A stretch of DNA of 60,680 bases, counting the filler, from Sphacelaria rigidula (taxonomy: Eukaryota), in assembly GCA_964200075.2 (NCBI GenBank). It is 8 parts of 8 records of this genome, joined end to end, with 100 filler letters (N's around TTAATTAATTAA, not from the genome) between each part and the next. Parts side by side here need not be neighbours in the genome. Positions count along the whole stretch, not along the records: positions 37,990 to 45,486 come from CAXNAA020014644.1; 7 more parts are not named here. One strand, written 5' to 3'. Below the pieces are notes generated by a model. The model had not been told where the DNA came from, ran no database searches, and saw only the letters and a program-made list of their open reading frames with translations. This document shows, piece after piece, positions 1 through 60,680 of the stretch (position 1 is its first letter; each line of letters begins with the position of its first letter). The translations under genes and the position numbers were made by a program.

Positions 1-15
1 TGTGGGGAAAGCACT

Positions 16-70
16 GTTTAGGCTTGAACCTCATCTCGGAGTTAAACCTCAATTCGCACAATTTGTTGTT
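16..70 (+). repeat. Terminus of a young high-copy repeat, probably a non-LTR retroelement 3' end with a short (GTT)n tail; second copy at 22795-22850
   Basis: TTTAGGCTTGAACCTCATCTCGGAGTTAAACCTCAATTCGCACAATTTGTTGTT is identical at the start of contigs 1 and 4; the sequences diverge immediately after TTGTTGTT. Confidence 0.7.
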
Positions 71-280
71 ACTATCTTCCCGTGTGCACATGCCGTTGAA
101 AGGGTTTCGTACGTATCAGACTATCTTCACGTTCTCCAAAACCTTTCTACGCAGCCTATGCTCGTCGGACCGCTGTAATGCATGACAGGACCACATGCTT
201 AGAGGACCGCATCGTAGCTCGAAACACCTTAGGGTCAACGTTTTCCAAAACCAATCGGGCCAGTCCCTGCAGGGATTACG

Positions 281-330
281 CCCCGAAACCCAACCTCAAC
301 ACTAACCCTAACCCTAGCCCTAACCCTAGG
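281..330 (+). repeat. Degenerate interstitial (CCCTAA)n-like microsatellite
   Basis: CCCCGAAACCCAACCTCAACACTAACCCTAACCCTAGCCCTAACCCTAG. Confidence 0.65.
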
Positions 331-2147
331 GATGTTCAAATTCCGATGCGGCTTCTAAACACGCGATCCTCTCACGCATTACACCGCATTCGCAAACTGA
401 AATCTTCATGTATCTGCCTCTCACACCAAGCCATTTCGGGTTGCAGCTCGCCGGAACCTGCACGTATCGACATTTGAAATGGCCGCGGTTCACAACCTAT
501 TTCCGATATGCTCCTATGTAAAAACACCAGTCGAGATCATCCACCGTTCAGCATAGCACATCTAATTCAGTCAACGCGCTGCACGCCCCTTTCTGTACCG
601 TGACGGGACTACGCCAAGTAGCACTCCCGCGGGGGCAACTTCTTCCCAACCCTAACTCGACATTGATGACAGCTAGACTGTGTTCGAGAAAGCGTTTTCT
701 CGCGCGCCGCGCTTTCCTGATGACCTCTCCTCCTTCTCGGCGTTGCGGTGTCCGTGATGAACGATCCCGGTCCCCATCACCGATTTTCGCCTACCCTCGC
801 CTCCTCTTCTTTCCCTTCCCATTATCGGACCAGGTCGTGGGCAGCTTCGTCTTTTTAACCGCGGCTGCTTTTGGTCTCGCAGTGAGTCTGATACCCGCGC
901 CGGAGTCGCCCTACAGTTTCCGTGGCATCTTGCCCGGGCAGGAACTGCTGTAGGCCCGTCGGATGACGTCATTCCAAATTGGCATGGTGTCTCGACCTCC
1001 AAAACAGGGAAGCAGCTGCCGGGGTGTATTTTTCACGGTGAGTCCCACCTTCATATCCATGAAGTACCACAGTGCTCACCGATCTTCTCGCTGCAGCAGG
1101 TCAAGAAAGAAAGAAAAAAACAAGAAACAAAAAACCAGGTAATCAAATAATCAAAAATATATATAGGAATGGAGGATAATCAAAACGAAAAGTAAAGACA
1201 GTACTACCATGATGAATAAATTACGCAAAAACCAACCATCACTGCGGTTTGCTATTTTGAGATTACTAACGCTCACCACGGTATCCGGCCATTATGTTAA
1301 TTTACGATAATGCTCGATGGTTACTCATCACCCTAGTACCCATCGGTGAAGTAAACAACTATTTTCGCGAGATTATCTTCCATGTTTAGTTTACTGTATC
1401 GCAGACTATTAATAGAGAATATATCATGTTTAGAGAATCGATCCCAAAGCAAAATATTTGGAACACTGTACACACTACCACCGAACAGGCTCATCGTGAG
1501 TCGCTTCCCGTACTACCGATTTACACAAGCTTCGACGTCGGTTGTGTGTGTATATGCCTTTATGTATTTCACTTTGGCCCAATGTTGCCACATGAGATTG
1601 CCTTGGGTGGGGATCGTCTCCAACCACAATCATCAAATAAGGCCAAACCATACCACAGCAGCATGCAGGTGTTTACAACAAGTGAGAATTTGGTAGCTTT
1701 GGATATTGCACCACTTTTCACATCGATAAGATACCGAGCTGTTCTCAGCGTTCAATGTCAACAAATTTCGATACTATTCGATAAATTTCGGCAGAGCCGA
1801 AGTGCGAGCACTCAAGCGCGCTCGCGCAGTGCGCGAATGAGCGTACCCAAGTCCGTTCGCTGTTCAAGTCCCAAACGCCCCCCCTCCCGGGGCTGGCTAG
1901 GGGGCCCCGCGCGGGGCGCCATCGGAGGCAAGAAAATGAGGCCACTTGGGATAATCTTCCATCACAACTGGTCTGTGTGTTGCATTGCAGGAGAAATAAA
2001 CGTGTCTGAGTTCGACCAAAATTAGCAGTCATCACTAGGGCAAATCAAAACAAGCATAACCAAAAGCAGGTTCGAACAAAGAAGCATCACCAGCCCCACT
2101 CCGAAAATTTCCAGCAGAGTCAGGGGCATCAAACACGGGGTTTCACC

Positions 2148-2528
2148 AATCGCGGATGGATTTGGCTTCGAGGATGAGTCCTGGGAACCCTTGTAGGAAT
2201 CGAAATATTTTTCAAAATGATGGTACACCCACTCTACGGCCGTGATGTGTGGCCTCGTCCATCCTACGAAACAAATCCGTCCGCAATGCGTAAAACCTTG
2301 TGCTAGCACGGGATTGTGAAAAATGGAAACAACCCACTCGTACGTGGCACAAACCTAGGTCGAAATTGTTCGGAATCACCCCGGGATTTTCCAATTTTCT
2401 TCTGTCTTCAAAGGAGCGAAGCCACACATCACGGCCAGATAACGCATTTCCCTTTCCCCCCGACATTGAAAAATTCTCGTTTGTGAACGTCCCCTAGACT
2501 CATCCTCATAAGAAATCCATCAGCAATG
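2148..2528. mobile_element. Degenerate fold-back / MITE-like element
   Basis: GATGGATTT..GAGGATGAGTC..TTTTTCAA..GGCCGTGATGTGTGGC on the left is mirrored by GCCACACATCACGGCC..TTGAAAAA..GACTCATCCTC..AAATCCATC on the right. Confidence 0.55.
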
Positions 2529-3552
2529 TGTAGTATTTCGCGTTGTAACAAGAATAAACGACCACATGCCACCACATGTACATCTATTTCAAGTAGAAGG
2601 TCAACACAAAAGGTCAGTGGAGGGATGAACGTACCCCGGTCACTTTTGCATTGAAAGAAATATACGATTATTGTGCCCAATTGCCCTGGTTTCTTCACTC
2701 TAAATAGATTGCTCGAACATACACTACGCACACCCGGAGATATCAGCAAGAAGTCAAGCGCGAAAGAAAGGACATACATGGAGCCACTTCTTATGGCGAA
2801 CGTGAAAATCTAGAAAATGATTTTTCGGAGCTTCCACATCGTTTTACGCCCTATGAGACAGCTAGGCGGATTTTGACACCTCCGAATGCCTTGATGTACT
2901 CGTTGAGACGGCTTTGTGTAGCCGCAGGTGTTTTGGGCCAAACCCACATTTCTCTCGGAGACCGCTCATTTATACTCTCGAGACCGATCAAGTCGAGACA
3001 AATTCCGACGTGAACGGTCTCAGAGCACAATGAGCAGTCTCCGACAGAATGTCAGGTTGGCCAAAAAACTGCGCGCCACCGGGTGAACACACAGGTGTGC
3101 TCGAGCCCTCTCAACGAGCACGGCAAGGCATTCCAAGGTTTCAAGATCCGCCTTGCTCTCCGTTAGAGCGTAAAATGACATGAAAGCTTCGAAAGGCACT
3201 TGTTCAGACTTCAATTTTTGTTCGCCACATGCAGCGGCCTGAAAGCGAGAAGTTGAAGAGGGAAAGAAAAGAGGCATACAAAGCGCATATTACCGAGAGC
3301 AGAGTTGTGACAATGTATCACTCGAAGGTGGCATGATGAACGAGCAGAAACGCGTCCTTCGAACATATGATTGCCCGACGCTAGGAGCTGAAAACGCAAA
3401 GCCGAAAAACATAATGAGAAATGACCCAGCAATCACACGTCACCAGCAATATGTTGAAAAACACTTGAAAATATCTCACAATTCAGCTAAAAAGACAGCA
3501 CTTGTCGAATAATATCGTATTGGATCGGACTCATCGTTATCGTTATCTGAAA

Positions 3553-4009
3553 AGGTTCGGCTAGCTTCCACATGACTCTTCGTCACTGACTGTGGGCGAA
3601 GTCTTTCTGCGTTTGAAGACATGTTAACATGTTCTCAAACTGAAAATATCCCCATAGTCCCATAACCGCTGCGAAAAGCTGAAAGAAGGCGCTGTCCTCG
3701 GCTAGGGAGTGCACCCGTTCGTGTTCGGCACAGAAACGTTGTTGCTGGGAACGTTTCATAGATGCGAATAGGTTCGGCTAGCTTCCAAGGAGAGCAGCTG
3801 AAAGAAGCCCACACGATTCTGTGTCATTGACCGCAGGCAAAGTCTTTCTGCGTTTGAAGACATATTAATATACTCTCAAACTGAAACTATCTTCATAGCC
3901 TCATAACCGCTGCGAAAAGCTGAAAGAAGGCGCTGTCCTCGGCTAGTGAGTGCACCCGTTCGTGTTCGGCATAGAAATTTTGTTGCTGGGAACGTTTCAT
4001 AGATGCGAA
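3553..4009. repeat. Local tandem duplication, two diverged copies (~3553-3769 and ~3770-4009)
   Basis: Both copies start AGGTTCGGCTAGCTTCCA and share CATAACCGCTGCGAAAAGCTGAAAGAAGGCGCTGTCCTCGGCTAG...GGGAACGTTTCATAGATGCGAA. Confidence 0.9.
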
Positions 4010-7000
4010 GATGTAAAGTTCCATTCACACAAAACTACCAGTCCTTGGCAACTTTCCCTGGAGCTTGAAGAAAGTGTAGTGGCGTTTTCTCAACGCCTGA
4101 CAAAAGCCATGGAAATCGCCCTCTGTTCGCGCTGGATCTCATGTCCAATACTGTATTCCGTGCTACTGCCATAACAGGGCTGCGCGTGCTGTTTCGACTC
4201 CATAGGCACAATAGTATAGTTCTTTTCTGCTTGAAAGTGCAATAAACTGCCCGCTACAACTAGTCCGTGTGGATCAGACAACTCTGCAAAATATGGGAAT
4301 CCCTGCCTCTAACCAACAGTACTTGGTGGGAACATTCAACCTAGTCTGGTACTTTCGGTCTTCTGGGTGATGTGCACCTCTTTCACGAACTCGCCAACAG
4401 TCTGCTCAGGCAAAACAACTGGGCATGTAACGTTGCTTGCAACATGGCGAATGCACAGACAACCAACGCTGCCCTCTCAGCTTCTTTCGGTTTAGGTGTT
4501 AATCTCACCGCGGTCACAAAATGTACGTGTGTTACCTTCTGTATATTGCTAACAAAATGTAAGGCATCAAGTATTTTAAGGCATCAAGTCTGTGATTTAC
4601 TTCATTGTGAAAACGCATCCGTCCATGACTTTTCAAAACTCAGAATAGATGGATGCTGAGCTCGACGTGTCAACTCTCCGGTGTAGATGGACATACCCCT
4701 TTCGTATTTTCGGAGGGTAGTGGGGATGCCGACTTTGCTGTGGAATTTCTGGCTGCCAGTGTTCGCCGACATCACCGACCTATGGCTTATTTGGTGGACT
4801 TTCGACGGCACCATATGCATCTTGTAATGGATCTGCACCTTTGCCTTCGTCGCGGCTAACTACGAACGCGCCTAATGGGCGTCCTTCGTGGCCATACCCT
4901 TGGCGACGGCCCTTCCTCAACTCCCTTGCTTCTGCTTGTTATACTACTGTTCGGGCATCATTTCCGTGTTTTCCTTCGGTGTACGCCTTCCTCGGGTGGT
5001 GACGCTAGCCTGCGAGACGTCTACTTTTCAGACTCGCGGCGGGAATCGGCCATGATCACAAAATCAAGATGAAGTTTCACCTTGAAAGGCTAACGTTTGA
5101 GTTGAGAGTCGAACCTTCAAGTCAACGTTCAGGTGAAGGCTCGGCTTTCTCCTTGAACCTTGACGATGCTCAAGTTGAAATACTCGAGCGTTCACGTGGA
5201 ATAAGTTGAATGTTAAAAAGTTGAATGTGACAAGTCGAACGTTCAACTTGAAGGCCATGAGCCTTCCAGCTGAAATCTGAAAGTTCAAGTTGAAAGTCCA
5301 ACGTTTAACTTAAACCTTCAAGTCAAAGATCAACGCTTCAAGATGAATATTTTAACTTGCAACTCGGGCCTTCGACTTCCAAGTTGAGCCCTAATCTTGA
5401 ATTCGTGGTAGTAGCAGATATGGCGCGTGGCCTTTATCCGCGATATCATGTCCACCTGGGACATTCATGTTGTATATGAATCTGATATCAGATCCTTCTG
5501 GGATATGATCGTCGACCAGAAAATATGGACGTTCACCTGGGATGTGGATATCTTTTTGGGACATTCGCCTGGGACATCAATGTCCATCTGATACGTCAAT
5601 ATCGCAGAAGAACCTCTATATCTTACATGTACATCCTGCAGGCACGTCAACATCTCACATGTACACCCCCGATACTCCAGGTAGATATTCCAGAGCGACG
5701 TCCATATGCCAAAATGGAGGTCGCGATGATGGAAGACTGTGCTAAATGTGTACATATGACGGTTACTTTCCTGCTGTTTGTTTTTCCCATACGTGTGGCT
5801 GCCCCCCTTCCTCGGCACGAGTCCCTAGTCTGAATGGGATGAACCAGTTTCATCTCTTCCCTGGTACCTGCATGACATCCATGATCGAGCATTTGATCGA
5901 CACCTCCGCGTGTATGGAAATATCACGTCTCTCAAGTTGCGAAACGCCCGAAATTGGCACGAACTGGCCGTTGGTGTACTCCTCTAATATGATCACGGAC
6001 ACGGCGACCAAATATCGTCGTCACACGTTCGCCATGATACGAATTGGATGGACTGTGGCACCGGGGGCTGTTTTTAATCCTACTACGTATGCGCCTTCTT
6101 CTCATCAAGATTCTCCAACGGAGTGTGAGCTAGAACCCACGAAACGACAAAATCCATCCCCACGGATCCCGAAACGATGATGTTCGATAACATTGCGAAT
6201 CAGAACCCTTCGCGCGACTTGAAATATCGTCACAGGTTTCCCATGGAGGTGCGGCCGTGGTGCCTTTCCACGCAGTTGCTCGCTGAGATTGAATGGTTAG
6301 ATTAATCGATTGATTGTGCCACATGAAATGATTCCGTAGGGATGTATGTAGCCGTGGTCACAAGATAGACGTACCCGAGGTAAACCACATTGGAGTGCTT
6401 GCTGAAATAATGGGAGGAAAGAAAAAAAACAGATGAACAGAATAATCGGAGTGAACCGAAAACATAAACGAAAATACGAAACAACACAACAACAAATAAG
6501 GGCAGAAAATCGAAAAGAAAGAACCGGAGAAGAGCGAGCAAAAATAAGGAAGAGCAAAGTCCAAATGATGCCGAAATGAAACTAAAAAAGGCCGGCCCCA
6601 GCAGCATGTCTTCCGGCAGAAAAGCCGTGTGCAAACAAAAACAAAAGAGCGAAAAAGCACATGCACCCATGCACAAACCAAAACAAAATGCGGTGGGGGC
6701 AAATCGCGGCTCATCTATATCAGACCAAACTATTCGGATATGAGCTCTTGCCGACAGCACATATCGAAAAGCACTTTATTTCTGACAAGGTGTCGACAGC
6801 GCAACTCAGCAACTGCTGACGCTAATATCAAAGATTCGACCGGCAGAAACCTTGTGCGCGTACCGTAGCGTTGTGTTCACATCGTCAAAAATGAGCTTCA
6901 TTTTTGAAGACACAAACAAGGCGTGGTATATAGGGGTAACACTGCACCACCTCCCAATCTTTCACTCGACCCCAAATGAGGGGGGGTACGAGGTACGCTG

Positions 7001-7498
7001 AAACCCAGCGGTGAAGCGGCCGTGCGTAGTCGAAGCTGTTCATCTAAAGCTCTGCCTCGTGTCAAGATATGTTCGTGGGCTCGAAGCAAGGATGTGCGCT
7101 GTCTTCAAAAGGTTTTGGTACGAGTTGACCGCGAGGCGGAAATATCAAAACCATGTGGTTCATTGAACACGGTGAGGCGACTAAGTTCTGGAGTTACCTG
7201 AAAACCACGTCGCGCCCTGTTTTGACACGAGTAGTGGGACAAGATTAGTTCACCCAATGACTTGTCTACGAACGTTGGATCACTCCTACAGCCAGTAAGC
7301 AGTTTGCTTGGAGAGACCATAATAGTGTCATCATGGTGATTTTCGGCCGATGTGTAGCATACTTCCATGGAGCCAGAAGTAGGCTCTGTGTGTGTGTGTT
7401 GGGGGGGGGGGGGGGGGGGGCGGGGGGGGAGGACAAAAAAGGAAAGGTCGGCTTCCCCCACCCAACCACACCCCTCTTCATCCGCTTCTTCCCCCCCC

Positions 7499-7598
7499 NN
7501 NNNNNNNNNNNNNNNNNNNNNNNNNNNNNNNNNNNNNNNNNNTTAATTAATTAANNNNNNNNNNNNNNNNNNNNNNNNNNNNNNNNNNNNNNNNNNNN
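7499..7598. other. Artificial contig spacer N44-TTAATTAATTAA-N44, recurring at 15097-15196, 22695-22794, 30293-30392, 37890-37989, 45487-45586 and 53084-53183
   Basis: Identical 100-bp spacers with stop codons in all six frames. The contigs between them are 7498 bp (x4) then 7497 bp (x4), i.e. size-sorted concatenation. Confidence 0.98.
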
Positions 7599-10500
7599 CC
7601 CAAGGGGCCGCACCCCCCGCGGGGGTCCCCCCCCTAAAAGGCGGGGGGGGGCCACGCGGGTTCCCCGCGGGCGGGGGGGGGGGGGGGTGGAACGTTTGTT
7701 ATCCCCGGGGTCGGCGAAAGTGTGTATATCAGGCCGGTCACGGCAGAAACAAACTGCCGAATCACCTCCTCTCTCTTCTCTTCGTTGAAATTTTTGCGCT
7801 TTGGCCCCTGGGAGGCCTCTCCAGCACCAGGCATGCCTTCGCAGGGGATAGGAAGGCTTTTGAATGGTTGCTCAAAGGTGGGGCGGTGGTTTCGAGCGAC
7901 TTCGGCTGGCGGGTGAATAACTTGCCCGCGGGGGAATTTGAAAACACCAGTTCTGTGCGCACGGCGTCCGTTCGGAAGAACCAGAGAAAAAAACAGTTCC
8001 GATTTATTGTGTCAGGGGGCCGAGTTACGTATCTTTTTGTGCAAGGGCGGACATGGAATCGACGAGCAGTGTGCCTGCGCACGCTTGTCGATGGTCAGTC
8101 TTTCCCGTAAAAAAATGGAAAATCTGGACCCGCGGTCAGGCAAAACAGAACATGTTACCCTACATTTTGTTCGTACGTGGTCCGGGGCAGCTGTGTCTTC
8201 AAGGCCCAACAATTCCCGCTAGCAGCACGACCGGTACGGGGTGCTTCAGGGCCTTGGCTGAAGGGGGGAATGGTGGTTTGCATAATCTCGAAACACTAAA
8301 TGGCGTGCACTTGTAAGGACACTTGGGTCAAACACGATCATTTGCATAGACGCTTGCCGATGCTTTTTTGCGTGTGCTAACCTGTGTACTGTGCTGTTCC
8401 ATCGCCAACAACACGACGCTTTGTTTCGTCTGGGAACATCCACGTCAGCGAATTTCGAGTGTGCTCAATGAGACATCGAGATGCATTAAAACAATCAATT
8501 TATCTGACGCGCATGGCAAGCTCTCACGTGACAATCCTTCAGCCGGGCACAGGCCTCGAGTGATCGTTTGTAAACTAGACGGCAAAAGTGAACACCTCAC
8601 ACGACCATCGTTGCACCGCTTCAGGAGCATCGACGAGTGAGAAAGATATGCATGAAGTGCTGGCCATGTGGAGAACTGTCAATCACGCGTAGTGTGACTT
8701 CGAGATGTTTCTCATGTGCCTGGTAATGGCACATACAGGGAACAAGGTCTGAGAGTGAAAACCTAAAATCCTCATGCATGATTTGCCCCCATCACGAAGG
8801 CAGGGTCGATGTACGACTACAAATCACATGTGCCGTGTACGTACTGTGCGTACCAATAGAGCACATCATGCTTCAAAACGTTTGTGAACATATACCCAGT
8901 CCTACTTCTTGTCTGCCGATGACTCCGTTCAAGTACTAGGGCTACATGGTGGGGGTGGTACCTTCCGACGACTATTACAGCAGTCCCTGATACTGGTGGT
9001 GAAATGTCTAGGAGACGTATCCCGAGTTGTCTGCATCTACGACCATTCCATTATTGATTGCTGACTACTCTTTTCACGTAGTTCCCATCGCGAGACATGT
9101 TTCAGCTGCTTTTGCGGAAATACTGTGTCTGGTGTGGGGGGCATGCCAGTGAGTGAGTATGCTCCCGAAAACATGCTAAATACAAAGCGCGCTGCCACGT
9201 AAACATTCATCACTACCACTAACTCTGTCAAACAGAGAGCACAACGACACGTGCGGTGCGCGGTCCGCTTGCACCATGTAGACGGGATAGCAATACAAAA
9301 CCGCATCGAAGAAAAATCAAAAAAATGGTGGTGGGTCACGACTAGTGAACATGACAAGTAAAACAGGCCGGTTCAAGGTCAACACCCCAAACACTCACCA
9401 GCAGATTTCTTTCGCAGTACTCATCAAACATTTGCGTAGATGGCATCATACTGCCCATAGACGAATGAGTAGGGTGACATAGCCGGACTTCTGTTGAAGA
9501 CCGTAGTGGTGACGCTTGGGGGCAAATATGTGCCTCGACCAATCAGCGGCCTTCAAGTTGTTCTGAAATCAAATATGCGAATAGATTGCCCTGTGTCCAG
9601 GGTGCTTCCAATTTCCAATTATTTTGGGGTTTGTGACGTTGCAGTCTCGGATTTCGGCGGCGAAACCGGAGTAGTCTCGGCTGGTCTCTTCAACTCCAAA
9701 ATGAAGGTATACCCGTAACTTATTCATCTTGTATTTACACGCGATATCTGTCTACTCACGGTAAGTAGTGGAGGGGCTGGTGGACTCGCTACAGTACCAA
9801 AATGCTCAGGTATTATCATGCAAATGCTTGGTCGTGTCTATTTCGAATCACGTGTTATATGCTAATAAACAAAACTGCCCGTACTGCAGTATGGTTGCGT
9901 CCTTGCATTTCTTGACAGAAACTGCGCTTCCCGCGCCTCGTATACAGTTCACAGTTCATGACAACCAGAGCATGTCGGTTGTGTTTATATCATGCATGTC
10001 CGTTTTGAACTGGTACGGTATACGTTTTGGTACAGCCCGCAGCATCGGCAGTGCTCAAAACAAACCTGGTTTACCACACCTCCAAGTGCAACAACGCGGA
10101 CTCGCTGGCGTCCCTTGTGCGTGTTTTCGAATAAAGCGTGATGAAACATGAGGAGCAATACCGTGACGGGCTAACACAGGGGAGTACAACCTTGTAATAC
10201 ACAAGCGCGCTGGCACAATGTCGGCAACTCGGAAAATCACGCACGCGCCAAGGGGCCCCACATGGGGAGATCACGGCACCAGGGCCCCCCTTGTCGCCAA
10301 AACCTCATTTTGGGGCAGGAGGAGGGGTGGGGGATATCCCTACTCTGATTGGGGGTTACCCCCCCCTGATCGTCGGATGATGGCGATAGTACTTGCTGTA
10401 CTGAGATAATGAAAAAATAAATAGATAATCAACAATCAGTAATAAAAAATGAAAAACAAAAAGTAATAGAACATTCCCTTTGCAACCTATTCATGCGTCG

Positions 10501-12391
10501 CAGTGCACTATGACTACATGTAGAGATGCACGTTGAATTGACGTCTCTGTCTGCTCAAACGCGGGCAAACTACGTGATCACATAAAATTCACATTCTTTA
10601 CATATATAGAATATCATAAGATTTCCATGCCGGCTGGTAATCCCGAAGCCAGGTTACACCACTAGCACAGCAATATATTGCACAAGATATTACATATCGC
10701 CATTCGGTAGCAGCACAGAACCACTCGTCGTACATCGCTCTTCTCCGCATGGCGGCCGTACCACTGCATACGCTTGGCGAAAGTACTACGTCGGTGACCG
10801 CCGGTCTCACCGAAGCTAGCGCACTCAATACGCAATATTCAGAGATTATCGCGACTCCGAAGTCATTATCCAGCCGGCAAATTTGCTCCCCTACGGCCAC
10901 AAGAACGACTGATCCACCAAACCCCTCGGTTTTGGGCTGCTCATGTCGAGGAGGACCCAAGGTGATACGACCGATGGTTCAATTCCGTATATTTGTTGAG
11001 GAACGGGAATAATTCGTTTTTCGCACAGCTGATGTGGTCATTTCCTCACGCTCGACCCCTGGGAGGGGGGGGGGGGGGGGGGGGGGGTGTTTTTCCACTG
11101 TGTTTTTCTGTTGTGTACACTCCGGGGGCGCGGGCGGGCGTCCGCGTAAANNNNNNNNNNTGGGGGGGCGAGGATGCTTTTTTTGTCCCGCGTGGTGGGG
11201 GGGCTGTTCCCGCGGCCCCGGCGGGGGGGGGGGGGGGGGGGGGGGGGTGCCGTGATTTCCCGATGTGGAACCTGTTGCACACGCTACGAGTAGCGCGCGT
11301 GCTGCTCGAAAATAACGCAATTCGCGCGTTTCATTTTTTTCAATGCAGAGGTTAGTTACCCTCTGGGTGTGAAGGCGACACTGCGAACCAACCGCAGCGT
11401 GACGCGTTCGGCGGTACTAACTGCTCACTGCAGAGCGGCAGGGTGCAGGGTGGCAAAGCACACCACAGGACGCGACATCCTTAGCCTACCCCTGTCCTGC
11501 ATCGATTTCGCGTCGTCCTATGCAGTTCGCCACATCATGAATGCCCCCGCTCGTATCGCGGCCAACGTGTACGCAGGATATCACGCTCCGCTACACGCTA
11601 TGTTGCTATGTCACATCTTGTAAAGTTCTCCGTGTTGCAGCTACAGTGTGCGTTTGCCTCAGGTGGCGCACGCAGCAGTGAAAGGCCGCCTGCGCCGCTG
11701 TAATGGCTGCCTGTATCTTGGGCGAAGCTGTATGGTAACACGGCCGCGGCTGGTGCGCCCACATATACTGAAAGGTGGAGACCAGCGTCCAGAATAGATG
11801 GGACGACAACACACCCAGCACACTGGTGTAGAAATCTTTTGTCCTCGGTGGGGTACATTTCCATGATGCAGGGTCTGGTCCATCTTGACTTATAATGTAA
11901 CGGGGGATTTGGTACGTTTCCACCTGTGCATGTATGTAATGTTACTCAGCGATATCGAGAAAAATCCCTAATATCTGGGCGAACTGCATGTGAGGCAATC
12001 GCCGAAATATTCACCTGCTCACTCTGCTCCAGTGAACTGTAAGTTGACATCGCTAGAAGGAAACTACTGTAATCACCTTGCCGGTTGCCATACTGTAAAG
12101 ACTGTCAGGGCGTAGGATCCGCTAGTATTGCTACTGTCTGTATGGGGGTGTTGCCCCCTTGTCAGGTACGGTTTGGAGCATGATACTAGATGAGGATCAA
12201 ATTTTCTTGTACATAGCGCCGAACGCTGGGGGCTCTCATTCAAGACTTCGATTTGGAGGATGCTACTAGGTAGGCAGGGGCAACTGCTATTGGTTCAGGC
12301 GCCCCTTGTAGCGCGATGTGTTTGGTGTCTATTTGACGAAGTTATCCCCAAGAGACGAAATCGATAGGGCTTTCAGAGTGAAAAAAATCTA

Positions 12392-12470
12392 GCAAAAACA
12401 TTACTGCAAGAATCGGGTCGCAAGAATCAGGTCGCAAGAATCCTGACGCAAAAACGGAGTCGCAAAAAAA
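12392..12470 (+). repeat. 14-bp minisatellite (GCAAGAATCRGGTC-like), about 5.5 units
   Basis: gcaaaaacattact gcaagaatcgggtc gcaagaatcaggtc gcaagaatcctgac gcaaaaacggagtc gcaaaa. Confidence 0.8.
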
Positions 12471-12542
12471 TAGATAGTCGAATTTTTACCCGCAGCAGAA
12501 GCCAACCTCACTCTGTGAAATGGGAATTCTCTACCCGCCACC

Positions 12543-12850
12543 GCGACCCCATGATGCAATCGTCCGACTGTCAACATCAAGGTGGAGAAATGACGGGTTC
12601 AATTCCCGATGCCTCAAGTATTTCCCTCCATGTACCTGATTTCCACCGTAGAAAGCGAGAATATGTGAGTAAGCAAACAGCAGTTGACTGAGTCTGTTTG
12701 ACGAGAGTTGATGCCGTGTGGGAGTGCTGACCCAATTCCGCGAGATCAAAGGGCAAGGGATGCTGCACAGGAGAGAAAATGGTTGATTCCTTGAGACCAC
12801 GGACTCGTCCCGAGGAAAGGGAGGGGTTCGGAGCGCGACAACTAAAATAA
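12543..12850 (+). mobile_element. tRNA-derived SINE, family A (diverged copy)
   Basis: Aligns by eye over ~300 bp with 34678-35025 and 58162-58462; B-box-like GGTTCAATTCC. Confidence 0.75.
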
Positions 12851-13351
12851 CGTGTAAATGAATAAACCCAATTTTCGCATACTCTTCACGTACTTCGGTT
12901 CGTAGTATCCACCGTTACTATGGGATCGAATACCCAAGCCCGTCGAATCTCTACTCATGATATGAATCAAAGACCCAGGAGGCTCCTGGACGCTTTCGCT
13001 TATATCTGTCGTAAAACGGTTATGATCACCCTCAACCTTGGCAGTTCGTTGGGTATTGGTGCTCCAAATGAAAAAACGAAACAGACTGTTTAAATATATT
13101 CGAAGTTGCTCCGCTCTTACCGGCTTCCGCGGGTTCAGGCGTCGAGACCCCCGGAAGCCGGGAAAGAATACGTCAAAGCAAGAAGATGACATGTATATCA
13201 TCCCGGGGTAGTGAAAGAACTGTTTGCACAAGTTTGTTGCGAATCTCGATAAACTGATGAACAGCGGCCGTTTACACGTTGAAAAGGGCCTTCAATACTC
13301 AAATCAATCAAGATAGGAGTATATCTCCGGCACGGGACACTTCAGCGCACA

Positions 13352-13626
13352 TATCCGCAGGTTTTTGGAGTTTGACTCTGAAATTGAACACATTTACTTC
13401 ACGTCAGTACGAATTTCTGAGGACGGAGTTCACCGATTATTTCATTCGCCGGTTGACGGGGGTCCCAGAACGTCACGTGATCGCCCCATATCCCCCAGAA
13501 CCTTAGGACTCCCGAAAACCGGCGAAACGGAGAAATCAAAGGATCTCATCCTCGAAAAGGAAGTTTCGTAATGATCTGAAGTACAGATACATAATTTTTC
13601 AGAATCCAACTCTAAACCCTGCGGGA
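13352..13626. mobile_element. Degenerate fold-back element with ~115-bp inverted arms
   Basis: CCGCAGGTTTTTGGAGTTTGACTCTGAAA...TTCGCCGGTT is mirrored by AACCGGCGAA...TTTCAGAATCCAACTCTAAACCCTGCGG; the outer motif resembles the hairpin arms at 47022-47286. Confidence 0.55.
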
Positions 13627-16600
13627 AGATTTGCGGATGAATGTAGTTGGTTGTTCACCGTGAACCAGATTGTATGCAGCAGCGGTTTGTTTGGCCAGAA
13701 CGAGTGAAATTTAATGCCTGTACGGGGGTGTGATCTTGTGGCCTATACCCCGCATGGCCAGGCTACTACAAAAGTATCTTTTTTAGATCGGTATTATTCC
13801 TGGCACCAACAGGCACTTGAAAACCATTGCGGCTTGAGAATATTGATCCAAAACAAGAGTTGTTGTTGTAACACGTGGGGCAGTGCTCCGAGCTCATGAG
13901 ACTCAGAACAGGTGGAACGCGTTAGATCATAGCATATGCCATCTCTCATTTTGAAACAATGCGACGAGAATCAATTTACTCGTGAGACAGTCCCTGGCTG
14001 TTCACCCATGTGGAGTGACGAGCTACCCGTACATAGCTCGTGCAAAATCAATTATTTTCTAAAAGGTTTTCCAACGCAGGCGTGGTCATCTGTGCATTCT
14101 CAAATAAAGGACGCCCACGCACTCAATCACTCATCTCGTGACAGAAAATTGAGGTTGTAGCTATCTTCTCGACTCCTACTACGAATGCACACATAGCACC
14201 GGTGTAGCTCAAAACCTGTCACGCGCTGTAATTCATCATGCCACACGGCCTACAGAACCAAAGAACATTGCACGTCGCTTTTGCGTGGTCATCACCCATT
14301 CAGCCAGTTTCTCCTTCAAGACGTGAATTTCTCCTGTAGAGACAGCACAACGCCCTTAGCAAACATACCGGGCGATAAAATTGTGGGCTAAGGCACGTGG
14401 GAAGCACGTGCTAGGGTGTACAAACGAATTTCTGAATCCTGTTCCTCGCTGACGTCTCTACAGCGCTGCAGCGCACGCGGTGTATGGAGCTCGAAACCCG
14501 CATTGGGACTTTTCTGACCCGCAGCAAGCCTGAACGCGAAAATATTCCGAATTTTGCAACAAAGTTCCAATGCAGACCCGGTCCGGGGCGAGGATCACTG
14601 CTACGCAATTTCTTGCTGCTAACATTTCTATGACGGAAGCTTACGCGTGGAAGCAATTTTGCGCCAGAAAAGTGGATTCTGCCGCCGTATCTCCCACTCG
14701 TTACATCTGCATACTTCACTGTTCAAAACTTAGGACATTCGGTTCGAGAAATTGCGAAGTATCAAATACCTGTACTATGAGTAGTATGACAAAACAAGAT
14801 ACTGCTGTGGTGCTTTCCCATCTCTCTCGTTTTGTGCGCTTCCAACTACTTTGTCCCATGTCGGTTTGTTCTCGAAGGGGTGGGTGCCGTTGTCGGTGTC
14901 GTTACGTCCACTATTTCCTGTCCACCGATCGGTGTGTGTGACAAAAGAGTTGTGATCGTGAAGTGAACTATTGTGTGCGGTGAGCCGTTTAGTTTGATGA
15001 TGGGTAGGGTTGTTCTGTCATTCCTTATTTCAAGTGACACTTTCTACGATAGCCCCCCCCAGAAAAGTGCATGGTTCTGGGAGGCAAAATCTTCACNNNN
15101 NNNNNNNNNNNNNNNNNNNNNNNNNNNNNNNNNNNNNNNNTTAATTAATTAANNNNNNNNNNNNNNNNNNNNNNNNNNNNNNNNNNNNNNNNNNNNGGGA
15201 TGCGAGGTCAATGGTCTGATGACTATGGCAAGCATGATCATGAGTACACCCCCCCCCTCCAGTGACACACCTTGCAGTGCGGTATCGCGGGTTGGATTAG
15301 CGCTCCCGTACTGTGTCGACTGTCAGCTTATAAACTGGAACAAAGACTTTCCCCCCTACTCACGCCCTTAGACCCACTTTTATGGCAACGAATCTCGATT
15401 TGTACAAGTATGAGGATTTCAGCCCGTCCACAGACGATTTTCTGCCGTGGATTGATTTTTCGGACCCCAGTCCGTTGGGCGATGTTTTTCGCCCATCTAT
15501 GAGCAAAACAGAGGAATTCTTTGATTCTCTGGACATTGACTTTTGGTTTACAGCCTTTTTGCCCGAATCGGGACACTCCCGCATTTCGCTGATGAACCGA
15601 CCCAAACACCAACCTCTTGCCAAAGGCATCCCGTGAACACTCGGACGACGAGAGTGGAGTATGTGCCCTAGGCCTGTGTATATACGTTGGCAGAAGTAGT
15701 TGCGCGTCCCGAGTACACCAGCAAAAATCTTGGACTCGCAGTCCTCACAACTTCCATGTGATTTTCCATACACCACGGATTCCGTGTATTACCTCACATA
15801 TCACAGTGTGCTTTGGCTGAGTTGATGTAAACTCCCTCTCCATGCAGTAGCCAAACGTAGCCATAGAAATGGCACACATATACAGTAACGCGTTGACGTA
15901 CAAGAACATCACCAGAACACTTCCAGCGATGTACTCATTTTTTCTCATCTCTCGAGGAAGATCGGGGTGGAGCATGGGCAAACAAGCGATACTAGACCGC
16001 TGTTGAAGATGCCATTTGACCTCGGGTTGCAAATTCAGAAACATGAAACTTTCGTTCGTCGCTGTTGTGCACAGACTCAATGAAAATCGCCAAGGAATCG
16101 AGAAGGAGATAGGCGAAATTCTCTCCATGTGTACGTGTCGAATAGCGCAACAGGCGAAGGCGGGGCAGCCGACCAGCGTGATCGCAACAGTATGCAGCAG
16201 CATGCAACGTATGGGGGCTGTACATGCTAAGGTCTCACGTGCTTTTGCCCCTGTTCCAGACTCGGTAGGCATCGTCCCTCGTGTACAGTACATGCAACGT
16301 AGGATGCGTCTGTGCCGTACATACATCAAGCAGCAGTGACCGGTGTGCCGGACAGATAAAGATAGGAGGGAAAAGGGCTTACTCAAGACCGGCATCACTC
16401 TCCGAATGTCAGGATTTGTTGAAAATTGACGCACACTTGGGTCTCCAGACGCACCCCGGTGAAGCCCTCGCCTTGGTTGTCATGCATATGTTCCAGTTTT
16501 TTCCCAGCATGTACAGAAATTGTCACCAAACTAGACGCTCTAAGAAAATCCCTCGGACACGACACAGCAATACACGAAATAAATTCACGGCACGCTCAAG

Positions 16601-17070
16601 TGGACCCTCTCAGGCAAAAGTTTCATCAGCCAGTCAACCAACAAGGTATGGAAAGATACAAAACCCTCAAGGAGACAAAAACACAAACTCTCAGCAACCC
16701 TTCTCTATTCAAACGTTGAACACGCGAATCATTGCCTAGACGCACAGCCGCAAACGTCTCGAGCCATCACAAAACCGGCCGAGCACTTTCACAACTGCGA
16801 AAATCTGGCCACGACACGAATGGCGACACATTCACAGGTATAACTTCAGAGCAGAGTACAACCGCTCGTCACATGCTCATGAGTCGCTACTGCCGGAAAA
16901 ACTGTCTCAAGCAAAGCAACCTACGTGGCACAGCTCCCAATCCCAACTCATCACCAAAGGCACTCAGTCGAAGCGTTTTCTACATGCTACAACGCACTTC
17001 TCAGCGACCCGTTCCTACACTAGTCAAGTACAAAGAGCCAGGCCCGAAGCAAGGATCAAACAAGAGTTGA

Positions 17071-17217
17071 TTAGGTGTCTTCAGCCAGCGACGCCACGTA
17101 TGCCATAGCTTTGCCCTTGACATTCTCCACGCCGGCTTCGTCTCCGTGCTCTTGTTCGAACTGCATATATTTCTTGAACACACTCTTCATGCGCTTGGGG
17201 TTGAATTGCATCCCGGT
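17071..17217 (-). CDS. RRP5: rRNA biogenesis protein RRP5, terminal exon
   Basis: CAG acceptor, then TGMQFNPKRMKSVFKKYMQFEQEHGDEAGVENVKGKAMAYVASLAEDT*, the typical RRP5 C-terminus. Confidence 0.93.
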   Translation of the reverse strand, partial: TGMQFNPKRMKSVFKKYMQFEQEHGDEAGVENVKGKAMAYVASLAEDT

Positions 17218-18598
17218 CTGTCCGAAAAAGCGAATATGGTCGACAGCAGCAGCAGCAGCAGCAGCAGCAGCGTGATCGCAAAAAGTTCACAGCGTGAAAC
17301 CACCAAGGACAACGACCACTGAGCACACACAGGTCTCGAGCAACGGAAGCTTTAAAAGCTCCCACACAGGAGTGCACGGCAGCAAGTCTCTCTACCGTTA
17401 TGACTTGTGCTTTGCATACTATTATGCCGCCGCGCAACGGTGGTCCAAGGTAAGGCCACTTTTCATCGTGAGAAAAAAAAAACATGATCAAAAAGCCGTT
17501 TTTGAAAAACATGTTCGAATCACTCCTTATTTGTTGAAAGTTATCAACATCAGAAAAACCGTGTTCATCGTGTTTTACAGGGCGTGTAGGAATAATTTTC
17601 AGTTTCTAGGGCGCGAGAGGCAGGCAGCGCTCTGCAGTTGTGTCATGTACGGTGTGTAGTGTACCACCATCGTAATACTTTGACTGAGCAATACGTGGTA
17701 GGCTGCATGACGCAAGGCTGTTGATAAGCGCACGGCCTTGCTGTACTCCCCGACTGTAGAACTGATTATTGTACCTTTTCGCTGCACGGTGTAGGAGTAC
17801 TCTACTGTGCGGACAGCACGGACAACAGTACACACAGTGCAGCATTACATGTGTTGATCGTGGTACTACAGCATCTACATGCTGTCTTGTGTGTACAGCA
17901 GGGTCATGATTATAGAAGACATGGGTGAATCGACACACAGCCTCACTTGCTTTGTGACTGCTTTTGGGAGCACACTTCATGCGTAGAGGTCATCTGCGCT
18001 GCAAATACTGTACGTACAGACTATATACAAAATTCACTTGTCGACGCCGCCCGGTGCTGTTCCCATGGGATAAAGGGCCCGCACGTTACTGGCGGGCGAA
18101 GACGGAAACGTTACACGCTTACTGCCCGCAATCAGCAGCAGCAGCGATGGTGCCAAGCCAGCATAGGTGCTGTTGTGTGGTGCAAAGGGATACAGGAATG
18201 ATGAGCGACAGGATGTCAAGCGCTTTGTCGACACGAGTTTCCCAGTCACAAGAGAGGTGGATTTTTGGACGAGAAATAAAAAAAAACTTTTTTCATGATG
18301 GATTTCTGATACATATCAAGTGGCCGAACGGTACAACGCCACTGGTACCATTCGTCGCAGGTTCAGTCTAAGCCGTCATGAACCGCGTCCCACACTCTGA
18401 ATAATGTGTACCTCGAACAAAATTGACAAAAACCATACCACAACCTGGACGCCGCGCCACATGAAACCGATCAACCTCACCAGTTCATAAAATCTCCCTA
18501 GAGTTTGACGCACGCTGCTTCAGTGATTATGGGCAGAACTTAACGACGAAGTCGCGATCAAATATACAGGCGAGGCATGAATCTGTCCAAGTGCTCAC

Positions 18599-18764
18599 CA
18601 GTCTCTCGAGAAGATTCCTGGCAGCCCTGATTTCTCCCTTCTTGATCTCCTTGTCGAGGTACACATTCCAGAGGTCTAGCCGTTTTGGGTACGACGCCAT
18701 GAGGCCCTCGAAGATAGAACGACCCCGCTCCACGGAGCCATGATCGAACTCATTCCGGGCGAAT
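18599..18764 (-). CDS. RRP5: RRP5 exon (HAT/TPR repeats)
   Basis: AG/GT bounded and phase-compatible with neighbours; FARNEFDHGSVERGRSIFEGLMASYPKRLDLWNVYLDKEIKKGEIRAARNLLERL. Confidence 0.94.
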
Positions 18765-19546
18765 CTGCAAACAATACGACAAACCCCACATTGCAAAAAG
18801 GAAATATATGCATTTCATATCACTCCCGCTGCATCGGTGTTGCAGTAACCAAACATAATGGTAGAACTTTCCATCCAACAGCAGGTCAGTCTGGTTCGGT
18901 CGAGTTATAGGTGGTAGCCATGTTGACGCGTGGGTACGCATCAACGCTTACTGAGCCAACAAGAAGAGCCGAGGCAATGGTGCCTAGGAATCCCCCTGGA
19001 GTTTTACAGTGACTGAAACTTTTAACGGCCGCTGTTACAACGGGCACTTGAATAGATCAAAGCAGTGTGAAAAAGACCACACCAAGGCCACAGAGATGAA
19101 TACCACGACACGGATAGGCTTGGCTTACCCCACATCGGCTAAAAATCACAATATTTCTTGTAAGAACACATTTTTCGACTAACGCAAACCGTCACCCTAA
19201 CCCCAACCTGAGGAAAATCAACAACCCTCAGGCAAAACCCTGGACGAAGTGTGCCGTAGCAGACCTCAAATTGAAACCTGTAGCGCCTGTTCAATCAAAA
19301 TCTATCTTGTGCAACGCTACAGGCAGTTGCGAGTGTCGGTCCCCCTCAAGATCCTGATGTCGGTGTTGATACTCAAATCAAGTAATTTCAACCATGACTA
19401 ATGTTACCTGAATCGGATTGAACTTTACCGACACCGAATGGCATGGTAAATCCTCAGCTACCGTGAGCCAGGCACAGAGAAGAGAGAATACAAAAATACG
19501 TCTGGACCTTGCATGTATGTACGATGCTGTGTGTGTGTGGTGTCAC

Positions 19547-19665
19547 CTGGATATCACTGGGACGTGCTTGTGCTTGGAGAGCGACTGCAAGCTACGCTGC
19601 AAAATCTCTCGCGCGCCTACATCGTCCCCCCTCTTCAGTCGCGACAGCTGGAACGCCATCCACAC
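19547..19665 (-). CDS. RRP5: RRP5 exon (HAT/TPR repeats)
   Basis: AG/GT bounded; VWMAFQLSRLKRGDDVGAREILQRSLQSLSKHKHVPVIS(R). Not present in the ORF track. Confidence 0.92.
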
Positions 19666-20038
19666 CTGCACATGTGCACACACGATTAGATTAAAGATAC
19701 TCGTACACCGAAATGCGCACTGGATATAGTATCTCGGGACATGCTACACAAGTGGGCTACACAGTGTACAGCAAGCAAAAACAACAAAGGTGGAAGTACC
19801 CAGACGCGGGGCTACCAGGCACGGCACTGTGGTTGTGGAGTTCGGGACAAGCAACGCCGTCATATCTTGCCCATTAGTGGCGCTTGGAAGTGTAAGTGTA
19901 CGTCATTGTGTTGGCCGTCAAGTCGACGTTCAAGATTGTTCGTTCTCTGAGCCCAACTCACCAGCCTAGTGTGTCCAGTATAAGCGCGATAACAGTGTCG
20001 TGCACAAACAGCGTCAGTATCCATGCCCTCGTGCTCAC

Positions 20039-20119
20039 CTTCTTCGAGTGCCTGAATTTCTTCGCTGCAGCTTGGTACACCTCCTCGCACTGCTCCGTCT
20101 CCTGAGCCTTGTCGTGTAT
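20039..20119 (-). CDS. RRP5: RRP5 exon
   Basis: AG/GTGAG bounded; IHDKAQETEQCEEVYQAAAKKFRHSKK. Confidence 0.9.
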
Positions 20120-20778
20120 CTGGCCCCGGACAAATGGCGCCAACCAAGACAAAAAAACGAGGACCCAGTCCGACTGATTTCGAGCACGTGGCGGATTTAG
20201 TGGTGTGGAGACATTACAAGCAAAACATACAAAGACCACGTGACACATGCACCGCATAGCCATGTTCGTGATCGTCACACGTTTTAATATGCACGATCAA
20301 TGTCGGAAGCCAAGAGACAGCGGTACAATTACGGACTCACGGAACGGAAACACACTTCCAAGTACACATGTATTTGTGTTGTTCAGCAAGCGGGTGGGAA
20401 GCAAATGCAGCACGCCCCGCACATGGCTGATGCACGCGTACTTCATTCAGGCATCACACGCTCAGGTTTGGGCTATACGATTATAGACAGCTACAAGATA
20501 CCTGAGCAGATACGAACCCAGGAACAAACGTTACGTGTCACCCTACGGCTTGCTATAGATCTCGCTATTGACGCAAACTGAAATCTCGTTCGCATCCAAC
20601 TCTGAAGTACACACCGCTCTTTACAGCAACCGGAAACATCTCAAGTGCCTAAATAACCGTACCTTGAAACGATACTCGAATACTGCCTGGCAATCCCAAA
20701 TGAGCCTAGCATCGACCCAGCATGTATCGGAATAACTGCACGACATGGTCATTTCAATCCCGGGTACACGAATATCAC

Positions 20779-20967
20779 CTCTGCCAGGTGAAGGTACACT
20801 TTTTTGGGCTTGCTATTTTGGCAAGCTCTGTCGGACGTCTTTTTCAGCGAATCCCGAGTTCCGAACTTGTGCTCCAGGTTAAGCAAGGAGACCCACACAT
20901 TGTACCGCTCCTGCTCCTCTCGGAAAGAAATGGTCTTCAAAGCTCGCTCAGCAACTGCCCGCGCACC
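20779..20967 (-). CDS. RRP5: RRP5 exon (HAT/TPR repeats)
   Basis: [63 protein letters not shown] carries the hallmark RRP5 motif [21 protein letters not shown]. Confidence 0.95.
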
Positions 20968-21426
20968 CTAAGTCGGAGCGAGTAGTTGGACACACATGGA
21001 CATACGGGTACGGGGGAGGCGCGCAAGCGACACTGATCAGTAAACGAGGAACATCGCACGCAGCACTAACAGAGTCGGGAGCCTTTGATGTGGGCTAATA
21101 CCACATACCTTGTGACTTCGTGCGAGCGAAGCAAATCGATAACGAATGAAACACAGCACACAATGCTTTCAAGCCTTCATTCATCCAGTCAGTGTCGGGG
21201 TGACTTCCTTTGCGACGCATCATACACCTGAGCACCCCAAGAAAAACTCAAGCCAGTTTCGCGAATTGCTCAACAACCAAAAGCCGGGCAATCGAACTTC
21301 CGCGCCATCTTCGACAGAAGAGCTAGATCGTCAGTATGGTCATCCGTAGAACCAGCATAAACATACCGATAATCCACCCTAACGGTCAGACGGGATAAGG
21401 ACAAGAACAGTCATACAGAGACTCAC

Positions 21427-21631
21427 ATCAATGTCAGCGAGGCCTAGCTTGAACGCCATGAACTTCACCCACAGCAGCGATTCGTTGGGGCTGGCGATGA
21501 GCAGTCTTTCGAAGTCACCGGCCGTCTCCGGCGCAGCGTCCTCGTCCTGCAATGCCTTTTCCCTGGCCACTATTCTCTCCTCTTCCTCGCGGCGCTCCTT
21601 CGCCTTCTTCCGAGAACGGTGCCCCTTCCCT
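21427..21631 (-). CDS. RRP5: RRP5 exon
   Basis: GKGHRSRKKAKERREEEERIVAREKALQDEDAAPETAGDFERLLIASPNESLLWVKFMAFKLGLADID, with the DFERLL..SPN.S.LW motif; GTGAGT donor. Confidence 0.95.
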
Positions 21632-22408
21632 CTGGCAAAATATGTGGGTCAACGAAAGGGGGGCAAAGGCGTAGCAGAGAGAGTCGGAGCATGTAAGACA
21701 AGGGGTGATCAAAATTGGGCCACCCTTTGGTATATCCTTGCTGTGGAGATGATCACTGGGAGACGACGAGATGAAAACAAACCTAGGTCGTCTGTTTGAA
21801 GACGGATGAAATTGGCTGGCAAGACGGACAAAAACGCTTCCATCAAGATCGTTGTACGTCCAGTCATTTAGACCAGCTTTGAAATGTATTGCAGCATCTC
21901 AGCAAGAACTTGAACGTTTGCACGACTTGATAGGAGGCAGGGCGATAACCGCACGCATACAACGCATAGGCCAAACCGACGCTAGACAGGACAACCCCAC
22001 GCCCGTGAACTAGCATGTCATATTGGAAGCGATTCCTCGGAAGAGGAATAGCAGAGCTCCTTTTTTGTTCCCCAATATTACTATTCCCAACTACGGTATT
22101 TGAACACCAGGGGGTATCATCTGGATCCTACATATATCATGTGACCTATAAATCATGCCGATTCCACGGAACAACACCCTAAGCGGTGTAGGGAATATTT
22201 GCCTTGAAGTAAAAGCTCAACTATTCGAACGGCGGCTAGAGTATGGGAACGCCTCAGTAAACAGGAGCCCCATCAAGTTCTTTGAGCCCTCGATAACACG
22301 CGATGCCGTCAATTACCATTACGGCGAAATCCCCCCAAAACACTCAGAATTCTCAAGGGCACGTATGCGTATCCCACCCTAACCGTTTCTGTTTGTTGTC
22401 TCGCTCAC

Positions 22409-22694
22409 CCTCCTTCGTCTTCCTCGTCGCTGTCATCGCTCGAGTCATCGTCGTCCGTGTCATTGGCTCCCGCACCGGAGCCCCCTGCTCCAAAATCGAG
22501 GCTAAATGCGTTGCCGCCGGTGCCTGCGCTAGCCTCTCCAAGACCTGAACTAAGGATGCCCCTTTTTTTCTTGTTGGACTGTTGAGGCTCCTCTTCCTCA
22601 GAATCAACGTCGTCGCTGTCGTCTTCATCATCACCACCCTCTTGCTCCGATTCGCTTCCGCTTTGTTCCATGGGTGCCACCACAAGCGGCTCCT
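22409..22694 (-). CDS. RRP5: RRP5 acidic linker exon, 5'-truncated by the contig end
   Basis: D/E-rich frame ending DEEDEG at a GTGAGC donor in phase 2, compatible with the next exon. An acidic linker precedes the HAT domain in RRP5. Confidence 0.82.
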
Positions 22695-23846
22695 NNNNNN
22701 NNNNNNNNNNNNNNNNNNNNNNNNNNNNNNNNNNNNNNTTAATTAATTAANNNNNNNNNNNNNNNNNNNNNNNNNNNNNNNNNNNNNNNNNNNNGTTTTA
22801 GGCTTGAACCTCATCTCGGAGTTAAACCTCAATTCGCACAATTTGTTGTTTGATGATCGAACCGATATGTTTCGTTTCTTCATGCACAGTGGAAATCTCG
22901 GCGGGGCCATTTCTCTTTTCCCCTACCAGAGCATTGCTGTTATATCCCAGCTGGCGCGGGCCGAAGTGCCGTGGACAGTCGAAGATTTAGTTTCGGCGGG
23001 AGTCATGTCGTTTCGAACAACCACGCTACTACTATTGCTGTTGCTCTTGCCGATGCGGGCTGTTTTGCCACGCACGGTAGAACATTCGGCGGGACGATCC
23101 TTGCATGCGTTCCCCGGTCCAGATGGGTATCGAGGGCTGCGTTGAGAGCTAGCTCGATCATGCGGTTTTCCTACCTCACCCTGGATGCTTACTTGCCCTA
23201 CTGGATGCTCTTTACTCTGCGACTGTACAACCGCATCGGTCCATCCGTAACCCTAGCTACAACCGACGGCTCAAATGATTAATCTCAGCTGCCTGCCTGT
23301 GCACTTGACGTTTTAGTTTCACATAAAATATCGCTAAGAATTGGTGCGCAACTAGGGGAATGACCCCTACCCGATGCACTATTCCGGTGACCAGACTGAA
23401 ATGTCGTGCAAGATTTCCACGCTGAGGCTACACTTGCACCCGTCTGCATTAAAGTGCCCACAGACTGACTGACATTTTGATATGTGCAGGATTGTGATGT
23501 CTTTGCAACTTTCGAATTTCCTTCCCGCGGGTGATCAGTCCTTGCGTTGGATTTCAGTGCTTCATCGACACCATAATTCCTACCCAGTGGGAACGCACTT
23601 CCCTCGTTCCCCCAACTAGTAGTCTTCCCGTGCAAGGACGAGCCAGTTGGACTGTGCGGACTAAACACAGTGACGCCATTAGTATTTGCAATCTTTGCGG
23701 GAGGGTCAGATCCTCCACTACTTATAACGGGCTGAAGTGCTGTCGATGAGCTGGCCCAAGTTTCATCGTTGCACCTTCACGGTTTGTTTCTATTGCGATG
23801 GTCATCACACAGACGGTGTTGCCATTGTCGCCATTATACAGAAATT

Positions 23847-24946
23847 TTATTCTAGAGATTCTTCCCCGATCTCATCATGGATAATGACTGACTTATTTAT
23901 GAATTCTTTGGGACAGTCTCGGGCAAGAAGATGCTCGGAGCTGCCGCAATTTAAGCAGAAAGGATCGACTGCTTTGCGCGCGGCATCTTTTGCATCGCGA
24001 GAGTTGAAAGGTTCGTAAAAGGGGGGATCCCTATCATTTTTCCCAAAACGGTGATTGTTTTTCTGACCAATGGAATCAATACACTGCATTTTTTATCTTC
24101 CTCTGGGTACATCTCATCAATACCCATGACACCCCCAAATGTTTTACTATGTAACGCCTTGGCGGAATGTCTAGCTCTGGTTGTTACCCCACCGACACTC
24201 CCAGTACCAAAATGTTTCGCTGCTACGGCCACCGAGGTGTTCGTGTCAAAGTCTCGAAGGGCGTTCATCAATTGCTCAACATCTTCAAAGGGAAGAGGTT
24301 GATGGTGCCGACTCACAAACGCCTGTGCACTAATATTAGGAAATTGGTCATCGATGCCGTTCTTTACCGCTGATTGAATTGAACCATTCCCCGGGGCTAA
24401 TTCTCGACCCACACTTCGCACATCTGCCACCAACAGTCTCAGTTCAGATAGATAGGTCGCGAAAGTGGTCCCAGGGTCAACTGTGAAATTTACCAACAAA
24501 CCCATTACACGAGCTGGGGCGACCTTACTTAGCGCTCTACTAAGCATACGTGAGACATGGTCAAACGCCTCAGGACCTGTCAATTTCTCATCTTGCATTC
24601 GAATGGCCTCGTTCCTGACATCAGCTATGCGGGTTCTCAGCACTGATGCTGCCTGGGACCCCTGGGAGGCGGATTTACTACCTCGAATCGCTTTCAAAAT
24701 ATGTTTTTGTAAACACTTTACCCAACCCGGGTGTCAATCATCAGGGTCGATGTCACCAACAATTACGCGCATGTCGTTCGTGGAATCACGAAGAGCCGCA
24801 CCAAAAGCTACCAAATCGGCGACATCATGATGTGGACTGAACGGTAACTTCGGCAACTCAATCAAAATAGAGGTGTCCATTTTTGCATATTCACGCGCAA
24901 TTTCAGCCGAAGACCTGCCCGTTGAGGGTGTCAGAGTTGAGGACAC
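23847..24946 (-). pseudogene. Retrotransposon gag-like region with CCHC zinc knuckle (in-frame stop plus frameshift)
   Basis: ORFs 24734-24946 and 23951-24697 share a frame; the knuckle-bearing ORF 23847-24089 is frameshifted. Confidence 0.7.
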
Positions 24947-27144
24947 TGGGCTATCAACTTACGCTGGCACGGATTGTGAAATTACGGGCGGTCGCGCAGT
25001 CGCTGCTGTCAGATCAACTACTGCTCTGTGTTCTGCAGACAACTTGTTCACATCCTCGTATCGCTTCTTGTTGTGGAAGAACTGTGGATGTCCACTGCCT
25101 CTGCCACGGCGGTTTCTCGGGAACTATTGTTCTTGCCAGCTGTTGGAGCTACTACCTCCTTCCGAGTTTGATCCCTCCCACCAACGATGTCCTTCTGGTC
25201 CAGGACCATCCGAAATCGCTCCTCCCTGTTGTCTCGCGGAAGACGGGGGCGGTTTGGGAGTTCCGTCCCCCTCTGTGTATGACAGTATGGCGTTGTATTG
25301 AGGCCATTCCGACAATGGCCACCCCTCTGGGCACGTCCGCTTTAGTTCTTGGTATTCGGGGAAGGACAACCCATTTATGAACGGAGGATTTTCCGCCGCG
25401 GGTGTTGGTCAGGGCGGACCGGGGTCATCTGCACCGCCGGCCGACGCTGCACCGGGGGCGCAGATGGTTGCGTTACCCGGGACGCCGATTCTGTGCGGTG
25501 TTCATTTAACCCTCGTTGATACTCCGCATATTTCGCAGGTCCCATCCGCTTGGGTAGGATGTTGGCCTCCGGCACCTTTTGCACCGTTGCCTGCTCCCTG
25601 GTCTGTCTCGCCTCCATTACTATCCGCTCTCTGTCGGCCGCTATTGCCAATATGGTCCGTTTCTTCTCTTTCAACATGTCAACCCTGGCCGGTGTGTTGT
25701 CCAACTCCTCGGTTACTTCAGTTTGTTCGGCAAGAACCTTCTCCAATGCCTCTTTTATCTTTCGGAAATTTTCCGCACCCTCATACAATTCACGGCGCGC
25801 CGTCTGTAATGGTAGGGCCGGGAACACAGATTCATCCAGCGACATAGGGTGAGTTTCCCTCAGAGTCTGGGCATAGGTTTTATTGGGCTGTTTGGATTTC
25901 TTCGTGGCCAACTGCCACTCTGGACCAACGGACTTGGTCACTACCGCGAGGGGCTGATTACGGGCCTCCCTTCACTGGCCGGACCTACAGACAGTCGCCG
26001 AGCCATTGCTTCGTCCTTTCGAACAAGGATTTCCATTTGTCTTTCTCTACGACGGCAGCACGGAGTTCCGCTTTATGCAGAATTCGCGCAAAAGCCTCAT
26101 CCCCGTCTATGTCAGACTCCTCCGGGGAGGTTTCACTCACCGGAGAGTAAGATCTCACAACGGTCATGCGTTCAACGGCGCGTCTTGCGTCCGCCAACGG
26201 TTTACGAAGGATGGGCGCATCCTCTTTCACACTGCTGTTAGCCAGCTTCGGCTGTAACGGAATGGGTGTATAAACCCCCCCAAAGCAGCAACCGTCGTCA
26301 CTGGGCGACCTCTGTCATTCGCATCGATTCCCATCACGCGACATCTATCTGCATGCGACAAAGAGTCCAGCAGTTGGCGAACATTTTCGACCACATTTTC
26401 CACCACGGCACTAGGTTGGATTTTCCCAACCGCTGAGTCATCAATATGCGCGACACCATTAACCACCTCTTTATGTTTCTTAATCACCTCTTCGGTCGAC
26501 GGAACCAGAGCTTCCGCGGGGGTGGCCACGCTGGCAGAGCCGACCGTCCCCACCGGGGTAGTGTGCGGGATCATAACCCCTGGTAGTCCCACAACCGGCG
26601 CTTTCCCCTTCTGGGATTTCTCGCTGGTCGTCGAAGGCTTAGTGTCTGCCGTGGAAGGGAAAGTACCAGCAACAGCAATAGCGCGTGTGGTCACCATCGG
26701 TTCTGGTAACAGCTCACAATTTTGCGGGGGCAACGAAAAACAACCAATCGACTGAACACCCTGATGTTCACAATTCGTTTGTTCTGCTTTTACTGAAGCA
26801 GCATTTACCCCCCGCGTCCCGATAACTCGCCGCGGTTCTTGATTCAAACCTGCCATGCTATCATCGCTACATTCAATATCAGACAGGATTGATCGTAGGT
26901 GTCACTCCGTTTTGTGGAGTGTCACAATTTCTTGAATTACTCCTGATGCAGTCAATTTTCTGCAGTCAATTTTCGACTCCCGTGTTCTACCCCTGACGTG
27001 GAAAGGTGGGACAAGGAGTCACGTTGGGGTGGCACTCGAGGATGAACATGTTTCACTGCTCTGCTCGGCGTCCCCATCCTGTTCATTATAAATCTTGGAC
27101 ATTGATACCCGCGTACCTTCTATCTTTTTTGCATCAACACAAAA

Positions 27145-27355
27145 TTCTGCATCACCACCAACAAGCATGCCATCCGTATTCGTGGGTAACTGCACATTTC
27201 TACGGGCAAGCATGTTCTTCACATCACAGGGTGCTTCAACTATACCACCAGCAAGCATGTTATTTCCATCCGTGGGTGCACGCACATTGCCACCAGCAAG
27301 CATGCTTTTCACATCACAGGGTGATTCACCTATACCGCCAGTAAGCATGTCATTC
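27145..27355 (-). repeat. 45-bp in-frame tandem repeat (15 aa, MLAGG...) with a 90-bp dimer structure
   Basis: CACCAGCAAGCATG-like unit x5; translation MLTGGIGESPCDVKS-MLAGGNVRAPTDGNN-MLAGGIVEAPCDVKN-MLARRNVQLPTNTDG-MLVGG. Confidence 0.85.
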
Positions 27356-30072
27356 ACAGCACCGGGCAGTTGCGAAGTTTCCTTCTCATGGCGTGGCATA
27401 GTGGGCACATCACGATCAGATTCAACAGAGACTTGGACAACCGACCACGGTCCGATTTCGTCCACCTCTGTCGACAACATTCATGATGCTAAGAACCGCC
27501 CCTTTTTCAGTCAGGCTTTCTACGCGTTTTTTATGTCATCTGTACTTGGGGTGTGAAGCGCCGACGTTGTTTCATCGGTCACGCTTCGACGCCCTTCAGG
27601 GGTAAACACTGAACCCGCATTCGATGCGCCACACGAGTTATTTTCATTTTCATCCAACGAATTACTCTGTCCTGTCATTAATCCCGATGGGGCCGAAGCG
27701 CCGAGGGTTTCTCGGTCCTGCTTCTCTCCCCCTCAGTGTTTAACCCTGAATTTGCTGAAAGCCCCGGTCCCGAGTCCGACGCACTCTCAACTGACTCCTC
27801 AACACCTCCCTCTCTGGTCTCTGGTACATCAGACACGTTTGAACCTGCCACTACATTCAAGTTTGCATCACGCGACTATGCATCCGCCCTCCGCTGTGAC
27901 CGCGTGCGGACCCCGCTCGCAAACCTCACATTACACAACGAACGATCGCTCTCATCGGACATGTTGAGTAGTCGGTCATCGAACTGATGAACGTGCTGCG
28001 CCGACCTCGCTGAACTCTTTCCACGGGATACCGTCGTCGCCACTGTCGGGAGAGACGTCGTCGCTCTATTCCCAAATATAGGTTCAACCGTTTTTATGGA
28101 AGTCCGATGTCGTGATCAAAATACACCCGTGGACAGATGGCACCCTGTGGGGCGCACTATGCAGGGTCCGTACAGGGTCCTCCACAGTAATTGTGAAAAA
28201 AACCCTGACAGTGAAAATCCAAACCTGTACCCCTCGTAGCGTTTTGATAGGGTTTTCCCCAGGGTTGGTTTTACAGCCCTGTGTACGCTTGTCGGCAAAG
28301 CCATGCACAGTCATGTGGTAGTGTTTTGGTAAAAAACCCTGACGTTTTTTGTTTGTTTGAAAATTACAAATATTTTTATACAAAATCTGTAAATTTATGT
28401 ATTTTCAATAGCTTGTCCTCCTGTCCGAGGTAAATTCCTCTTCACCCGATTTGAATCGAGCGAAAATGAATTTATTTTGGACAGCAGGACAAGCTATTAA
28501 AAACAGATCCTTTTTTCGCCCAATTTCTTTCGGCAAAAAAAGGATTTATTTCGAACAGCAGAAAAAGCTGTTCAAGATCGATCCTTAATTTTCGAAATGA
28601 GCGAGAAAAAGATCTATTTCGAACAGCTTATTTTGCTGCGCAAATCCCATGCACACTGGCAGATTCGGAATTTGAACAGCAGAAGAAGCTCGAAATAAAT
28701 CTTTACTTTGCCCTCCAATTCATCCGGAGATTGGGGGAAAAGAGATTTATTGCGAGCAGCGTCAGCTGGGCAAATCCCGCACACTGCATCGTTGCCAGCG
28801 CATGGGATCCGACACGCAGAAAAGGTTGCTGAAAGGTATTCATCCTTTTGACCCCCAGTCCATGTGTACACGGGCTAAAGGATGAATAGCCCTCAAGAGC
28901 TTTCGCTGAATAGAGATCCCACGCGTTGGATACGTGTGTATGTCCACACCTATGCTTCATCTGAAGCCGCTGGAAGGGGTGACAAGATGCTGGACGATCG
29001 GGTATACCCCGCCCATATATTCACATACTTCACAAAACCCCGTATTCCATGGTCTACCAACACGAACCATGTCAAGAAAATATCACTTAATCAATCGTAT
29101 ACTAATAGTACATAGACCATCACCCCAAGATATCTATACTCCGTATATATCACCGCACACAAATCGAACATCAATGAACACCCGCCCGCACAACAGTATT
29201 ATTCCGCCCAGCTATACCACCACAACCCTGCAGCAAAGAGCACGGGTTGGGCACAGGGATATAGACACATACACACTGCCGTGCGGGTGGATCTGATGTC
29301 TTTCTCGTTGGCGGAAACTTGAGCACCTTCATATATGGTCGCGTCACCGCGCGGCGACGATATACGCGGGGTGCGTATAGGCGGGTGCGAGGAAGAGCCA
29401 ACCGGCCGCCTATATTATGCATACACACACTCACCATATGCATGCTGCGGACGCACCGCGATATAACATAGTGCAACATACAGGCCGCGTACGATATGCT
29501 GCGCGTTGTTCAAGTATTTTTTACGTCGCACTGTAGGTAGAGAACATACATATACATTGTCCTGCGCTGTCTGTACTGTACTTTGCCCCTTTGTTTTCAC
29601 GCCCTACTTACTGTGCTGCAGCAGCTGTGCACCAATATGCCATGGAACGCGCGTGAGAAACTGGAGTTCTTGACGGTATACAACACCCGCACAATATCAA
29701 AATAAGCTGCAGGCATCTACATTGTATACATAGCCAGCCATCTGCAGTACATGGCGCCGCAAGTAAAAGCACGGCGGTATAGCGCACTGTCCCACATGCA
29801 ATGGGATTGTACAGTCCAGTACAGTTTAATGTTTTAAATATATATCCCGAGTAGGCAGTATCAACCGCGCGATGATATGTTTCATTATTCCCTGTAAGTT
29901 GTTTTAGTTTCGTCCACACGGGACAAGGGGATTTTCATCAGGTATATGCATCCATGATGAAGGTAAATTGCGATCCGTCATCATGACGTTAGCTGCAACA
30001 AAAGCTTGCGTGCAGTATGTGGGACTTGTGACAGTGTTTGAGATAACCAACTAGACTACTGACCAGTCAGCA

Positions 30073-30292
30073 CTGACTGGTCAGTAGTCTAATTGGTTAC
30101 CTCAAACGTCACAAAAGTAAGTCGCTGGTTCGATTCCCGCCGAAGGCACTTTCCTAGAAGAAAAAAGAGGAGAGAAAACCCCTGTAAAAAATTGGCCCAA
30201 AAGAAAATGGGTGGGGTATAGCCTGGTGGCTATGTTTGGAGTGTAGTGCCAAGGACCCCAGTGCACACACTCTTGGAATGAGTGGGGGAGAC
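30073..30292 (+). mobile_element. tRNA-derived SINE 5' part (Asp-like head), family B, truncated by the contig end; inverted partial head at 30024-30070
   Basis: A-box-like TAGTCTAATTGG and B box GGTTCGATTCC; the inverted copy keeps CTGTCAC, the tRNA-Asp anticodon loop. Confidence 0.6.
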
Positions 30293-33200
30293 NNNNNNNN
30301 NNNNNNNNNNNNNNNNNNNNNNNNNNNNNNNNNNNNTTAATTAATTAANNNNNNNNNNNNNNNNNNNNNNNNNNNNNNNNNNNNNNNNNNNNAAACGATT
30401 CATTCACTAATTGACCGCTTTTCACTCTCAATCGTATCATCTACTCTCAATCTCACGAAAACACTGATTCATGTCGTGTCTTGACCCAATTTTTTGCAAG
30501 CTGGTTCCTGATCGAAGTCAATAAGTTTGTGTCTTCGGTAGGTCTGGCTTCACACAGCAGAATGCGTCGAGGAACGAACTGTATCTCGACCAAACACGGT
30601 ACTACAGTACAGGGCGTAGCTCACGTTGTACAACAGGGAATGGTCACTGGAAAAAATATTCATACTTTGAACGCGAGCATAGGTGATGACTTGAATCAGC
30701 ATCATTTTCACTCCAAATATTATTGCATGGCCCTCATGACCTCCCCTCGCGGTCAAGGGGTTGAGGGTCAATGCGAATGCAAAGGTTCCTCGCTGTACAA
30801 CCGCGCTTGCCAGTATTTGTGGAGCGCCCATGCACCGGCGCACTCGACCTAACGATAACTCTCTCCCTCTCAGCCGGGTGGAGGGAAGGTAATTGTGCAG
30901 GAATCGGTTCAGTAGGGGATGAGCAACACCCAGACGCGCGACACTTGGAAGTGGAAACGGGCGTGTTTTTGCGGCAGTTGCATTGTTTCAAATATGTCAC
31001 TGCTGCCGAACGCGTCGGTTCTTATTCAACTCTTATCGTACCTCACCCCCAAAACGTAGACCGTGCTCAGCAAACGAACAAATACATTTCCGTGTGTTTG
31101 TGGTTGCGCCGCGAGCAGTAAATGTATGGTGCAGGTGTAGCGCTGTGTGCACATCCGGTTCATGCATCTTGCCACACTAGTTGATCGCTACATAACCGCC
31201 ATGGCATTGCGTATCTTCCTGTTCACCGTTCTGATCGTTTTTTCAATACGTCAGGATGGGTTTCGACGTTCCAAGAGATTCCTGACGACGATTGAAGAAA
31301 CAATGGAAAATAAAACTGAGACATGCGGGTGTCCCAATCAAAGTTCGGGTAGGAAATTATTTCATCGTCCCTCAGTTTGAAAATAATCAAAATTCGGGTC
31401 AAGACAGAACCTCACGTTGTTGAAAGCTTTCTTTTCTCTCGCTCGCTGCTCTCCCCCGTGTCATGCCGAAGGGGTATCCATCCGGTAGATGTGGAGGTGC
31501 TCAATCAAGAGTGAGAAAATAGGCGGATGCGATGCGGCTCGGAAGAGACCACATCATTATTATAGCGACTTTTAGGCGTTACTACCTTGGGGTTTGGGGC
31601 TACGGATCTGAAATGAATCGAAAAAATCCCAGTACTGCCTCTGAGCCCTATGGCACCACGGGCACGGGCGCGTGCAGGCCGTTGGTAACTCAACCCCCGA
31701 AAATCATTACTTGTATTTCGGGCACTCGAAAATCTAACAAAAAAAACCCCTCTCGACAAACAATTGCATGTCGAGGGTAATAATCCTGATGCATTTTTGT
31801 CTTTGTACGGGACTCCTTCACTGCTTGCACGATTGAATATCCGAAACAGCACACGTTACACATTATGCCACCCCTGGGGATGTGTTTTCTGTAAGTTGAT
31901 CGGGCCTGAAACTCATCACCCGTCCGTGACTTTTGTTTCTTTAGGCGGGAGTAAACGAAGTTCCCCGAGGTGATCATCTTGGCGCACGCGATTTATCACC
32001 CGGTGTTGTTGTTTAGAGGGTGGTAAGAAGAGTGCAAATGTTATATTGCATCGTTTAACCTCCGGTACATGTGTTCCTTCCAGGAAAATGGATATACGAC
32101 GCCTGATAAACAATAGCACACTTCCCGCCCTTACCGAAACGATCCTTCTCGGATTTGAAGAAGCAACACGTACCGTACAACCATTTGTGTATATGCGGCA
32201 TTGCCCCCTCGGGTAATGAGTTTCCCTCCCCTGAACCTTGAAACCCGTACTACAGTAGATACATATATATATATTTGGTTTGATCCTGAACGCGCGCTGG
32301 GCACGCTAGCGAGCCTTCGGGATCATCAGCGCCGTCAAGATCTGGAAATGTGAGGATACACACCGAAAAATACGACACGCATGTTTCAACAATGTACATC
32401 TGGCGATGGGTGCGCGTAAACTGTATATTCGTAAGTACAGTGCTGTCACTGCGGTACGTCGTTTACCTCCCTTGCATATTCAGCGGCTTCTGGGTCTAGG
32501 CAGATCCGCGACCAGAAAACCATGACTGAAATGAGCTTCCTACCATTATGGATCGTAATATTCGGCTGTTTGGAAATCCCAAGTGCTTGAATCGGCGCCG
32601 GTTACGGTTAGTGCGTAAAAAGCCAACCATGTGTCATCCATAGGGTCTTGGTGGCAGGCCGGCGTATCCCGACTCGAAATAGCCGGTGACGTAACGGACC
32701 ACCAAGGGGGTCTCCTTCGGGGGTGGGGTGGTGCACAACGTACGATTGATATATAAACTGACGGTGAATGCGCAGGGTGATCAGCGATTGGCCCACGGGT
32801 GTTTGGACGCTCACGGGCGATCACGAATAGACTGTGCAAAGACATGAACGGTGATGGCGACAACCCACAAAATAGTTGCGTCGATCCTGTCCTATGCGTT
32901 GCGGTGGGTTATCCGCTTGTTCTGGTTGTAAATCAAAGACGCAGATTAAACTCGTTGGCGTCATCGGATATGTGTCGGTATTCATGGGCATCCACGAGTT
33001 TCCGCCGTCGTGCCCATGAATGCCCACGGCTGATCATGGACTACCCATACCGCCGTGGGTACCCACGAGCACCACAATCAACCACGAAGAACCATGGGTA
33101 TTCGTGGATTGGAATTCATGACATCCCATGGGTGCCCGTTGGGGAATCCGTAGGTACCCGTCGATTTTTTGGGTTGTTAATGAGTGCCCGGGGGTACTCA

Positions 33201-34677
33201 TGAGTAATCCATGGGTTCCCATGAGTCATGCTAAGGGGTCTAAAGACCCCTGTTTCCCCAAAGCAGAAGACGACAACAAAATATAAATCGAACAAGCAAT
33301 CGACCAACGAACGAACTTATAGTTCACGTATTCACCGGCGAACCCGTTTCTTTTTCCCGTTCGATACTTTGATTTATGGTATAAATTTCTCTCATCGTAT
33401 CCTATCGTGTTCTGAATACGCAGCAAGTCACATATTACCTCTCCTGCCACCCGCCCCCTCTCCCTCCCCCTGTAAGCAAATTTCAGTTGTTATTGTCGAT
33501 CACCAAGCGGTTGGATATTGGGCCCTGAGGATACCGTAGTGTTTACTCAGGGCGCGTCTTTGACAAACCAATCAACCGAAAATCAAAATGGAAAGAAGAG
33601 GGTGCCGTGATTAGTCCGTTGCCCTGGACCGCGACAAAGCTGCTCTTGATTTTCCGAGTTCTACGAAGACACCAGTGTTGACCTGTTGTCGAAAAATCAG
33701 TAAGCTCATCAAAAACGCAACAGAAGAACGCTTCAAGGGTCGCTAGGCAGCGTCAGAACGTTTCAAAAGGCGAACGTGCACTTAAGATTCCGGCGCACGC
33801 AACATCGCGCGCAGACGCTCACGACTAGAACGCGCACACCTCACAAATGGCCTGAATTCACTACAGAAGGTTCTGCTTCTGACCGCGCGCGCTTGGTTTC
33901 AAATTGGGCGACAATCAAGGACATGTCCGGATATTTTTTGTCAAGACTTTCCGCGTCATGGTGTGCAGTGTTTGGTTCCACTTGTACTCGGTAATTTTGA
34001 AACAAGAGCTGTATTTGCAAACTCCTTACTTGACGGATTGAAGACGAAGCAAGGGCACATGGTGTCGGAGTTACCGTGAGGACTGTCGAGCACCTTTCCG
34101 GGGGCGCAGTGCAACTCACTTGCTCAATGGTTTCAATCGCTTGACTTGAATTTTGGCGCATCAGTTTTTCGTCGTTGTGAGCTCGAATTTCACATATTCC
34201 GGAGGTCGGTTCCGTGTCTAACTGCCTCATCAAAATCGAAGTCGGACATCGAACGTTGAGCATCGAGTTCAACACATTATTCATGGCTTTTCGAAAGGCA
34301 CGCCGGCAGGACGTTGTCCTAAATTTCATGTTTAGAGCTACTTGCTTCTGTACCGATCATCATTCAATCTGTCACCGAAGTAAAACCGAAAGGGTTACTA
34401 CTCCCTGTGCTGAACATCCCTGTCCCATGAGACAAGCCTTGGATGCAGTCGGTAAGAAGTCGATGTAAAGTGTGTTCCTCGCGGTGTCGATTCATACGGT
34501 GACGAAAAAACACTGGGTATCACTCATGACTACTTGAGAGTAAACCATGTATGGGCCTGAGATTTTGCCAGAGTACAGCGGACGGCGGGGTCAACCCAGC
34601 AAGCAACGACAGACACACTTTCATACACAATACAATGTGACCAATCGTCAAGACTAAGCGTTTATGCTTTTTTTATT

Positions 34678-35025
34678 GCCCGGTGGTGTAATAATGGTCC
34701 GACTGTCGCCTTTAGGGTGTGGAGAACGAGGGTTCGATTCCTGAGGCGTTGGGTTTTTTCTTCGCAATATCTGATTTCCACCGTGGAAAACGTGAGGACG
34801 CGAGTAAACAAAGTAGTCGACTGGGTTCGTTTGACGTGATTTGTCGCGGTAAGGGAGTGCTGATAGTCATGACCCAATCCGCGAGACCAAAATGCAAGGC
34901 GTGTACCGGGGAGAGATGGATTGATCTCTTGAGGTCACGGACTCGTCCCGAGGGAGGGGAGGGATTCAAAGTGCGACAAATGAATGAATGGATGGATGGA
35001 TGGATGGATGGATGGATGGATGAAT
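34678..35025 (+). mobile_element. tRNA-derived SINE, family A, with a (TGAA)/(TGGA)n tail
   Basis: TGGTGTAATAATGG A-box-like, GGTTCGATTCC B box, ~230-bp body shared with two other copies, microsatellite tail. Confidence 0.8.
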
Positions 35026-38000
35026 ATTGCATGGTATTGTGCACCGTACCAGTCTATTTGGGCTGTGTAGAACCCCTGAGTTCGATGGGTATCAAGCGTG
35101 ACGGCTTATATCTAGGGGGTGCTATGTCTTGGAGTGATTCCATTTGATTGTGTGGTTGAGGTTGACCAATATCGCTGTAACCTTACGTCATATTACACCC
35201 ACCGGTTCTTTGTGCTGTGTGCACACGCGTTGCATTATCTTGGTATGTGCATTTTTCACCGCGCTTTGTGTGATATTGTGTTCTCGTCATTACTGTAGCT
35301 GTCGTTATCGTGTCCGTTTTTGTCTCAAGCATCGAAACGCCCCTTGAGATACATATGTAGCCCCGGCACCGAACTGACCTTGTTGTTGAAAGCGAATCAA
35401 AATTCTACGTAGAAACTTACATGGTTGTTGCTGGGTATCTGCAGTACATGTGTTTATACATGTTGCCCGCCATCTCGTCCCCTCAATTCCATCCTTTTCG
35501 ACCCCAAAATGAAAATCTTTCACATTGCTTAAACGTTAGCCGAGAAGACCTCTGATCTTGCATGCTGTAGTCATATGACCGTTGACCTCGCATCCCTAAA
35601 AAGCCAGGACGGAGCACATCGTGTTTCCGCTGCACCAGACTCGCAACCAATCTCCAAGCGCACAGATATGGGGGCAGGCTTCATGTCTAGCAAACTTTCT
35701 TTTTTTTCACGTCAACCCCAACTCTCCGACTGGTGCGTACATCAACTCTGAGTTCAAGAGTTGCTCCGAGTCTTGCAGCGAATTCTCATTACATGAAAAA
35801 ACTTGAGCCTGAAGGTCCGACCACGTCTCGCAGCTCAATTACTTGGATTTGGAATATACCTGTATTTTGGGTTTAAACAAGAATGGAGTGCGGAGTTGCC
35901 ATTTTTTAAAGAGAATTGATACCCCTCGTGTAGCTTGTAAATACCGTTTACCCGGTTCAAGGCCGCTTATCATGCCCTGAAAAATAAATCTACGGGAAAA
36001 CTGCCTTCTTAGTCTCTCTTTGTCGTTTTCTCCTGAGAAGAGGCCTCTGTGGATTTTGACGCCTGGGGAATGACCAACTCTACGTTCGGAGACAGTTTCG
36101 AGATGCCTGCGACTTTTCTGATTGGCGAAGGAATTGATCTGACCAGGCTTGCAATACCTCAGACCAACGTTCCAAAGTCAGATAGACAACGATCATGTTG
36201 TTCCGTTTCCGCCCATTCGGTGTTCCCGAGTGACTAGCGCGCAAGAATTCCCAACCAGCTACAAGGTCAAACTTTGTGGACTAGAGAACGCAGAAGTGTG
36301 TCTGAATCCTCTCGGCAAGTAGAACAAGTCATCATGAGGTGGCAGAATTTGCCTAGCCCTCTTCGGCAAAAACCATCGCGGAAGGATCAAACAGGCCCTT
36401 CTCCCGAGATATGTCTTTCTTCCCATCATAGGAAGGGGGTTTCCTGGTAATGTGGCTCGCCGATAGTATAGAATTATCGACCTTTACCGTTGCTCAAGGT
36501 CCCCCATTTTACATTTATCCTGCAGACCTCCCCGGGGAGATGAATACCCCAGATGGGTATCCCACTGAGATGTATGGTCCATCATCTGGGATATCCGTAT
36601 TCTAGTGGGCTGTTTAAACGGGGTATGGATATCCATCTTAGATATCCGTTTGGGACACTCATCTAGGATATCTATTTGTGGTATATCCATTTGGGATTTT
36701 CGAGATCGATATTCATGTGAGACATCTTTCCGGGATATCCATTTCCACGTAAAGTATCCGTCTGGGATATCCATCTGGGATATCCCTCTGAGACATCGAT
36801 CTGGGACATCGATCTGGTATATCCACAGCCCCGTATGATATCTGTTCGCCAAGTTTTGCCGTGTGCGCCAAAGCAGCACTATTGAGTCGTCGCCGAGTGT
36901 GATAGGTCGAGCGCGTGGTACGTGCAGTTGATGATAAAACACGAATGAACACTCTGATTTGTAACGTCGCCTTGGCACCGGTTACTGACATGGCATCCCT
37001 CTCTGTTGGCTTCACCGAAGGGACGGTGTGCCGCCGAGAAAACATGTCGATGTCACCTCGTAGTTGCAATCAAACAAAGTAGCGAGGAGCACCCCGTGCC
37101 AATTTTACCTTTTGGCGATGTGCACGTGGACATTTGTTGTATCCACACTATCGATGCTACAGCTAAGAGGGTAATGCCCGGTGGAGGTTCCGGATGGGAA
37201 GCGATCTGCCGCATGGATGTCGCATTCGTTACTCCAAGGGATTCCACAATTCCTTAAACGAGGATTCCATATCGACGTGCCGAATGGACGCTCAAGTTAT
37301 ATTCGTTCCCGGAATACACATGTATGCAGGAAGCATTTCAGAGGTGAATATCCGCCTATCCGGAGGACTCCATCTGGCATATCCTACATGCAGATGAACA
37401 TCTCAAGAGGATTTGCTATCCCACGTGGACACCCCCGAATGACACCCCAGATGGATAGTACATCCCAGATGGACATCCGATTTGGATATTCCATATCCCG
37501 GAGAGACATCCCACGTCGACGTCCACGTGGACATTCCAAGTGCACGTCTTAGATGAATATCCCAAGGCGTCATGGACGCACCAGATGGTTCTGAATATCC
37601 CGGATGTACATCTCTCCAGTATATCCGCATCCCCGCGGTTCATCCTAGATGGGTATGGTATCCCAGATGGAGGTCGCACGGTAGTGCAGGGTTGCCCAAG
37701 TTCCGGTCTTTCTTGCGTGCGTAGACATTGTGATCCGGTTACAATTTTCATTCGAACATATTGTGACGGTATCAAGTAAAACGCCACAGTGTATCGGGTG
37801 TGACCCTCGGTGTGTGTGTTGTGTTTTTTTTTGTATGATTCATTGACCGCCGGAGTCTACACCTTTCGGTATATGTGGGCGCATCAGCCNNNNNNNNNNN
37901 NNNNNNNNNNNNNNNNNNNNNNNNNNNNNNNNNTTAATTAATTAANNNNNNNNNNNNNNNNNNNNNNNNNNNNNNNNNNNNNNNNNNNNCGACTTAGATG

Positions 38001-38420
38001 TACCGTACTCCCCCTCTCTACCTGTACCTCTCATTTTGGCTGTTCTGGGGGGGCGCCATGGGTGACTTGGCGTCCGAACCATTTCTCCCCGCTGCCCCCT
38101 GGTTATACACACATATATAACACAAGTATACCACACCCTTAGGGTATATCTATGTAATATGGGCAGATCTTTGGCCCACGGATTGTTCGCTTCTGGCACG
38201 TTTGACCCATCGTTTGACCCCCAAGCCAAGACTAACCGCCAACACACATCTCCGACACGTTGCATCACCCCACAGAGAGGAGCTGGTCTGCTTTTCAGAG
38301 TCGCTCTCCTCCGAGGTTCGAGATTTGCCGCGGAACAATTTTTTTGCAAAAATCTGTCCTTGCCGACCCCCGCCAGTTTGGGATGGGAAGATTACAAATC
38401 CTCGTGACATGACAACAATC

Positions 38421-38686
38421 TATAGAGTGATGCTGCGATAGGGTCAGCACTTTTACGGCCTGAGAGTAGAATTGTTAGGAACCCTCTATCTCATCCAAAA
38501 CACGACTTTCGAAATAGGTGAGAGTACGCCAGGGTTTTTCCTCCAATTTGCTAGGGATATCCCGAATGAATTTGCAAACGGGGATATCCTGACCCATGTT
38601 CTTGTGTAGTTCCTAATTTTAGGAACCCCTGAATCAGGCCGGTTTTGGCCCCAAAAGTGCAGACCCTGTCGCAGCATCACTCTATA
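38421..38686. mobile_element. MITE with ~40-bp TIRs, TA-flanked (Tc1/mariner-type)
   Basis: TATAGAGTGATGCTGCGATAGGGTCAGCACTTTT ... AAAAGTGCAGACCCTGTCGCAGCATCACTCTATA. Confidence 0.8.
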
Positions 38687-38717
38687 TGAAACCTCCGATT
38701 GACACATTCAATGATTT

Positions 38718-38997
38718 GACACCTTACAATGATTTGCTCCACTCATTCAGGTGGGTCCAGGACATTTCCCCCTTTCTTGGTGGCCGCAGTTTTGATTTTG
38801 GCCAAGGAACGTTTTGTCCAGGGAGGGTCAAGTCCAGAAAACATGGCGATTCTATGGCGAATTTCTCTGTATTTGAAGGTTTTCGACTGTTCTTGAACTA
38901 AAGTTCTTGGTTGGCGAAAAAAGAAACTACGGCCACCGGAGAACGAGGAAATGTCCTGGAACCCCCCAACGAGTAGAGCAAATCATTCCAACGTGTC
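38718..38997. mobile_element. MITE with ~75-bp imperfect TIRs
   Basis: GACACCTTACAATGATTTGCTCCACTC..TCCAGGACATTTCC..GGTGGCCGCAGTTT is mirrored by AAACTACGGCCACC..GGAAATGTCCTGGA..GAGTAGAGCAAATCATTCCAACGTGTC. Confidence 0.75.
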
Positions 38998-39075
38998 GGC
39001 GTCCGCCTAGCTCTCGCTTGTGGCACACGACGACGTGAAAACTCCAAAAGAGCACTTTTTCAGATTCCCACTCAC

Positions 39076-39218
39076 CTTCGTAAACTCCTCTGCAATCGCT
39101 TCCGCTCCGACGTTATCTTTTTTCGTGCAATCTTGTATGGAGCCGATGATCCCCATGAACATATAAAGTCTATCGTAATTGCTCCGTTCTGACAGCGTCT
39201 CTCCCACCTCGTTCAAGG
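39076..39218 (-). pseudogene. ParB/Srx-like gene, exon 2 (end of the ParB domain and start of a putative HTH)
   Basis: GCAG acceptor and GTGAGT donor. A phase-1 join to exon 1 gives ...MRTIGD-A-LNEVGETLSERSNYDRLYMFMGIIGSIQDCTKKDNVGAEAIAEEFTK. Confidence 0.7.
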
Positions 39219-39825
39219 CTGCGCCGTTGTGCCGACATAGATATGTGGAGAGGGAACGTTTTGACGTGGTTGACTAGGGATGATGACTCATGAAGTCGGT
39301 GTTTTGTGGGCTCCAAACTTGAGAACTGAGGAAAAGCTTCATTTTTAAATTGTAAATAATCAACAAAACTTCGAATGCCCAACTTGTCGTCTTGCCCTCA
39401 TGCTAGAAGGCGCGCCTCGTGAGGGAATACTGCTACAACGCCACAACAAGGACGGGAATAAGGCGCGTATCGCACGCCTGATTAAAAAACAGCTTGAACC
39501 GGGGCTTGAAAACAAAAAAGTAGTTAATAACAAAAATGGAGGTTGATTTTAACACAAACACGCACATACGCCAAATAACACCTGTTTGCAGGATCATTCA
39601 AACTCCATCCAACTCATTCTCAGCTACGACCGCAACCCTGCAGCATAGAGCACGAGTTGAGCACAGGGATAGATACCTGCAGGAGTTGGGTGTGCTTTGT
39701 TTATTTTTTGTTGGCAAAACCTTGCGCATCTTCTCTCATGGCAGGCATTAGGGACGAAACTGCGTGGTACGGTGAGCACCCGAGTTGCGTGCACGCTATT
39801 GGACAAAGCAGGCAATACAAAGCTG

Positions 39826-40136
39826 CAAGGGTAGGTCGAGTAGAGTTTACTCAATTGCGGGGTATTTTGCAAGACGAACTTGAAGTACTCAAATTAGGGT
39901 AAATTATTCAGAGCCGTACCCACAAGATAACTGGAGCGCGATCCCAACGGACTGGGGTCCGAAAAATCAATCCACGGGAGAAAACCGCCTGTAGACGGGC
40001 TGAAATCCTTTTATTTGTAAAAATCGGGGTTTGTTGCCGTAAAAGTCGGTCTAAAACCCTACCCCCAATCCGTGTACTGTAAGTACGACTTTCAAAATAC
40101 CCCGCAATCGAGTGTACTCTACTCGACCTACACTTG
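39826..40136. mobile_element. hAT-type MITE with ~75-bp TIRs and an 8-bp TSD, inside intron 1 of the ParB-like gene
   Basis: CAAGGGTAGGTCGAGTAGAGT..ATTGCGGGGTATTTTG / CAAAATACCCCGCAAT..ACTCTACTCGACCTACACTTG; flanks CAAAGCTG and CAAAGCTC. The same TIR start recurs at 53026-53046. Confidence 0.85.
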
Positions 40137-40356
40137 CAAAGCTCCACTGTCTTTTTGGGATCGAAAGCTTGAAAATCCATACGCACCCAACTGCATCAAA
40201 ACGAGAAATGTTTGCTCGGCGACCGCCCCAGCGTAGGGAGGTGCGGAGTATTTTTGGGGAGGGGCTGACCCCGTGCAGACTACTGCGAAATCAGAACAAA
40301 CACCTGCCGAGCACCAAACCACAAGGTGCGATTTCAGGTGTGAAAGTGCGACTCAC

Positions 40357-40774
40357 CGTCTCCGATGGTGCGCATTTCGTTGGCCGATACATCCCTGTAC
40401 ACATTGCATGGAATCCGCTTCTCCAGCCCGAAGATGCGCTGTCCTGCTTTGACTCGGTGGTTGCCGTCAAGAACCCGAAAAGAAGCGCCTGCCATGGCCT
40501 CAGCAGTGACCAAATCACCTGCCTCGCTGCTAAGTACGATGGCTGGTGGGTTGTGAGTAAGCCACCAATTCACGTTTTTAGACCTCATGGCGTCTTATAG
40601 TCCTCGCGGATTCAGTTCCCTGGACAGCGACGTTAAAGTCAGCTGGCTCAGAGGGATGTTGAAACGCCCACCGTGCTGTTTGTGCAACCAAGCCTCCGGC
40701 TTACTGTTTGCCCCTGCCGTATCGAGGGGGGAAGATGGAACGCCTTCATCGGCGACCCTGAGAGCCGCAGCCAT
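40357..40774 (-). pseudogene. ParB/sulfiredoxin-fold domain gene, exon 1 (one in-frame TAA at 40595-40597)
   Basis: ATG at 40774: MAAALRVAD...GRFNIPLSQLTLTSLSRELNPRGL*DAMRSKNVNWWLTHNPPAIVL...SFRVLDGNHRVKAGQRIFGLEKRIPCNVYRDVSANEMRTIGD, then GTGAGT. The DGxHR..A box and flanking ParB motifs are in the correct order. Confidence 0.78.
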
Positions 40775-41554
40775 TCCGCTGTACTACAGGTCGAGTATCA
40801 GGATCGCGCTAGGTGTGACTTACTGCCCGGATGGAATGGGTGTGATGTGTAATGGTGTGGGCGGTGTGCGGGGGCGGTAGCGTTAGGTGATGCCCCAGCG
40901 TTTTTCTTTTTTTTTACATTGTGCGGAGGCATCAGCACGTACGGTGCACATCCTGGGAAATCTTCAACCTTATCCCTCAGGGGCGACGTGCAGACATGTC
41001 ACCGCACAAGCAGGTGCTTCCACGTTCACATGCCCGTTGTTTTGCAAATCAGAAGGTTGCAGGGCTCATATGTGCCGTGATGTTGACACGACAAGACGGA
41101 TAAGACAAGGTGTCGTGACTGCATCGTGCGTACTGTTACGTTCGGTCCCCGTCATGAGGAATATTGCAGAGGAACCCCGGTTATGCCATTCGCCTAATAC
41201 TATCCGTATATACGGCATGCAGTTGCAAAAACGTTTGCCCCGCAGAATGTTGACCGCAGAAGCACAGATTCGAACCCGAAATGTCGTTTTTCATCTGTGA
41301 TGAGTTTTCTGGCGGTTAAATGCCCCTACGAGGGTACAAATGACCAAGGGGGTTTCGATCGATGCTGTATATATGCCCGTATGCCTGTGGACAGTGCTTC
41401 AAAGTGCCACCTGAAAAACTGTGGTCATCACGGAGTATTGGTTCGCGGGGGTGCGCTTGTGCACTCGACACCGACGTCCACCCCTAGAACTCAGTATAAC
41501 CTGAGCCACTCTTTCCTGCATCCGCTCCATAAACAGCAGTCCTCACCACCCACC

Positions 41555-42033
41555 ATGCCCTTGACCGAGGCCGGCCGCCTTCTGTTCTCGCGCATTTTGC
41601 AGAACATTCCACCCCTTGAGGCGGTCAACAACGTTTCCAACAGAAAAACCGAAGCTGCCACCGCCCCATGTACAACCCCTCTACCTGGCCCCAAGTGCAT
41701 AAAGCGGCCAACCGACTTCTGCACGATGGTGGCTACGTCTTTTCGCTGCTGCACAACAGTGGACAGTGTCGGGAAATTTGTCAAAGGGACGCATGATGCG
41801 CAGCGGCTGGAGCTGGAACAGCAGGACTTCGCTAGCTTGACCACGTCCTCAGCGAGATTCGCCTGGGTTCAACGGCAAGTGCCATACGAGAAGCTCGGGC
41901 CGCGCAAGGGCTCTATGATTGCTGCGGGGAAGTACGTTTGTAATCGTTTTTTCTCGCAGGCATATCGGGTGTCGAGTAATCTACTGGAGAACGCCAAGCA
42001 CAACCCAAAGGCACCCCGGAGACGGAGTATCTC
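41555..42033 (+). CDS. First exon of a DUF7869/Sola-like transposase-type gene (downstream part appears decayed)
   Basis: CACCATG start and GTGAGT donor at 42034. The Cys pair plus VCNRFFSQAYRVS resembles the VCxxFFxxxxG(V/I)S motif N-terminal to DUF7869/Sola-like transposases; this is recognition from memory, not a search. Confidence 0.5.
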
Positions 42034-43064
42034 GTGAGTACTGCTATGTGGCATGCAATCGAGCACGTGTTTAGATAGGCAACGCCCTGAAGTGTGTCCC
42101 GCCCTGTATGTCTCCGAGCCGTCATGTATTTTCGCGGCTAGCCGTGTACATTAAAACCTGTGCCGGAGGTAAGGTGCGTTTCGAGCATGTGCCACCTTCG
42201 TGTACGTTGCTGGCGACTCCCCCCTCGACGGTTCCTTTCGCATATTTGTTTCGCTAACATCCCTCATAATTCGGGACCCCTTTTCACACGTGCTCTGTTG
42301 CTCCAATGTTGTGCCGGTGGGTGGGGCTCATGGGCCCCGCTTGTCTTCGTCTTGCGTGGAAGCACAGTGTCCTCGCCTGCTCCCAAATGCACACCTCAGA
42401 CCTCCCGCGGAAAGTGTGACTGTACATGTAGCGACTGACCCCTCGACTGCAACTTGAACCTGAGCTAGCGTATTGAGTATGTCAACGGAGATAGGCATTA
42501 GCTCCGTCAGCCGGTTTAAAAAAGAAACTGAGATCATTTCTAGTTTTTCATAAGCTCTCCCCCCTTGTTTTATGCCTCACTTTAACCTTTTTTCAGCGGA
42601 ATATGTGTACTTTATGCGCCCCCTTGGCGTCCTTGTTGTGGCGTTGTGGCAGTATCCCCTCACAAGGCGCGCCTTCTAGCATGAGGGGAAGACGACAATT
42701 TGGGTATTCACAGTTTGAAAACATGTTCTTGAATGAAAAAAAGGGCTTTCCTCTGATCATCGAGCTTGAATTTGAACGGTATATATGTCATACCCTTTGT
42801 GTCCGCACTACGTACACTCATGATATATGACGCAGCAGTGGGTCATTGCAGCCTCTGGACACAGGGTACTGCAGCCTTTGGCCTCTCGCCATCTAGCTTC
42901 AAGCTACAAGCTATAGCCCCCCCCCCCCCCCCATCATCAACCAGTCGACATGTGAAATCACATTGTCACGAGATTGTGTTCTGCTGCTTTCACTGTTTAC
43001 CCCTCCAAAGCGCTGTAGGTTGTACGCTATACGCTGTACGGTGAACAATGTACAATGAACCCCA

Positions 43065-43533
43065 GTGATGTGATGAGGAGGGTGAAGACACCTTGAGAAG
43101 GGTGTAATGGTGTTCACCACGATTGATTCCAGGTTCAGACCTCTGTGTACGTTGTTCGTTGACTCAGCTCAGCAGCGCGGCTGACCACAGTCGCTCTCAC
43201 GTATTTCACACAAGGAGACAACAGACAGATAAAGACAAGAATAGCACCGTTTTTCACGCACTTGATTGCATACAAGCACACCACACAAATCTGCGGGAGC
43301 TCCAACTGTGACGTGATGAGGAGGGTGAAGGCACCTTGAGAAGGGTGTAATGGTGTTCACCACGAGTGATTCCAGGTTCAGACCTCTGTGTACGTTGTTT
43401 GTTTACTCAGCTCAGCAGCGCGGCTGACCACAGTCGCTCTCGTGTATTTCACACAAGAAGACAACAGACAGATACAGAAAAGAATAGCACCGTTTTTCAC
43501 GCACTTGACTGCATCCAAGCACACCACACAAAT
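43065..43533 (+). repeat. Tandem duplication with a 243-bp period, two near-identical copies
   Basis: GTGATGAGGAGGGTGAAG.CACCTTGAGAAGGGTGTAATGG...CAAGCACACCACACAAATC at ~43065-43291 and ~43308-43533; duplicated ORFs start at 43123 and 43366. Confidence 0.93.
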
Positions 43534-44599
43534 CGAAACAAGCCGAAGCCTTCATCAATAAAACACACCAGACAAAACAGCAGCCCGACTACTGCTCTTA
43601 TCTCTGAGACTCACTTTTTCGACGGTTCTGTAGGTACCCCAATCGGAAAACTGTTGAGTTGCAGCCGAAACCGGAAAAGAGAAGAGGGAGCGAGTGACGC
43701 TCAGGGGAACTGCTTACAGGTCAAACGTGTTTCGCCGCCCCATAATTCATAGACTGAGGTCATACCCTAAAATCCAAGAGCCGAGCTCTTCAATACTTGC
43801 CATGGTTGGGTCACTACATTTTTGTTTCGAATTCAAATACATGCTCTCCGTAGACGTCAACCCAAGAGGCAGCCAATTTCCCGCTATTTTGAATATGAAA
43901 ATGTCCATCATCCAATGTCACCTTTGCCCAAGATCATGGCTATGTCCTGCAGTCACAGCATATCACACGAGCCTCCAATGGATAAAGTAATCGCAGGAGA
44001 CCCACACATTCCATTCCCCCACACCACAGAAATATATATATATATATATATATATAAAAGCAAAAGAAAATACTACAATAAAAGAAAATGTGAGACACGT
44101 CAAGGGGGGAGTGCTGTGACGGGGACTTAGAGGGCGACATGACATATTGAAAAAAATCCGAAGGGTGTGAATCCAAAAACCCAAGAATCGACAACGGTCG
44201 AAAAAATAGCGCCGAACGCTACGAAATATCCGGGAATCCAGGACAAATCCGCCACAAAAAGCTGAAGCAGCGAAAAACAAGCCGGTAGTCCATCCCCTAC
44301 AAAACCTTGATATAATGCTTGACTGCTATCATGCGAAGGGGAAGTTATGTCTCAATACACGTCCAGTTTCGTTGTGAGAGTTTTTTCAAGCAGCCCGCCA
44401 AGGCGTCTCACAGTACAGAGGAAGCACAAACGGTCGTACACTTCTTTCATCAGTAGAACCCAACGGTGTTGAATGCTCAAACGGAAAAAAAATCGCTGAG
44501 CGGAAGACACCGGAAACAAAAACTAACATGCAGCCGTGAAGCAACATGATGCACCAACGTGACGATGAAGGGCGGCCCATCGAATTGAAAAGGTGCGTG

Positions 44600-45486
44600 T
44601 ATCGTCCCACAAAGCGTCAACGAATAACACACAACCGTAGGAGATAAATCCAAGGCGGGTAATCCGATGCGTTCGTGGTAGACCACGACAAGTATACAGA
44701 AAGAGGTGGCCAATGCGGTCCGCTCTTAGATACTTGCCCGTTCAGACGAGAAAATCGAGAGGGTGTGCATACAAACGGGAGGATAAACTCCCGCCGAGCA
44801 CATCAACGCGATATTTCGCCGTCAATAACCCTGCAACAAAAACGAACCACCATACTGATTTCCGAAGCGGCGGACCGGATGTACGACGTCGGGACTGCGA
44901 AAAACAAAACAACTTTTGGCGGACTGGTGTTGGGCGGAATATAGCCGAGCAACGGAACTGAACATAATCCAAGAGAAAAGGAATATCCCCGAACATGGAA
45001 CAACTGATACAGCGAGAAATCATAAAGAATCTGCGACGGTACTCAAGAAGAGGGCTTGTTGGACATGCAACACATAACCCGGTCATCGAAAGCCAACGGG
45101 AGTCCAACGATATTAAGCTGCCAAAAGCAAAACAAAACACACACACACACACACAAAACAAAGAAGAGACTAGAGGGGAAACGAATAACAGGGTACGCCG
45201 AAAGAACCAGTCCGTTGGAGAGGTTGATGGCGTTCGTGGGTGGGCAATCGCACACACCGGGTATTTGCCCCGGAAAGGGGTTGGTGCGGGACGTGCTGAA
45301 GAATACCAACGGTGTGCGTTGGCCGCCCCCGAATACAAATAAAGAAAAAAAACAAATACAAAAAACAAGGAAAACAGGTGACCATGCAAGGTAGGAAGAA
45401 GGAGAAACAGGACAGAGCAAAAAAAAAAAAACTAAGAAAAACAAGGAAAAGAGAACACAAAAGGAGCAGACCGGAAACGGCAAAAA
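44600..45486 (-). mobile_element. Probable non-LTR retrotransposon (RTE-like) 3' UTR fragment
   Basis: T-rich low-complexity blocks on the minus strand alternate with non-coding segments resembling brown-algal LINE 3' UTRs; similar style at 6300-6720 and 49580-49920. Recognition only. Confidence 0.4.
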
Positions 45487-46306
45487 NNNNNNNNNNNNNN
45501 NNNNNNNNNNNNNNNNNNNNNNNNNNNNNNTTAATTAATTAANNNNNNNNNNNNNNNNNNNNNNNNNNNNNNNNNNNNNNNNNNNNTGATTATCTTGCAT
45601 TTGGGTGACAGCCTCCAATGAGTTGCTTTGTTATCTGGTATCGCCACTTCCAGAGACAGCAACGACTTATACACTGCCTCATGTGTGCATCATCGGTGGG
45701 TGGGGGGGGGGGGCAAGGCAAGCAAGCTACAGTAGGCAGGTGTGTATGCATGCATTGAATATGTGTGCAAGCATGGAGACCAACAGGCCAAAAGATGAGG
45801 CGAGAAGTTTGGCAAAACGTGGAAGTGCATCGGACCGGAACAGCACCACTCGTCGTGGAATGTCGCAAGCAACGGAGTTACGCTGGAGTGAGTACCCTTC
45901 ACTAATTGCGCTGTACGTGAACGTGCGCGGGGTTTTCCCGCGCTGTCACTTAGCTACGAACAGGCTTTTAATGTCCAGCGAAATGGTCATTATCCATCAT
46001 CCAAGGACGAGCAAAAAATAAAAAAGGATTAACAAAAAATAAAAAACGGAAGGCAAAAGACAACAGAACGGACGAACGAACGTACGAACATGGAGAAAGA
46101 AAGAAAGAAAAAAGACTAGAAAAGACAAGAAAAGACAAGAAAATATCCAATCAATCACGCGATCAACCACACCCTTCGAGAGCGCCCCAGAAAAAAACGC
46201 CAGAAAGTCTCAACACTTACTCCTTCATGCAAAACATGACGCATATCCAACAAACAGGATACTCCTACCAAACCGTGTCAAACGACCGAGGAAAACAAAC
46301 CCTCAC

Positions 46307-46674
46307 CCCGACTTAAGATCCTCGCGCATAAGCGGCGCAGTCGTAGCCTTCACCGGCCGCCCCCTGTCATCATACATTGTCACCACTTCGACCTCGTCAG
46401 CCTCCTCGTCGTCGTCGCCCAGTTCCTGCTCCTTCTGGTCCTTGACGCCCCCCCCGCTACTTTCTCGTCTTCTCGCCCCATCCCTCCCCGCCCCCTTCTC
46501 TCCTCGCCTCTTACCCAACAACACTCTCCCAGTGGTATCATCACCGGTGCCCTTGTCGCTGTCATTGTCGCTGTCTTGCCCGGGGTTCCATCGCACGGAA
46601 GGCGGTACCGTCGCGGAGACCTGCTTCTCCGCAACGGCAGCGGCCGCCGCATTCGCTTCTCTTCCCCCCTTGAT
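46307..46674 (-). CDS. Internal exon of a spliced host gene, possibly CWF19-like protein 2
   Basis: CAG acceptor, GTGAGG donor, open frame IKGGREANAAAAAVAEKQ...EVVTMYDDRGRPVKATTAPLMREDLKSG. The exon call is reasonable; the identity is a weak guess from the DxRGRP...DLxSG segment. Confidence 0.55.
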
Positions 46675-46982
46675 CTGATGACAGGATCGGTGTCGATTTG
46701 TCGTTTGGGGACAAGGTGTAGTGTTTTGTTTCTTGTTTGAATCATAGCATCACCCGTGTTGTTCAGACTGGCGGTCGAAAGCCGGCCAAGATTCGCAGGC
46801 AACCACGCGTGTCAAGGAAACGGTAGTCCTCCGGTGAGATCTATACGTTACGTCACTACAGCGGTGAGCTGCTAACATGCTGTGAATAGAAACACACCAT
46901 CAACATGAAAAAAAAATGTTCGGATGAGACAAAGCTTGACCAACCGTACACTCGCACCACTAATGCAAAACAAAACGGCATA

Positions 46983-47828
46983 CGAGCTGGGCCAGCCTAG
47001 AGGCGGATTTGAGGTTTGCAAGCCCATGCTCCCGCGAGTATTTAGAGTTGGACCCTGAAATTTGGTATGGACGATGAATAGGGCATGAAAAAAAAGTTAC
47101 AGGAGCACCAGAGTTTTTTTTTTTTTCATGAGTTGAAGGCATTTTACTGATGCCTCGAAAGTGACTATTGCCCAAAACTCACGGGAAAAAAAAACTGTAG
47201 TCCTCCTGTAATTTTTTTTCATGCCCTATTCATTGTCCATACCAAATTTCAGGGTTCAACTCTAAATACTCGCGGGAGCATGGGCCTTTCAAAAACTGCG
47301 TCGGTAGAAATTCGGAGCAGTATTTCGCAGGCCACTCACCGGCCCATGTTTGGTTTTCGTGTAGTGAAAATTTGTGTGGGCGCTCTTTAAGGCATAATTG
47401 ACAAGAAAAAGTGGGTCAGGTTGATTTTTTTCAATTTTTGTCACTGGTTTAGGGCGTTCTACCATGGCGAAGACCATTTATTCACTCGAACGCCCTAACC
47501 TCTATGAAAAAAAAAAAATGGAGGGCCCATTTTTTTTTTATTCGGCACTCTTTTGTGGTTCTCTACACCAATTTTCGTCGCCATCCGCTAAATACATCGA
47601 TCGGGAGTTTCATAGAGAATTTAGTATTGGCGCTATCTCCCTCAGGTAAAGGAATAACTTGAAATGGGGTTTAATCAACGAGAAAGTATGGGCCCAAAAT
47701 TTTGAGCAGATGGGCACCTTCCCCTTGATTAGACGATTAATACGACATGCGGATCACGGCTCAACTCGCCGGTGTCGATTAGATATGGCAGTTAGAGCTT
47801 AAATCCGTTTTTAGGCCGGCCCAGCTCG
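46983..47828. mobile_element. TA-flanked MITE (Tc1/mariner-type) with a strong internal hairpin at 47022-47286
   Basis: TA|CGAGCTGGGCCAGCCTAGAGGCGGATTT ... AAATCCGTTTTTAGGCCGGCCCAGCTCG|TA. Confidence 0.8.
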
Positions 47829-48019
47829 TAGAGAGTCCATATAGAGTGGTCGGCGTCCGAAGGGAGAGACGTCACAATATCGGGGGGGTTCCGCGGACCG
47901 ATTTTCATTTCCTCTCGAAAGGCCTAGAATCGGTAACATTGCAAAAATAATCGGATCGTAAACGGATAATACTATCAACCGTTGTGTTGTCGGGGAAATA
48001 CCGGGTATAACCTGTTTTG

Positions 48020-48810
48020 TAGGGTTGGGTAGTGAACCAATACGTACTGCCAGCTCAACTGGCCAGTTCCCAAAAACTGGCAAACGGGCAGCCAGTACCG
48101 CCAGGACACACACAATCTACGTACGTTGCACAAAACGCCTAAAAAAAACAGAGGTAATCCATCCAAATTACGCCGCCACGCCACCTCACAGGAGAGAACA
48201 CACACCACACGGCAGGAGACCATTACAACGATGCAAAGTCTAGAGCTGCTGTGTCTTTCGTTTTGAATTTCGTGTAAGAGGCTGTCCTATGATCAATCAG
48301 TAATGAAGGATGCTCACGCCTTGTGCCGTCAACGGCTACCACAGACCTGCTCTCTCCATTTTTTATTCCGAAGTCCGAAGTACTCCGTACTCGTTTAGAC
48401 TCAAGACACATCATATACTCCAATTGCAACAAATCGTGTGTAAGCCTCACCACCATGCTGGAGTTGATGATCATCGCAACATGTGTGGCACATTCATTAT
48501 TTTTCATCTTCACATTTTCCTCGAGTTGAAAACAATCAATTTGGGTGTTGTGCTAGACGTTATCTACCGAAATAGTGACTCTTGGGTTGGTCAAAGACAG
48601 CCCAGCTTTTAGGTTCTAGTGGAGCAAAATCGCGTAAAAAAGCGCCCCCAGCGGGGCCCTCCGGGGGCGCGCCTCCCCCCCTCAACATCCGGGGGGGGGA
48701 GGCTCTGGTCGATTCGCCGCGCCAGCAGTGTACTGATCGGATCCAGTACACCGGCTGCTGTCGTAGCAAGTATACCAGATCCTGGCTGGCTGTGCCAGTA
48801 CCCAACCCTA
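48020..48810. mobile_element. hAT-type non-autonomous element with a perfect 8-bp TSD
   Basis: CTGTTTTG|TAGGGTTGGGTAGTG ... CAGTACCCAACCCTA|CTGTTTTG; subterminal CCAGT/ACTGG motifs; a related right end lies at ~54110-54192. Confidence 0.9.
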
Positions 48811-48849
48811 CTGTTTTGTGTATATGGACGGGAGGGGAGGGGGGGGGAG

Positions 48850-49113
48850 AGGGGTGTACTCATGATCATGCATGCCATAGTCATGTGACCAATGACCTCG
48901 CATCCCTTCTAAGCCGGGACGGAGCACGCCGGATTCTCGCTGAACCAGGCTCGCAATCCATCACCAAGCGCGAAGCGGCGTGATGTCTTCGGCGAAGCGC
49001 ATGAAGGGTGACCCGAAGCGTATTGATTTTCTTGCGTCTAGATGACAGCCTCCAATGAGTTGCTTGATGTCCTGGTATCGCCACATCCGGAGACAGCCAT
49101 GGCTTACACACTG
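48850..49113 (+). repeat. Dispersed ~260-bp repeat; partial copies at 15197-15260 (-), ~35560-35660 (+) and 45587-45675 (+)
   Basis: Shared GTGTACTCATGATCATG..TGACCTCGCATCCC..GGACGGAGCAC and TGACAGCCTCCAATGAGTTGCTT..TGGTATCGCCAC. Confidence 0.85.
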
Positions 49114-51662
49114 GGGGTGAGGGGGGGGGGGGCTGATGACCCGTATAGTACCGTTGGCTGTAGCGCCATAAATAACTGGAAATGACGAAAAATGAGCCGG
49201 GAGGATGGTTCATTACAGTGTTCATCACAACACCCGGATCGAGCAAATATAGCGAAGAACCATAATCTGGGGTCGCGTAGTCGTAGAATCTCCGACATGT
49301 TAGCCCGTAAGCCGTTCAGAACCGATCGTAAATAAGATCTTCTACGCGGAATTCGTTTCAATAACTATCATCTCTCCACCTCCATACTTGGCATCAAACG
49401 CTCATCGAAATGAGTGGTGGTAACCGAATAACCTGCGGATATCACTTTTCAAATCGAAATTCTTCGATCAAGCGTTGACCACCACAGCGCAGTTTCAGCG
49501 TGTACAAATGGACAACCAGGATAACTTCCACGTCAAATAACGCAGCGGTCTACAGCTTCTCATGCTGTGCCTATAGAAAATTGATTGATCGATTGATGAT
49601 CTCACATTAGCTGATTACAACAATCCACCCTGTCATCAGGAGCAGCAAAAAGAAAGAGCAGACTAAGAAAGAAAGGAAGGAACAAAAAAAGACAGGAGCA
49701 ACAGCCACAAAAAGGAAACAAGAAAGGAAGCAGCGATAGCAGCAACAACGACAACACACAAACAATACAACGAGATGATTATCTCGCATCACGTAGCTGA
49801 TTGCAACACCCCAGCTCGTGATCAGAAACAGAAAAACATATGTTCGAACCACTGATCTCGAACAAGCACCAGGCACAGTACACAGTCAACCCTCTTGGCC
49901 GCGAGATCCCCTCATACCTTATTGCTAGGCGAACACTAGAGTCCATAATTAGACCCGTCCGCTGCAGATAGTTCTTGTGCGAACGGGTTAGTAGCACTTG
50001 AATCCTCACTTTTTCTCGTGTGGTACCCAGCATTGACCTACAAGCCCTCGACTCCAATCAATGATCATCAAGGTCTCGCAACGAAGCAAATGCCCTCCAA
50101 GGTTGTGTTATGCAGCGTACGGGCATGTTCGTCAGGGTATCATGTTTCCTACTGTCATTACAGATCTATCGGATACCAGTATTGAAGTCTTACATAACCT
50201 ACAGAACCAGTCGGGTGCGGTATGCAGGTCGTACAAAAACCCTCACCCGCAGCGGAGTATTTCTACAAGGATATACCCGTACTCCGGGTCAGGGTAAACA
50301 TTTTACACAGATCGTGTTAAACTGTCGGGAACGGGCATTATCCGGATAAATACCCCGAGTATACAAAATCGTACCCTGAAAAACACAACCTTGGACGGAT
50401 CTTTCTGGCATCGAAACTATACCGATATATACCATTACTGAACACGACATTGGCTGTGTTTGAGACATCGCCATACGCACACTGGAGTGTGGGAAAGATC
50501 TCGTATCCAATTCACAGAGAAGGAGCCGAACGCACGTGCGGCAGCACGAGGAATCCTCCGAACACAAGTGAGAAGGGTGTTGTAAATGTTTGTAGATCAT
50601 TTTTGAGCGTTCACGTTTAGCAATCATTTTCACTCTCAGTTTGTCATAGTCGCCGCATGGACGTCGCGCTACGTCCGAAGCCATTTGTACCTCTCCCGCT
50701 TTGATTAGATGCCTTTGGCAAAAACAAAACAAAACACAGTGCTCTTTGAACGCCCGATCAATTGATGTCCATTCACCCCGGCAGGCAAGCTGTCCAAGCC
50801 TAGAAGACAAATGGCACCATGCTATAATTTTCAAACGGCTGCCAGCTACGAGCACCGTCGACGTGGCGAAAGAGCCGCCGGTGGTGATCAAAGGCAACAG
50901 TAGTGCGGGCCCGGGTACTGACGTTGAGGTACTTTCGGGAAGTATCCCGAACGGGCCTAACGATAGTGTCAGCGCGGGCAGCGAGGTTAGCAGAGACTAT
51001 TCTGATGTTGAAAACAAAATCGACGCGGACAACGAGAGCGGCCCCACCGACATGCTGCGCGAGACGCATCTTCATACTCCCAACTACTGCGCGGGGATAT
51101 TTCCGGAAATCCGGGAGTCTGCTGTCCAACACTCTCTCGACTCCGCACTGTATCGCCAACTAGGTATTGTCGTGGGAGGCTCGGGTACAACCGAATCGCG
51201 CCTCTTTCCATGCAGTGGCGAGCCCAGAATGTGAGGTAACGGTGGAGCAATCAGGACAGTATGCGCCCGGTGCACTAACAGAAAGTTGACAAAAGCTCAC
51301 AGAGGTGAGGCCACCTAGAATAAAACGCAACGTGAAAAGCATAGAAGCCATCAGTTGTGCTCTCGACATTTTTTGTTGTCATCCTTCCACCTTGGATACG
51401 CATTGAAATACTATCCGCACGATCCTGCGTGAGTTTTCTTCTCTTTTTTTCCCAACGATAGTCCGTTCTCTGCGTCCTCTGCGTCTTTGAGCAGGCCTGA
51501 TCCAACGATCACCGCTAGAAGCAGACGATGAGAAGTTCAAAAGCATTTCTTTGGCCCGCCAAGTAGATGACGATGCTCTTGGCGAGTGCCACGCAACGAG
51601 GGGAGACTAGACAGTTTCTGATTTCATTGAGGGTGAAAGAGCTTTTGCACTTCAAACTTCCA

Positions 51663-51796
51663 TACCCTGGACAACGGAATACACAGTCAAGAAATGTACT
51701 GCGTACAGTACCGACTAATGCGCCTATTGCAACAGACAATAGATTCCATACTGAACGCAGTACCTTTTTTTACAATAGAATCTCTTGTCCAGGGTG
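51663..51796. mobile_element. Small MITE (CCCTGGACAA TIR); inverted partial copy at 52689-52760
   Basis: TACCCTGGACAA ... TTGTCCAGGGTG; 52689 TACCCTGGACAAGAGATT matches the reverse complement of the right end. Confidence 0.7.
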
Positions 51797-52789
51797 TGCA
51801 AACTTCCCCTTCTAAGCACGCAACCTGCCTCGTCCTTGGTATGGAGTCAAGAAATCCAAAGGGACGCAACTCCCCATCCTCCGCCTCCAGCGCTGATCGC
51901 TGAGAGATTCAAAGCCAGTTTTGAGGTGAGCGACAACAGAAAAGTCTAAGGTGATGGGAAAGATGCGAAAGGCTCAAAAGGGTAAGGGTGTCGGACCCTC
52001 GGTAGTACTCAGGCGAGAGGCAGTAGACAACAACGTGCATAGCAGGGTTCACAGCAGATGCGGGAGCAGGAGGAGGAGGAAAAGGACGGGAAGGAGGAAG
52101 AGAAGGAGGAGGAAGGGGAACAAGAGGAGCGGGCAAAGTCAGACCTCAGCTCAAGAGGGCATACGCGCACCCCACAGTGGCGTTTTTCTCTCATTTTATG
52201 AAGGATTACAACAACCAAATGCAGTGGGTGTTGCAGGTGTTGGCGATACATTTTGCCGGAACAATGTGCGCACTTCCTGTACGAACGTCGTAGGCTCATC
52301 ATGAGTCCCTTCTGCTATTACCGAATTACATAAGCTTACATGTGAGTTGTGATTGTCTTTGGTCATTTTTGTCCAAGGTTTCCGTGAGGGATGGTCTTGG
52401 TTGGAGATCGTTTCCAACCACAATAGCCATCGAATAAAGCCAAGCCAACCAACACACAGCAGCACGCAGGTGTTTCCAACAAGTACGAGTCGAGGGAATT
52501 TGGCACGTGTTTGAGGGGTGACGTGAATAATACAGGCCAAAGGATGAAGGCGTTAATTGATTTTTCTTCGGCCCTCCGGGGGGGGGGGGAAGGGGGGATG
52601 GTACATAGGTGTGCGGGATTTTGTTTTCGTGTATCCCTGTCCAACGTCGAGTATTTCACCGTGTGTTCACGACCAGATACGCCAGCTATACCCTGGACAA
52701 GAGATTACATTGGCAAAATTGCACTGCGTACACTATCGGATCTATCGTCTATTGCAATCCATTACTGGGTTTCCCACTACTGTAGTGTG

Positions 52790-53006
52790 CGTGTGTGTTA
52801 GTGTTGTCGTCCCATCTATTCTGGACGCCGGTCTACACCTTTCGGTATATGTGGACGCACCAGCCGGGGTCACACACGAGTTTTTTCTTGTTTGTTTTTT
52901 ACTACTCCACCTTCCTTCTGAGGTGCTTGCCTCTATTTTTTATCGTGAGGGGATCAGTAGTCCCTTTCCCTCGTCGACCGTTAAGTCGCCTTTTCTGTAC
53001 CCACGA
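52790..53006 (-). repeat. Dispersed SINE-like repeat with a (CA)n tail; partial copies at 11748-11825 (+) and 37810-37889 (-)
   Basis: Shared core GTCT(A/C)CACCTTTC(G/A)GTATATGTGG(A/G)CGCA(C/T)CAGCC next to a (GT)n run, in three contigs. Confidence 0.8.
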
Positions 53007-53588
53007 CCCAACCGTCAGAAGGTTTCAAGGGTAGGTCGAGTAGAGTATGTTCTTTTGAGTACTCGAGTAAAATACTCAAGTATNNNNNNNNNNNNNNNNN
53101 NNNNNNNNNNNNNNNNNNNNNNNNNNNTTAATTAATTAANNNNNNNNNNNNNNNNNNNNNNNNNNNNNNNNNNNNNNNNNNNNGAGGGGGTGCGGAAAAA
53201 AACTAACAGACGAAGCGTTGCCGGGGGGGGGGGGGGGTGCATCTCTAGGAAGAAAATACGTGGAAACGGCACCTTTTTTGCCCAATTAGAATGAAATTCC
53301 AAAGGGTACAAAGCAAGGGTGTGCTGGAAGATATAATCACACCCCGCACAACCCGTGGATTACTGGTTGAAAGATAAGCTGACGACCGCGTGTGCTGCTG
53401 TGCACTTGATGCTGTTGCATCGATGGCTACGTGATACAAACTTACACTGTGAGTCCACGTCGCGCGCATCAGCAAAGGGTCTTGCAAAATGAATATTTAC
53501 CTGTAATATATAACATTTTTTTTCCCAGTGAACCGAATGGTGATAACCTGGACCGTGCGGATCGGTCGACTGGATCAACCATACGCAG

Positions 53589-53726
53589 GCTCACGGATCA
53601 CGGAGTGCCGGGAGCTCTCTTAGGCGCTTGGTGTCCGACAGGGATGGGGGTGTCTGCAGCAACGAAAGCTGTGGGAGAGACTGCCAAGCCTTGGTTTCCA
53701 GGCTCAAGGCCGTGGAAAGTCTGCAG
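53589..53726 (+). CDS. ZRANB3: ZRANB3-like annealing helicase/HNH endonuclease, exon
   Basis: CAG/GT bounded; AHGSRSAGSSLRRLVSDRDGGVCSNESCGRDCQALVSRLKAVESLQ matches the LR..L....GVC..C..D motif upstream of the HNH. Not present in the ORF track. Confidence 0.75.
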
Positions 53727-56700
53727 GTACTTACAGCAGAATAGTTTATTTCCTCGCCGTGAAGGAAGAAATCCCTGCGGTCGCGGGGCCATGCCGCGCG
53801 GTAGGCACGCACACGGTACCAACCTTGCCACCAGAGAATAGCGAAAACAGCGAAAGGGTTCAAAAGGTGGTGATTTTTCAATATAGCCTCGCAGAGAACC
53901 ATCCCGCGAGATTCCTCTCAGTGCGAGGAGAAAAGCCAAGGAATGTGTTGGCGTCTCATGTGCCTCTCTATGTCTCACTACAACGCCTCAATATTCAAGA
54001 ATCTGTCTATTTGCGCCACACAAGTTGAGCCGAATCGCATTTTTTTTGCTCTAGTAAAGCCAAATCGTGTGAGAATGCGCCTCAGCCGGGGCTTTGCCGC
54101 AGACCGAAGGTACTGGCAAGATCCAGTACACCGGCTGCTGAGGCATCCAGCGCATAATATACTGGCTGACTGCGCCAGTATCCAGCCCCACCATTCAACC
54201 TTTCCTCGGATGTCTTCGCGGTAGAAAAACAGCTTTCGTTACCGATCCCTTACTCCTTTCCAGTTTCACCAAACCGGCGGCGTCCTATTTCCAAGCTCCG
54301 ATAGGAGAATGGGTCTCCGTCAGCGACAATAGAGAAAACATGTTTCATTGGCACGGGTCACGCCTTGCTGGATTGACTCCTAAAAGCTGATGTCATCTCA
54401 CAATGCAAATCTCACGCCACTCGATGTATCTCTTCTGTAGGCAAGATAATTTTGTGTGCTCTACTGTGTCTTTTGAGCAGCTTTCGTCCCCTGCGGCAAT
54501 CGAAAATCGATCTTACGTTTGCAGATGAACGTCGAAGCAGCCGCAGATTCCAAATTGAACACGATCCTGTTACGTTCATTTTAATGCCGATGGGTTGCCC
54601 CTTGGTCGATCGATTCCCCAAAAGCTGATCTCAGCCCACAGTGCGACCCTCGCACCGCTTGATGCATCTCTGTGAAGGCAAATACGTTTTGTGGGCTATC
54701 ATATGTGTTTTAAGCAGCTACCGTCTCTTGCTGCATGGAAAAATCTATTTGGCATAATAAGACGGATCTGCCGCAGATACTATTAAATACGAACCTGCTA
54801 GGGATGGGACATTCCACCTTGCGATCCGCGATTTGAGTTTCAAGCCCACACGTACGGCTCTTACAGCACTCAAGGACGTTGGGTACGCCAGATGCTCACT
54901 ACACGCGTGGCAGACCTTCGAGTCACTCGAACATGTCCTACGGCATGAAATCGGAGCCGAGGGGTGTTTTGCCTGAACAACAGCAGCCAAAGAGAACACA
55001 ACGGCTGCACAGCCATCACCTAACTCTTCAACTTTGTGTAGATAGCACTGTGTTCCCACTCCAATTATGTCCAGACGGGAACACAAAGGCAATTTAGCAG
55101 CTGCGGTAGCGTCCAGCGCAGATCCAACTGCCCTCGCAGAGTTCAAGCGCGCCACAGTACAGTGACAACTACAGCTTTGAAATGATGGGTGTTAAGACAG
55201 AACACCATGACGCTTTTAGCTGTGTATGAAGAGGACTGCGTGCCCACTACACTTTTTGCACCGACCGGGACACAACAACAATATAAGTACAGCACTTCAG
55301 GCAATCCCCAATACAGATCAAACCGTCTTCGGAGGTTGAAACGCAGCCACACGGCAGGGTCAGCTACAGCTCAGGGATGATGGACCTTGATACGAAACGC
55401 CTTGGTCGTTGCCAAAGGCACAACGTCCAGCAAACACATCATGGTGACTCTTCGACTTTGACGAGACAGCACTGCGTAGCGATTACAGTTTTTTGTACAG
55501 GCGGAACGCAGCATCAGTACGCCAGCTCAGGCAATCCCAACGGAGACCAAACTTTCTTCGCAAGGTCTGAACATACCATAGTACAGTGACAGCTACAGCA
55601 CATGAGCGGGCGTGAGTGTACTTGTTCTGCAGCATGACATGTTGTTCTTTGGTTCTTAACCCGATTTTGAGTAGCTCCTCGACCATGGCCGGGCATTCAA
55701 AATGAGGTGTCCATTTTGATCAGACACTCGCTCTCAGACCAAAGTTCAAAATCGCAACTGATTTTGCCTCATAATATGCGGGATTTTTCACTTTTAGTCC
55801 AAAATTGGGCACAGTTTTGATTTTGAAGAAGTCCTTACAAAAGCCGGTATGTTGGTTTGTCTGTTTTCCAGATTACGACGTTGGATGCAAGTGTAGCGTT
55901 TTAACCGCCGGGACTCCAAAGAATGGTATGTTGGCGTTTGTTTGATTTTGGACCATATATCCAAGGATTGACTATTCGGAATGTAAATCCTTCGACCGCC
56001 AGGGTTCACAATCTCGGTCACCCAGTATATTTTCGGGTGAAAATCATGCCGATTCCCCGATTGAATACCTGCGGCGCTAAATGTCCGTTTGTTACATCGG
56101 CACGATTTTCATTTCTTCTTCAGGTGAAAAAAGGCTTGACCTCACACTGAATCAAATGGTAGATGCTCAAATCTGGCAAAAATGATATTGCTGGCAAAAA
56201 AAAAAAATGCAGCTCGGGATTAGCAACGCCGACGAAGCTTGTCAGATTGATATGACTGGATTGAATCATACTGTGGATTTTATTTGTACCCTCCCCCGGT
56301 ACTACGCACACAAAGTACGAAACAGATGACTCGAGGGATAGGTGAGTAAGAATGCCCTGTTGAACCGATGATTTGATACTTGCAGGCTTCCTCCTGGCAG
56401 TGCTGTCATATTCCCTCGCTGCAGACGGTAAACGAATGGTACTGTTTGTTTAGACTTTCATCTCTTGAAAGGAGACACAAATGTGGGGGCGCTCACCTTT
56501 ATCTAACAATGTTTTCAGAAAACAAAAACAAGAACACGAGAGATAAATAGAAGCAATAGCCAAGCAAGTGATGAAAACAGATCATGGAGGCGATCGCGAA
56601 CATTCCATAACGTCCAGCTTCGAAGCAGGGATCTCTCCCGCAGAAGCCTTTTTCCCCCCGTTCCCCGCTCTCCAGCTTGGATGCTCCGACGAGTTATAAT

Positions 56701-57951
56701 CCTTCATGAACGTTTTTGAAGCCCCTTGGTTTCGTTCACGTTCAGAAACAGCCAAAACACAAACAAGTTGAACAACTTCCGAGCTTTGTTGTCCTCCGCT
56801 TTTTGCGACTGGGTACGACTCGCACGCCGAATACAAAATCGACACACGAAACCTTCATGTTGCCATTCAAAATGTATTCGGTGACACTATTCTGTTGTGC
56901 CGTACAGTGCTGTGTGTTCGCTCTGAACCCCTTTGATTAACGGGAAGAGCGACTTCACCCAAGCGGACCGTCGCTAGGAAAAGCCGTAATCTTTCCCGAG
57001 ACAGCACATGCACGAGACATCGACGGCGTCGCCGTTTGTTCTGCCGCGAAACACTACAACATATGTTAGACGGTTTGTGTGCCCAGGCTTTTGGGGCAAG
57101 TTGTCGAGGATAGTCGGGTGCGAATGCGGGGAGATTCGGAAAATAGTTTTCGGAAAAGAAGACAGTGGATTTGGTGATTGCGCTACCTTACCTTGGTTTG
57201 GTCGGTCGTTGTGTGTGTGAACGACAAGTAAGCGCGTAGAGATGCGATTATTCTGCGGGTGCACATGGTTGCGGTTTTGGAGCTCGTATATTGTCGCCCA
57301 CTGTGACGAGCGCAGGCAGGAAGGTCGTCTAGCATGATCTTCACAAGGCACGAGGCGAGTCCAAAAACGGCAGCATCCAGAAGAGAGCGAATGATTTCGG
57401 TGTACCGTGTGCTTATGTGGTGTGAGTACGGTACGGCGAGGGATGAAGTGAAAGCATCCTTGAGTGCACGGCCGTACGAGGCTAGAACATGGTCAGACAC
57501 GTGTATTATAAAAATATCGTGAAAGGGTGTGCCTAACAAATTCCGAGCGAGGCAAATGTCGAGCATTTTTGCCGAATTTCCGCCTTCTTGCAAAAATTAT
57601 GCGGCGTGTTTAGGCCAAATACGCGGAGGTATGCCCGTTTCTACACTACAGCCCGTCTAAGAATATACATGCAGATACATGAATGTGATGTGGCGGCCCG
57701 GTGGTTTAACTGATACACCGATAGCCAGTAGGAGCGAAAGGTTGCGGGTTAAAATCCCTTGATATTAATTTTTGGTGGGGGAAGAATCTGGATCCCGTCG
57801 TCGATATAGATTTTGCCCACGCAGTGTTGCGGTCATGATGATGATACATCCCTACCGGCACGACAGGTGTTCCCTCTACACAATCCTACACGAAGAAGAA
57901 ATAATGGGCTTATCGCGTCTTGTTTTGCTGTTCTGTGTGCTGATTTTTCAG

Positions 57952-58086
57952 AAACGGCGGGACATCGTTACGGCAGCCGACCCCCGGTTCGAAGAAGACA
58001 AATACCGAACCGCCAGGGAAAAACTGGTGCGGCAACCGAGAGAAGGAAATGCGTGGCATGCCGATCATGTTACCGCTGTCTATGAG
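57952..58086 (+). CDS. ZRANB3: ZRANB3-like gene, HNH exon
   Basis: TTTCAG/GTGCGT bounded; KRRDIVTAADPRFEEDKYRTAREKLVRQPREGNAWHADHVTAVYE. Confidence 0.82.
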
Positions 58087-58161
58087 GTGCGTTAGAAGTC
58101 AAGGAGGGCTGGTATATACGTGCCAATTTCAAGCCTGACGCGGTGATGTTGTGCCGATTTC

Positions 58162-58462
58162 TTTTTTGTCCCTCGCACTTTGAACCCTCCCCCTTCCTCG
58201 GGATTAATCCGTGGTCTCGAGGGATCAACCCATCTCTCCCCCGGTAGGCGCCTTACATTTTGGTCTCGCGGCTTGGGTCAGCACTCCCGCACCGCGTCAA
58301 CTCACGTCAAACGAACTCAGTCGACTACTTTGTTTACTCACGTCCTCACGCTTTCCACGGTGGGAATCATACATCAAGAAGAAAAACCCGACGCATCGGG
58401 AATCGAACCCTCATTCTCTGCACCCCAGTGGCGACAGTCGGACCATTACACCACCGGGTTGC
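58162..58462 (-). mobile_element. tRNA-derived SINE, family A, in a ZRANB3-like intron
   Basis: Minus-strand head ACCCGGTGGTGTAATGGTCCGACTGTCGCC...GAGGGTTCGATTCCCG with A and B boxes. Confidence 0.8.
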
Positions 58463-58731
58463 AGCGGCAATGTTTCGTTATTTTATACCGGACAGACTCG
58501 CCGCCATTGAACCCAGTTCTCGCAGGGGTCATGTAAGGACGTCTCGTGTCGTTTGGTTAGCCGTCTGTAGCTGGCATACACCCGACACTTGACTAATGCA
58601 CTTGCTTTTAGAGTAACTCGCGGCAGACTGCAGAGTTGATGTTGCCGTGCTCTTTCCGGCGACGGGGTAAACTCCTTTGTTACGACCGTATTCTTGATCA
58701 TCCTGTACAACCCTCATGTACTTGACGACAG

Positions 58732-58841
58732 GGAGGAGGCGAGTGCGGGGTGGACAACCTACGGACGCTTTGCGTGATTTGTCACGCAGAAGTCACGAGG
58801 AAGCAGGCCGCGGAGCGTGCTGCAGCAAGAGCCTCAGCAAG
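58732..58841 (+). CDS. ZRANB3: ZRANB3-like gene, HNH exon
   Basis: CAG/GTAAG bounded; GGGECGVDNLRTLCVICHAEVTRKQAAERAAARASA(R) completes W.ADH...V..GGG.C...NLRTLC..CH...T. Confidence 0.85.
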
Positions 58842-59232
58842 GTAAGACGGTGGCTACGACCCATGTATCACGGAGGGTCAGGGTGCAAACATGCAACCCG
58901 TATCACACGTGTACATAGCGTGCGTCGAAATGATTGAAGCGCACATACATCCCGTCCATGTGTCTCGGCGTAGTACCTGATTACCGTACCACATTGCGCT
59001 GTTTTGCATCAGCACATGAGCCAGCGTGTGTATTTGTTGTAACGTGCTTGTACGGAGGCATCGGTGTCGTGACAATACTCGTATCCGCAGATACAGGTAG
59101 TTCATCCCTGCGCCTTGTTGTCACCTCCGACCGCATTTTTGAATTTTCTCCTTGCTTTCCCCCCGCTTGGTGATGAAACCGCATTTTTTCACGGCCTGGC
59201 GCGTTGTCCTTTTTCTTCCTGCGGCGTTGCAG

Positions 59233-59950
59233 GGCAGCAAATGGTACCAAATCGCTGCAAGTCAAGCACATCCCGGGCCAGCGGCGACTCGTAAGTTTCG
59301 GCGGTGGAATTACTCTATCTCAGGGAAGCACAGGATCGCGCCAAGCCTCGCCTACCGACGCTGACAGGAACCCGATAGAGGTGGACCTGGACCCAGATCT
59401 ACCCGAGAATGGAGCGAGCGACAGCGGTGACGTGAATGACTGCGGCAGCTCTGATGAGGAAGGCCTCATCTCAGAGTCGCGTACCAAGGGCACCAAGGGC
59501 GCAAAATGGCGAGCTTCCGCAGGGGAACCTGGCAGTAATCGCACGACTAGCGGTCATGACAATAGTAGCGCTTGTCGACGTCAGAGTTACGTCGCCCGCG
59601 CCTGCAGCGTCGGCGTTGCCAAAGGTGGCTCTGTTCGTCCGCCATCCCCAGAACAAGGCACAGATTCACGTGATGTTTTTGAGCGATTGGTGAGCGGGGC
59701 AGACCTGTTCGCAACCGGTGGGGGGGGCTCGGCTACTTTAAACGGTGTGGGCAATGTCGATCTCGCGAAAGGTATATGTAACGGTGGCGGGGGTAAGGAC
59801 GTTGGGCGGCGTGAGGAGAGTGCTTTTCCGCTGACACGCGTACAGAGAATGAGTAGACCCAAAAAGTCGGTTGCCGAGTCCAGTGGCACCGTACGCGACA
59901 GCATTTGTTTGGACATCCATTCGTCCTCGTCTGATGACAGCGATAAATAG
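59233..59950 (+). CDS. ZRANB3: ZRANB3-like gene, terminal low-complexity exon
   Basis: Polypyrimidine tract plus TGCAG acceptor, phase 2 compatible with the previous exon, open to TAG at 59950. Confidence 0.7.
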
Positions 59951-60439
59951 CCCTTGCAGCCGGTGAATGACGATCGATGTGCCTCATGATGATTTTGCGT
60001 TCAAGGGGGGAGTCCTTTGAGTGGTCGTATAGAACTGCCTCCGGGCACCGATGAAGATCGGGAGATGGACATGTGACATGTGTAAACTCCTGACTGTTGG
60101 CCGTTTAGTCGGTCAGCGATAGAGGGGGGTCAAAATCGTCCATTGTTTTCAAGAGCTGAGTTAAGGAGTGTCATTGGTGCCCGTTGTGGACAAAGAAAGA
60201 CACATGATGTGTTTATTGTCTGAGACAACATTTTTTCCTTCCGCCCCACTGAACACGTTTTCATGACCTTGTAAGAGCTTGCTCCACAGAACAACCACGA
60301 CTTTACCTGTAGGCACCGCATTTTTCCCCGGCCGTATTTTCGTCCAGAGAGGCCGCTCTCGAAACCTCGGAGCCAAACAAATTGGGAAAGTGGGCCAGAC
60401 TCCTCTCGGTGGGGCGCTGCAAAGTGTCCAAGACGTATG

Positions 60440-60598
60440 GTGGCGATATTCCCTGTTTCCGGACCAAAAAAGATGTCAAATGTCCCGAAAGTGGGAAATA
60501 CGCCTCCCCCCCCAAAATACCAGCTCCGTGGCGATATTCCCTGTTTCCGGACCAAAAAAGATGGCAAATGTCCCGAAAGTGGGAAATACGCCCCCCCC

Positions 60599-60600
<2 letters not shown>
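60440..60600 (+). repeat. Tandem duplication with a ~88-bp period
   Basis: GTGGCGATATTCCCTGTTTCCGGACCAAAAAAGATG.CAAATGTCCCGAAAGTGGGAAATACGCC occurs twice. Confidence 0.9.
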
Positions 60601-60633
<33 letters not shown>

Positions 60634-60680
60634 AATCCAAAGACAAATAATAAATGAAAACAACAAAAGAACCATCTAAC

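Follow-up and report, generated by a model that had tools for sequence, protein, structure and literature searches.

A ParB-like gene and the first exon of a repeated, transposon-type gene stand head to head in Sphacelaria rigidula. We tentatively read this locus as a decayed remnant from the interior of a large cut-and-paste DNA transposon, one of a kind known from algae, and give this reading somewhat short of an even chance. A transposon gene and a ParB-like accessory gene would be divergently transcribed from a common region of about 780 bp. Exon 1 of the plus-strand gene would encode a Cys-containing helical N-terminal domain which is probably DNA-binding. In intact elements, the ParB-like protein presumably binds DNA of the element itself and recruits or activates a DNA-modifying activity, namely a DNA methyltransferase in Ectocarpus Sola1-1 and a 2OG oxygenase in red-algal PAG3. 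We infer that both genes are parts of a single mobile unit, that the plus-strand gene represents the N-terminus of a transposase and that the pair has a role in DNA binding or DNA modification. The 7.5-kb piece that holds them would sit inside a 21.5-kb element. The present copy is dead: a stop codon cuts the ParB-like gene short, the later exons of either gene are undetectable in the piece and repeats are nested in intron 1 of the ParB-like gene.

Layout of the locus

The window is the whole stretch of DNA analysed (60,680 nucleotides) and consists of eight pieces of the kind listed first below, with spacers N-TTAATTAATTAA-N between them. Direct reading confirmed the arrangement given in the earlier note: the start codons of two divergent spliced genes lie at 40774 (-) and 41555 (+), with a gap of 780 bp, and GTGAGT follows the first exon of both, at 40356-40351 (-) and 42034-42039 (+). 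Direct reading also gave LDGNHR for the minus gene and VCNRFF....VSS for the plus gene, in line with the DGxHR and VCxxFF....(V/I)S motifs that the earlier note had named. The features are:

37990-45486, piece CAXNAA020014644.1, 7.5 kb, holding both genes
39076..39218, minus strand, ParB-like gene exon 2, LNEVGETLSERSNYDRLYMFMGIIGSIQDC...EEFTK followed by a GTGAGT donor, from homology to the Sphacelaria protein P0003
39219..40356, minus strand, ParB-like gene intron 1, GT..AG, 1138 nt, splice sites read
39366..39469, no strand, left arm of an inverted repeat, 104 nt, 87% complementary
39824-40138, hairpin-like element resembling a MITE (miniature inverted-repeat transposon), in intron 1 of the minus gene
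40357..40774, minus strand, first exon of the ParB/Srx-like gene, 139 codons and one further base, from translation and P0003 homology
40775..41554, no strand, region between the start codons, 780 bp, coordinates by direct reading
41555..42033, plus strand, exon 1 of the plus gene (P0001), 160 codons as read, followed by its donor
42613..42716, no strand, right arm of the inverted repeat, 580 bp downstream of plus exon 1

The region between the start codons contains no notable repeat arrays and presumably holds a bidirectional promoter common to both genes. Both ORFs are real genes rather than chance ORFs, since the plus exon has 49 matches in the database at E<=1e-3 (46 kept; best 1.6e-35) and minus exon 1 matches P0003, a protein of 301 aa, with 43% identity at E 1.5e-20. 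P0003 is the single detected relative of the minus gene. A Pfam search of the 120 window ORFs of at least 112 aa found no family and no transposase catalytic domain; no methyltransferase or oxygenase domain was detectable in this set.

Only one inverted repeat was found (39366-39469 and 42613-42716), and it splits the ParB-like gene. Its core is CCCTCA-N19-TGAGGG around GGCGCGCC, palindromic over 31 bp. This 104-nt repeat was considered as the element termini and rejected: it cannot bound the unit because the conserved exon 2 of the ParB-like gene is left outside. No clear target-site duplication was seen on reading at this repeat, and no terminal inverted repeats or target-site duplication of an element were identified in the piece.

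The minus gene, a divergent ParB/Srx-like gene

Translation of minus exon 1 gives the motifs F.I.LSQL, RELNPRG, NPPAIV, RVLDGNHRVKAG and IPCNVY, and the full N-terminal motif stretch reads FNIPLSQL..RELNPRG. The motif order is that of the ParB/Srx N-terminal domain, of which it is a hallmark: an N-terminal strand with NPR, a PxxV strand, (I/L)DGxHR followed by a helix, and a second strand. In tblastn, residues 22-138 of P0003 land on 40696-40355, and exon 2 is 59% identical to residues 137-186. P0003 and the window gene have a common intron position. The acceptor AG of intron 1 lies at 39220-39219 in phase 1, and the splice junction GD|A-LNEV parallels GDALNDV of P0003. At the DGxHR motif, P0003 reads DGNHE where the window gene has DGNHR. 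A second GTGAGT donor ends exon 2, so 39076 marks the end of an exon and not the end of the gene. The last 116 residues of P0003, aa 186-301, find no match in the piece, and the later exons of the ParB-like gene are either outside the piece or lost. The TAA that had been described in exon 1 is present, in frame at 40597-40595 (codon 60), in a column that is Glu in P0003. Intron 1 carries nested repeats, namely the left arm of the 104-nt inverted repeat and the hairpin-like element.

By sequence comparison, the minus gene appears to encode a divergent ParB/Srx N-terminal domain, and the ParB/Srx-type assignment proposed earlier gains support from a profile match to phage ParB-like proteins. In BLASTP, the window domain aligns with a Shewanella phage 'ParB-like partition protein' at a pairwise E of 5e-8, with DGNHR opposite DGHHR. 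This phage protein itself matches HTH_ParB at 1.6e-8 and ParB_N weakly at 8e-4. With hhalign, the brown-algal pair aligned to ten phage ParB-like N-domains with Prob of 86.3% and 89.4% over 76-77 columns, and all 22 controls (one reversed, 20 column-shuffled, one unrelated family) stayed at Prob <=1.1%. The hhalign span takes in the N-terminal F.I.L..I and NPR, which lie outside the query that had found the phage protein. The order I/F.I.L..I, NPR, PP.xV, DGxHR is shared with phage ParB-like partition proteins (Shewanella phage 1/44 S144_71). In the phage proteins a ParB HTH follows the N-domain, whereas the algal proteins have no HTH_ParB match. The algal gene also differs in being eukaryotic and intron-bearing, and no partner enzyme was identified here.

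The divergence of this domain is considerable. Window exon 1 and P0003 gave no Pfam, NCBIfam or PADLOC match, even at E up to 1-10, and both stayed below the curated threshold of Pfam ParB_N PF02195 and its relatives. The best PHROGs match, to PHROG 1033 'ParB-like partition protein', reached only E 0.074. The ParB-like gene had no match among proteins of 77-247 aa, and PDB searches by sequence returned nothing for profile A4 and, for the 80-aa domain, a chance-level peptidase match only (E 1.6). Plasmids searched by tblastn gave nothing below E 3, and no relatives were found in metagenome contigs with the ParB-like alignment. No methyltransferase or oxygenase domain was found in P0003 by profile search. 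An AF2 model of P0003 from a 3-row alignment was unusable (mean pLDDT 38.7). Atlas look-alikes of the ParB-like domain, which serve as leads only, include clusters with ParB_N (11% of members) and DUF6551.

The plus gene and its family

The relatives of the plus exon support its membership in a eukaryotic gene family that is repeated and patchy in its distribution, which is what a mobile-element gene would show. This family has no name, comprises 46 clusters and is multicopy in Pylaiella and Ectocarpus. Three family proteins of Pylaiella littoralis with at least 90% identity lie on three contigs, two proteins of Ectocarpus sp. 12 are 87% identical, and one cluster contains 12 members, one of which occurs on 15 contigs. 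The family pattern is CC..L.C..F / R..W..VP / GSM.AG..VCN.FF..AFGVS..I...K.NP. All relatives map only to 41501-42034 in the window, and the exon boundary is kept across matches.

Decay, proposed for both genes jointly, is shown for the ParB-like gene only, through its nonsense codon. Plus exon 1 is open, retains the conserved family start and has kept 18 of the 21 conserved columns. Its one notable loss, which we count among the signs of decay, is Cys71 to Ser, at a site that is Cys in 40 of 43 relatives. The stop-bearing second exon that had been placed at about 42399-42555 was not recovered: the exon-2 sequence of the family member P0046 (314 aa), searched against the piece, matches nowhere even at E 50. 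Another relative, P0070, has a short exon-2 tail.

The AF2 model of the plus exon has a pLDDT of 87.5. Foldseek against the PDB gave a best E of 2.6, and VIA-align wide a best Z of 3.8, below the tool's own noise guide. The DUF7869/Sola label that the earlier note gave the plus gene is tentative. Neither DUF7869 nor Sola nor any other Pfam family matches P0001, P0046 or 15 further members, and DUF7869 would sit downstream of the available part. Longer relatives were absent among 8000 scored candidates, proteins of 645-2000 aa, which is weak evidence. Metagenome contigs contained no relatives of the plus-gene alignment (A3). Atlas look-alikes, again leads only, are unnamed clusters labelled Oomycota and Arthropoda, with recognition below the guide value.

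Comparison with known systems

The earlier note knew of no such system in brown algae. This is out of date since September 2025, when Sola1-1_Ec32, a giant DNA transposon of the Sola-1 type from Ectocarpus, was published (Genome Biol 2025;26:320, PMC12477816), so that a divergent arrangement of transposase and ParB-like gene, as envisaged for the present locus, does exist in this group. The element is 21.5 kb long, has 1989 copies of which 2 are intact, and, on the other strand from its transposase, encodes a protein of 1104 aa that joins ParB-like and DNA-methyltransferase domains (PMC12477816). Its ends are given there as AACCG..CGGTT termini with a 282-bp terminal repeat and a 4-bp duplication, and pseudogenized transposase genes and nested insertions are described as frequent in giant elements (PMC12477816). 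The present locus shares with it the brown-algal host, a ParB-like gene opposite a transposon gene, and a degraded copy with nested repeats (PMC12477816). Compared by description, it differs from the 1104-aa ParB-methyltransferase fusion in having two exons here and a 301-aa homologue without methyltransferase (PMC12477816). In a further difference, no Sola catalytic domain was found in the piece, which holds only exon 1 of the plus gene.

A second point of comparison is PAG3, a ParB-like protein with a 2OG oxygenase in Plavaka, Mutator and Zisupton elements of red algae (bioRxiv 10.1101/2025.02.11.637652). In this preprint, PAG3 is carried by large DNA transposons and proposed to bind the element's own DNA, and its ParB-like domain is visible to profile methods only, with an HHpred E of 0.29 (bioRxiv 10.1101/2025.02.11.637652). 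The minus gene resembles this description in its very divergent N-terminal ParB-like domain, whereas neither an oxygenase nor an array like the adjoining tandem inverted-repeat arrays of the red-algal PAG3 fusion was found here (bioRxiv 10.1101/2025.02.11.637652). That a ParB homologue can activate a DNA-modifying enzyme is shown for phage thymine dioxygenases (PNAS 2026, PMC13229309).

Alternative explanations

Several observations count against the reading as a transposon fragment. With one detected relative for the ParB-like gene and 46 clusters for the plus family, co-distribution of the two genes is not obvious. The piece contains no transposase catalytic domain, no DUF7869 or other Pfam family and no element ends. 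The 301-aa Sphacelaria homologue is without methyltransferase and carries DGNHE.

The two genes could be unrelated units that are neighbours by chance, a mobile-gene 5' fragment beside a pseudogenized, lineage-specific brown-algal ParB-like gene, with no ParB-carrying transposon at this locus. We consider this rather unlikely. The one relative in Sphacelaria and the common intron position are what orthologous host genes would show, while repeat masking, usual in annotation, makes a single annotated relative a weak sign of low copy number. The plus family is far more widespread, with no hint of a ParB partner in its Oomycota and Arthropoda look-alikes. Ends of an element were not found, and the plus gene is represented by one exon only. 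A random truncated insertion, however, fits the conserved start codon and 5' end of the plus exon less well than an intact promoter-proximal layout does. The 780-bp start-to-start packing also matches the published opposite-strand layout of Ectocarpus Sola1-1 (PMC12477816).

That the locus is an ordinary or domesticated brown-alga-specific pair of nuclear genes with a bidirectional promoter, now pseudogenizing and with neither gene in a mobile element, appears improbable. Spliceosomal introns with canonical GTGAGT donors in both genes and the lack of a known transposase domain match in either would suit such a pair. Against this stand the near-identical plus-family paralogues that Pylaiella and Ectocarpus sp. 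12 have on separate contigs, the nonsense codon in the ParB-like gene and a piece without the later exons of both genes.

A more specific proposal, which we regard as quite improbable, is that the pair represents a lineage of brown-algal mobile elements not yet described. Its ParB-like protein, stand-alone at about 300 aa and without fused enzyme, would be the obligate divergent partner of a transposase with a Cys-containing N-domain, and the 104-nt repeats, whose cores flank both 5' exons, would act as putative parS-like binding sites. If true, a eukaryotic transposon would employ a ParB clamp or loader for transposition itself or for maintaining its copies, not in DNA modification.

An integrated giant virus of the phaeovirus type, or another viral remnant with a ParB-like gene, is highly improbable. 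ParB-like domains are mainly prokaryotic or viral, the nearest non-algal sequence relatives are phage ParB-like proteins and integrated phaeovirus DNA is common in brown algae, but both genes have spliceosomal introns, IMG/VR viral contigs contain no relatives of P0003 or of the plus-gene alignment A3, and the BFVD fold search of the plus-exon model gave none at E<=0.001 (best 1.8).

Significance

The idea of a ParB-carrying algal transposon is already known, and the locus would be another example of that kind. It is only very recently (2025) that giant algal transposons were seen to carry ParB-like accessory genes, and we know of nobody who has tested the role of these genes. A second example from brown algae, one whose homologue belongs to the distant order Sphacelariales, would make the association older than Ectocarpus and would provide new sequences with which to ask whether DNA of the element itself is bound by the ParB-like module. 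As a dead, incomplete copy, the present locus is of worth as a pointer and not as a study system. The plus exon marks a widespread, confidently folding N-terminal domain without family name or solved structural relative, which is useful in the annotation of transposon genes.

Organisation of the divergent locus

The window is a composite of eight ~7.5 kb pieces joined by N44-TTAATTAATTAA-N44 spacers (7499-7598, 15097-15196, 22695-22794, 30293-30392, 37890-37989, 45487-45586 and 53084-53183), and features can therefore not be linked across these points. Separate from the spacers, an N10 gap is found at 11151-11160. Both divergent genes lie wholly within one piece (37990-45486). As the earlier note had described, the two ATGs, separated by 780 bp, can be read directly in the sequence, and both first exons end in GTGAGT. 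No notable repeat array is present in the 780 bp between the start codons. None of the 120 window ORFs of at least 112 aa has a Pfam match. Four scans, two each of metagenome and viral contigs, returned zero relatives.

Features of the divergent locus
40774..40357, minus strand: exon 1 of the ParB-like gene, from ATG 40774 to the GTGAGT donor 40356-40351
39219-40356, minus strand: intron 1, GT..AG, phase 1, from tblastn of P0003 and splice sites
39218..39076, minus strand: exon 2, from tblastn of P0003 and splice sites, ending at GTGAGT
from ATG 41555, plus strand: exon 1 of the plus gene (translated as P0001), 160 codons, ending at GTGAGT 42034-42039
39366-39469 and 42613-42716: 104-nt inverted repeat, 87% complementary, flanking both first exons
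39824-40138: MITE-like hairpin within ParB intron 1, 76-nt arms, 83% complementary
38421-38686 and 38718-38997: two palindromic MITE-like structures downstream of ParB exon 2
43065-43534: tandem duplication downstream of the plus exon, 243-bp unit x1.9, 94-95% identity

The minus-strand gene

The sole relative found in a collection of 5.8 billion proteins is P0003, an 'unnamed protein product' of 301 aa from the brown alga Sphacelaria rigidula (43% identity, 81% of the query, E 1.5e-20). A search among proteins of 77-247 aa recovered none related to it. By tblastn, P0003 residues 22-138 match 40696-40355 and residues 136-189 match 39225-39064. The exon junction, GD|A-LNEVGETLS, parallels GDALNDVGETLS in P0003. 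Exon 2 ends at a second GTGAGT, so the gene continued beyond it; the 1.07 kb of the piece that lies beyond shows no match to the last 116 residues of P0003. The TAA noted previously in exon 1 is in frame, the only one in this exon (40597-40595), and aligns with a glutamate in P0003. P0003 carries DGNHE (residues 101-105) where the window has DGNHR and thus is without the motif arginine. From the sequences, P0003 may be a degenerate copy too, or nucleotide binding may not be conserved.

Pfam, NCBIfam and PADLOC give zero matches for the window exon or P0003, and sequence searches of PDB and plasmids gave nothing meaningful for the minus gene. The best PHROGs match is a ParB-like family at an E value of only 0.074. 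Among 50,697 phage records, the top tblastn match is the 'ParB-like partition protein' of Shewanella phage 1/44 (E 0.2). Pairwise BLASTP pairs the window's RVLDGNHRVKAG with KIIDGHHRYHAG of this protein at E 5e-8, a value for a single comparison. In the phage protein, a ParB HTH domain (1.6e-8) immediately follows the aligned region, and ParB_N matches below threshold (8e-4).

For hhalign, the phage side consisted of ten diverse N-domains: out of 271 records that matched, the first two hits were used together with eight spread over the identity range. The brown-algal side was a two-sequence alignment. The probabilities are 86.3% and 89.4% over 76-77 columns, for a template family chosen since one member is the window's best hit. 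The span reaches the upstream F.I.LSQI / RELNPRG segment, which was absent from the query that found the phage protein. The 22 controls (one reversed template, 20 column-shuffled, one unrelated family) reach at most 1.1%. AlphaFold models P0003 from a three-row alignment with a pLDDT of 38.7. We conclude from these alignments that the product of the minus gene probably carries an N-terminal domain of ParB/Srx type, though a highly divergent one. The ParB assignment of the earlier note is supported by the profile comparison. A stand-alone ParB-like protein and one formerly fused to an enzyme are both possible.

The plus-strand gene belongs to a repeated family

Exhaustive HMMER against 1.84 billion cluster representatives yields 49 proteins at E<=1e-3, 25 of them at <=1e-10, with a best match of 1.6e-35 at 49% identity. 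P0012, P0029 and P0044 were removed, as they match in multiple pieces to a Thr/Pro-rich stretch only; one of the three is a phage tail protein with fibronectin repeats. The remaining 46 share the block CC..L.C..F, R..W..VP, GSM.AG..VCN.FF..AFGVS..I...K.NP. The majority stop at the end of the window exon and therefore resemble single-exon calls on eukaryotic contigs. Of 26 family clusters that were looked up, four carry organism names, and all four are brown algae. P0043 and P0046 (mutual identity 87%) come from Ectocarpus sp. 12 AP-2014, P0051 and P0027 from Pylaiella littoralis. In the P0027 cluster, three Pylaiella proteins of at least 90% identity lie on three different contigs, and the P0010 cluster has 12 members, one observed on 15 contigs. 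The family is multicopy.

A second exon is present in P0046 and P0070 (..VV.FL......MP....LY..). The downstream sequence of P0046 is undetectable throughout the window, and there is no support for the stop-containing second exon that had been proposed at ~42399-42555. The window exon retains 18 of 21 well-conserved columns and has Ser where 40 of 43 relatives keep Cys.

Pfam, DUF7869 included, does not match P0001, P0046 or 15 other members, and no mention of DUF7869 was found in the literature searched. AlphaFold gives a confident helical model of P0001 (47-row alignment, model m86d534227ae7; pLDDT 87.5, and >90 across ~100 residues, about 50-150). No convincing structural relative of this model emerged: the best E was 2.6 with Foldseek against PDB and 1.8 with BFVD, and the best Z in VIA-align wide was 3.8. 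The DUF7869/Sola-like label that the earlier note gave the plus gene stays putative. The plus exon encodes a repeated, unnamed N-terminal domain that is probably DNA-binding. This domain, in 46 clusters, is without a Pfam family or a solved relative above noise.

Proposed relation to ParB-carrying transposons

The ParB-carrying transposon concept is already known and not new. A survey of transposable elements in Ectocarpus, published in 2025 (PMC12477816), offers a direct precedent: the 21.5-kb Sola1-1_Ec32 family has AACCG..CGGTT at its ends, an imperfect terminal repeat of 282 bp and a duplication of 4 bp, and 2 of its 1989 copies are intact. It carries a 1104-aa gene product with ParB-like and DNA-methyltransferase domains, encoded opposite in strand to the transposase. 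The survey describes pseudogenized transposase genes and nested insertions as often present in giant elements (PMC12477816). PAG3 of red algae combines a ParB-like domain, detected by HHpred alone (E 0.29), with a 2OG oxygenase and is mobile among Plavaka, Mutator and Zisupton elements (preprint 10.1101/2025.02.11.637652). Phage ParB homologues can activate a DNA thymine dioxygenase (PNAS 2026, PMC13229309), giving an experimental basis for the idea that ParB modules of this kind act in DNA modification.

We tentatively favor reading the locus as an internal piece, now dead, of a large DNA transposon with a ParB-like accessory gene, related in kind to Sola1-1_Ec32 or PAG3-bearing elements; this reading stands a little short of an even chance. 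The main rival is chance adjacency, in which a transposon-gene fragment came to lie beside a lineage-specific ParB-like pseudogene; we regard this alternative as less likely. The observation of the earlier note is partly confirmed and its interpretation partly supported.

Repeats around the genes

Since the conserved exon 2 of the ParB-like gene falls outside the 104-nt inverted repeat, the repeat was excluded as the boundary of the element. At the core of each arm is an imperfect palindrome, CCCTCA-N19-TGAGGG around GGCGCGCC; this 31-nt core occurs at two window sites only, with none expected by chance. The arms could be two short-repeat insertions or a candidate protein-binding site. The hairpin centre in intron 1 (39943-40054) recurs at 15368-15479 in another piece with 88% identity, and the hairpin is therefore a dispersed MITE-like repeat. 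Of the two structures downstream of exon 2, one has 40-nt arms (90% complementarity) and the other is a 280-nt near-palindrome. A-rich low-complexity DNA also lies downstream of the plus exon. Both strands of the neighbouring piece carry degenerate ~13 bp tandem repeats of GGGATATCCATCT type (36627-36829 and 37430-37671).
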